Origin: Eledone cirrhosa
Taxonomy: Eukaryota
NCBI GenBank assembly: GCA_964016885.1
Contig: OZ024766.1
Location: forward strand, 6,572,001 to 6,636,000
Direction of reading: 5' to 3'
DNA: 64,000 nucleotides
Made by a program: the position numbers and the translations under genes. How positions within the stretch are numbered: the stretch's first letter is position 1; each line of letters starts with the position of its first letter. Under the pieces are notes generated by a model. It ran no database searches, was not told the origin of the DNA, and was given only the letters and a program-made list of their open reading frames with translations. Of this stretch, positions 1 to 64,000 are shown piece by piece.

Positions 1-287
1 ACATATTATATTATATATATATATTATATTATATATATTATATATATTATATATATATACATTATTTTTCTCTGCTTCCTGGCTGATTTGAACCTCCAAC
101 CTTCCCGCTAAATTCTCACCAATTTATTTTCTATATTTGATTTTTTTTGCGATGTCCGCTACCACAGCTCTTCCTCTTACTCCCACTCATTCTATCCTCT
201 TACTCCTTCTCTCTCTCTCCCCCCTCTCCTATGTGCAATAGTTGTTGGGGGGGGGGGTTTTGTTGTTTTTGTTTTCGTTTCGTTTTA

Positions 288-328
<41 letters not shown>

Positions 329-651
329 CGAAAATTTAAAAATTTTCAGAAATTTTCAAAAAAAGTTTTAAAAATTAAAACAAAACAATTTAAAATTAAA
401 AAAAATAAAATTTTTAAAAATAAAATTAAAAAAATTTTTTTTAAAAAAGCCAATTTAAAATTAAAAAAGCATTTTTTTTTTTATTTTAAATTTAAAAAAA
501 AAAAATAAAAAAAAAAAAATAACATTTTCTTTAGAAATTTTCAAATTTTAAAAAAATTTTAAAGAAATTTTTAAATTAAAAAAAAAAAATCCTTAATTTT
601 AATTTCATTTGCCTCGCATGGAATTTTATTTAAATATTTTTAGCTTACTAT

Positions 652-1165
652 TACGGATTGGCTGCAGTATCGGCAGCGGGCCAGACGCCATGCTTTGCAG
701 CATGGAGTTACGGCCCTTTACGATCTGAGTTCAAATCCCGCCGAGGTTAACTTTGCCTTTCATCCTTACGGGAGTCGATAAAATAAAGTACCAGTCATGC
801 ACTGGGGTCGATTTACTCGACTTTCCCCTCCCCCAAAATTGCTGGCCTTGTTCCTATATAAGAAACAATTATTAAAGTGGGGGGTGGGGGAAAGTTGATT
901 AAATCAACCCCAGTACATTACTGGTACTTTAATTTATGGACCCTGTATGGATGAAAGGCAAAATTAACCTCGGCGGAATTTTGAACCTCAGATTGTGAAG
1001 TTACAACCCTTTATAGTCTGAGTTCAAAATCCCGCCGAGGTCAACTTTGCCTTTCATCCTTACGGGGTCGATAAAATAAAGTACCAGGTATGTACTGGGG
1101 TCGATTTAATCGACTTTCCACTCCAAGCAAACAAAAATTGCTGGCCTCGTGCCTTAACCGGAAAT
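652..1165. mobile_element. Cluster of three SINE family A copies (+,-,+), tRNA-derived, Meta-domain-like
   Basis: B-box-like gagttcaaatccc plus ctttgcctttcatccttacggggtcgataaaataaagtacc at ~652-872 (+), ~893-1000 (-), ~1005-1165 (+). Confidence 0.8.
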
Positions 1166-3806
1166 ATATTATTTTGGCTGTTATTTTATAATATTTGCTG
1201 TTGATCTCCTCGCCACTGCCCTGGTCTTGTTGCTGCTGCTGTTGTTGTTGTTGTTGTTGTTGGCTGCAGTGTGCAACTTAATGGTGCATCGTATTGTGTC
1301 CTGGTTCGTCCATATATATATGTATGTATATATATATATACACTATATATTTTTAAATGTATATACAAATTATATATACTATATAGTATATATATGTTTT
1401 CTCTTTTGTTCACACTGTTTATTTGATTGCGTTATTGTCTTATATATTTAATGGGTTGTCATATTAACTCGTTTTCATATTTTAATGGTGTTCATGTTTT
1501 TTTAATGACATTAATGTAGTTTTAATGGCTTTGTTATTAACACACGTTCACAGCATTTTAATGACATTCTTATTTAATTCACATTACTGTTGTTTTAATG
1601 GTGTTGTTCTCCTTTTTAATATCTTTTCACAACATTTTAATGGCGTTCCTGTTAATTGTAACTGTGTTGTTGTTACTTTCCGGCGTTTGAAATTATTTTA
1701 ATTGCAGTTGTTTAGTCATTTTAATGGTTTTGTTGGTATTTTAATAACACTTTTGTTTCATTGTCATTTTTTACACATTTTAACATTATTTTAATGGCAT
1801 TGTTTTAATGGAGTTCTGTTGTTTTAATGGTTTCTTTTCGATTAAGTGCACTTTTGTTATCTTAGTATAGCACACTTGGTATAGAATCCACCTATGTTGT
1901 TTAAGTATCATTTCCATATGAATAGTTTCTGTCATTTTAATGACCTTCTACTAATATTTTAATGAGCTTTTGTTGCTATTTTAATAACCATTTACTGATT
2001 TAATGGTGTTACTTTTAACAAGGTTTTCATGGTTAAGGTCAATGTTTCTGTTATTTTGATACCATTTTAATGGTAAAGTTTTCACTGCATCCCATTCACT
2101 TTGATATTGTTTTAATGGCTTTTTTAATGGAGCTATTTCAATATACCAGTTATATTATTAGGGATAGTTGCTACCCCTTAATATTTCTTTAGTAATATTA
2201 ACATCTCTGCTTGCTTGTGAAATCTCTCCGCCCTCCGCCCAATCTTTCCCCTACACCCCACCTCGCAATTCTTCTCCCCTCCCCCCACCCTCCTTCCTTC
2301 CTCCCTCTGCGACCACCACCTCCTTGTCCTGCCACCTTTCACCACCATCCCCACCTCTGCGACCTCCACCTCCGCTACGATTCCCACCTCTCGCCAGTTT
2401 TGTCATTGGTCATAAAGTTATGACTGATCTAAAACTTTCGTCATATCTTATGTCTTAACTTAACAAGGTCAGTCGTTAAGAATGCTGCATTTTAATCCCA
2501 TGCCTTTTCAGTATTATGATTGTTCCTATTGGTCTTGGTCATAAAGTTATGACTCATCTATAACCTTTGTCATAACTTTCATCTTAATTTAACGTCAGTC
2601 ATATCTTGTCTTAATTTTGTAACCAGCCTTTAACAAACTGCATCATAATTTCAAGCATCTTCAGTATGGTCACTATTATTGGTCTTAAAGTTATGACTCA
2701 TCTATAACCTCAGTCATAACTTAATAACTTCAGTCATATCTTATCTTAACCAGCTATTAACAACGCTGTCATAATTTCATGCATTTTCTGTCTCATTGTT
2801 ATTGGTCATAAAGTTATTACTCATCTTTAACTTCAGTCATAGCTTGCGTCTTAATTTAACAACGTCAGTCATATATTGTCTAAATATAATAACCAACTAT
2901 TAACAAGTTGCATCTTCAGTCTTGTCATTATTATTGGTCTTAACTTTATTACTCATCTATGTCTTAATGTCTTGACATAAATAATGTTATGTCTTAGCTT
3001 ATACCTCTTCAGTCTTATCTTCGATCTGACACATCCTGTCATGTCTTGTCTTGTGTTTATGTCATTGTGTTTAAGATTGGTCTTAATTCTTGTCTTCAGT
3101 CATATTTTTAATCTCATCTCAATCCATGACTTTCTTGAGTCTCGTCATAAGTCTTGTCTTACGTATATTCTGTTTGATCTTGTCTTAAGTCTAATCATGT
3201 TCTGTCTTAAATCTGATCTTAAGTTTCGATTTAAATTCATTAAGATCTGTCTTAAGTTTAATCATGACTTTTGTTTTGACATGGTCAGACTTTAGCAATA
3301 TATGATCGGTCTTAAGCTACATGTGATCGGTCTTAAGCTACATGTTAAGGATCGTCATATCGTTCCATTGTAGTGTTGTGAGTGTGTGTATATATGTATA
3401 TATATATACATACATAAATGTATGTATATATATATGTATATGTGTATGTATATATATGTATATATGTATATGTATATATGTATATATGTATGTATATATA
3501 TATATATGTATATATATGTATGTATATATGTGTATGTATATATGTGTATATATGTATGTATATATATATATCTATATGTGTGTATGTGTATGTATATGTA
3601 TATATATGTATATATATATATGTATATATATGTATATATATATATATGTATGTATGTGTATATATATATATATATGTATGTATATATATGTATATATATA
3701 TATGTATGTATGTGTATATATATATATATATGTGAATATATATGTATGTTTGTATATATATATGTGTGTGTCTGAATATGTATCAGTCGATGTAGCTTTT
3801 TGTGCA

Positions 3807-3858
<52 letters not shown>

Positions 3859-3879
3859 ACTCAATGTAGCTTGATTATA

Positions 3880-3924
<45 letters not shown>

Positions 3925-4010
3925 TGTGTGTGTGTGTATACATCAGTCTACGTAGCTTCACAGGTGTGTTCGTTTTATTTTTCAATTTAAAATATCTCTT
4001 TCTCTCTCCA

Positions 4011-4041
<31 letters not shown>

Positions 4042-4353
4042 TCTCCATCTCTCTCTCACTTTCTCCATCTCTCTCTCTCTATCTCTCTCTCTCTACCCTG
4101 TCTCTCATTCTCTATCTATTAACCACCCCCCTCTCTCTCTTTCTCATATATATATATGTAATCTCTCTCTCTCTCAATCTTTCTCACTCTCTCTCTCAAT
4201 CTCTCTCTCAATCTTTCTCACTCTCTCTCTCAATCTCTCTCAATCTCTCTCTCTCTCTCAATCTCTCTCTCTCTCTCAATCTCTCTCTCTCTCTCTCAAT
4301 CTCTCTCTCTCTCTCAATCTCTCTCTCTCTCTCTCTCAATCTCTCTCTCTCAA

Positions 4354-4385
<32 letters not shown>

Positions 4386-4471
4386 TCTCTCTCTCACTCT
4401 CTCTCTTACTCTCACTCTCTCTCTCTCACTCTCTCTCTCTCTCTCTCGCTCTCGCTCTCTCTCTCGCTCTT

Positions 4472-4529
<58 letters not shown>

Positions 4530-4611
4530 TCTCTCTCTCTCTTCATCACATTGTCTCTCTTTCTCTCTTGTCATTGGTTGATGATGATGCTGTTACCATT
4601 ATTATTATTAT

Positions 4612-4953
4612 TTGGATTGGCAGAATCGGTAGAGAGTCAGACACCATGTTTTGCAGCATAGAGTTATGGCCCTTTATGGTCCGAGTTCAAATCCCGCCGA
4701 GATTAACTTTGCCTTTCATCCTTACGTGGTTGATAAAATAAAGTACCAGTAATACACTGGGGTAATTGCTGGCCTTGTGCCAAAAGTAGAAACAATTGTT
4801 ACAGGGTTGATAAAATAAAGTACCAGTAATACACTGGGGTAATTTGCTGGCCTTGTGCCTAAAGTAGAAACAATTATTACGGGGTCGATAAAATAAAGTA
4901 CCAGTAATACACTGGGGTAATTGCTGGCCTTGTGCCTAAAGTACAAATCATTA
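4612..4953 (+). mobile_element. SINE family A with 3' module repeated about three times
   Basis: Same head and core as 652-872; tail gataaaataaagtaccagtaatacactgggg...gtagaaacaatt repeated at ~72 bp. Confidence 0.8.
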
Positions 4954-5152
4954 TTTGGATCGGCAGCAGCCAGTGCTGTGATCTCTCAATTCAGAGATTC
5001 TTTTCTGAGACATTCTACCCACATGTCCTTAGTATCAGAGCTGTGACCTGGGGCCAGGGAGATCCATATTTGTCGTCAATATCCGAGCGTCACACATCTG
5101 AATCTGACATGCGATTGCAAAAGTTTGTAGCCATCATATATATATATATATA

Positions 5153-5767
5153 CTAGCAGTGTTACCCGGCGTTGCACGGGATAAGGTATTTTGGAATGTG
5201 GGCCGCCAACAGACCTAATCGTGGCAAAACTGCATGCCTGACAATATGTAAAGAAAATAAACCGAATACTCTGATGGCTGGATAATCTAAGATTTTCCTC
5301 GATGAAGCAGGAAAAATGCAGGTTTTCACCTAATGCGGGCCCTAGGGGATCAAGAAAATGAATTTTTTTTATGTGCATAATATGCCTTGAAATTTCGGTA
5401 AAATCAGCTAGACGTAACTCCTCAAAAGAGCCCTAAGAGGCTGAAAAAATGAAGTTTTTTACCTAATGCGAGCCATAGGCCATAAAAAATTTGGATTTTC
5501 TTTGCTCGCAGTATGAAGAAGAGACTGACTAATACATAGTTACAATTTCAAGGAAATCGGTCTGACGTAACACCTCAAAAAAAACCCCTAAAAAGCTGAA
5601 AAAACGCAGTTTTTCACCTAATGCAGGCCCTAGGAGATCAAAAAGTTGAATTCCCTGAAACATAAGTAATACACATGTAAAGTTGGAAAAAATCGGTTGG
5701 GTACTTCTCGAGTTTTAGGGATTCAAACTCACAAACAGACAGACATCCTCAGTGTTATATATATAGA
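5153..5767 (-). mobile_element. Complete non-autonomous Helitron
   Basis: Minus strand starts TC (TCTATATATATAACAC...GTCTGTCTG), ends with hairpin CCCGTGCAACGCCGGG then CTAG; flanked by A and T, no TSD. Confidence 0.8.
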
Positions 5768-5890
5768 TATATCATCATCATCATTATGTATATTTTTGTT
5801 GTTTAAATGCCAATGTCCGTTCTCTTATTTTTAACAAAAAAATTTGGTACGCAAGTAAGTGTTTCTTCCATAAACTTGAAAATTCTAATT

Positions 5891-5933
<43 letters not shown>

Positions 5934-6469
5934 TATATATGTATATATTATATATTTATATATAATATATGTCATATATATATATTATATATTTATATAT
6001 TATATATGTATATATTTTATATATGTATATTATATATACATATATATATTATATATATATTTTATATATATATATATTATATATATATATTTTATATATA
6101 TATATATATTATATTATATATATTTATATATACTATATATTGATATATATTATATATAATATATATATTATATATATGTACATAAAATATATATATTATA
6201 TATATGTACATTATATATATATATAAAAAATATAATATATATATTATATATATGTACATAATATATATATATATAATATATATATATGTATATATTATAT
6301 AATATATATATATTAGTACATAAGTTATTCAGAATCCTTAATTTAAAATGAACTTGTATGTATAACAATATTTTGTCTATAACTTACATAATGATATATA
6401 TATTATACATATATATATAATATATATATGTTTATATATATATATCTGTTATTTTAATAAATATATGTG

Positions 6470-6518
<49 letters not shown>

Positions 6519-6750
6519 CTTGTTTTAATACGCAAGATACAAAGTCTCTTTATATAAATCTTGTTTTATGATTAAATTTGGAAGTGGGTAGGATTTGTGG
6601 TCAGTGTGTTCAGCTTGGTAAGGTGAGGTTTTGAGTTCAATTCTTGGCCTGCGTGCTCTATTTTTTTTTTGTAAGAGACGCTTTATTTCACATTGGGATG
6701 TCACTGACATCAAGCTGTAATCAGCCATTGCCTTTGACTTGGGCAATACC

Positions 6751-7198
6751 ATATATAGAGTATGTAGTCTATATATAGAGTATGTAGTCTATATATAGAG
6801 TATGTAGTCTATAGAGTATGTAGTCTATATATAGAGTATGTAGTCTATATATAGAGTATGTAGTCTATATATAGAGTATGTAGTCTATATATAGAGTATG
6901 TAGTCTATATATAGAGTATGTAGTCTATATATAGAGTATGTAGTCTATATATAGAGTATGTAGTCTATATATAGAGTATGTAGTCTATATATAGAGTGTG
7001 TAGTCTATATATAGAGTATGTAGTCTATATATAGAGTATGTAGTCTATATATAGAGTATGTAGTCTATATATAGAGTATGTAGTCTATATATAGAGTATG
7101 TAGTCTATATATAGAGTATGTAGTCTATATATAGAGTATGTAGTCTATATATAGAGTATGTAGTCTATATATAGAGTATGTAGTCTATATATAGAGTA
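6751..7198. repeat. 20-bp minisatellite (atatatagagtatgtagtct), ~22 copies
   Basis: Near-perfect tandem array read directly. Confidence 0.95.
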
Positions 7199-7274
7199 TA
7201 TTTATGAATTCATATAGTGTATTTATAGTGTATATATGGTGTATGCATATAGTTTTTATTGTGTATATATGGAG

Positions 7275-7305
<31 letters not shown>

Positions 7306-7460
7306 ATATATATAGAGAGAGGGAGTGTGTATTTATAGAGTATATATATTATTTATATAATGTATACATTGTGTATATATGATGTATATAGAGTCTATAT
7401 AATGGATATATATGGTGTATATATATATAGCGCAAATAGAGTGTATTTATTATGTATATG

Positions 7461-7502
<42 letters not shown>

Positions 7503-7573
7503 TATATAGTGTATTGATAATGTATATATAGTATATATATTGTTTATTTAATGTATATAAAGTGTAAACACAT

Positions 7574-7608
<35 letters not shown>

Positions 7609-7821
7609 ATGATGTATGTATAACATTGATATATATTGCTTGTATATATGATTCTGATATATAATGTTGCTATTTATAATGTCATATATACAACATTGCC
7701 ATGTATGTATAATGCTGTTATCTATAATGTTTCTTTAAATAATGTTAATATATATTGATGTATATAATGCCACTAAATGTATGTATTTTTGGTATGTATA
7801 ATGTTGATATATTCATGTATA

Positions 7822-7870
<49 letters not shown>

Positions 7871-8363
7871 ATGTATATTTATTTGTATACATACATATAT
7901 ATATATAATATATATATATATATAACTTTGATAGGTTTTGGTCAGTATATATATATTAATATAACATATATATATATATACATGTATATATATATATATA
8001 TGTACATATGTACATATATATATATATATATGTACATAAATATATATATATTTGTATATATTATATTATGTATATGTATATATATTATATAACATGTATA
8101 TATTATATATATATATGTATATATATTATATATATATATGTATATATTATATATATATGTATATATATATAACATATATATATGTATATATTATATATCT
8201 GTATATATTATATATATATATATATATTATATATATATATATATGTATATATTATATAACATATATATATGTATATATTATATATATATATATATGTATA
8301 TATTATATAACATATATATATGTATATATTATATATACATATATATATACATATTATATAACA

Positions 8364-8395
<32 letters not shown>

Positions 8396-8536
8396 TATAT
8401 AATATATATATATATGATACACTATATAAATGGAAACTAACTCTTTTTCTCTTCTCCTTTTCTTTATTTTTTCTGTTTCGTTCTTGTCTCTTGTTGTTGT
8501 TGTTGTTGTTGTGGCCCCTAACCCCTACTTCAACAG

Positions 8537-8616
8537 ATGAAATACACCTCAAGGGGACTTTCAATGATGGACAGAAGCACAAGGTCACATACAATAGATC
8601 CTCTACTCATATATGG
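8537..8616 (+). CDS. Neurexin-superfamily (Caspr/Nrx-IV/axotactin-like) gene, internal exon A, laminin-G (LNS) domain
   Basis: caacag|AT GAA ATA...ATA TGG|gtaagt; reads (D)EIHLKGTFNDGQKHKVTYNRSSTHIW, with the LNS NDGxxHxV motif; phase 1 to 0. Upstream exons not found in the window. Confidence 0.85.
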
Positions 8617-8732
8617 GTAAGTAGGTTTCGGTACCTGTTACGTAATTGGGTCCATTTCGACAACTCCTTCGCTACCTTCTCTGAAAAAGAAAAAGAAAAA
8701 AAATCCCTCTAAACTCTTTGGGTGTATATATG

Positions 8733-8764
<32 letters not shown>

Positions 8765-8775
8765 TATAAACTTGC

Positions 8776-9491
8776 CAGAGTGTACTGGGTGTATTCTATC
8801 ATGACACCAACACTACCACTTTACAGAGTGTACTGGGTGTATTTTACCATGACACCAACACTACCGCTTTACAGAGTGTACTGGTGTAGGGTGTATTTTA
8901 CCATGACACCAACACTACCGCTTTACAGAGTGTACTGGGTGTATTTTACCATGACACCAACACTACTGCTTTACAGAGTGTACTGGGTGTATTTTACCAT
9001 GACACCAACACTACCGCTTTACAGAGTGTACTGGGTGTATTTTACCATGACACCAACACTACCGCTTTACAGAGTGTACTGGGTGTATTTTACCATGACA
9101 CCAACACTACCGCTTTACAGAGTGTACTGGGTGTATTTTACCATGACACCAACACTACCGCTTTACAGAGTGTACTGGGTGTATTTTACCATGACACCAA
9201 CACTACCGCTTTACAGAGTGTACTGGGTGTATTTTACCATGACACCAACACTACCGCTTTACAGAGTGTACTGGGTGTATTTTATCATGACACCAACACT
9301 ACCGCTTTACAGAGTGTACTGGGTATATTTTACCATGACACCAACACTACCGCTTTACAGAGTGTACTGGGTGTATTTTACCATGACACCAGCACTACCG
9401 CTTTACAGAGTGTACTGGGTATATTTTACCATGACACCAACACTACCGCTTTACAGAGTGTACTGGGTGTATTTTATCATGACACCAACAC
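8776..9491. repeat. 48-bp minisatellite, ~15 copies, derived from a SINE internal module
   Basis: Unit cagagtgtactgggtgtattttaccatgacaccaacactaccgcttta; reverse-complement relative at 30476-30780 runs into the SINE tail aagggcatccagctgtagaaa. Confidence 0.9.
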
Positions 9492-10389
9492 TGCTAGGGG
9501 TACAAATGCTAGGGGTACAAATGCCAGGGGTACAAATTCCAGCGGTACAAATGCTAGGGGTACAAATGCTAGGGGTACAAATGCTAGGGGTACAAATGCC
9601 AGGGGAACAAATGCTAGGGGTACAAATGCCAGGGGTACAAATGGCAGGGATATAAATGCTTAGGGTACAAATCACAGGGGTACAAATGGCAGGGGTACAA
9701 ATGCCAGGGGTACAAATAATAGAGATACAAATGCTAGGGGTACAAATGCTAGGGGTACAAATGCCAGGGGTACAAATGGCAGGGGTACAAATGCCAGGGG
9801 TACAAATAATAGAGGTACAAATGCTAGGGGTACAAATGGCAGGGATACAAATGGCAGGGGTACAAATGGCAGGGATATAAATGCTAAGGGTACAAATGCC
9901 AGGGGTACAAATGCTAGGGGTACAAATGGCAGGGGTACAAATGCCAGGGGTACAAATGCCAGGGGTACAAATGCCAGGGGTACAAATAATAGAGGTACAA
10001 ATGCTAGGGGTACAAACGGCAGGGATACAAATGGCAGGGGTACAAATGCCAGGGGTACAAATGGCAGGGATACAAATGGCAGGGATACAAATGCCAGGGG
10101 TACAAATGCTAGGGGTACAAATGCCAGGGGTACAAATGCCAGGGGTACAAATAATAGAGGTACAAATGCTAGGGGTACAAACGGCAGGGATACAAATGGC
10201 AGGGATACAAATGCCAGGGGTACAAATGCCAGGGGTACAAATGGCAGGGATACAAATGCCAGGGGTACAAATGCTAGGGGTACAAATGCCAGGGGTACAA
10301 ATGGCAGGGGTATAAATGCTAGGGGTACAAATAATAGAGATACAAATGCTAGGGGTACAAATGCCAGGGGTACAAACGGCAGGGGTACA
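9492..10389. repeat. 15-bp minisatellite (aggggtacaaatgcY and variants), ~60 copies
   Basis: Direct reading; abuts the 48-bp array with no spacer. Confidence 0.95.
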
Positions 10390-10435
10390 CTGTATTAGTA
10401 GAATATTGTTCTTATTGTTGTTGCTGTATCTTCAG

Positions 10436-10580
10436 TTGCAGGTTGATAACCAAACTCGGGAGAGTCGCTACCCTCAGCACCCCATGGACTCTATCAACCA
10501 CATTCGGGTGGGGTCACCAAAACAGAGCTTTATTGAGGAAGAGGGTGACACCTATAAAAGTTTCTCTGGCAAAATCTACA
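10436..10580 (+). CDS. Same gene, exon B (LNS domain)
   Basis: ttcag|TTG CAG GTT GAT (alternative in-frame acceptor at 10442)...ATC TAC A|gtgagt; LQVDNQTRESRYPQHPMDSINHIRVGSPKQSFIEEEGDTYKSFSGKIY; LQVD and FxG are typical LNS motifs. Confidence 0.85.
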
Positions 10581-10609
10581 GTGAGTATGGTTATCTCCCC
10601 TTTGATTTG

Positions 10610-11554
10610 GTTGTTGCTGTTGTTGTTGTCACTGTTGTTTGTTAGTGTTGTTGTTGTCACTGTTGTTGTTGTTACTGTTGTTGTTGTTACTGTTGTTGTT
10701 GTTACTGTTGTTGTTACTGTTGTTGTTGTTACTATTGTTGCTGTTGTTGTTGTCACTGTTGTTGTTGTTGTTACTGTAGTTGTTGTTAGTGTTGTTGTTA
10801 CTGTTGTTGTTGTCACTGTTGTTGTTAGTGTTGTTGTTACTGTTGTTGTTACTGTTGTTGTTGTCACTGTTGTTGTTACTGTTGTTGTTGTTACTATTGT
10901 TGTTGTTGTTGTTGTCACTGTTGTTGTTGTTGTTACTGTTGTTGTTGTTACTGTTGTTGTTACTGTTGTTGTTGTCACTGTTGTTGTTGTTGTTGTTGTC
11001 ACTGTTGTTGTTGTTGTCACTGTTGTTGTTGTTGTCACTGTTGTTGTTGTTAGTGTTGTTGTTACTGTTGTTGTTAGTGTTGTTGTTACTGTTGTTGTTA
11101 CTGTTGTTGTTGTCACTGTTGTTGTTGTTGTTGTTGTCACTGTTGTTGTTGTTGTCACTGTTGTTGTTGTTACTGTTGTTGTTAGTGTTGTTGTTACTGT
11201 TGTTGTTGTTAGTGTTGTTGTTGTTGTTGTCACTGTTGTTGTTGTTAGTGTTGTTGTTGTTGTTGTCACTGTTGTTGTTACTGTTGTTGTTGTTAGTGTT
11301 GTTGTCACTGTTGTTGTTGTTACTGTTGTTGTTGTTAGTGTTGTTGTTACTGTTGTCCTTCTGTCAGTTTCAACTGGGGCTTACAAGAATTTAATGGGTG
11401 TGCAAGGGCTTTCTTGTTTGGGATAAGCTGTCACTCTGTCTGTCTGTCTCTCTCTCTGTCTGTCTCTCTGTCTCTCTCTCTGTCTCTCTCTCTGTCTCTC
11501 TGTCTGTCTGTCTCTCTCTCTGTCTGTCTCTCTCTCTGTCTGTCTCTCTGTCTC

Positions 11555-11585
<31 letters not shown>

Positions 11586-11638
11586 GTCTGTCTCTCTGTC
11601 TGTCTGTCTCTCTCTCTCTCTGTCTCTCTGTCTGTCTC

Positions 11639-11677
<39 letters not shown>

Positions 11678-11682
11678 GTCTC

Positions 11683-11713
<31 letters not shown>

Positions 11714-11718
11714 GTCTG

Positions 11719-11749
<31 letters not shown>

Positions 11750-11794
11750 GTCTCTCTCTCTGTCTCTCTGTCTCTCTCTCTCTCTGTCTCTCTG

Positions 11795-11826
<32 letters not shown>

Positions 11827-11850
11827 TCTGTCTCTCTATCTGTCTCTCTC

Positions 11851-11885
<35 letters not shown>

Positions 11886-11900
11886 GTCTCTCTGTCCTCT
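10610..11900. repeat. Interrupted (GTT)n tract followed by (TC)n/(TCTG)n tract
   Basis: Simple repeats filling the intron between exons B and C. Confidence 0.95.
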
Positions 11901-12005
11901 CACCAGATGTATAAATGGTTTTTCATTTCCTTTCTCTCTTTTTTCTCCACCCCCCCCTCTCTCTTTTCTCTCCCTCTCTCTCCTTTATTTATCCATGTAT
12001 TTATT

Positions 12006-12037
<32 letters not shown>

Positions 12038-12059
12038 CTCACCCCTCCACCACCACCAG

Positions 12060-12247
12060 ATGTGATCTACAACCCACTGAGAGCCGCCATCCTTCCCCTA
12101 AAGGCCTACTTTGACCAGAGGCATTCCAAAGATGTCCGAATAGTCAACGGAGTGCTCCACAACTGCAGTATGTCCGACTACGTCCCACCCACATTCACAG
12201 CTCTGCGCGAGACCACCGTTACCACGACAACGTTCCTGCCACAAAGG
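12060..12247 (+). CDS. Same gene, exon C (end of LNS domain, start of Thr-rich stalk)
   Basis: ccag|AT GTG ATC TAC...CAA AGG|gtaacg; (N)[66 protein letters not shown]...NC recalls the end of the last LNS domain in Caspr proteins. Confidence 0.85.
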
Positions 12248-12471
12248 GTAACGCATTTCTCACGTTATACGCATTTTTGTGGGTCTGGTTGTGTATGTAT
12301 ATATATATGTATATATATATGTATATGTATATATATGTATGTGTGTGTATATATGTATATATATATATGTATATATATATGTGTATATATATATGTGTAT
12401 ATATATATGTGTGTATATATATATATATATGTGTATATATATATGTATATATATATGTGTATATATATGTG

Positions 12472-12545
<74 letters not shown>

Positions 12546-12554
12546 TATATATAT

Positions 12555-12622
<68 letters not shown>

Positions 12623-12648
12623 CTCCCTCTGTCTCTCTCTCATTCCAG

Positions 12649-12838
12649 ACGATGACAATGCCTCCCTGGAACAACTTGGGTGTCGATGTGTTTTACATGA
12701 AGACGCTCTCCCCACCGATCACCACTCCAACCACCACCATCACCACCACGCCAGCCCCCACCACCACGCCCATTGCTACCACGACGGCAAACCGGACCAA
12801 ATTGTACATCCCTGCTATGGTCGATGACATGACCATTG
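12649..12838 (+). CDS. Same gene, exon D (Thr/Pro-rich juxtamembrane stalk)
   Basis: cattccag|ACG ATG...ATT G|gtaagt; [63 protein letters not shown]; phase 0 to 1. Confidence 0.85.
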
Positions 12839-12857
12839 GTAAGTATTAAATAAAGTG

Positions 12858-14909
12858 TTTCACCTAATGCGGGCCCTAGGGGATGAAGAAAATGAATTTT
12901 TTTTATGTGCATAATATGCCTTGAAATTTCGTGAAAATCGACTAGACATAACGCCTCAAAAGAGCCCTAAAAAGCTATAAAAATGAAGTTTTTCACCTAA
13001 TGAGGGCCCTAGGCCATAAAAAAGTTGTATTTTCTTTGCTCACGGTATGAAGAAAAGACTGACTAATACATAGTTACAATTTCAAGGAAATCGGTCTGAC
13101 GTAACGCCTCAAAAAACCTCTCAGAAGCTGAAAAAACGCAGTTTTTCACCTAATGCGGGCCCTAGGGGATGAAGAAAATGAATTTTTTTTTATGTGCATA
13201 ATATGCCTTGAAATTTCGTGAAAATCGACTAGACATAACGCCTCAAAAGAGCCCTAAAAAGCTGGAAAAAAAACGCAGTTTTTCACCTAATGCGGGCCCT
13301 AGAGGATGAAGAAAATGAATTTTTTTTTATGTGCATAATATGCCTTGAAATTTAATGAAAATCGACTAGACATAACGCCTCAAAAGAGCCCTAAAAAGCT
13401 GAAAAAAAACGCAGTTTTTCACCTAATGCGGGCCCGAGGGGATGAAGAAAATGAATTTTTTTTTATGTGCATAATATGCCTTGAAATTTCGTGAAAATCG
13501 ACTAGACATAACGCCTCAAAAGAGCCCTAAAAAGCTATAAAAATGAAGTTTTTCACCTAATGAGGGCCCTAGGCCATAAAAAAGTTGTATTTTCTTTGCT
13601 CACGGTATGAAGAAGAGACTGACTAATACATAGTTACAATTTCAAGGAAATCGGTCTGACGTAACGCCTCAAAAAACCTCTCAAAAGCTGAAAAAACGCA
13701 GTTTTTCACCTAATGCGGGCCCTAGAGGATGAAGAAAATGAATTTTTTTTTATGTGCATAATATGCCTTGAAATTTAATGAAAATCGGCTAGACATAACG
13801 CCTCAAAAGAGCCCCAAAAAGCTGAAAAAAAAACGCAGTTTTTTACCTAATGCGGGCCCTAGGGGATGAAGAAAATGAATTTTTTTTATGTGCATAATAT
13901 GCCTTGAAATTTCGTGAAAATCGACGAGACATAACGCCTCAAAAGAGCCCTAAAAAGCTGAAAAAAAAACGCAGTTTTTCACCTAATGCGGGCCCTAGAG
14001 GATGAAGAAAATGAATTTTTTTTTATGTGCATAATATGCCTTGAAATTTAATGAAAATCGACTAGACATAACGCCTCAAAAGAGCCCTAAAAAGCTGAAA
14101 AAAAAACGCAGTTTTTCACCTAATGCGGGCCCTAGAGGATGAAGAAAATGAATTTTTTTTTATGTGCATAATATGCCTTGAAATTTAATGAAAATCGGCT
14201 AGACATAACGCCTCAAAAGAGCCCTAAAAAGCTGAAAAAAAACGCAGTTTTTCACCTAATGCGGGCCCTAGGGGATCAAAAAATAAATTTTTTTTATGTG
14301 CATAATATGCCTTGTAATTTCGTGAAAATCGACAAGACATAACGCCTCAAAAGAGCCCTAAAAAGCTATAAAAATGAAGTTTTTCACCTAATGAGGGCCC
14401 TAGGCCATAAAAAAGTTGTATTTTCTTTGCTCACGGTATGAAGAAGAGACTGACTAATACATAGTTACAATTTCAAGGAAATCGGTCTGACGTAACGCCT
14501 CAAAAAACCTCTCAAAAGCTGAAAAAACGCAGTTTTTCACCTAATGCGGGCCCTAGGGGATGAAGAAAATGAATTTTTTCTATGTGCATAATATGCCTTG
14601 AAATTTAATGAAAATCGGCTAGACATAACGCCTCAAAAGAGCCCTAAAAAGCTGGAAAAAAACGCAGTTTTTCACCTAATACCTAGGGGATGAAGAAAAT
14701 GAATTTTTTTTTATGTGCATAATATGCCTTGAAATTTCGTGAAAATCGGCCTCAAAAGAACCCTAAAAAGCTGAAAAAATGAAGTTTTTCACCTAATGTG
14801 GGCCCTAGGCCATAAAAAATTTGGATTTTCTTTGCTCACGGTATGAAGAAGAGACTGACACACACACACACACACACACACGCAGACACCCTCAGTTTTA
14901 TATATATAT
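12858..14909 (-). mobile_element. Helitron-derived tandem array (two unit types, ~130-155 bp) retaining the element's 5' end
   Basis: Units ttttcacctaatgcgggccctagg...cctcaaaagagccctaaaaagctg match the interior of 5153-5767; end cagacaccctcagttttatatatat matches 5740-5765. Confidence 0.85.
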
Positions 14910-14935
14910 TATTAATGATGATGTTGTATTTCCAG

Positions 14936-15181
14936 TATTGGTAATTGGGCTGATCATCGCCGCTGTATTGTTGTTGACCATTGTCGGTATTCTGCTGATG
15001 TGTTTCCTCAAGAAAGGGGAGCGCTACCCCCTGGGGAAGGGTGAGGACGTTGAACTAAAGGAACCCCTTCATCCTGTTGGTAACCACACTCCATCAAGCC
15101 CTGCCCCCTTGAACAATCACCACAACAACCACATGGCCACTTTTGATGAATTTAGTATGATAACAAATTTGTTGAATAATG
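14936..15181 (+). CDS. Same gene, exon E (transmembrane helix and start of cytoplasmic tail)
   Basis: tttccag|TA TTG...AAT G|gtgaga; VLVIGLIIAAVLLLTIVGILLMCFL followed by KK stop-transfer, then GERYPLGKGEDVELKEPL...; phase 1 to 1. Confidence 0.9.
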
Positions 15182-15240
15182 GTGAGATATTGTTTAGATA
15201 TAACACTGCCACTATCGCCTGTACTGCAACACTGTCACCC

Positions 15241-16800
15241 CTACACAACCACCTACACTACAACTACCTCACCAGGGTACTACCTGCTATACTACCAAGT
15301 ACTACCTCCTATATTACGACTATACCACTACCACACAACCACCTATACTACAACTACCTCACCAGGGTATTACCCAGGGTACTACCAAGTACTAGCTCCT
15401 ATATTACGACTATACCACTACCACACAACCACCTATACTACAACTACCTCACCAGGGTATTACCCAGGGTACTACCAGGTACTACCTCCTATATTACGAC
15501 TATACCACTACCACACAACCACCTATACTACAACTACCTCACCAGGGTATTACCCAGGGTACTACCAGGTACTACCTCCTATATTACGACTATACCACTA
15601 CCACACAACCACCTATACTACAACTACCTCACCAGGGTATTACCCAGGGTACTACCAAGTACTAGCTCCTATATTACGACTATACCACTACCACACAACC
15701 ACCTATACTACAACTACCTCACCAGGGTATTACCCAGGGTACTACCAGGTACTACCTCCTATATTACGACTATACCACTACCACACAACCACCTATACTA
15801 CAACTACCTCACCAGGGTATTACCCAGGGTACTACCAGGTACTACCTCCTATATTACGACTATACCACTACCACACAACCACCTATACTACAACTACCTC
15901 ACCAGGGTATTACCCAGGGTACTACCCAGGGTACTACCTCCTATATTACGACTATACCACTACCACACAACCACCTATACTACAACTACCTCACCAGGGT
16001 ATTACCCAGGGTACTACCAAGTACTACCTCCTATATTACGACTATACCACTACCACACAACCACCTATACTACAACTACCTCACCAGGGTATTACCCAGG
16101 GTACTACCAAGTACTAGCTCCTATATTACGACTATACCACTACCACACAACCACCTATACTACAACTACCTCACCAGGGTATTACCCAGGGTACTACCAA
16201 GTACTACCTCCTATATTACGACTATACCACTACCACACAACCACCTATACTACAACTACCTCACCAGGGTACTACCAGGTACTACCTCCTATATTACGAC
16301 TATACCACTACCACACAACCACCTATACTACAACTACCTCACCAGGGTATTACCCAGGGTACTACAAAGTACTACCTCCTATATTACGACTATACCACTA
16401 CCACACAACCACCTATACTACAACTACCTCACCAGGGTATTACCTGCTATACTACCAGGTACTACCTCCTATATTACGACTATACCACTACCACACAACC
16501 ACCTATACTACAACTACCTCACCAGGGTATTACCCAGGGTACTACCAAGTACTACCTCCTATATTACGACTATACCACTACCACACAACCACCTATACTA
16601 CAACTACCTCACCAGGGTATTACCCAGGGTACTACCAGGTACTACCTCCTATATTACGACTATACCACTACCACACAACCACCTATACTACAACTACCTC
16701 ACCAGGGTATTACCCAGGGTACTACCAGGTACTACCTCCTATATTACGACTATACCACTACCACACAACCACCTATACTACAACTACCTCACCAGGGTAG
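15241..16800. repeat. 90-bp minisatellite, ~17 copies
   Basis: 30-aa periodicity in the ORF track; starts 60 bp after the exon E donor. Confidence 0.95.
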
Positions 16801-16899
16801 TACCTGCTATACTGCAGCTACACCAACACTACACTACCACCAATACTATAACTATACCACCATATGCTACCTATACTGCCACTATACCACTACTACCTA

Positions 16900-18143
16900 T
16901 ACTACAACTACACCACCACCACCACCTCTACCACACCACCACCATAACCACACCACCACTACCACACCACTACCACACCACCACCACTACACCACCACTA
17001 CACCACCACCACCACTACACCACCACCACACCACACCACCACCACCACTACACCACCACCACTACACCACTACACCACCACACCACCACACCACCACTAC
17101 ACCACTACACCACCACTACACCACCACCACCACTACACCACCACCACCACTACACCACCACCACCACACCACCACCACACCACCACTACACCACTACTAC
17201 ACCACCACACCACCACCACCACCACCACTATACCACCACCACCACACCACCACTACACCACCACACCACCACTACACCACTACACCACCACACCACCACA
17301 CCACCACCACACCACCACTACACCACCACTACACCACCACACCACCACCACCACCACCACCACTATACCACCACCACCACACCACCACACCACCACCACC
17401 ACACCACCACCACCACCACTACACCACCACACCACCACTACACCACCACCACTACACCACCACACCACCACCACACCACTATACCATTCCTACCTACCGT
17501 TCACAGGAGTTGACATACCACCGAAAGACAGTTACGATCCTGCCAACAGAATCTCTTCCTCCAGTATAGTAAGTACCACAAACTACTACAGCCTGTACTG
17601 TAGTTCTTACTGTTGTAGTTACTGTTGTTGTAGTTGTTGCTGTTGTTGGATTGTTACTGTTGTTGTATTGTTGTTGTGTTGTTGTTACTGTTGTTGTAGT
17701 TGTTGCTGTTGTTGGATTGTTACTGTTGTTACTGTTGTTGTATTGTTGTTGTATTGTTGTTGTTACTGTTGTTGTTGTTACTGTTGTTGGATTGTTGTTG
17801 TTACTGTTGTTGGATTGTTGTTGTTGTTACTGCTGTTGTTGTTGTTATTGTATTGTTGTCTTGTTGTTACTGTTGTTGTTACTGTTGTTGTATTGTTGTT
17901 GTTACTGTTGTTGTTGTTGTTGTTACTGTTGTTGTATTGTTGTTGTTGTTGTTGTTACTGTTGTTGTTGTAGTTGTTACTGTTGTTGTTGTTGTTGTTGT
18001 ATTGTTGTTGTTTTTGTTGTTGTTACTGTTGTTGTTGTAGTTGTTACTGTTGTTGTTGTTGTTGTTGTATTGTTGTTGTTTTTGTTGTTGTTACTGTTGT
18101 TGTTGTTGTTGTTACTGTTGTTGTTGTTGTTACTGTTGTTGTT
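16900..18143. repeat. (CAC)n-rich tract and (GTT)n-rich tract flanking exon F
   Basis: Direct reading. Confidence 0.9.
17507..17568 (+). CDS. Same gene, exon F (cytoplasmic)
   Basis: ttcacag|GA GTT GAC...AGT ATA|gtaagt; (G)VDIPPKDSYDPANRISSSSI; unique island between (CAC)n and (GTT)n tracts; phase 1 to 0. Confidence 0.8.
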
Positions 18144-18774
18144 TAATATTAAGATATATGTAACACACCATTTTACATCACAGCTTTACAACATACACAC
18201 CCGTGTGTTACACCCATGTGTTACACATGTGTGTTACACATCTCTCATGTAACACAGGAGTATGACACAGCCCACTCCTGTGTCACAGTCTGTTGTCACA
18301 CTCACGTTCTGTCACAAATTGTGTTGCAAAATCTGTCACTAGTTCTATCAGAAGTTCTGTCACATACCAGTAATATACTGAGGTTGATTTAATTGACTTT
18401 CCTCTCCTGTCAAAATTGCTGGCCTTGTGCTTAATCTGAGACAATTATTATATGGATTCGGAGTTCAAACCCTTGGCAGTATCGGTGGATGATCGGACGC
18501 CATGCTTTGCGGCATCGAGTTACGGCCCTTTATGGATTCTGAGTTCAAACTCTTGGCAGTATCGGTAGAGGATCGGACGCCATGCTTTGCGGCATCGAGT
18601 TACAGCCCTTCGTCCTTACGGGGGTCGATAAAATAAAGTACCAGTAATGCACTGGGTAGATTTAATCGACTTTCCCCCCTCTCTCAAAATTGTCGGCCTT
18701 GTGCCTAAATCTGAAACCAAGTGCGGTGGATTGGCAGTGTCGGTAGAGCGTCGCACAAAATGCTTTACGGCACA

Positions 18775-19581
18775 GAGTGGAGAGGGAAGTGCTGCCCAGC
18801 CCTCGCAGTACATTTTCTAGAATGTGAGTGTATAATGTGGCAAGAATGGCCCATGGTGTGGGCCTACTCTGAGCATGTACTCTAGGCTGGCTATTAACAA
18901 ATGAAGGTGAGGGAGGAGAACGAAGTGCTGCCCTGCCCTCCAGTAGATTTGCTAAAAGGTGGGTGGATGTGGCAAGAATGGCCCGTGAGACTGGGCCTAC
19001 TCTGAGCATGTACTGTAGGCTGGCTATTAACAAATGAAGGTGAGGGTGGAGAAAGAAGTGCTGCCCTGCCCTCCAGTAGATTTGCTAAAAGGTGGGTGAA
19101 TGTGGCAAGAAGGGCTCGTGAGACTGGGCCTACTCTGAGCATGTACTGTAGGCTGGTTATTAACAAATGAAGGTGAGGGTGGAGAAAGAAGTGCTGCCCT
19201 GCCCTCCAGTAGATTTGCTAAAAGGTGGGTGAATGTGGCAAGAAGGGCTCGTGAGAGTGGGCCTACTCTGACCATACGCCTGTAAGCTGGTTAACTTCAG
19301 GAAGAGAGGGGTGCCCTTGAAGCATCGAGTGGTTCAGGATTTGTGGGGTACCTGAGTCCCCCCTGGGTGGTTCACACCCCTTATTGGAGAATTTTTTTTT
19401 TTTTATATATATATATTTTATTTTTATATATTTTTTTTTACATTTTTAAATTGGTTTCGTTTTTGTATATTTTCACTCACTTTTATCGTAATCTACCCCA
19501 CTGTCCCCATCTTTTGTATTGTCCCCTATATGTCGGCCCTTGTGGCCAATAAATGAAATCATTATTATTATTATTATTATT
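18775..19581 (+). mobile_element. 5'-truncated L1/Tx1-like LINE 3' end with an internal 133-bp triplication
   Basis: Homologous to 19819-20245; ends cttgtggccAATAAAtgaaatc(ATT)n; 133-bp unit repeated at ~18889-19290. Confidence 0.6.
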
Positions 19582-19784
19582 AGGGCGGTGGATTGGCAGT
19601 ATCGGTAGAGGGTCGGACGCCATGCTTTGCAGCAAAGAGTTACGCCCCTTTATGATCCGAGTTCAAATCTGGCCAAGGTTGACTTTGCCTTTCATCCTTA
19701 CGGGGTCGGTAAATTGAAGTACCAGTAATACACTGGGGTCGATTTAATTGACTTTCCCCCTCCCTGAAAAAAAAATTGTTGGCC

Positions 19785-19818
<34 letters not shown>
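19582..19818 (+). mobile_element. Full-length SINE family A with (ATT)n tail
   Basis: gggcggtggattggcagtatcggtagag head, B-box gagttcaaat, core and tail. Partial or duplicated copies also at 18365-18770. Confidence 0.8.
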
Positions 19819-19819
<1 letters not shown>

Positions 19820-20216
19820 GCCCTGATTAACTTTTTCAAATTTCATTTGAAAAGGAAAATCAGGGTTGAGAGGGAAGTGCTCTCTTCCCAGCATTTTGTT
19901 GAAAGATGGGTGAGAGAGGCAAGAATGGGCCGAGTGAATGGGCCTACTCTGAGTATGTGTCTGTAAATTAAAGGTGGAAAACTGGGAGAGGGCACTTGCC
20001 CTGGTGGTCAGGGTCACTGTGGCCTTTTAATGGGCTTTCTCCGCGAATGCCCCTCGGAAGTCTCCCCCCTATTGGGGAATTTTTTCATTGTTCTATTATT
20101 ACATCTTCTGTTTCTTTTTTTTTTACATGCAGAAATGCCCATTTGTACCGCCCTGTATTGTCCTGTACTGTCCTTAATGTCTACTTTATGTAAACCCTTG
20201 TGGTTAATAAAGAAAG

Positions 20217-20245
<29 letters not shown>
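19819..20245 (+). mobile_element. 5'-truncated L1/Tx1-like LINE 3' end
   Basis: ALINFFKFHLKRKIRVEREVLSSQHFVERWV resembles the Tx1-type ORF2 C-terminus; followed by a UTR, AATAAA and (ATT)n. Confidence 0.6.
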
Positions 20246-20247
<2 letters not shown>

Positions 20248-21083
20248 TTTCTCTTCTCTGCAATTCTGTTCAATAAACTTCTCTGACATTAAACAATTTC
20301 TCTCTCTTTCAGCCCCCTCTAGCTTCGTCAGTATGATCACAGATTACTACATCCCCCCAGCCCCGTCTGTCTGTCTGTCCCTCCGTCCATCTGTCCATTC
20401 GTCCCATCCACCCCCACCCCACCCCCATGTTCCGTCGCTCCCCTTCTTTCTCCATCTCTGAACATACCCCCTCAACTTCTGTCCATTCCCTTCCCTTCCC
20501 AACCCACCCCATCAGCTCCCTGAGCCTGTTTCCGCACCACCAGCGACACTACAACCACCAACACCACTACTACATCCACCAACACCACCACCACCAACAC
20601 CACCACCACCACCAACACTACCACCACCAACACTACTACTACTACATCCACCAACACCACCACCACCAATAACACCACCAACAACAACACACCCCTTTCT
20701 CTTTATCAATCTCTATCCTTCACCTTCACCACCACCAACACTCCTTCCACCCCTACTACAACACCACCACCACCACCCCTTCCCCTCTCTCAATCTCTGG
20801 ATTGTAGCCCCCCCCCCCCCCCCCCCATCCCCTGACCTCCTTCACCACCACCACTGCACAAATACCATGACCACCTCTATCACACTCTCACCACCGTCAC
20901 CACCATCACCTCTGCTCGCTCTCCTCTCCCCCCTTCTCTCTCTCCTCTCCCCTCTTCTCTCTCCATCTCTCTCCTGTATCTATACTCCCCACCCTCTCTC
21001 TCTCTCTCCCTCATCCCCTCTTCTCTCAACCAGCTCGGCAACTCCCCTCTAGAAATAGCAGTCAAATGCCCCTTAAAAACAAT

Positions 21084-24000
21084 GGACACATTAGATAATG
21101 TAGTCCTAGGTACACTGTGTCTGTATATAAGACAGGACACATTAGATAATGTAGTCCTAGATACACTGTGTCTGTATATAAGACAGGACACATTAGATAA
21201 TGTAGTCCTAGGTAGACTGTGTCTGTATATAAGACAGGACACATTAGATAATGTAGTCCTAGATAGACTGTGTCTGTGTATAAGACAGGACACATTAGAT
21301 AATGTAGTCCTAGGTACTCTGTGTCTGTATATAAGACAGGACACATTAGATAATGTAGTCCTAGATACACTGTGTCTGTATATAAAACAGGACACATTAG
21401 ATAATGTAGTCCTAGGTAGACTGTGTCAGTATATAAGACAGGACACATTAGATAATGTAGTCCTAGATATACTGTGTCTGTATATAAAACAGGACACATT
21501 AGATAATGTAGTCCTAGGTAGACTGTGTCAGTATATAAGACAGGACACATTAGATAATGTAGTCCTAGATACACTGTGTCTGTATATAAGACAGGACACA
21601 TTAGATAATGTAGTCCTAGATAGACTGTGTCTGTATATAAGACAGGACACATTAGATATTGTAGTCCTAGATACACTGTGTCTGTATATAAGACTGGACA
21701 CATTAGATAATGTAGTCCTAGGTACACTGTGTCTATATAAGACAGGACACATTAGATAATGTAGTCCTTGGTACACTGTGTCTGTATATAAGACAGGACA
21801 CATTAGATAATGTAGTCCTAGATACACTGTGTCTATATAAGACAGGACACATTAGATCATGTAGTCCTAGGTAGACTGTGTCTGTATATAAGACAGGACA
21901 CATTAGATAATGTTGTCCTAGGTAGACTGTGTCTATATATAAGACAGGACACATTAGATAATGTAGTCCTTGGTACACTGTGTCTGTATATAAGACAGGA
22001 CACATTAGATAATGTAGTCCTAGATACACTGTGTCTGTATATAAGACAGGACACATTAGATAATGTAGTCCTAAATACACTGTGTCTGTATATAAGACAG
22101 GACACATTAGATAATGTAGTCCTAGATACACTGTGTCTGTATATAAGACAGGATACATTAGATAATGTAGTCCTAGGTAGACTATGTCTGTATACAAGAC
22201 AGGACACATTAGATAATGTAGTCCTAGATACACTGTGTCTGTATATAAGACAGGATACATTAGATAATGTAGTCCTAGATACACTGTGTCTGTATATAAG
22301 ACAGGACACATTAGATAATGTAGTCCTAGGTAGACTGTGTCTGTATATAAGACAGGACACATTAGATAATGTTGTCCTAGATACACTGTGTCTGTATATA
22401 AGACAGGACACATTAGATAATGTAGTCCTAGATACACTGTGTCTGTATATAAGACAGGACACATTAGATAATGTAGTCCTAGCTAGACTGTGTCTGTATA
22501 TAAGACAAGACACATTAGATAATGTAGTCCTAGCTACACTGTGTCTATATATAAGACAGGACACATTAGATAATGTAGTCCTAGGTAGACTGTGTCTGTA
22601 TATAAGACAGGACACATTAGATAATGTAGTCCTAGATAGACTGTGTCTGTATATAAGACAGGACACATTAGATAATGTAGTCCTAGATACACTGTGTCTA
22701 TATAAGACAGGACACATTAGATAATGTAGTCCTAGATACACTGTGTCTGTATAAGACAGGACACATTAGATAATGTAGTCCTAGATAGACTGTGTCTGTA
22801 TATAAGACAGGACACATTAGATAATGTAGTCCTAGGTACACTGTGTCTGTATATAAGACAGGACACATTAGATAATGTAGTCCTAGGTACACTGTGTCTG
22901 TATATAAGACAGGACACATTAGATAATGTAGTCCTAGATACACTGTGTCTGTATATAAGACAGGACACATTAGATAATGTAGTCCTAGGTAGACTGTGCC
23001 AAGTTCTAGGACAGGACACATTAGATAATGTAGTCCTAGATACACTGTGTCTGTATATAAGACAGGACACATTAGATAATGTAGTCCTAGCTAGACTGTG
23101 TCTGTATATAAGACAAGACACATTAGATAATGTAGTCCTAGCTACACTGTGTCTATATATAAGACAGGACACATTAGATAATGTAGTCCTAGGTAGACTG
23201 TGTCTGTATATAAGACAGGACACATTAGATAATGTAGTCCTAGATAGACTGTGTCTGTATATAAGACAGGACACATTAGATAATGTAGTCCTAGATACAC
23301 TGTGTCTATATAAGACAGGACACATTAGATAATGTAGTCCTAGATACACTGTGTCTGTATAAGACAGGACACATTAGATAATGTAGTCCTAGATAGACTG
23401 TGTCTGTATATAAGACAGGACACATTAGATAATGTAGTCCTAGATAGACTGTGTCTGTATATAAGACAGGACACATTAGATAATGTAGTCCTAGGTACAC
23501 TGTGTCTGTATATAAGACAGGACACATTAGATAATGTAGTCCTAGATAGACTGTGTCTGTATATAAGACAGGACACATTAGATAATGTAGTCCTAGGTAG
23601 ACTGTCTGTATATAAGACAGGACACATTAGATAATGTAGTCCTAGATACACTGTGTCTATATAAGACAGGACACATTAGATAATGTAGTCCTAGATACAC
23701 TGTGTCTGTATATAAGACAGGACACATTAGATAATGTAGTCCTAGGTACACTGTGTCTGTATATAAGGCAGGACACATTAGATAATGTAGTCCTAGATAC
23801 ACTGTGTCTGTATATAAGACAGGGTACATTAGATATTGTAGTCCTAGATAGACTGTGTCTGTATATAAGACAGGACACATTAGATAATGTAGTCCTAGAT
23901 AGACTGTGTCTGTATATAAGACAGGACACATTAGATAATGTAGTCCTAGGTACACTGTGTCTGTATATAGGACAGGACACATTAGATAATGTAGTCCTAG

Positions 24001-24366
24001 ATAGACTGTGTCTGTATATAAGACAGGACACATTAGATAATGTAGTCCTAGATACACTGTGTCTGTATATAAGACAGGACACATTAGATAATGTAGTCCT
24101 AGATACACTGTGTCTGTATATAAGACAGGACACATTAGATAATGTAGTCCTAGATACACTGTGTCTGTATATAAGACAGGACACATTAGATAATGTAGTC
24201 CTAGGTACACTGTGTCTGTATATAAGACAGGACACATTAGATAATGTAGTCCTAGATACACTGTGTCTGTATATAAGACAGGACACATTAGATAATGTAG
24301 TCCTAGATACACTGTGTCTGTATATAAGACAGGACACATTAGATAATGTAGTCCTAGGTAGACTGT
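21084..24366. repeat. 51-bp minisatellite, ~64 copies, followed by a retroposon-like (CAA)n tail to ~24480
   Basis: Unit gacacattagataatgtagtcctagatacactgtgtctgtatataagacag, with 49-bp variants. Confidence 0.95.
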
Positions 24367-24791
24367 GCCAAGTTCTAGGACAGGGTGGTCACTGCTGGAA
24401 CATCTTTGATCATATCATATAGGTCTACTGGATCAGGACTGTCCTGGGGCTAAACAACACAACAACAACAACAACAACAACAGCAGCAGCAGCAGGTTTG
24501 TGTAAGAGAGGACACTAACAGCATGCGTGTGTCTGTGTGTGTGTGTGCAACAGCATGTTGTGGCGTTCATTCATCTCCAGCCCCCACCCTCACACCCCCA
24601 CACCCCTGGTCTTTGACACTCACCCCCCTCCCCCACACGCCATCCACCCATCCCCCCCCCCCACCCGGGCTGCTTTCACTAGTCTCTCTCTCTCTCCACA
24701 CCATAGCTTGGCCCACCCATCCACTAAACACACACACACACATATATATATACACATATATATATATACACACACACACACATATATATAT

Positions 24792-24848
<57 letters not shown>

Positions 24849-25076
24849 CATATATGCACACATACATATATATATACATATATACATATTTATATATATA
24901 TATGTATGTGTGTATATATATGTGTGTGGGTGTGTATATATATATATATATGTGTATATATATATATATATGTGTATATGTGTATATATATATATGTATG
25001 TGTATATGTGTATATATATATATGTATGTGTATATGTGTATATATATATATATATGTGTGTATATATATATATATG

Positions 25077-25123
<47 letters not shown>

Positions 25124-25394
25124 ATATGTATGTGTATATGTGTATATATATATATGTGTGTATATATATGTATGTGTATATGTGTGTATATATATATATG
25201 TATGTGTGTATGTGTATATATATATATATGTATGTGTATATATATATATATATATATGTGTGTGTTTATATATATGTATGTGTATATATATATATATATA
25301 TGTGTGTGTTTATATATATGTATGTATATATATATAGTATGTGTATATATATATATGTATGTATACATATGTGTATGTATATATATATATATAC

Positions 25395-25430
<36 letters not shown>

Positions 25431-25445
25431 ACATATGTGTATGTA

Positions 25446-25498
<53 letters not shown>

Positions 25499-25507
25499 AC
25501 ATATGTG

Positions 25508-25544
<37 letters not shown>

Positions 25545-25848
25545 ATATATATACATATATATATATATACACATACACCCACCCTTCCCTGGCATGCTTA
25601 TATATATTTGTTTGTTTTTTGCCTTGGTTATTATTATTATTATTACTATTATTACTATTATTACTATTATTAATTCATTTATTAATACGTTCTATGAATA
25701 GGGTATATATTTATGTCAAAAAATATATACACACTTTGATTACCTGTACAGATGTGTGTATACATTTTTGGGGGACAATAGACATGGCCTGGGACAATAC
25801 TGACCAAAACCTCTCAAAGTTATATATATATATATACATATATATATA

Positions 25849-25907
<59 letters not shown>

Positions 25908-26232
25908 GTGTATATGTGTGTATATTTATGTATATGTGTGTATATGTATGTATATATATATATATATATATATGTGTATGTGTGTATATGTATGTATATA
26001 TATATATGTGTATATATGTATGTATATATATGTGTATATGTATGTATATATATATGTGTGTATATGTATGTATATATATATATGTGTATATGTGTGTATA
26101 TGTATATATGTGTATGTGTGTATATGTATGTATATATATATATATATATGTGTATGTGTGTATGTATATATATATATATATATATGTGTGTATATGTATG
26201 TGTATATGTATGTGTATATATATGTGTATATG

Positions 26233-26263
<31 letters not shown>

Positions 26264-26288
26264 GAATATATATATATATGTTTATATG

Positions 26289-26340
<52 letters not shown>

Positions 26341-26417
26341 AATCTACATATATGTATGTGTAATGAATAGGTAGATAGATAGATAGATAGATATTTTATC
26401 GCACGGTAATAGGCTTA

Positions 26418-26462
<45 letters not shown>

Positions 26463-26639
26463 GTATACGATAGTAAACGGTGCAGCATCAGACAAAATAC
26501 TTTGCAGCTTGGTGTGATGATTAACCCTTTCATAACCATATTCCTAATTAAATATATAATTTATTCTAATTACTTAATGGAGAATTTAGACCCAAAGTTG
26601 GATGTACTAAAATTATTAATAATTTTATTACTAAAACTA

Positions 26640-28150
26640 GCAGAAAACCACCCATAGGGTGGATTTCTGCTGGCATGTGTAGTGTGTATATTGATATTAT
26701 ATACAGGTATATACACATGTAGATATGATACATCAAATAAAATCGTAATTGAGAATATATAATACACAGAAATTGAACGAAGACTGTGTTACACTGTCTT
26801 ATGTAATCAGTAACGTAATCCATGATACGTTAAAAACAGACGATATTATATATCTGCTAGCATGTGTAGTGTGTATATTGATATTATACACAAGTATATA
26901 TACATGTAGATATGATACAAATAAAATCATATTTGACAATATATAATACACAGAAATTGAACGAAGACTGTGTTACACTGTCTTATGTAATCAGTAACGT
27001 AATCCATGGTACATTAAAAAAAAGACAATATTATATATAAACTGCATTAGGAGAAAATTAGTAACAGAAATATATGAATGTTTATTTAAGCGATCGCTAA
27101 CCGGAAGTGTTGACATTTGAAAATTTTAAAGAAGTGAATCTTTAAATAAACAATAAAATATATTTAATCAAGAATAACGAAATTTAGTAGATAAATTATG
27201 TAATATTCATTCATTATTTATTCAAAGTAATCCAACTTATTTTACAAACAGGATAAAAAATATATTCTGTACACAGTCCAGCACTCCTTACTTTATTATA
27301 GTTTAGATTTCATTACTAAAACATGAACCAGATGGTTGGTTTTTCTGCTAGCACGTCTAGTGTGTATATTGATATTATAAGCAAATATATACACATGTAG
27401 ATATATATATCAAATATAATCGTAATTGACAATATACACAGAAATTGAAGAGAGACTGTGTTACACTGTCTTATGTAATCAGTAAAGTAATCCATGATAC
27501 ATTTAAAAAAGACGATATTATATATAAACTGTATATATAATAAACTAAAATGTTATGAAAATATAAACCTTATATAAGGATGCAAATATATAACATTTAT
27601 ATAAGCGATGTAATAAGTGTTATGATATAACGGACGCTATCTGGAAGTGTAGACATTTGAAAATTTTAAAAGAAGTGAATCTTAAAATAAGCAATCATTA
27701 TATATAAGAATATTTATGTTTAATCAAGAGCTACGAAATTTAGTAGATAAATTATGCTGTCTTATGTAATCAGTAAAGTAATCCATGATACATTTAAAAA
27801 AGACGATATTATATATAAACTGTATATATAATAAACTAAAATGTTATGAAAATATAAACCTTATATAACGATGCAAATATATAACATTTATATAAGCAAT
27901 GTAATAAGTGTTATAATATAACGGACGCTAACTGGAAGTGTAGACATTTGAACATTTTAAAAGAAATGAATCTTAAAATAAGCAATCATTATATATAAGA
28001 ATATTTATGTTTAATCAACAGCTACGAAATTTAGTAGATAAATTATGTAATATTCATTCATTATTTATTCAAAATAATCCAACTTATTTTAGAAACAGGA
28101 TAAAATAATATAAAATGGACACAGTCCCACACTCTTCCCTTTATTATAGT
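26640..28150. repeat. Imperfect AT-rich local duplications (~180-700 bp blocks)
   Basis: ctgtcttatgtaatcagtaa(c/a)gtaatccatg recurs at ~26795, ~26978, ~27466 and ~27757; 27466-27756 is duplicated at 27757-28047. Confidence 0.8.
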
Positions 28151-28166
28151 ATAGATTGTAACTTAA

Positions 28167-28961
28167 CCTTTTAGTGTTCAAACCGGCCAAAACCGACCAG
28201 AATTTTCTACCTCTTTCTGTTGAAACTGGCTGTAACTGGTCGCTCAAACTGATGTTAAGGTATTGTTCTCAAAATAAATACTTTTAAAATCTCATAGATT
28301 CGATATTATGTGAGATATTATGTGAGGTAAAAACTTTACTGTGAAAATACAATAGTATATATAGAGTAATGTAAATGTTATGTGAGATATTATGTGAGGT
28401 AAAGCCTTTACTGTGAAAATACAATAGTATATATAGAGTAATGTAAATGTTATGTGAGATATTATGTGAGGTAAAGCCTTTACTGTGAAAATACAATAGT
28501 ATATATAGAGTAATGTAAATGTTATGTGAGATATTATGTGAGGTAAAGCCTTTACTGTGAAAATACAATAGTATATATAGAGTAATGTAAATGTTATGTG
28601 AGATATTATGTGAGGTAAAGCCTTTACTGTGAAAATACAATAGTATATATAGAGTAATGTAAATGTTATGTGAGATATTATGTGAGGTAAAGCCTTTACT
28701 GTGAAAATACAATAGTATATATAGAGTAATGTAAATGTTATGTGAGATATTATGTGAGGTAAAGCCTTTACTGTGAAAATACAATAGTATATATAGAGTA
28801 ATGTAAATGTTATGTGAGATATTATGTGAGGTAAAACCTTTACTGTGAAAATACAATAGTATATATAGAGTAATGTAAATGCTATGTGAGATATTATGTG
28901 AGGTAAAGCCTTTACTGTGAAAATACAATAGTATATATAGAGTAATGTAAATGCTAAAGGG
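28167..28961. mobile_element. piggyBac-like MITE (TTAA flanks) with a 72-bp internal tandem, ~9 copies
   Basis: TTAA|ccttttagtgtt ... aatgctaaaggg|TTAA; inverted sister copy at 44668-45233. Confidence 0.75.
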
Positions 28962-29084
28962 TTAATGTAAGGTTCTTATATAAAATTTATGCTGGAAGAT
29001 TTTAATTTAAATAGGAACCCTTTAAAACGGATGACTTTATTTCAAAGAACCAGGGCTGGATTTAGCCGGGTTTGTTCCAAAAGA

Positions 29085-29262
29085 GTTAAATCGAATCTAC
29101 CCCAGTACATTACTGGTACTTTTTATCGACCCCGTATGGATGAAAGGCAAAGCTAACCTCAGCAGGATTTGAACTCAGAACATAAAGGGATGTAACTATA
29201 TAACACAAAGCATGTTGTCCAACGCTCTACCAATTACTGTCAACCCACCACCACCACCGCCT
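29085..29262 (-). mobile_element. SINE family A
   Basis: ggtactttttatcgaccccgtatggatgaaaggcaaag...ggatttgaactc is the reverse complement of the family A core. Confidence 0.75.
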
Positions 29263-29656
29263 TAATAATGATATAACAATGATAATATAGCCTATAGTTA
29301 AACTAAATAGACTGAGCTTGCTTCTCCTGAGTCGCGTGTGTTTCTTTTTTAACTTCTACACAGCTTATTAGAGAGTTCCACACAAGGCTTAGATGTAGTT
29401 TCTTTCTCTCTCTCTGTCTCTTTCTCTCTCTTTCTCTCTCTCACTCTCTCTTTCTCTCTCTCACTCTCTCTTTCTCTCTCAGTCTCTTTCTCTCTTTCTC
29501 TCTCTCTGTCTTTCTCTCTCGCTCTCTTTCTCTCTCGCTGTCTTTCTCTCTCGCTCTCTCTCTCTCTTTTCACTCTCTCTGTATACATATATGACTCTCT
29601 TTATCTATATAATTGTTAAAAAAGGTTTGTTTTCATGTATATACACAAGTAATATA

Positions 29657-29696
<40 letters not shown>

Positions 29697-29771
29697 ATAT
29701 ATATATAATATATATATTTATTAAAATAACAGATTAAAGTTTAAGCAAAGAATTGCTGCTTTCACCCAAAT

Positions 29772-30330
29772 TCATTCAAATTTATTATTATTACTATATA
29801 TATATATATTGTTATACTTGGGGAGGTCATATTTGTGTAATAATATTGCCAGAATTAATAACAGAACACACTCACTGTTTGGTTGGTTTTCGCTTCTGTG
29901 TCTTTTATATCAGTTAATTTATTCGGTCCTCAATGTTGCCATTGACTGACCAACGGTCAAAAATACAGATATAATATAGACACAAACACATATATATATA
30001 GTCTAACAAAGTTCTTTCGTTGCACATCTGCAACATCATCAGTGGTGCTATTATGTTTCCTCCAGTTGTATTGTATGTCTACGCCATCTTTATTTAATCT
30101 GTTGGTCAGTCAATGGTAAACATTGAGGACCGAATAAATTAAATTAACTCATATAAAAGACACAGAAGCGAAAACCAACCAAACAGTGAGTGTGTTCTGT
30201 TATTAATTCTGGCAATATTATTACACAAATATAACCCTCCCCAAGTATAAGAATATTTGTTTCGACACACGATTTCATATCAAAAACCTCGCAAAACAAA
30301 TATATATATAGTAATAATAATAAATTTGAA
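29772..30330. mobile_element. Long inverted repeat, probable Penelope-like inverted pseudo-LTR with a degenerate hammerhead in the spacer
   Basis: 29808-29957 is reverse-complementary to ~30097-30252. Spacer minus strand reads CTGATGA-tgttgcagatgtgcaac-GAAAgaacTT. Related copy at ~34920-35235. Confidence 0.6.
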
Positions 30331-30475
30331 GACTAAAATCCAAAGAGGGCTCGATAAGGATAAATATATATCAAATATATAAGAACCCTAGAGCAAATAT
30401 TTATTAAAATAACAGATTAAAGTTTAAGCAAAGAATCGCTGCTTTCACCCTTAACGGGATCTTCTGAAACTGAGT

Positions 30476-30994
30476 TTCACTCTGTAAAGTGGTAGTGCTG
30501 GTGTCATGATATAATACACCCAGTACACTCTGTAAAGTGGTAGTGCTGGTGTCATGATATAATACACCCAGTACACTCTGTAAAGTGGTAGTGCTGGTGT
30601 CATGATAAAATACACCCAGTACACTATGTAAAGTGGTAGTGCTGGTGCCATGATGAAATACACCTAGTACACTCTGTAAAGTGGTAGTGTTAGTGTCATG
30701 ATATAATACACTCAGTACACTCTGTAAAGTGGTAGTGCTGGTGTCATGATAAAATACACCCAGTACACTCTGTAAAGTGGTTGATGTTAAGAAGGGCATC
30801 CAGCTGTAGAAAACTTGCCAATCAAAGGGTCAAGAGGACCCTCAGTTGTGTGAAGGACATGACGACCTCTCTTGTGTACTTAGTGGGACATGAAACTGTA
30901 TGTAAGGGAGACACTGACCCCTGGACTCTCCATCGCTTCAGTACTGACTTTGTCTATGTAGTAGACTTGTCCAACCGTCGCATGTCGGTAAAGC
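30476..30994 (+). mobile_element. SINE (family B relative) with 48-bp module x6, tail interrupted by a hAT-like element
   Basis: Array followed by ggttgatgttaagaagggcatccagctgtagaaa; the tail resumes at 31937 (ggaaatgtggacattaaatgctgatga). Confidence 0.7.
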
Positions 30995-31936
30995 CAGGGC
31001 CGGATTTAATGGTCTGGAGCAATGGGGAAAATTTCCTCGGGCCCCCTGTAGTGGGGGGTCCCCAATAGTGATTGCTGTATCAATTTATTTCCGCTCTCAG
31101 CTGAGCTTTTTAAGGTTTAGAATTTTTTATTTTTTTTTTCACTTTTACGTCCGCTTTACCCTGCTTGCAAGGGAGGGACGGGAACTGGTTCTGGCTTGAT
31201 TTCTACAGCTGGATGCCCTTCCTAACACCAACCTCATTTTCAGTGAGTGCTGGGTGCTTTTTTGCCGTGGCACCTCCACGACCACTTTACAGTGAGTGCT
31301 GGGTGCTTTTTTGCCGTGGCACCTCCACGACCACTTTACAGTGAGTGCTGGGTGCTTTTTTGCCGTGGCACCTCCACGACCACTTTACAGTGAGTGCTGG
31401 GTGCTTTTTTGCCGTGGCACCTCCACGACCACTTTACAGTGAGTGCTGGGTGCTTTTTTTGCCGTGGCACCTCCACGACCACTTTACAGTGAGTACTAGG
31501 TGCTTTTTTGCTGTGGCACCTCCACGACCACTTTACAGTGGAATGATAGGGACTGGGGTCCCTATCATCTCATTTCTACAGCTGAGTAAACTGGAGCAAT
31601 GTGAAATAAAGTGTCTTGCTCAAGGAAACAACACATCACCCGGTCTGAGAATTGAACTCTCAACCTTTCAATTGCAAGGCCAATGCTCTAACCACTAAGC
31701 CATGTGCCTCCAGAATGGTTAGAATTTTTCAATCTAATACCTATATGTGTAAGTTTTCAATTCCAATTACTTGCTCCAAGCTAACTTTTGATTTGTAAAA
31801 TTGGGGGGGGGGGGGGGGGGGTCGCTGTGTATTTTAATTTTTTGTATATGAGCCCCCACCCCCAAATCTGAAGTGCCCTGGGGCCTCCCAAAACCTCAAG
31901 TGTCCTTGGGCTCCTCAAGGTCTAAATACGACCCTG
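30995..31936. mobile_element. Non-autonomous hAT-like DNA transposon
   Basis: Imperfect TIRs CAGGGCCGGATTTAA / CTAAATACGACCCTG; degenerate 8-bp flanks ggtaaagc / ggaaatgt; ggggcccc subterminal motifs. Confidence 0.6.
31141..31712 (-). mobile_element. SINE family B (tRNA head, CORE-like body, RTE tail) with 49-bp module x6
   Basis: Colinear with 52975-53316 apart from the expanded module. Confidence 0.85.
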
Positions 31937-32137
31937 GGAAATGTGGACATTAAATGCTGATGATATATATATATATATACACACAAACATACACACACAC
32001 ACACATATGCACATACACACACACATGCACACACACACACACATGCACATACACACACACATGCACACACACACACACACATGCACATACACACATATGC
32101 ACACACACACATGCTCATACACACACATACATATGCA

Positions 32138-32169
<32 letters not shown>

Positions 32170-32517
32170 TGCCCACACACACACACACACGCACACATAC
32201 ACATACATCTTTACCCATGGACAGATTCTTGTAAAAATTTATAAAGACTTTAATATCTAATGTGATTTATCCTTAGTGTTGTTTTCTAACTTTCGAAGTC
32301 TTACTAATGTTTTTTCATGTGTTTTTGTTAATCCAAATGTTTATAGTATCTTTACTGGTTGACAGATTGTTGTGAAAATTTGCCATAAACTAAAAAACTT
32401 CATAATTTAATGTGATGCAGTTATTATTAAATGTTTGCATATCATTGTTTAATAATTAACTCCTAATATCCTGTAATGATTTAGCAGAAAATATCTAAAA
32501 AGCAGGACTGTTAATTC

Positions 32518-34620
32518 AAATGTTTATAGTATCTTTACTGGTGGACAGATAGTTGTGAAAATTTACAGTATTACAGTAAAGACTTTAATATTTAATGTGA
32601 TGTAGTCATAGTGTTGTTTTGTACTAAATGTTTATAGTATCTTTACTGGTGGACAGATTGTTGTGAATATTTACAGTATTACAGTAAAGACTTTAATATT
32701 TAATGTGATGTAGTCATAGTGTTGTTTTGTACTAAATGTTTATAGTATCTTTACTGGTGGACAGATTGTTGTGAAAATTTACAGTATTACAGTAAAGACT
32801 TTAATATTTAATGTGATGTAGTCATAGTGTTGTTTTGTACTAAATGTTTATAGTATCTTTACTGGTGGACAGATTGTTGTGAATATTTACAGTATTACAG
32901 TAAAGACTTTAATATTTAATGTGATGTAGTCATAGTGTTGTTTTGTACTAAATGTTTATAGTATCTTTACTGGTGGACAGATTGTTGTGAAAATTTACAG
33001 TATTACAGTAAAGACTTTAATATTTAATGTGATGTAGTCATAGTGTTGTTTTGTACTAAATGTTTATAGTATCTTTACTGGTGGACAGATTGTTGTGAAT
33101 ATTTACAGTATTACAGTAAAGACTTTAATATTTAATGTGATGTAGTCATAGTGTTGTTTTGTACTAAATGTTTATAGTATCTTTACTGGTGGACAGATTG
33201 TTGTGAAAATTTACAGTATTACAGTAAAGACTTTAATATTTAATGTGATGTAGTCATAGTGTTGTTTTGTACTAAATGTTTATAGTATCTTTACTGGTGG
33301 ACAGATTGTTGTGAAAATTTACAGTATTACAGTAAAGACTTTAATATTTAATGTGATGTAGTCATAGTGTTGTTTTGTACTAAATGTTTATAGTATCTTT
33401 ACTGGTGGACAGATTGTTGTGAATATTTACAGTATTACAGTAAAGACTTTAATATTTAATGTGATGTAGTCATAGTGTTGTTTTGTACTAAATGTTTATA
33501 GTATCTTTACTGGTGGACAGATTGTTGTGAAAATTTACAGTATTACAGTAAAGACTTTAATATTTAATGTGATGTAGTCATAGTGTTGTTTTGTACTAAA
33601 TGTTTATAGTATCTTTACTGGTGGACAGATTGTTGTGAATATTTACAGTATTACAGTAAAGACTTTAATATTTAATGTGATGTAGTCATAGTGTTGTTTT
33701 GTACTAAATGTTTATAGTATCTTTACTGGTGGACAGATTGTTGTGAAAATTTACAGTATTACAGTAAAGACTTTAATATTTAATGTGATGTAGTCATAGT
33801 GTTGTTTTGTACTAAATGTTTATAGTATCTTTACTGGTGGACAGATTGTTGTGAAAATTTACAGTATTACAGTAAAGACTTTAATATTTAATGTGATGTA
33901 GTCATAGTGTTGTTTTGTACTAAATGTTTATAGTATCTTTACTGGTGGACAGATTGTTGTGAATATTTACAGTATTACAGTAAAGACTTTAATATTTAAT
34001 GTGATGTAGTCATAGTGTTGTTTTGTACTAAATGTTTATAGTATCTTTACTGGTGGACAGATTGTTGTGAAAATTTACAGTATTACAGTAAAGACTTTAA
34101 TATTTAATGTGATGTAGTCATAGTGTTGTTTTGTACTAAATGTTTATAGTATCTTTACTGGTGGACAGATTGTTGTGAATATTTACAGTATTACAGTAAA
34201 GACTTTAATATTTAATGTGATGTAGTCATAGTGTTGTTTTGTACTAAATGTTTATAGTATCTTTACTGGTGGACAGATTGTTGTGAATATTTACAGTATT
34301 ACAGTAAAGACTTTAATATTTAATGTGATGTAGTCATAGTGTTGTTTTGTACTAAATGTTTATAGTATCTTTACTGGTGGACAGATTGTTGTGAATATTT
34401 ACAGTATTACAGTAAAGACTTTAATATTTAATGTCATGTAGTCATAGTGTTGTTTTGTACTAAATGTTTATAGTATCTTTACTGGTGGACAGATTGTTGT
34501 GAATATTTACAGTATTACAGTAAAGACTTTAATATTTAATGTGATGTAGTCATAGTGTTGTTTTGTACTAAATGTTTATAGTATCTTTACTGGTGGACAG
34601 ATTGTTGTGAAAATTTGCAG
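32518..34620. repeat. 108-bp satellite, ~19 copies
   Basis: Near-identical units; degenerate precursor units at 32218-32517. Confidence 0.95.
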
Positions 34621-35551
34621 AATTAGTGTAAAAACCTTAATATGGTGTTTTGTATTTTCCAATACTGTCTAGCTAATCTGGTTTCCGGGAGGGTTTTATA
34701 CTGAATTTATAAAACTATTTTCCATAGTAAAATATAAAATTTTAATACATGCCTTGAAGCTTCTAACTCTAGGTTAATTTTGAATAAATTAAATAATTTG
34801 TTTTTCCCTCACCTGTTTCATGGAGTGTGTTTATAAAAATATATTAACCAATTCAGTTCTCGAACTTCTGTTTCATAGAAGCAGAGGCCATTTTAATCAA
34901 ATGTATTTTAAAAGTGATGGTTTTGTATTTGTTTATTTTGCAAGGTTTTTGATATGAAATCATGTGTTGAAACAGATATTGTTATACTTGGGGAGGGTCA
35001 TATTGTTATAATACTACCAGAAATATATAATAAAACACTCTCACTGTTTTGGTTTGGTTTGGTTTTCATTACAGTCCATTATATCTCGGTATTTAAAAAA
35101 AAATAATTTAGCTGGCAATCAATGTTTATCATTGATTGACCAACATTTAAAATTATAAATATAAATGTAATTTCTCAAAATTTTTCAAAGTTCTTTCATC
35201 ACACATTTTTTTTCTCTGTGACATCTTCAGTCATTTCCCCCCATTGTATTTTAAAAGTATTAATCAGTTCATTTCTCTTTCACCTGTTTCAAAGAAACAT
35301 AGTCTGCTTTAACATTATTCTATATATACTATTATATTTTCATGGTAAAGTCTTTGCCTAAAATAATTATCTCCCATAATATTGAATCTCTGAGATTTTA
35401 ATATTATTCATTTTGACAACAATACTTTAACATCAGTATGAGTGGCTGGTTACAGATGGTTTGAACTGAAAGAGGTGAGAGAATTCTGGCTAGATATGGC
35501 CGGTTTAAATGCTAAAGGGTTATATAATATCTATACGAAGTGTGTCAGAAA

Positions 35552-36031
35552 ACTGGGGTCCCTATCATTCCACTGCAAAGTGGTCGTGGAGGTGCCACGG
35601 CAAAAAAGCACCCAGCACTCACTGTAAAGTGGTCGTGGAGGTGCCACGGCAAAAAAGCACCCAGCACTCACTGTAATGTGGTCGTGGAGGTGCCACGGCA
35701 AAAAAGCACCCAGCACTCACTGTAATGTGGTCGTGGAGGTGCCACGGCAAGAAAGCACCCAGCACTCACTGTAAAGTGGTCGTGGAGGTGCCACAGCAAA
35801 AAAGCACCCAGCACTCACTGTAAAGTGGTCGTGGAGGTGCCACGGCAAAAAAGCACCCAGCACTCACTGTAAAGTGGTCGTGGAGGTGCCACGGCAAACA
35901 AGCACCCAGCACTCACTGTAAATGAGGTTGGTGTTAGGAAGGGCATCCAGCTGTAGAAATCAAGCCAGAATCAGTTCCCGTCCCACCCTTGCAAGCAGGG
36001 AAAAGCGGACGTAAAATGATGATGATGATGA
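35552..36031 (+). mobile_element. 5'-truncated SINE family B with 49-bp module x7-8 and (ATG)n tail
   Basis: Reverse complement of 31141-31560. Confidence 0.85.
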
Positions 36032-36090
36032 TATGCTCTGATACCATCAAACACCATAAACACAGAGCTGGCATATCTAAGAACTGACTA

Positions 36091-36146
36091 ACTGCCTGAT
36101 GAGGTCATAGCCATTCAATGGCTATCATCGAAATATATATAGCAGT
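36091..36146 (+). ncRNA. Minimal type-I hammerhead ribozyme motif
   Basis: ACTGC-CTGATGA-ggtcatagccattcaatggctatcatc-GAAA-tatata-TA-GCAGT; stems I and II pair; short palindromic stem III. Confidence 0.75.
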
Positions 36147-36332
36147 AAATAAAGGATTATGAGTTCATGCAATTGACTTATGTTTCGTCACTATATATAT
36201 ATATATATATATATGTTTGTGTGTGTATATATGTATGTATGTATTTAATATTAAACATAAAATGACAACACAATCGATACAGTATATGGAAGGGATATAT
36301 TAGTTTAATGCTTGATATAGCAGAAAGAGGGT

Positions 36333-36366
36333 CTTAACGTTTCGGATGCTAGTTCTTCATCAGAAG
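36333..36366 (-). ncRNA. Minimal hammerhead-like motif (weak stem II)
   Basis: Minus strand ctt-CTGATGA-agaactagcatcc-GAAA-cg-TT-aag; relative at 61536-61566 (ccaatgaaggactattgtccgaaacgtc). Confidence 0.5.
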
Positions 36367-36423
36367 AAAGAATGAGAAATAAGATAGATTGAGGCGTCTG
36401 GCGGGTTGGAATTCGAAAAAATA

Positions 36424-36561
36424 TCTTTCTCTCACCTGTTTCATAGAAACAGTCCGTTTTAACCAAATGTGTTTTAAAAGTATTAAATTATATATATATA
36501 AAATAAAGTACCAGTAATACACTGGGTATTTGCTGGCCTTGTGCCTAAAGTAGAAACAATT

Positions 36562-36602
<41 letters not shown>

Positions 36603-36743
36603 CTCTCACCTGTTTCATAGAAACACGATCTGTTTTTAACAAATTTATTTTTAAAAGTATTAAATAATATATATATAAAATAAAATAAAGTACCAGTAAT
36701 ACACTGGGTATTTGCTGGCCTTGTGCCTAAAGTAGAAACAATT

Positions 36744-36774
<31 letters not shown>

Positions 36775-36917
36775 TTCTCTCACCTGTTTCATAGAAACAC
36801 GATCTGTTTTTAACAAATTTATTTTTAAAAGTATTAAATAATATATATATAAAATAAAATAAAGTACCAGTAATACACTGGGTATTTGCTGGCCTTGTGC
36901 CTAAAGTAGAAACAATT

Positions 36918-36948
<31 letters not shown>

Positions 36949-37091
36949 TTCTCTCACCTGTTTCATAGAAACACGATCTGTTTTTAACAAATTTATTTTT
37001 AAAAGTATTAAATAATATATATATAAAATAAAATAAAGTACCAGTAATACAGTGGGTATTTGCTGGCCTTGTGCCTAAAGTAGAAACAATT

Positions 37092-37122
<31 letters not shown>

Positions 37123-37265
37123 TTCTCTCACCTGTTTCATAGAAACACGATCTGTTTTTAACAAATTTATTTTTAAAAGTATTAAATAATATATATATAA
37201 AATAAAATAAAGTACCAGTAATACACTGGGTATTTGCTGGCCTTGTGCCTAAAGTAGAAACAATT

Positions 37266-37312
<47 letters not shown>

Positions 37313-37453
37313 CTCTCACCTGTTTCATAGAAACACGATCTGTTTTTAACAAATTTATTTTTAAAAGTATTAAATAATATATATATAAAATAAAATAAAG
37401 TACCAGTAATACACTGGGTATTTGCTGGCCTTGTGCCTAAAGTAGAAACAATT

Positions 37454-37498
<45 letters not shown>

Positions 37499-37639
37499 CT
37501 CTCACCTGTTTCATAGAAACACGATCTGTTTTTAACAAATTTATTTTTAAAAGTATTAAATAATATATATATAAAATAAAATAAAGTACCAGTAATACAC
37601 TGGGTATTTGCTGGCCTTGTGCCTAAAGTAGAAACAATT

Positions 37640-37682
<43 letters not shown>

Positions 37683-37823
37683 CTCTCACCTGTTTCATAG
37701 AAACACGATCTGTTTTTAACAAATTTATTTTTAAAAGTATTAAATAATATATATATAAAATAAAATAAAGTACCAGTAATACACTGGGTATTTGCTGGCC
37801 TTGTGCCTAAAGTAGAAACAATT

Positions 37824-37868
<45 letters not shown>

Positions 37869-38009
37869 CTCTCACCTGTTTCATAGAAACACGATCTGTT
37901 TTTAACAAATTTATTTTTAAAAGTATTAAATAATATATATATAAAATAAAATAAAGTACCAGTAATACACTGGGTATTTGCTGGCCTTGTGCCTAAAGTA
38001 GAAACAATT

Positions 38010-38048
<39 letters not shown>

Positions 38049-39151
38049 CTCTCACCTGTTTCATAGAAACACGATCTGTTTTTAACAAATTTATTTTTAA
38101 AAGTATTAAATAATATATATATAAAATAAAATAAAGTACCAGTAATACACTGGGTATTTGCTGGCCTTGTGCCTAAAGTAGAAACAATTAAATTATATAT
38201 ATATTTCTCTCACCTGTTTCATAGAAACACGATCTGTTTTTAACAAATTTATTTTTAAAAGTATTAAATAATATATATATAAAATAAAATAAAGTACCAG
38301 TAATACACTGGGTATTTGCTGGCCTTGTGCCTAAAGTAGAAACAATTAAATTATATATATATTTCTCTCACCTGTTTCATAGAAACACGATATGTTTTAA
38401 ACGAATTTATTTTTAAAAGTATTAAATAATATATATATAAAATAAAATAAAGTACCAGTAATACACTGGGTATTTGCTGGCCTTGTGCCTAAAGTAGAAA
38501 CAATTAAATTATATATATATATATATATATATATTTCTCTCACCTGTTTCATAGAAACACGATCTGTTTTTAACAAATTTATTTTTAAAAGTATTAAATA
38601 ATATATATATAAAATAAAATAAAGTACCAGTAATACACTGGGTATTTGCTGGCCTTGTGCCTAAAGTAGAAACAATTAAATTATATATATATTTCTCTCA
38701 CCTGTTTCATAGAAACACGATCTGTTTTTAACAAATTTATTTTTAAAAGTATTAAATAATATATATATAAAATAAAATAAAGTACCAGTAATACACTGGG
38801 TATTTGCTGGCCTTGTGCCTAAAGTAGAAACAATTAAATTATATATATATTTCTCTCACCTGTTTCATAGAAACACGATATGTTTTAAACGAATTTATTT
38901 TTAAAAGTATTAAATAATATATATATAAAATAAAATAAAGTACCAGTAATACACTGGGTATTTGCTGGCCTTGTGCCTAAAGTAGAAACAATTAAATTAT
39001 ATATATATTTCTCTCACCTGTTTCATAGAAACACGATCTGTTTTTAACAAATTTATTTTTAAAAGTATTAAATAATATATATATAAAATAAAATAAAGTA
39101 CCAGTAATACACTGGGTATTTGCTGGCCTTGTGCCTAAAGTAGAAACAATT

Positions 39152-39210
<59 letters not shown>

Positions 39211-39598
39211 CTCTCACCTGTTTCATAGAAACACGATCTGTTTTTAACAAATTTATTTTTAAAAGTATTAAATAATATATATATAAAATAAAATAAAGTA
39301 CCAGTAATACACTGAGTATATGCTGGCCTTGTGCCTAAAGTAGAAACAATTAAATTATATATATATTTCTCTCACCTGTTTCATAGAAACACGATATGTT
39401 TTAAACAAATTTATTTTTAAAAGTATTAAATAATATATATATAAAATAAAATAAAGTACCAGTAATACACTGGGTATTTGCTGGCCTTGTGCCTAAAGTA
39501 GAAACAATTAAATTATATATATATTTCTCTCACCTGTTTCATAGAAACACGATATGTTTTAAACAAATTTATTTTTAAAAGTATTAAATAATATATAT
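36424..39598. repeat. Composite tandem array (~155-195 bp units, ~18 copies) with variable (TA)n
   Basis: Each unit is tttctctcacctgtttcatagaaac..., then the SINE-A tail (aaagtaccagtaatacactggg...gtagaaacaatt), then (TA)n. Confidence 0.95.
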
Positions 39599-39645
39599 CT
39601 TTCTTGCTTGTTTCTTATCTTCCCCACACCTCACTAATACCTCAG

Positions 39646-39766
39646 CCATGGATTGATGATGAACTGAGCATGAACATTCATCCAATATACAATCGCAAGA
39701 AAAAACGTCCGGCCTCTTCGATTTCTGAGGTTCTTGAAGCAATGGAACAACTTGACAAGGCAAAAG
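39646..39766 (+). CDS. Same gene, exon G (cytoplasmic)
   Basis: Branch-like cactaat, cctcag|CCA TGG...AAA G|gtaagt; PWIDDELSMNIHPIYNRKKKRPASSISEVLEAMEQLDKAK; phase 0 to 1. Confidence 0.8.
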
Positions 39767-39821
39767 GTAAGTACCAAAGTAGAAACAAAAGATGGTAAAA
39801 TTAATAAAGAATAGACGAGTT

Positions 39822-41290
39822 ATCCTGTCACTTTCTCACTCACTTTTACTATCATTCCCCTACTTTCATTTCCTCACTCTCTTTTATTATCAGCCCTCTA
39901 CTGTCATTTCCTCACTCACTTTTACTATCATTCCCCTACTTTCATTTCCTCACTCTCTTTTATTATCAGCCCTCTACTGTCATTTCCTCACTCACTTTTA
40001 CTATCATTCCCCTACTTTCATTTCCTCACTCTCTTTTATTATCAGCCCTCTACTGTCATTTCCTCACTCACTTTTACTATCATCCCCCTACTTTCATTTT
40101 CTCACTCTATTTTATTGTTCGCCCTACTGTCATTTCCTCACTCTTTTTACTATCATCCCCCTACTGTCACTTTCTCGCTCACTTTTATTAACATCCCCCT
40201 ACTGTCATTTCCTCTCTTTTATTATCATCCCTCTACTGTCATTTCCTCTCTTTTATTATCATCCCTCTACTGTCACTTTCTCACTCACTTTTATCATCAT
40301 TCTCCTACTGTCATTTCCTCACTCTCTTTTATTAACATCCCCATACTGTCATTTCCTCACTCTCTTTTATTATCATCCCTCTACTGTCACTTTCTCACTC
40401 ACTTTTATTTCATCCCTCTACTGTCATTTCCTCACTCTTTTTACTATCATCCCCCTACTGTCACTTTCTCACTCACTTTTATCATCATTCTCCTACTGTC
40501 ATTTCCTCACTCTCTTTTATTAACATCCCCCTACTGTCACTTTCTCACTCACTTTTATCATCATTCTCCTACTGTCATTTCCTCACTCTCTTTTATTAAC
40601 ATCCCCATACTGTCATTTCCTCACTCTCTTTTATTATCAGCCCTCTACTCTCATTTCCTCACTCTTTTTACTATCATCCCCCTACTGTCTCTTTCTCGCT
40701 CACTTTTATTTCATCCCTCTACTGTCATTTCCTCACTCTTTTTACTACTGTCACTTTCTCGCTCACTTTTATTAACATTCCCCTACTATCATTTTCTCAC
40801 TCTTTTTACTATCATTCCTCGACTGTCACTTTCTCACTCTATTTTATCATTTCCCCTACTGTCATTTTCTCAGTCACTTTTATCATCACCCCCCTACTGT
40901 CATTTTCTCAGTCACTTTTATCATCACGCCCCTACTGTCATTTTCTCAGTCACTTTTATCATCACACCCCTACTGTCATTTTCTCAGTCACTTTTATCAT
41001 CACCCCCCTACTGTCATTTTCTCAGTCACTTTTATCATCACCCCCCTACTGTCATTTTCTCAGTCACTTTTATCATCACCCACTACTGTCATTTTCTCAG
41101 TCACTTTTATCACACCCCTACTGTCATTTTCTCAGTCACTTTTATCATCACCCCCTACTGTCATTTTCTCAGTCACTTTTATCATCACCCCTACTGTCAT
41201 TTTCTCAGTCACTTTTATCATCACCCCCCCTACTGTCATTTTCTCAGTCACTTTTATCATCACCCCCCTACTGTCATTTTCTCAGTCACT
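39822..41290. repeat. Degenerate pyrimidine-rich ~39-41 bp minisatellite filling the G-H intron
   Basis: ctactgtcatttYctcaStcacttttatcatca motif throughout; units become more uniform towards the 3' end. Confidence 0.9.
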
Positions 41291-41322
41291 GATTATGCCA
41301 ACACTTTTCTCTTCATTTCTAG

Positions 41323-41444
41323 AGCTAGGAATCGATCTAGACGCCGATATCTCCACCCCAAGTACCCAAAATGCTCTTCATAACAATATAAATGGCATAA
41401 TGGAAGATTCAGGAGAAAGCAAAGCTACACGCAGCCCAAATCTT
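41323..41444 (+). CDS. Same gene, exon H (cytoplasmic)
   Basis: catttctag|AG CTA...AAT CTT|gtaagt; (E)LGIDLDADISTPSTQNALHNNINGIMEDSGESKATRSPNL; phase 1 to 0. Confidence 0.8.
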
Positions 41445-41544
41445 GTAAGTCCCATCACAAAGATGTTATGTGTATGTGTGTATATGTATGTATGTGTGTA
41501 TGGGTGCATGTATGAGTGTTTGTATGGATGTATTCATATATGAT

Positions 41545-41596
<52 letters not shown>

Positions 41597-41798
41597 ATGA
41601 ATGTGTATATTTATATATATATATATGTATATATATATATTTATATATGGGTGTAAATACACGAATATGTGTATGTATATATATATATGTGTGTGTGTGG
41701 GTGTTTGTAAGAGTGTATATATATATATATATATATATATGTGTATATATACCTGTATATGTACGTATGTATACATACATTTATATAAATATATATAA

Positions 41799-41836
<38 letters not shown>

Positions 41837-41890
41837 ATATATACCTGTATATGTACGTATGTATACATACATTTATATAAATATATATAA

Positions 41891-41932
<42 letters not shown>

Positions 41933-42032
41933 GTATGTATATATGCCTGTAAATATATATATTTATATATATATAATGTCTGTGACTATATATCCATGTA
42001 TGTATGTTTATATATCAGTATGTGTACATATA

Positions 42033-42082
<50 letters not shown>

Positions 42083-42172
42083 TGTATATATACGATTTTA
42101 ATCTTTGACCTTCAACTTTGACCTCTGCATTTCATCCATGACCTCCAAATTTCTTTGTTTGACTCCACTCAG

Positions 42173-42280
42173 GATTCTCCTGAGTCACACTCAGTGAAGG
42201 CTCTGAGTACACTCGACGAGTACGAGGAAAACTTGGACAAAATCTTAGATACGGCAGAGACGTCTGTATGTAGCTCGCAG
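42173..42280 (+). CDS. Same gene, exon I (cytoplasmic)
   Basis: actcag|GAT TCT...TCG CAG|gtttgt, with an alternative in-frame donor TCT|gtatgt after 42265; DSPESHSVKALSTLDEYEENLDKILDTAETSVCSSQ. Confidence 0.75.
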
Positions 42281-42464
42281 GTTTGTAAATAAACCCCGCC
42301 CCGCCCCCTCTCCCTCTGTCCTTGTACTACCTCCTCCTCCTCTGCCACTACCACCACCACCACCACCACCGCCGCCGCCACCACCACCTCTTACTATACT
42401 GCTTCACCACTCACCCTCTCGGGCCCCTCGTGTATGTAACAAATAATAACAAAATTAATAATAA

Positions 42465-43172
42465 TAATTGTTTCTACTTTTGGGGGGGCACAAGGCCAGC
42501 AATTACCCCAGTGTATTACTGGTACTTTATTTTATCGACCCTGTAATAACTGTTTCTACTTTTGGGGGCACAAGGCCAGCAATTACCCCAGTGCATTACT
42601 GGTACATTATTTTATCGACCCCGTAATAACTGTTTCTACTTTAGGCACAAGGCCAGCAATTACCCCAGTGTATTACTGGTACATTATTTTATCGACCCTG
42701 TAATAACTGTTTCTACTTTTGGCACAAGGCCAGCAATTACCCCAGTGTATTACTGGTACATTATTTTATCGACCCTGTAATAACTGTTTCTACTTTTGGC
42801 ACAAGGCCAGCAATTACCCCAGTGTATTACTGGTACATTATTTTATCGACCCTGTAATAACTGTTTCTACTTTTGGCACAAGGCCAGCAATTACCCCAGT
42901 GTATTACTGGTACATTATTTTATCAACCCTGTAATAACTGTTTCTACTTTTGGCACAAGGCCAGCAATTACCCCAGTGTATTACTGGTACATTAGTTTAT
43001 CGACCCTGTAATAACTGTTTCTACTTTTGGCACAAGGCCAGCAATTACCCCAGTGCATTACTGGTACTTTATTATATCGACCCCGTAAGGATGAAAGGCA
43101 AATTTAACCTCGGAGGGATTTAAACTCAGATCGTAAAGGGCCGTAACTCTCTGCTGCAAAGCATGGCTAAGA
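42465..43172 (-). mobile_element. SINE family A with the 72-bp tail module amplified ~8 times
   Basis: Head and core at 43060-43170 on the minus strand; 72-bp period upstream. Confidence 0.85.
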
Positions 43173-43671
43173 ATAATAATAATAATAATAATAATAGCGA
43201 CAATAGTAAAGGGCCGTAACTCTCTGCTGCAAAGCATGGCTAAGAATAATAATAATAATAATAGCGACAATAGTAACCCAAGGAAGCTATGGTATAGGAC
43301 AGTGCCCCAATATCTACCCCAGGGTGCCACACGGTGGGGACTGAAAACCTAAACCAGGTGGTTGCGAAAATGGCCTCCTTCCCTAACCACACAGCAATGA
43401 CTGTACCTCAAAATAACTTCATACTAACACAGACTTGTTTGAAATATCACCATCGCCACCACCATCTCCGCCATGCCACCGCTTACCCATTCACCCATAA
43501 CGTCTCCATGGCCCCAGGAGGGGAGAGAATGAAATAATTTTGCCGTTTGGTGTTAAAATAAAAATCTATTTTTGTTGTTTTTATTTAATTTTTTTTTTGT
43601 TTTTTTTTTTTTGTTTAATTTTTTTATTTTTGCTTATTATAATTTTGTCTTGTTTGTTTTGGTGGTGGTTT

Positions 43672-43704
<33 letters not shown>

Positions 43705-43884
43705 ATATACACACACATACACACACACCTACATCTATATACATAAATATCTATACACAAATATATACATATATATATATATATATTCATACATACATAC
43801 TTATATATATATTATATATATATATATATATTAATATATAATATATATATATATTCATACATACTTATATATATATTATATATA

Positions 43885-43922
<38 letters not shown>

Positions 43923-44020
43923 TATATATTCATACATACACACTTATATATATATATATATATATTCATACATACATACTTATATATATATTATATATAT
44001 ATATATATGTTATATATATA

Positions 44021-44058
<38 letters not shown>

Positions 44059-44189
44059 TATATATTCATACATACATACTTATATATATATATATATATA
44101 ATATATATATATATTCATACATACATACTTATATATATATTATATATATATATATATATATATTCATACATACATACTTATATATATAT

Positions 44190-44228
<39 letters not shown>

Positions 44229-44324
44229 TACATACATACTTATATATATATTATATATATATTCATACATACATACTTATATATATATTATATATATATA
44301 TATTATATATAATATATATAATAT

Positions 44325-44359
<35 letters not shown>

Positions 44360-44492
44360 CCCTTGATAAGTTCAGCTGGATTCCCGCCATTTGAAGACTG
44401 GCGTTTAGTTTGATCTAGATGTCAAAACAGATCTCAACTGTCTAGGTCCTGAATCTTTTCATACACACACACACACCCACACACCCACACAA

Positions 44493-44547
<55 letters not shown>

Positions 44548-45644
44548 CGAGGCGGCTTCAAAAAGTTCGTGGAAAAAGTACATAGCTAAAAATCATATAC
44601 ATGGATTTTATTCTCAATGCACTCGTACGCTCTCCTACTAATGTGTCATAACATGTTCTAACATTAACCCTTTAGCATTCACATTATTTTATATATACTA
44701 TTGTATTTTCACAGTAAAGGCTTTACCTCACATAATACCTCACATAACATTTACATTACTCTATATATACTATTGTATTTTCACAGTAAAGGCTTTACCT
44801 CACATAATACCTCACATAACATTTACATTACTCTATATATACTATTGTATTTTCACAGTAAAGGCTTTACCTCACATAATATCTCACATAACATTTACAT
44901 TACTCTATATATACTATTGTATTTTCACAGTAAAGGCTTTACCTCACATAATATCTCACATAACATTTACATTACTCTATATATACTATTGTATTTTCAC
45001 AGTAAAGGCTTTATCTAACATAATATCTCACATAACATTTACATTACTCTATATATACTATTGTATTTTCACAGTAAAGGCTTTACCTCACATAATATCT
45101 CACATATCGAATCTATGACATTTTGAAAGTATTTATTTTGAGAACAATACCTTAACATCAGTTTGAGCGACCAGTTACAGCCAGTTTCAACAGAATGAGG
45201 TCGCGAATTGTGGCCGGTTTGAACACTCTAGGGTTAGGGTTCCAAATGGCACCGCCAGTTAGAACTCATCACCTACTCGAGAGACATGGTGAAGTTATGG
45301 TGGAAGAGAAGCCAAACCATTGACACTCTGGAGCAAGTTTATGGGGACAATGCCCCAAAGAAATCAACAACCTACAAATAGAAAAGTCCTTTAAGAAGTG
45401 GAAGAGATGAGGTTAAAGATGATCCCCAATTGAAAATGTGAAGATATAAAAGAAATCTCTGCTTTGACATGGTTTAAATCACATGGCCTTCAGTTTTCCA
45501 CAGATGGATCTAAAGGCTGGTATCAATGATAGCAGAAGTATATTGGCCTAGATGGAGCGTATATTGAAAAATAAAAATAAACATCATAACTAAAACCATT
45601 TTTTCCAGTTGTCCTTTTTCCGCAAACTTTTTTAATCAGCCTCA
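44548..45644 (+). mobile_element. Decayed, internally deleted mariner (Hsmar2/irritans-like)
   Basis: TA|CGAGGCGGCTTCAAAAAGTTCGTGGAAAA left TIR and matching degenerate right TIR|TA; 45286-45426 reads MVKLWWKRSQTIDTLEQVYGDNAPKKSTTYK*...GRDEVKDD; C-terminal LDGAYIEK*. Confidence 0.85.
44668..45233. mobile_element. piggyBac-like MITE nested in the mariner, 72-bp module x~6
   Basis: TTAA|ccctttagcatt ... aacactctaggg|TTAG; reverse complement of 28167-28961. Confidence 0.75.
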
Positions 45645-45666
45645 TATAGAGTATATACTCATGTAT

Positions 45667-45719
<53 letters not shown>

Positions 45720-46573
45720 CAAACTTTACTTTCAAATATATATAACTCTTTGAAGGATGCACTCAATACAACACTAATTCACACTGACCCTGTTTCCATA
45801 CTGATCTAACTTCTGGCCTGTTGGCATGGTGATCGAATGTCTGGCCTCGTTTCCATGGTGATCTAACTTCTGGCCTGTTGGCATGGTGATCTCTACTTCG
45901 ATCTGTTGCTATGGTGATCTCTACTCTACTCTCTCTGTCTTGTTGGCATGGTGATCTAAATTTTGATTTTTGTTTCCATAGCAAACTAACCCCACTGTGT
46001 GTGTGTATATATATGTATGTATGTGTGTGTGTGTGTGTTTTTGTATTTGTGTATGCGTATATAATTATGTAGGGTATATAAGTGTATATATATATGTATG
46101 TATGTATATATATGTGTATATGTATGTATATATATGTATATGTATGTATATATATGTATATGTATGTATATGTATGTATATGTATGTATATATATGTATA
46201 TATGTGTATATGTATATATATATATATGTATGTGTATATATGTATGTGTATACTTATATATGTATGTGTATATGTATATGTATGTGTGTATGTATGTATA
46301 TGTATCTATATATATATGTATCTATATATATATGTATCTATATATATATATATATATACACATGCATATATATACACACATATACATATATATATATATG
46401 TATATACATATATGTATACACATATACACACACATATATATATATATATACATACATATATGTATATACACAAACACTCATATACATACATACATACATA
46501 CCTATATATATACATATACATACATACATACCTATATATATACATATACATACATACATACCTATATATATAC

Positions 46574-46640
<67 letters not shown>

Positions 46641-46655
46641 TATACATATATATAC

Positions 46656-46690
<35 letters not shown>

Positions 46691-47555
46691 CACATATCTC
46701 ATTTCAAATAACACCCTGCATGGTTTGTCAATAACAACAACAAAAACAACAGGTATGTCATCATTCTGGTTCTGTTAAAACTAACCTTCTAATATATTCC
46801 CATAATCCTATATTCCTGTATTCCTGTATTCCTATAATCTTCTCGTCTCTAATGTTCTGACAAATAATCTCTCATTCTCGTTCATTTATATAATCTAATA
46901 TTCTGAAGAAGTATTTTATTATGATGTATTTGACAGAGAGATTGAACTATAGTCTGTCTGTCTCTCTGTTTGTCTCTCTGTCTCTCTGTTTATTTCTCTG
47001 TCTCTCTGTTTATCTCTCTGTCTGTTTATCTCTCTGTCTGTCTGTCTGTATGTCTGCCTGCCTGTTTATCTCTCTGTCTGTCTGTCTCTCTCTCTCTCTG
47101 TCTCTCTGTCTGTCTGTCTCTCTGTCTCTCTGTCTCTCTCTCTGTCTCTCTCTCTTTCTCTCTGTCTGTCTCTCTCTCTCTGTCTGTCTCTCTATCTATC
47201 TCTCTTTCTCTCTCACCCTCCCTCAGCCTTTCTGTCTGTTATCATCATCATCGTTTAACGTCCATTTTCCACCCTAGCATGGGTTTCTCTCTCTATCAAT
47301 CTCTCTCTTTCTTTCTCTCTCTCTGTATGTTTACTCCTCTCTCTCTGTGTTTGCCTGTCTCACTCTCTTTCTCTTTGTCTCACTCTCTTTCTCTTTGTCT
47401 AACTCTCTCTCTATATATATATATGTCTGCTTCTCTCTCGCTCTCTCTCTCTCTCCCCCTCTCTCTCTCACCCCCACCCCCACCCATCTCTCCCTCTCTC
47501 CCCCTACCTCTCTCTCTCCCTCCCTATCTCCCCCTATCTCTCTCCCTCTCTCTCC

Positions 47556-47587
<32 letters not shown>

Positions 47588-47873
47588 GCCTGTTAGTATG
47601 TCTTTATCTGTTTGCCTATCTATCCTTCTGTTTCTATCGCCTGATAATATAATTTACGAAGGGAAACAACTCTTTACAAACATGTAGATATTTATTTTCC
47701 AAGGGAGGTGACTCTAAAGTGAATGTTTCTTTTAAAACTCGAAGAATAATTTCCCTTGAAAATTACGTACTTGCATTCATATATATATATGGTATATATA
47801 TATATTTATTTATATATATATATATACATACATATATATATAAATATATATATATATACATACACACGCACAC

Positions 47874-47939
<66 letters not shown>

Positions 47940-48099
47940 ACACACACCCACACATATATATAATGTTCTTTCTAAACTAATCTTTAATGTGAATATAATT
48001 CCTTTCCTCTTTCTTTTCTTTTTTTCATTCCGTCTCTCCTACTACTGTGTCACTACCACCACTGATACTACTACATCGATGATGATGATGATGATGATG

Positions 48100-49045
48100 A
48101 TGATTGCCAACTAACTACCAATTACCAACACCACCAAACATCACCAACCGCTGCCATCGCCACAACCACCGACAAAACTACTACCACCCCTACTACTACT
48201 ACTACTACCAACAACAACACCATGACCACCGATACCAATACCCCCTCGATGACAACGAAACGACGACCACCAACAACGCCATCGACACCACCACCACCAA
48301 CGACACCACCAACAACGACACCACCATCGACACCAACAACACCATCGACACCAACAACGACACCAACAACACCACCACCACCAACAACAACAACAACAAC
48401 ACCACCACCAACACCGACACCATCGACGACACCACCAACACCACCATCGACACCAACAACACCATCGACACCAACAACGACACCAACAACACCACCGACA
48501 ACAACAACACCACCACCAACACCGACACCATCGACGACACCACCAACACCACCATCGACACCAACAACGACACCACCACCAACAACAACAACACCACCAC
48601 CACCACCACCACCACCAACACCACCACCACCAACACCACCGACACCACCATCGTCACCACCACCACCAACACCGACACCACCATCGTCACCACCACCAAC
48701 AACACCGACACCACCATCGTCACCACCAACAACATCGACACCATCGACACCACCACCACCACCATCGTCACCACCACCACCACCATCGACACCAACACCG
48801 ACACCACCATCGACACCGACACCACCATCGTCACCACCACCAACAACGACACCACCACCACCAACAACAACACCATCGACACCACCACCAACAACAACGA
48901 CACCACCAACAACAACAACACCACCATCGACACCACCACCACCACCACCAACAACACCACCACCAACAACACCATCGACACCACCATCGACACCACCACC
49001 ACCAACAACAACAACATCGACACCGACACCGCCGCCACGACCACC
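48100..49045. repeat. Cryptic CAC/CAA/CGA triplet repeat
   Basis: Low-complexity tract directly upstream of exon J. Confidence 0.85.
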
Positions 49046-49073
49046 ACTGCTGACTTCCCGTTCGGCCCACAAG

Positions 49074-49706
49074 AGCGGAGTGGACAGCTACATATCGGCT
49101 GGTCGGCAGAGCAGCAACGACCAGACAAACGGGGACAGTGGCTACGAGGCAAGCTCTGCGAAGCCGGAAGGCGAGGAAGAAGGGGAGATAACTGGCGAGA
49201 ACACAGCCGACACCATCTCGCCGGACAGTCCTCCTCCACCTCCCCCCCCACCACCACCGCCGCCGCCACCTCCGCCACCTCCCCCGCCGCCGCCGCTCGA
49301 CGAAGAAGACGGTGGCGCACAGCAACAGCAACAACAACAACAACATCAGCAACAACAAGGACCACAATCACAACAGGGGCAACTAGGTACTCAGCAGAAG
49401 CCGCAGAGGGATCCGAAAAAGGCCCCTTACGTTGCTGCTGGCAGCGGCAGCAGCCGAAATTTGCAAGGGAAGCCAAAGCCGAAAGCTAGCAGCCAGCAAT
49501 ACCAACGTCACCCCCACTCGCACCACCACCATCCCCGCTCCCACCACCAACACCACCCACTGGCCTCCGCCTCCGCCACCCCTTCGCCGTCGCCATCCTC
49601 TCCTGCTTCCTCGCCCCCTTCCTCGACGACGTCGCCGTCGCCTTCTCCCTCGTCCATGTCAGACTCTAGGCAAAGACTGTTGCAGAACTCCGAGGTGAAC
49701 GTCTGA
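49074..49706 (+). CDS. Same gene, terminal exon J (poly-Pro/Gln/His tail, ends SEVNV*)
   Basis: gctgac branch, cccacaag|AGC GGA GTG, phase 0; GC-rich complex sequence in frame with ORF 48222..49706; stop TGA at 49704-49706. The AAG acceptor is the least certain boundary. Confidence 0.75.
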   Translation, partial: SGVDSYISAGRQSSNDQTNGDSGYEASSAKPEGEEEGEITGENTADTISPDSPPPPPPPPPPPPPPPPPPPPPPLDEEDGGAQQQQQQQQHQQQQGPQSQQGQLGTQQKPQRDPKKAPYVAAGSGSSRNLQGKPKPKASSQQYQRHPHSHHHHPRSHHQHHPLASASATPSPSPSSPASSPPSSTTSPSPSPSSMSDSRQRLLQNSEVNV

Positions 49707-49924
49707 CGAGGGTCGAAGTAGGCGGGAACAACCACCTGACAGACAGACAGTCAAAGCAGCAGCAGCAGCAACAGCTGTTGTTTGCAGAAATAGCTGTGAG
49801 GAGGAAGATGGAGAGTGAAGGGGAGATGATAGGGTATGAGGAACTTGGGAAGGGGGGGTGCAGCGCTTTTTAGGAACGTTGTGGTAAAGCGTGCAGGTTT
49901 TTTTTTTTTTCTTTTTTGGTGATT

Positions 49925-50390
49925 TTTTGCAAATTCCGCCCTGAAGAGGTTGAAGAAAGCGGGAACAAAAAAAATCAGAAAAGGAAAAAAGAAAGGAGCT
50001 AGCTACAGCCAGATTTTTGTTTCTTCTATTTTAAAATTCCGCCCTGATGAGATTGAAGAAGGCGGAAACAAAATAAAATAATTTAAAAAAAAAGAGTAAG
50101 AAGCTAGCTGCAGCTGGTTTTTTAAATCTTTTTGGGGAGATTTTCTTCTCTTCCTTCTTTTTTTCTTTTTTGGCAAATTCCGCCCTGACGAGGTTGAAGA
50201 AGGCGGCCACAAAAATCAAAAATTAGAATCAGAAACAGAAAAAAAAAAAAATAAGAGCTAACTGTAGCTGAGTTTTTTTTTTTCTTCTTTTTTGGCAAAT
50301 TCCGCCATGATGAGGTTGAAGAAGGCGGGAACAAAAATCAAAAATTGGAATCAGAATGAGAAAATAAAGAAGTAGCTAGCTTCAGCCGGG
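49925..50390 (+). repeat. Four ~100-140 bp units, each with a conserved hairpin, in the probable 3' UTR
   Basis: aaattccgcc-(C/A)TGANGAgRttGAAGAA-Rgcgg at ~49931, ~50034, ~50175 and ~50297. Confidence 0.85.
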
Positions 50391-50605
50391 GGAAGGGTAT
50401 TGGCGAAGGGATGGGTGTTGCTTTTAAGACTGTGGTGGCAGGAGCTGGGAGAAGGGTGCATTAAATTGGGAACCTAGTCTTGTTTTTTATTTTTTTTTGT
50501 CGTTATCAGTAAAAAAAAAAAAAAATAATAGTGTTATATATATATATATATTTTTTTTTTCCTGTTTTTTTTTTTTTTAAGGGAGAGCAAAAAAAAAAAA
50601 AAAAA

Positions 50606-50639
<34 letters not shown>

Positions 50640-51110
50640 TCAAAAGACAGACAGACAGACTGAGAGAGAGAGAAAATTGTTGTGACAATAATGATGATGA
50701 TGATGGTGGAGAGTAAAATTTAAAAAAAAAAAGTTAAGCATGCATGCACACATACTTGTATATATATATGTGTGTGCTTATGTGTGTATATATATATATG
50801 TATGTATATGTATGTACGTATGTATATATATGTGTGTGCTTATGTGTGTATATATATATATATGTATGTACGTACGTATGTATATATATGTGTGTGCTTA
50901 TGTGTGTATATATATATATGTATGTATGTATATGTATGTACGTATGTATATATATGTGTGTGCTTATGTGTGTATATATATATATATATATTTATGTATA
51001 TGTGTGTGAATGTGTGTGTGTGCGTATATATATATTTTATGTATATATATATAAAAACATGTATATATATATATATGTGTGTATATATGTATACTCAAAT
51101 GTAGAGAAAA

Positions 51111-51152
<42 letters not shown>

Positions 51153-51233
51153 CGCACATACATACACAATATATACATATATGAATATATATTTATATAT
51201 ATACATACATACAGACACACAGTCACAATATAT

Positions 51234-51268
<35 letters not shown>

Positions 51269-51353
51269 ATATAAATTCATATATGTATATATATATATAA
51301 AGATATATATATAAATATATATATATAAATTCATATATGTATATATATATATA

Positions 51354-51387
<34 letters not shown>

Positions 51388-51485
51388 TATATGTATATAT
51401 ATATATATAAATTCATATATATGAATTCATATATGTATATATATATATATAAATTCATATATGTATATATATATATATAAATTCA

Positions 51486-51538
<53 letters not shown>

Positions 51539-51562
51539 TCATATATATATATACACACACAT

Positions 51563-51596
<34 letters not shown>

Positions 51597-51862
51597 CACT
51601 ATTGTGCATCAAGGAGCGTCCTACAGTTATTTCTGCATGCAACTGCAACTAATGGTGCAGATTTTTAATTAAAATGTTAATCGTTTGTTGTACAAAAACT
51701 TTAAACCAGCCAACTCTGTTTTATGTGTGTGTGTAGTATATATACGTGTGTGTGTGTGTGTAGTATATATATGTGTGTGTGTGTGTGTGTAGTTTATATG
51801 TGTGTGTGTGTGTGTGTGTGTGTTTGAGTGAATCTATGATGGAAGCATGTGTGGTGTGTGTG

Positions 51863-51921
<59 letters not shown>

Positions 51922-52021
51922 GTATTTATATATTTATAGATATATATTTATATATATATCTATATATAATATATATATATATATAATCTATATATATATA
52001 TATTTTATATATATATAACTA

Positions 52022-52052
<31 letters not shown>

Positions 52053-52365
52053 TCATATACATGTATATATATTCATATACATGTATATATATATTCATAT
52101 ACATGTATATATATTTATATATTCATATACATGTATATATATTCATATACATGTATATATATTTATGTATATATATACATGTATATATATTTATGTATAT
52201 ATATACATGTATATATATTTATGTATATATATATACATATATATATATTCATATACATGTATATATATACACACACACATGTGTGTGTATGCAGAATGTA
52301 TCGATATATAGAAATACGAGTATGTATATATGTAGCAATACATGTATGTATATATATATCTATAA

Positions 52366-52426
<61 letters not shown>

Positions 52427-52792
52427 TGTATGTATAATGTATGTATGTATTTATAAATGTCTCTTTTTCTTTAATTTTCATATTTTATTTATAAAATAAA
52501 GACAAATTATAAAAAAGAATATAAAGATTAATATATATAAAGTGTATATATATATATATATATATATGTTTATATGTGTATATACATATATTTGTGTGTA
52601 TCTATATTGTATATATATATGTATGTATATATAAAAATATGTTCATATATGTATATAAATATATATATATTTATATATATATATATAAACATATATGTAT
52701 ATATACACACATAAACATATATATATATTCATATATATATATATATATAGATATTGTATATACAGAAAAGTATTGTACACACATACAAAGTG

Positions 52793-52847
<55 letters not shown>

Positions 52848-52974
52848 AATAAAATATTTAAAATGTATTAAATGTTTTTTTTTTATTTGTGTATGTATGT
52901 GTATATCTATTTGTTCAATATATATGTGAGTGTGTGTATATATGTATAACCAGAAATATATATATATATATATC

Positions 52975-53316
52975 ATTTTCATCATCATTTCATTTTACGT
53001 CCACTTTTCCCTGCTTGCAAGGGTGGGACGGGAACTGATTCTGGCTAGATTTCTACAGCTGGATGCCCTTCCTAACACCAACCTCATTTACAGTGAGTGC
53101 TGGGTGCTTTTTTGCCGTGGCACCTCCACGACCACTTTGCAGTGGAATGATAGGGACCCCAGTCCCTATCATCTCATTTCTACAGCTGAGTAAACTGGAG
53201 CAATGTGAAATAAAGTGTCTTGCTCAAGGAAACAACACATCACCCGGTCCGAGAATTGAACTCACAACCTTTCGATTGCAAGGCCAATGCTCTAACCACT
53301 AAGCCATGTGCCTCCA
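52975..53316 (-). mobile_element. Full-length SINE family B, single-module form
   Basis: Minus strand: tggaggcacatggcttagtggttagagc (A box), gagttcaattc (B box), ccttgagcaagacacttt core, RTE-type tail and (ATG)n. Confidence 0.85.
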
Positions 53317-53330
53317 TATATATATATATA

Positions 53331-53474
53331 GTTTTAATATAGATGAGATTCTACAGGACTAGAACTGTTTCATTCATTCGAAATCATCAGGAATCTGGGT
53401 ATATACCCAGATTCCTGATGATTTCTAATGAATGAAACAGTTCTAGTCCTGTAGAATCTCATCTATATTAAAAC
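53331..53474. ncRNA. 144-bp palindrome encoding a type-I hammerhead on each strand
   Basis: + strand: AGATTC-CTGATGA-tttctaatgaat-GAA-ACAG-ttctagtc-CTGT-A-GAATCT; mirror copy on the - strand; one arm mismatch seen. Confidence 0.8.
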
Positions 53475-53541
53475 TTTTATACTCTGCTATGTATTGAGTA
53501 CCTTACTTACTGTGGTTACCTCCGATTCAACCCGGAATAAC

Positions 53542-53575
<34 letters not shown>

Positions 53576-53703
53576 CTGCCAAGACTGGGATTGATCCATC
53601 AGCACAATTAAGGTATGTCAAACACCAATTTATTTTATCTGATGAGGACGTACTGAGAAAACAGTACAGTACCTCTGAAATATATATTTATTAATATTTT
53701 GAA

Positions 53704-53745
<42 letters not shown>

Positions 53746-53748
<3 letters not shown>

Positions 53749-53848
53749 AAGCTTCTACAGGACTAGAACTGTTTGATTCATGTGAAATCATCAGGAAGCT
53801 TCCTGATGATTTTACTTGAATGAAACAGTTCTAGTCCTGTAGAAGCTT

Positions 53849-53890
<42 letters not shown>

Positions 53891-53993
53891 AAGCTTCTAC
53901 AGGACTAGAACTGTTTGATTCATGTGAAATCATCAGGAAGCTTCCTGATGATTTTACTTGAATGAAACAGTTCTATTCCTGTAGAAGCTTTTC
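53746..53993. ncRNA. Two tandem 106-bp palindromic double-hammerhead cassettes
   Basis: 53746-53851 and 53888-53993, each centred on GGAAGCTTCC; + strand core intact, - strand core has GAAA changed to CAAA. Confidence 0.75.
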
Positions 53994-54084
53994 TATATTA
54001 AACATTTATACTTTGCTATTTATTGAGTACTTTATTTAATGTGGTTACCTTTGGTTGAACCAAGTATAAACTTATATATGTATG

Positions 54085-54930
54085 TGGAGACGCGTGGCCT
54101 AGTGGTAAGGGTGTTGGACTTACAATTATAATGTCGTGGGTTCGATTCCTGGGTTGTGTGTTGTTTCCTTGAGCAAGACACTTCATTTCACGTTGCTCCA
54201 GTATACTCAGCTGAAAATGAGTACCAGCAATAGCTGGAGGTTTAACCCTGCGATGGACTGGTGTCCTGTCCAGGGGGAGTCTTGTACTATCAGTTATTTA
54301 ACACCAATGAAACTAAGACAGACTTTAACCCTGTGATGGACTGGTGTCTTGTCCAGGGGGAAGTCTTGTACTCTCAGTCACTTAACACCAATGAAACTAA
54401 GACAAACTTTAACCCTGTGATGGACTGGTGTCCTGTCCAGGGGGAAGTCTTGTACTCTCAGTCACTTAACACCAATGAAACTAAGACAAACTTTAACCCT
54501 GTGATGGACTGGTGTCCTGTCCAGGGGGAAGTCTTGTACTCTCAGTCACTTAACACCAATGAAACTAAGACAGACTTTAACCCTGTGATGGACTGGTGTC
54601 CTGTCCAGGGGGAAGTCTTGTACTCTCAGTCACTTAACACCAATGAAAGTAAGACAGACTTTAACCCTGTGATGGACTGGTGTCTTGTCCAGGGGGAAGT
54701 CTTGTACTCTCAGTCACTTAACACCAATGAAACTAAGACAGACTTTAACCCTGTGATGGACTGGTGTCCTGTCCAGGGGGAAGTCTTGTACTTTCAGTCA
54801 CTTAACACCAATGATACTAAGGCAGACTTTAACCCTGTGATGGACTGGTATCCTGTCCAGGGAAAAGTCTTGTACTCTCAGTCACTTAACACCAAGACAG
54901 ACTTAAGACAGACTTAAGACAGACTTTAGA
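54085..54930 (+). mobile_element. SINE family C (tRNA head, CORE-like body) with 84-bp 3' module x8
   Basis: tggcctagtggtaag A box, ggttcgattcc B box, ccttgagcaagacac core, then tandem accctgtgatggactggtgtcctgtccaggggg units. Confidence 0.85.
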
Positions 54931-54931
54931 C

Positions 54932-54978
<47 letters not shown>

Positions 54979-54980
<2 letters not shown>

Positions 54981-55317
54981 GGACCATAAATCCAACTTCG
55001 GCCACAAACCATCCATCAGGCTTATAAACCCAACAAAGTCGGACACGGGGAGAATCAGTAAAAAGATCCTACAGTGCGTTATACTAAATGTCAAGCAAAA
55101 CGCGAGATCTAGCCTCTGGTACAGCACCCAGGAAGTCATCTCATGGTTCAGGAATATCGAGGACAAATGTGACACCAAATTCATCCAGTTCGACGTAGAG
55201 GGCTATTATGCTTCTGTTACCCAACCTCTCGTTAAGGCTGCTTTGGATTACGCCAAAATACTTTCAACCATCACCGACCAGAATAAGAATCCAGAAATAG
55301 CCGTTGAAACGGCTTGA
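54979..55317 (+). pseudogene. Penelope-like retroelement reverse transcriptase fragment (112 codons, no start)
   Basis: KDHKSNFGHKPSIRLINPTKSDTGRISKKIL...WYSTQEVISWFRNIEDKCDTKFIQFDVEGYYASVT: RT motifs 1-3 of the KDHK/RLINP type; flanked by (TA)n; absent from the ORF track. Confidence 0.8.
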
Positions 55318-55377
55318 GCTCTGCCGTCGGGGTCTTGTATATATACATATGTATATATATATATATATGTGTATACA

Positions 55378-55432
<55 letters not shown>

Positions 55433-55463
55433 GTATATATACATATGTATATATATACATATG

Positions 55464-55778
<315 letters not shown>

Positions 55779-55830
55779 GTATATATATGTATATATGTAT
55801 ATGTATATATATGTATATGTATATATATGT

Positions 55831-55862
<32 letters not shown>

Positions 55863-55979
55863 GTATATATATGTATATATGTATATGTATATATATGTAT
55901 ATGTATATATATGTATATATATATATATGTATATATATGTATATATGTATATGTATATATATGTATATGTATATATATG

Positions 55980-56028
<49 letters not shown>

Positions 56029-56029
56029 G

Positions 56030-56063
<34 letters not shown>

Positions 56064-56071
56064 TGTATATG

Positions 56072-56102
<31 letters not shown>

Positions 56103-56109
56103 GTATATG

Positions 56110-56140
<31 letters not shown>

Positions 56141-56261
56141 GTATATGTATATATATATATATGTATATATATATATGTATATATATATATGTGTATATAT
56201 ATATGTGTATATATATATGTATATATATATATGTATATATATATATGTGTATATATATATG

Positions 56262-56292
<31 letters not shown>

Positions 56293-56293
56293 G

Positions 56294-56324
<31 letters not shown>

Positions 56325-56654
56325 GTATATATATATCTATATGTATATATATGTATATATGTATATATACATATGTATATATATATACATATGTATATAT
56401 ATATCTATATGTATATATATCTATATGTATATATACATATGTATATATATATCTATATGTATATATATATATGTATATATATATCTATATGTATATATCT
56501 ATATGTATATATCTATATGTATATATATATATGTATATATATATCTATATGTATATATCTATATGTATATATATATATGTATATATATATCTATATGTAT
56601 ATATATATCTATATCACAGTTGAAAATTGCAAACTCGACTGTCACCACATATCA

Positions 56655-56693
56655 TGAACCTGAAGATTGCGAAAGCATGAAAGTACTTGTTCA
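56655..56693 (+). ncRNA. Minimal type-I hammerhead ribozyme motif
   Basis: TGAAC-CTGAAGA-ttgcgaaagcat-GAAA-gtac-TT-GTTCA; perfect stem I, GNRA-capped stem II, palindromic loop III. Confidence 0.75.
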
Positions 56694-57097
56694 ATTAACA
56701 CTTAGAATTTAATATTCTATCATACTATTTCATTATAATACCATTATATATATTTTAAAGGATTGTAAATAAAACGAGTAAATCAGACAAAGTTGGAATT
56801 CCTCTTATTAATATATATACATCTATATGTATATATATATATACATATGTATATATATATACATATGTATATATATCTATATGTATATATATATATATAC
56901 ATACATAAACACTCCCTTCCACCACACACACCTCTATTGATCCCTGATTAGATTACAAACCTCCTCCCTCTCTATCTCACCACCCTCCCCCACTGCACGC
57001 ACCACCCTCCTATATACACCAACACCTACACATATTTCTCTAAACATCTGGGACGGACACACACGTGTGTATATATATATATATATATATATGTATT

Positions 57098-57136
<39 letters not shown>

Positions 57137-57870
57137 GTGTATATATGTATGTGTATATATATGTATATGTATGTGTATATATATGTATATGTATGTGTAT
57201 ATATATGTATATGTATGTATATATATATATGTGTATATATATATATGTGTATATATATATATGTGTGTGTGTGTATATATATATGTGTGTATATATATGT
57301 ATATGTATGTATATATATGTGTATATATATATGTATATGTATGTATATATATGTGTATATATATATATGTGTGTGTGTGTATATATAAATGTATGTGTAT
57401 ATCTATATATGTATGTGTATATATATGTATGTGTATATATATATATATATATATATGTGTATATATATGTATGTGTATATATATATATATATATATATGT
57501 GTGTATATATATGTATGTATGTATATATATATATATATGTGTATATATATATGTATGTGTATATATGTATGTGTGTATATATATATATATATGTATGTGT
57601 ATATATATATATATATGTATGTGTATATATATATATGTATGTGTATATATATGTATATATGTATGTGTATATATATATGTATATATGTATGTATATATAC
57701 ATACATATATATATAGATACAAACACTCATACCATATACTCACAAACACACGGATATATATATATATTTGTATATATATACACACACACATACACTCACA
57801 GATATATATATATGAAAGTGATATATATATATATATATACACACACATACACTCACAGATATATATGAAA

Positions 57871-57915
<45 letters not shown>

Positions 57916-58079
57916 TACACACACATATACTCACTCTCACATATACACACATATATATATATATACACACACTCACACACAAACTGCCACACCCATACAC
58001 ACCCATATACACACAAGGGTTTATACACCAGGTGTATATAAAAACAGCTGTGGTATATATACAGACATATTTATTTAAA

Positions 58080-58156
58080 ATGGCCGCTAACAAGAGAGAA
58101 GAACGTACTTTGTGGGACTCCGAGGTGGACAATGACACTGTTAGTATGAGTACAAT
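58080..58156 (+). CDS. Probable first coding exon of a downstream gene, product unknown
   Basis: aaaATGG context; MAANKREERTLWDSEVDNDTVSMST then AT|gtaagt donor; unique island among (TA)n; TATATAAAA ~40 bp upstream. No following exon identified. Confidence 0.45.
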
Positions 58157-58330
58157 GTAAGTATTGAGTGTATATACTATATATATATATTGTGTCTATA
58201 ATGTGTATATAATATGGAAAATATTATTTATATATATGTACTGTGTGTATATGTGTATGATTATGTTATATTATACATACTATATATATATATATAGTGT
58301 ATAATATTGTGTATATAATATGTAAAATAT

Positions 58331-61029
58331 ATCATCATCATCATTTTATGTCCGCTTTTCCCTGCTTGCAAGGGTGGGATGGGTCTTATTCAGCACAGCA
58401 TCTCTCCACTTGTCACGGTCCTTCGTCATCTCCACCGTGAGCTTCAGCGATCTGAGGTTGTTCTCACCACCTCCGCCCTTGTTTTTCGTGGTCTACCTCT
58501 ACCACGTCTTCCTTCAACTGGCATTTCCTGGCACTTCTTCACCCATCGGTCATCCTCCATGCACATCACATGTCCATACCACCTCGGTCTCCTCTCTCAC
58601 ACACTACATTCTATCCCTCTCAGACACAGTTTCTCTGTCAACACATCACATGTCCATACCACCTCAGTCTCCTCTCTCGCACACTACATTCTATCCCTCT
58701 CAGACACAGTTTCTCTCTCAACACATCACATGTCCATACCACCTCAGTCTCCTCTCCCACACACTACATTCTATCCCTCTCAGACACAGTTTCTCTCTCA
58801 ACACATCACATGTCCATACCACCTCAGTCTCCTCTCTCGCACACTACATTCTATCCCTCTCAGACACAGTTTCTCTCTCAACACATCACATGTCCATACC
58901 ACCTCAGTCTCCTCTCTCGCACACTACATTCTATCCCTCTCAGACACAGTTTCTCTCACAACTCATCACATGTCCATACCACTGCAGTCTCCTCTCTCGC
59001 ACACTACATTCTATCCCTCTCAGACACAGTTTCTCTCTCAACACATCACATGTCCATACCATCTCAGTCTCCTCTCCCACACACTACATTCTATCCCTCT
59101 CAGACACAGTTTCTCTCTCAACACATCACATGTCCATACCACCTCAGTCTCCTCTCTCGCACACTACATTCTATCCCTCTCAGACACAGTTTCTCTCTCA
59201 ACACATCACATGTCCATACCACCTCAGTCTCCTCTCCCGTACACTACATTCTATCCCTCTCAGACACAGTTTCTCTCTCAACACATCACATGTCCATACC
59301 ACCTCAGTCTCCTCTCCCACACACTACATTCTATCCCTCTCAGACACAGTTTCTCTCTCAACACATCACATGTCCATACCACCTCAGTCTCCTCTCTCGC
59401 ACACTACATTCTATCCCTCTCAGACACAGTTTCTCTCTCAACACATCACATGTCCATATCACCTCAGTCTCCTCTCCCACACACTACATTCTATCCCTCT
59501 CAGACACAGTTTCTCTCTCAACACATCACATGTCCATACCACTTCAGTCTCCTCTCCCACACACTACATTCTATCCCTCTCAGACACAGTTTCTCTCTCA
59601 ACACATCACATGTCCATACCACCTCAGTCTCCTCTCCCGTACACTACATTCTATCCCTCTCAGACACAGTTTCTCTCTCAACATATCACATGTCCATACC
59701 ACCTCAGTCTCCTCTCCCACACACTACATTCTATCCCTCTCAGACACAGTTTCTCTCTCAACTCATCACATGTCCATACCACCTCAGTCTCCTCTCCCAC
59801 ACACTACATTCTATCCCTCTCAGACACAGTTTCTCTCTCAACTCATCACATGTCCATACCACCTCAGTCTCCTCTCCCACACACTACATTCTATCCCTCT
59901 CAGACACAGTTTCTCTCTCAACACATCACATGTCCATACCACCTCAGTCTCCTCTCCCACACACTACATTCTATCCCTCTCAGACACAGTTTCTCTCTCA
60001 ACACATCACATGTCCATACCACTTCAGTCTCCTCTCCCACACACTACATTCTATCCCTCTCAGACACAGTTTCTCTCTCAACACATCACATGTCCATACC
60101 ACCTCAGTCTCCTCTCTCGCACACTACATTCTATCCCTCTCAGACACAGTTTCTCTCTCAACACATCACATGTCCATACCACCTCAGTCTCCTCTCTCGC
60201 ACACTACATTCTATCCCTCTCAGACACAGTTTCTCTCACAACTCATCACATGTCCATACCACTGCAGTCTCCTCTCTCGCACACTACATTCTATCCCTCT
60301 CAGACACAGTTTCTCTCTCAACACATCACATGTCCATACCACCTCAGTCTTCTCTCCCGTACACTACATTCTATCCCTCTCAGACACAGTTTCTCTCTCA
60401 ACACATCACATGTCCATACCACCTCAGTCTCCTCTACCGTACACTACATTCTATCCCTCTCAGACACAGTTTCTCTCTCAACTCATCACATGTCCATACC
60501 ACCTCAGTCTCCTCTCCCGTACACTACATTCTATCCCTCTCAGACACAGTTTCTCTCTCAACACATCACATGTCCATACCACCTCAGTCTCCTCTCCCGT
60601 ACACTACATTCTATCCCTCTCAGACACAGTTTCTCTCTCAACTCATCACATGTCCATACCACCTCAGTCTCCTCTCCCGTACACTACATTCTATCCCTCT
60701 CAGACACAGTTTCTCTCTCAACACATCACATGTCCATACCACCTCAGTCTCCTCTCCCGCACACTACATTCTATCCCTCTCAGACACAGTTTCTCTCTCA
60801 ACACATCACATGTCCATACCATCACAGTCTTCTCTCCCACACACCACAACTTATTCCTCTCATACCCAGTTTCTCTCTCAACTCGTCCATGCTTGGTCCT
60901 TTTCGTACATTGACATTGCACATCCATCACAGCATGCTTGCCTCATTTCTCTCCAGCCGTCGCATATCCTCTGCAGTTACTGCCCATGTCTCACTACCAT
61001 GCACCATCGCGCTCCTGCACACAGGCATC
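58331..61029 (-). mobile_element. 5'-truncated RTE-clade LINE with an 80-bp internal segment amplified ~28 times (58562-60880)
   Basis: Minus strand LREKLCLRGIECSVRERRLRWYGHVM...VEGRRGRGRPRKT is the RTE ORF C-terminus; 3' tail ends in (ATG)n. Confidence 0.9.
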
Positions 61030-61339
61030 ATATATATATATACTATGTGTATAATGTTATGCGTATAATGTGTATATTATATGTAAAATATATATATATA
61101 TATTTATATACTGTGTACAATGTTGTATGTATGATGTGTATATAATATGTAAAATATATTTTATATATATAAATATATACATGTGTGTATAATTTTGTGT
61201 ATATAATGTGTATGTGTATATATAATGTATATATAATATGTAAAATATTTTATATATATATATATATCGACAGTCGATATCGTGAGCTTATGATTTTGAT
61301 TCCCAGACCAGGTGATATCCAGCAGAAGCAAGGGGGACA

Positions 61340-61383
61340 ACCGTCTATGCATTTCAGGCTCAACTGGCCCTCGTCAGGACGGT
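61340..61383 (-). ncRNA. Minimal type-I hammerhead ribozyme motif
   Basis: Minus strand ACCGTC-CTGACGA-gggccagttgagcct-GAAA-tgca-TA-GACGGT; perfect 6-bp stem I, palindromic loop III. Confidence 0.8.
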
Positions 61384-61619
61384 CCCTCCCACCGCTTGCG
61401 ACTAAAAGACAGGCGAGAATATATACTTTTCTCGTCTGTGATATATATATATATATATATGTTTCTTTTTCGGTTTTCACTCGTTTGTCTATATTTTTTT
61501 TCTTACTCTTGTTAACCTTTCTCTCACTCTGGCTTCCAATGAAGGACTATTGTCCGAAACGTCAGGGCTGTCCTCCTGCTATATCATGTGTTTAACTAAT
61601 ATGTATGATTGTACTGCCT

Positions 61620-64000
61620 TCTGGAAACCAGTCCATTGCAGGGTTAAAGTCTGTCTTAATGTCATTGGTGTTAAGTGACTGAGAGTACAAGACTTCCCCC
61701 TGGACAGGACACCAGTCCATCACAGGGTTAAAGTCTGTTTTAGTTTGATTGGTGTTAAGTGACTGAGAGTACAAGACTTCCCCCTGGACAGGACACCAGT
61801 CCACCACAGGGTTAAAGTCTGTCTTAGTTTCATTGGTGTTAAGTGACTGAGAGTACAAGACTTCCCCCTCGACAGGACACCAGTCCATCACAGGGTTAAA
61901 GTCTGTCTTAGTTTCATTGGTGTTAAGTGACTGAGAGTACAAGACTTCCCCCTGGACAGGACACCAGTCCATCACAGGGTTAAAGTATGTTTTAGTTTCA
62001 TTGGTGTTAAGTGACTGAGAGTACAAGACTTCCCCCTGGACAGGACACCAGTCCACCACAGGGTTAAAGTCTGTCTTAGTTTCATTGGTATTAAGTGACT
62101 GAGAGTAGAAGACTTCCCCCTGGACAGGACACCAGTCCATCACAGGGTTGAAGTCTGTCTTAGTTTCATTGGTATTAAGTGACTGAGAGTACAAGACTTC
62201 CCCCTGGACAGGACACCAGTCCACCACAGGGTTAAAGTATGTCTTAGTTTCATTGGTGTTAAGTGACTGAGAGTACAAGACTTCCCCCTGGACAGGACAC
62301 CAGTCCATCACAGGGTTAAAGTCTGTCTTAGTTTCATTGGTGTTAAGTGACTGAGAGTACAAGACTTCCCCCTGGACAGGACACCAGTCCACCACAGGGT
62401 TAAAGTATGTCTTAGTTTCATTGGTGTTAAGTGACTGAGAGTACAAGACTTCCCCCTGGACAGGACACCAGTCCACCACAGGGTTAAAGTATGTCTTAGT
62501 TTCATTGGTGTTAAGTGACTGAGAGTACAAGACTTCCCCCTGGACAGGACACCAGTCCATCACAGGGTTAAAGTCTGTCTTAGTTTCATTGGTGTTAAGT
62601 GACTGAGAGTACAAGACTTCCCCCTGGACAGGACACCAGTCCATCAGAGGGTTAAAGTCTGTCTTAGTTTCATTGGTGTTAAGTGACTGAGAGTACAAGA
62701 CTTCCCCCTGGACAGGACACCAGTCCATCACAGGGTTAAAGTCTGTCTTAGTTTCATTGGTGTTAAGTGACTGAGAGTACAAGACTTCCCCCTGGACAGG
62801 ACACCAGTCCATCACAGGGTTAAAGTCTGTCTTAGTTTCATTGGTGTTAAGTGACTGAGAGTACAAGACTTCCCCCTGGACAGGACACCAGTCCATCACA
62901 GGGTTAAAGTCTGTCTTAGTTTCATTGGTGTTAAGTGACTGAGAGTACAAGACTTCCCCCTGGACAGGACACCAGTCCATCACAGGGTTAAAGTCTGTCT
63001 TAGTTTCATTGGTGTTAAGTGACTGAGAGTACAAGACTTCCCCCTGGACAGGACACCAGTCCATCACAGGGTTAAAGTATGTTTTAGTTTCATTGGTGTT
63101 AAGTGACTGAGAGTACAAGACTTCCCCCTGGACAGGACACCAGTCCACCACAGGGTTAAAGTCTGTCTTAGTTTCATTGGTATTAAGTGACTGAGAGTAG
63201 AAGACTTCCCCCTGGACAGGACACCAGTCCATCACAGGGTTAAAGTCTGTCTTAGTTTCATTGGTATTAAGTGACTGAGAGTACAAGACTTCCCCCTGGA
63301 CAGGACACCAGTCCACCACAGGGTTAAAGTATGTCTTAGTTTCATTGGTGTTAAGTGACTGAGAGTACAAGACTTCCCCCTGGACAGGACACCAGTCCAT
63401 CACAGGGTTAAAGTCTGTCTTAGTTTCATTGGTGTTAAGTGACTGAGAGTACAAGACTTCCCCCTGGACAGGACACCAGTCCATCACAGGGTTAAAGTCT
63501 GTCTTAGTTTCATTGGTGTTAAGTGACTGAGAGTACAAGACTTCCCCCTCGACAGGACACCAGTCCATCACAGGGTTAAAGTCTGTCTTAGTTTCATTGG
63601 TGTTAAGTGACTGAGAGTACAAGACTTCCCCCTGGACAGGACACCAGTCCATCACAGGGTTAAAGTCTGTCTTAGTTTCATTGGTGTTAAGTGACTGAGA
63701 GTACAAGACTTCCCCCTGGACAGGACACCAGTCCATCACAGGGTTAAAGTCTGTCTTAGTTTCATTGGTGTTAAGTGACTGAGAGTACAAGACTTCCCCC
63801 TGGACAGGACACCAGTCCATCACAGGGTTAAAGTCTGTCTTAGTTTCATTGGTGTTAAGTGACTGAGAGTACAAGACTTCCCCCTGGACAGGACACCAGT
63901 CCATCACAGGGTTAAAGTATGTTTTAGTTTCATTGGTGTTAAGTGACTGAGAGTACAAGACTTCCCCCTGGACAGGACACCAGTCCACCACAGGGTTAAA
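61620..64000 (-). repeat. 84-bp SINE-C-derived satellite, at least 28 copies, runs off the window
   Basis: Reverse complement of the unit at 54241-54900. Confidence 0.95.

What the first reader, a model, noticed from the sequence alone, without database searches (positions are those of the whole stretch)
53331..54075. Palindromic cassettes with a hammerhead ribozyme in both polarities
Seen: three near-perfect palindromes (53331-53474, 53746-53851, 53888-53993). Each arm has CUGAUGA, stem II, GAA-ACAG/CUGU-A and a paired stem I (predicted cleavage after GUA). In the second type both ribozymes share one self-complementary stem I strand (GAAGCUUC). The two types differ in stem I (AGAUUC/GAAUCU vs AGCUUC/GAAGCU), which is covariation, and each is followed by a similar ~75-bp tail. 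Known: Penelope-like pseudo-LTRs and retrozymes carry type-I hammerheads and often form inverted arrangements. Inference: a short non-autonomous ribozyme retroelement whose RNA could switch between an inactive rod and an active fold, with the tandem pair able to release a ~142-nt unit that might circularise.
Basis: partly seen in the sequence, partly recalled or inferred. Interest (0 to 1): 0.8.

Follow-up and report, generated by a model that had tools for sequence, protein, structure and literature searches.

The report
Head-to-head Hydra-type Penelope retroelement ends
The three palindromes are real and four of their six arms carry an intact hammerhead-ribozyme motif, but they are most likely the ordinary back-to-back scraps left when a Hydra-type Penelope jumping gene inserts into TA repeats, predicted to fold into an inactive rod rather than a switch, and their one unreported feature is a small hairpin in the tail that likely marks where copying of the element starts or stops.

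Summary
The palindromes are confirmed (1, 3 and 4 mismatched pairs), but the left arms of both type-B copies have G12 changed to C, and the first B copy has no tail. The motif belongs to a high-copy, variable repeat family (4970 contigs, 5055 raw reads laid). In it G12 is intact (87-100%), loop II varies, many copies run on into non-mirror DNA, and inversion points differ between copies. So the palindrome is not an amplified unit. Inverted 5'-truncated copy, one-sided tail and (TA)n target are the published Penelope-like insertion pattern. Ribozyme details (U.U at stem II foot, ACAG/CUGU stem III) match the Hydra clade. Read-through RNA favours the rod by 65-79 kcal/mol, both folds needed for the 142-nt unit cost 76-130; B1/B2 looks like a DNA duplication. 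The scan read similar palindromes this way before in other genomes. New here: a bulged hairpin (N-CUC-stem-loop-UW-GAG-N'-RC) shared by this tail and Hydra-type tails from two other assemblies. Short ends lie 3-11 nt before it (6 of 6 pairs), long ends 33-44 nt after it (10 of 12). No parent ORF, RNA or cleavage was shown.

The parts
53316..53330 (.). (TA)n target remnant, left of cassette A
53330..53402 (-). A left arm: inverted, 5'-truncated 3' end with intact type I hammerhead motif (C3 53390, A17 53352); short 3' end 22 nt past A17
53403..53475 (+). A right arm with intact hammerhead motif (C3 53415, A17 53453)
53476..53542 (+). A tail (67 nt), one side only; long 3' end 89 nt past A17
53481..53501 (+). 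Bulged hairpin motif shared with Hydra-type Penelope tails (only hit of the descriptor in the window)
53543..53574 (.). (TA)n
53575..53706 (+). Unrelated remnant with a hammerhead core (CTGATGA at 53639, long stem II, GAAA) but no matching 3' stem I strand; not part of the family
53707..53745 (.). (TA)n target remnant, left of B1
53746..53798 (-). B1 left arm; hammerhead motif with G12 changed to C at 53775 (predicted dead)
53799..53851 (+). B1 right arm, intact core (C3 53803, A17 53841), no tail; the centre of B is a self-complementary hexamer in the 5' strand of stem I
53852..53887 (.). (TA)n between the duplicated B copies
53888..53940 (-). B2 left arm, identical to B1 left arm, G12 changed to C at 53917
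53941..53998 (+). B2 right arm, intact core (C3 53945, A17 53983), one change in loop III
53999..54072 (+). B tail (74 nt), long 3' end 89 nt past A17; holds a decayed copy of the bulged hairpin at 54010-54030

Best explanation
Each palindrome is most likely two short, 5'-truncated 3' ends of a Hydra-clade Penelope-like retroelement, inferred to have been joined head to head while the element was copied into a (TA)n tract, with the hammerhead likely carried along as a passenger. Shown: the arms, one-sided tail, TA flanks, hammerhead motif, high-copy variable family and tail hairpin. Inferred from Penelope biochemistry: the element's reverse transcriptase-endonuclease cuts the TA target, both target strands prime on uncleaved RNA, one just 5' of the tail hairpin (short arm) and one about 43 nt 3' of it (arm with tail), both copies stop just upstream of the ribozyme and are joined at a short self-complementary stretch (about 55%; fold-back of one cDNA followed by endonuclease resolution next to the hairpin about 35%). 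B was then duplicated at DNA level through TATA microhomology. Read-through RNA of either strand is predicted to be a long inactive double-stranded rod; these copies are predicted dead ends.
For: Anatomy equals the published pattern: inverted 5'-truncated copy, tail at one end, (TA)n target (PMC8557442; PMC3846280); opposite-strand hammerhead pairs 100-700 bp apart are reported (PMC4209133). Both target strands are cut and extended and two RT starts delimit the tail; hammerhead cleavage is not needed for insertion (PMC11167929). Hydra-clade table: U.U at the foot of stem II in 14 of 25 families, ACAG/(C,U)UGU stem III in 5 of 25, (TA)n target, one family with an inverted copy and hammerheads on both strands. 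Protein-selected loci hold the same architecture next to Hydra-type ORFs: 4 distinct head-to-head pairs, 3 with a tail on exactly one arm. Tail hairpin: 1 hit in the window, in A's tail (0.15 expected in 128 kb), 6 hits in 4 loci (0.07 expected); 8 of 18 hammerheads in protein-selected loci have it downstream, 2 more a near variant, the other 8 end or are interrupted before the tail. Family data: G12 intact in 97% of depth (X1), 3013 of 3475 reads (X21); 1185 of 5055 reads leave the reference at 53939 into non-mirror DNA; 8 listed centre-crossing pieces have 2-9 gaps; 8 of 15 joints shown turn inside stem II, 3 join the left arm to the tail. Folding. B1 versus B2: 1 difference of 106 as a direct repeat.
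Against: No ORF is linked to this family: the Hydra-type RT fragment at 54979-55314 is 0.9 kb away behind a SINE, a minisatellite and a TA run, and four window words of 10-11 letters were absent from the paper's consensus files. Loop III is 8 nt against 1-3 nt in all 25 listed Hydra families, and the tail is 67-74 nt against the 30-40 nt in print (though Hydra-type tails in L001 are about 65 nt). A and B both turn within 13 nt of the core, closer than random truncation suggests. The share of head-to-head copies in the family could not be counted (24 of 5289 pieces shown, longest first). Organism A of the laid runs may not be the window's species (0.34 of words; no RAD read 99% alike). Local alignment of the whole tails to L001 tails was not significant (638, 200 and 2198 of 5000 shuffles), and single hairpins fold weakly (z -1.55 to +0.43).
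Confidence: 0.8

Rival explanations
1. One reading: a short palindromic non-autonomous ribozyme element that moves as a unit, switches between rod and active fold, and releases a 142-nt circle from the tandem pair.
For: Cleavage sites are 142 nt apart and both right arms have intact cores; isolated arms are only 2.2-5.1 kcal/mol from the active fold; centre-crossing copies exist in organisms A and B.
Against: G12C of the B left arms is not a family trait; centres vary; many copies are not mirror-joined. 13 nt of antisense arm already costs 17 kcal/mol, full read-through 65-79, both folds 76-130. No joint of that period among the 15 of 18 joints shown. The flanking SINE-like repeats point away from the cluster.
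Confidence: 0.04
2. The family has no ORF of its own: it is a short retrozyme-like derivative of a Hydra element, moved in trans, whose head-to-tail units of about 78 nt could self-cleave as dimers; the palindromes are still insertion by-products.
For: Head-to-tail joints with 57-58 nt plus 20-21 inserted letters in raw reads (33 and 8 reads from 8 and 3 starts, plus 33 reads from 9 starts on the equivalent joint). The double-hammerhead fold is within 0.6 kcal/mol of the dimer minimum for A. Animal retrozymes derive from Penelope ends, units 51-972 bp (10.64898/2026.07.22.740005).
Against: These are a small share of 5055 reads and may come from few loci; the joint falls at the short 3' end, as in ordinary partial tandems; upstream loose ends are long (median 52-69 letters) and mixed.
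Confidence: 0.08
3. A single truncated copy inserted and was later turned into a palindrome by DNA repair or replication fold-back, unrelated to retrotransposition.
For: B's centre is a self-complementary hexamer; TA tracts and hairpins are fragile (own knowledge).
Against: The short arm ends 3-11 nt before the tail hairpin in 6 of 6 pairs from two assemblies, a position set by the element and not by the host DNA; the same layout surrounds ORF-bearing copies.
Confidence: 0.04
4. Same insertion scars, but from another Penelope clade that targets (TA)n (Neptune or Naiad).
For: Naiads target (TA)n and occur in cephalopods; no parent ORF was found.
Against: Naiads lack canonical hammerheads; the stem II foot, stem III and tail hairpin match Hydra-type elements. 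Neptune ends were not examined.
Confidence: 0.03
5. Assembly or amplification artefact (fold-back chimera), at least for the B1/B2 duplication.
For: No laid record spans the whole stretch; B1 and B2 differ at one base only.
Against: Arms differ at 1-4 positions and end at different points; centre-crossing contigs occur in three other runs. The duplication itself was not tested against reads.
Confidence: 0.01

Closest known systems
Hydra-clade Penelope-like elements (Craig et al. 2021, PMC8557442)
   Same: Canonical type I hammerhead near the 3' end, (TA)n target, U.U at the foot of stem II (14 of 25 families), ACAG/CUGU stem III with A17, inverted 5'-truncated copy at the 5' side (Penelope-13_HM has hammerheads on both strands); tail hairpin seen by eye in Hydra-2_Amil, Hydra-2_Ajap and Hydra-1_Ajap consensus ends.
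   Different: No ORF linked; loop III is 8 nt with a central CUAG palindrome (1-3 nt in the table); hammerhead differs from the listed cephalopod family Hydra-1_Obim; the tail hairpin is not mentioned in the paper's main text.
Insertion unit of endonuclease-bearing Penelope-like elements (pLTR, adjacent inverted truncated copy, optional tail; PMC3846280, PMC8557442, PMC11167929)
   Same: Head-to-head arms, palindrome at the junction, tail on one arm, two 3' ends.
   Different: Arms are only 53-73 nt; tail is 67-74 nt rather than 30-40 nt; one unit is tandemly duplicated.
Non-LTR retrozymes (PMC7229834; bioRxiv 10.64898/2026.07.22.740005)
   Same: Non-coding, type I hammerhead, high copy, Penelope-derived; U.U-closed helix II is known from axolotl HHR_Amex2; some family reads show head-to-tail units.
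   Different: Retrozymes are head-to-tail arrays giving 170-400 nt circles; the window copies are head to head, so each ribozyme faces its own antisense; no RNA evidence here.
Minimal hammerheads of metazoan Penelope elements (PMC4209133)
   Same: Palindromic loop III suited to dimers; opposite-strand pairs close together in truncated copies.
   Different: Full 4-bp helix III, short 3-bp helix II, no G10.1-C11.1 pair.

Membership tests
Type I hammerhead ribozyme | Core CUGANGA / GAAA / UH with stems I, II, III | tested here: met
   4 of 6 arms; 0 hits in 40 shuffles; all 65 stem cells pair. The two B left arms fail (G12C).
Type I hammerhead ribozyme | Match to an Rfam hammerhead model | tested here: not met
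   No hammerhead family; the U.U pair and short stem II may lie outside the models.
Type I hammerhead ribozyme | Self-cleavage after GUA | not testable with these tools
   Folding only.
Penelope-like element insertion unit | Inverted 5'-truncated copy joined head to head | tested here: met
   varied centres in the family
Penelope-like element insertion unit | Tail on one arm only | tested here: met
   A and B2; 67-74 nt, longer than the 30-40 nt in print
Hydra clade | Insertion into (TA)n | tested here: met
   TA runs on both sides of A and B
Hydra clade | Canonical hammerhead near the 3' end, clade-like details | tested here: met
   U.U foot, 12-nt stem II module as in Penelope-9_HM, ACAG/CUGU stem III; loop III longer than listed
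Hydra clade | ORF with RWK, DKT, RT, CxCx5C linker and C-terminal GIY-YIG | tested here: inconclusive
   No ORF linked to this family; an unlinked Hydra-type RT fragment lies at 54979-55314; no genome held
Non-LTR retrozyme | Head-to-tail tandem units each with a hammerhead | tested here: not met
   Window units are head to head; the B1/B2 repeat contains antisense arms. A minority of family reads do show a head-to-tail unit of about 78 nt.
Non-LTR retrozyme | Abundant linear and circular monomer RNA | not testable with these tools
   No RNA holder listed
Palindromic element amplified as a unit (MITE-like) | Many copies with the same centre, ends and arm differences | tested here: not met
   G12C rare, centres and ends vary, 1185 of 5055 reads leave at 53939; share of palindromic copies not counted

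The most novel reading that the evidence does not exclude
The bulged hairpin in the tail (N-CUC-stem-loop-UW-GAG-N'-RC) is a clade-wide cis signal of Hydra-type Penelope elements, kept by compensatory change across distant animals, that the RT-endonuclease binds to set its two start (or cut) points, 3-11 nt before and 33-44 nt after it; the ribozyme's own stems (stem-loop II, palindromic stem I) then supply the turning points for the head-to-head joins.
Probability: 0.5. Interest if true: 0.5.

Novelty: new member of a known kind. Interest (0 to 1): 0.3.

Why it matters
The palindromes themselves are ordinary and explain away a tempting 'two-polarity ribozyme switch'. How Penelope-like elements choose their RNA and make tails and head-to-head joins is still open (PMC8557442, PMC11167929, PMC3846280). 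A 20-nt structured motif at a fixed distance from both 3' ends gives a direct mutagenesis target for that question and a marker for finding ORF-less Hydra-type remnants. If such cassettes are transcribed they would be long double-stranded RNA, of interest for editing or small-RNA silencing, but no RNA data were available.

Tried and rejected
No whole genome is held for the window, so no genome-wide copy survey or parent search. Rfam: no hammerhead match; miRNA-family matches are generic hairpin hits below threshold. Pattern scans for the motif found 0 stretches in viral contigs and 0 in metagenome contigs with two patterns. No RNA holder listed among 23 runs; run X4 is of unknown kind and was not used for expression. 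No place with many molecule ends (DNA or contigs, uninformative). Pfam gave nothing for the RT fragment or four relatives; clade was read from motifs and the paper's alignment. Hydra-type loci were not found in viral contigs. The tail motif as bare sequence is not enriched genome-wide (91 versus 122 control in G001, 17 versus 24 in G002); only the structured form near hammerheads is. Whole-tail alignment to L001 tails was not significant. B1-(TA)n-B2 read as one large inverted repeat was rejected: 1 difference as a direct repeat against 7 counted from the arm differences. Three of the four arm differences in A and B fall in or next to loop II, which hints at two different templates, but private mutation was not excluded. 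ARAGORN found no tRNA gene near the cluster. Searches for the hairpin in print: no 'hairpin', 'stem-loop' or 'bulge' in the Craig main text; 6 papers listed, none describing it by title or abstract start; no earlier scan note; subscription papers, Repbase reports and bioRxiv supplements were not seen.

Full report
Observation. The window is microsatellite-rich animal DNA; the flanking SINE-like repeats recall octopus SINEs, which is my recollection and comes from no call. They are the only long non-simple palindromes in the window. A type I hammerhead descriptor finds the three right arms and the left arm of A; at strict settings 5 hits in the window (these four and one at 36096) against 0 in all 40 shuffles. 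Two details of the finding are wrong. The left arms of B1 and B2 have C in place of G12 (53775, 53917); G12 is the general base (position recalled; PMC6765202 passages say only that a guanine serves), so type B has an intact motif on one strand only. And B1 has no tail. Stem II is three pairs on a U.U foot; stem I shows one compensatory pair between A and B, not significant on five distinct arms (48 of 500 shuffles). Rfam has no hammerhead match.

The family. No genome is held, so I laid four public runs on 53880-54082 at 80% likeness. 4970 of 16.3 million contigs of X1, 5055 of 12.5 million raw RAD reads of X21, 218 contigs of X4 (all organism A) and 19 contigs of X5 (organism B) were laid: a high-copy, divergent repeat; depth gives no copy number, and organism A may be only a relative of the window's species. 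At 53917 the family has the intact G12 in 97% of depth in X1, 3013 of 3475 reads in X21, 93% in X4 and all of X5. Of 40 variant rows shown (66 in all), loop II and stem I account for many, one falls in CUGAUGA (A6 to G, 5% in X1, 222 of 1073 reads from 9 starts in X21). 1185 reads of X21, 229 contigs of X1 and 19 of X4 leave the reference at 53939, and the X21 consensus (agreement 0.58) is not the mirror arm of A or B. Head-to-head copies do exist: 8 of the 24 pieces shown (5289 in all, longest kept) cross the centre with 31 letters or more on each side, with 2-9 gaps. Of 15 joints shown (18 in all), 8 turn inside stem II (one with exactly four letters in place of loop II, as fold-back at that hairpin would give: 1 contig at depth 107 and 17 reads), 3 join the left arm directly to the tail, 3 are head-to-tail with a unit of about 78 nt, and 1 is an effect of the palindromic reference. 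Most rest on one or two contigs with sides of 20-30 letters, so they are hints one by one; together they show many inversion points and not one amplified palindrome.

Folding. Isolated 51-nt arms are 2.2-5.1 kcal/mol from the full hammerhead fold; for A the double-hammerhead dimer is within 0.6 kcal/mol of the dimer minimum. Any transcript entering from outside meets the antisense arm first. Thirteen bases of it beyond the centre raise the cost to 17 kcal/mol, the whole cassette to 65-79. Both folds needed for the 142-nt piece cost 76 (start at the B1 centre) to 130 kcal/mol. These are equilibrium secondary-structure values without tertiary contacts or proteins, but the gap is too wide for a switch. 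B1 and B2 differ at 1 base of 106 and share the same arm differences; a duplication between the upstream TA run and the TATAT after the right arm gives exactly the observed order, tail-less B1 included (inference).

What it is. Published Penelope-like insertions have an inverted 5'-truncated copy at the 5' side and a tail at one end (PMC8557442, passages, section 11 and supplement parts 2 and 53), mostly head to head with a palindrome at the junction (PMC3846280, passages); opposite-strand hammerhead pairs 100-700 bp apart are reported (PMC4209133, parts 1-2 of 4). In vitro a Poseidon protein cuts and extends both target strands, starts at two sites that delimit the tail, near a stem loop, and does not need hammerhead cleavage (PMC11167929, parts 1-2 of 4). 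A and B fit: both long ends lie 89 nt past A17, the short ends 22 and about 15 nt. The clade is probably Hydra: in the paper's table 14 of 25 Hydra families have the U.U foot, 5 of 25 the ACAG stem III, nearly all target (TA)n, and one occurs in a cephalopod though with another hammerhead. Using relatives of the RT fragment at 54979-55314 (42-54% identical) I fetched Hydra-type loci from two assemblies labelled as bacterial that evidently hold animal DNA (DKT, RWK/RWR and CxCx5C motifs). They show the same layout: 4 distinct head-to-head hammerhead pairs, one with cores only 26 nt apart, 3 with a tail on exactly one arm, two around an ORF. Against membership: no ORF is linked to this family, loop III is 8 nt, and the tail is about twice the published length.

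The tail hairpin. Tails of these loci and of A share a small bulged hairpin, N-CUC-[stem-loop]-U(U/A)-GAG-N'-RC. A descriptor taken from the non-window copies, with the outer pair left free (a choice made after seeing A), gives 6 hits in L001-L004 (0.07 expected) and 1 in the whole window, in A's tail at 53481 (0.15 expected in 128 kb). Among 18 distinct hammerheads in protein-selected loci with 130 nt of flank, 8 have it 45-62 nt past the cleavage site, 2 a near variant, and the other 8 end in a microsatellite or an inversion before the tail; upstream control 0, antisense control 1. Between the window family and an equal-length family 3 of 7 pairs change on both sides (only two lineages). B's copy is broken at 54013 and 54020, where 94% of X1 depth has the pairing letters. 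By eye it is also at the 3' ends of Hydra-2_Amil and Hydra-2_Ajap and the 5' end of Hydra-1_Ajap, and at both ends of L003. Short arms stop matching 3-11 nt before it in 6 of 6 pairs; long ends lie 33-44 nt after it in 10 of 12, two having no TA run to measure. Against: single hairpins fold weakly, the bare sequence is not enriched, whole tails do not align significantly, and the comparison rests on two assemblies plus a few consensus ends. I did not find it described.

Mechanism. Shown: anatomy, family variation, motif positions. Inferred: the protein binds at the tail hairpin, the two target strands prime on either side of it, the copies stop just upstream of the ribozyme and are joined at a short self-complementary stretch (clear for B, doubtful for A). 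Joints that link a left arm straight to the tail favour two primers; joints turning at loop II favour fold-back; under fold-back the hairpin would instead mark an endonuclease site in DNA. Either way the ribozyme is a passenger and the cassettes are dead ends. Retrozymes (PMC7229834, passages; bioRxiv 10.64898/2026.07.22.740005, parts 1-3 of 5, supplements not seen) are head to tail; only the minor 78-nt units resemble them.

Verdict. Real, partly misdescribed, and of a known kind; earlier scan notes on other genomes reached the same reading, which is not independent support. Interest 0.3, nearly all of it from the tail hairpin.

Noticed in passing
window 54979-55314 +: RT fragment of a Hydra-type Penelope-like element between TA runs, 42-54% identical to 500-700 aa relatives; not linked to the palindromes.
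   Followed up: partly
window 36096 +, 36363 -, 56660 +, 61377 -: Four more type I hammerhead motifs of other families next to TA runs; 36096 and 36363 face each other tail to tail; 56660 also has a U.U foot.
   Followed up: partly
window 49703, 49941, 50044, 50185 +: Repeated very small hammerhead-like motifs (CTGANGA, a few bases, GAAG, paired flanks) that do not fit the descriptor.
   Followed up: no
window 53575-53706 +: Hammerhead core with long stem II but no matching 3' stem I strand, between A and B1.
   Followed up: partly
window 52982-53316 - and from 54083 +: tRNA-like SINE heads (weak Rfam tRNA matches) pointing away from the cluster; the right one runs into a minisatellite of about 60 nt (54240-54900).
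   Followed up: no
laid runs, joints 53939 to 53882/53883/54001: Head-to-tail units of about 78 nt of this family in raw reads of organism A, a candidate very small retrozyme-like unit.
   Followed up: partly
L001, L003, L004 (G001) and L002 (G002): Contigs labelled as bacterial metagenome-assembled genomes hold many Hydra-type Penelope copies (40 and 7 matches), so these assemblies contain animal DNA.
   Followed up: partly
L003 2885-2980 +: Two copies of the bulged hairpin just upstream of the start codon of a near full-length Hydra-type element, one duplicating the 3' tail.
   Followed up: partly
window 48066-49706 +: Long low-complexity open frame rich in Pro, Thr and Gln, possibly an exon.
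   Followed up: no
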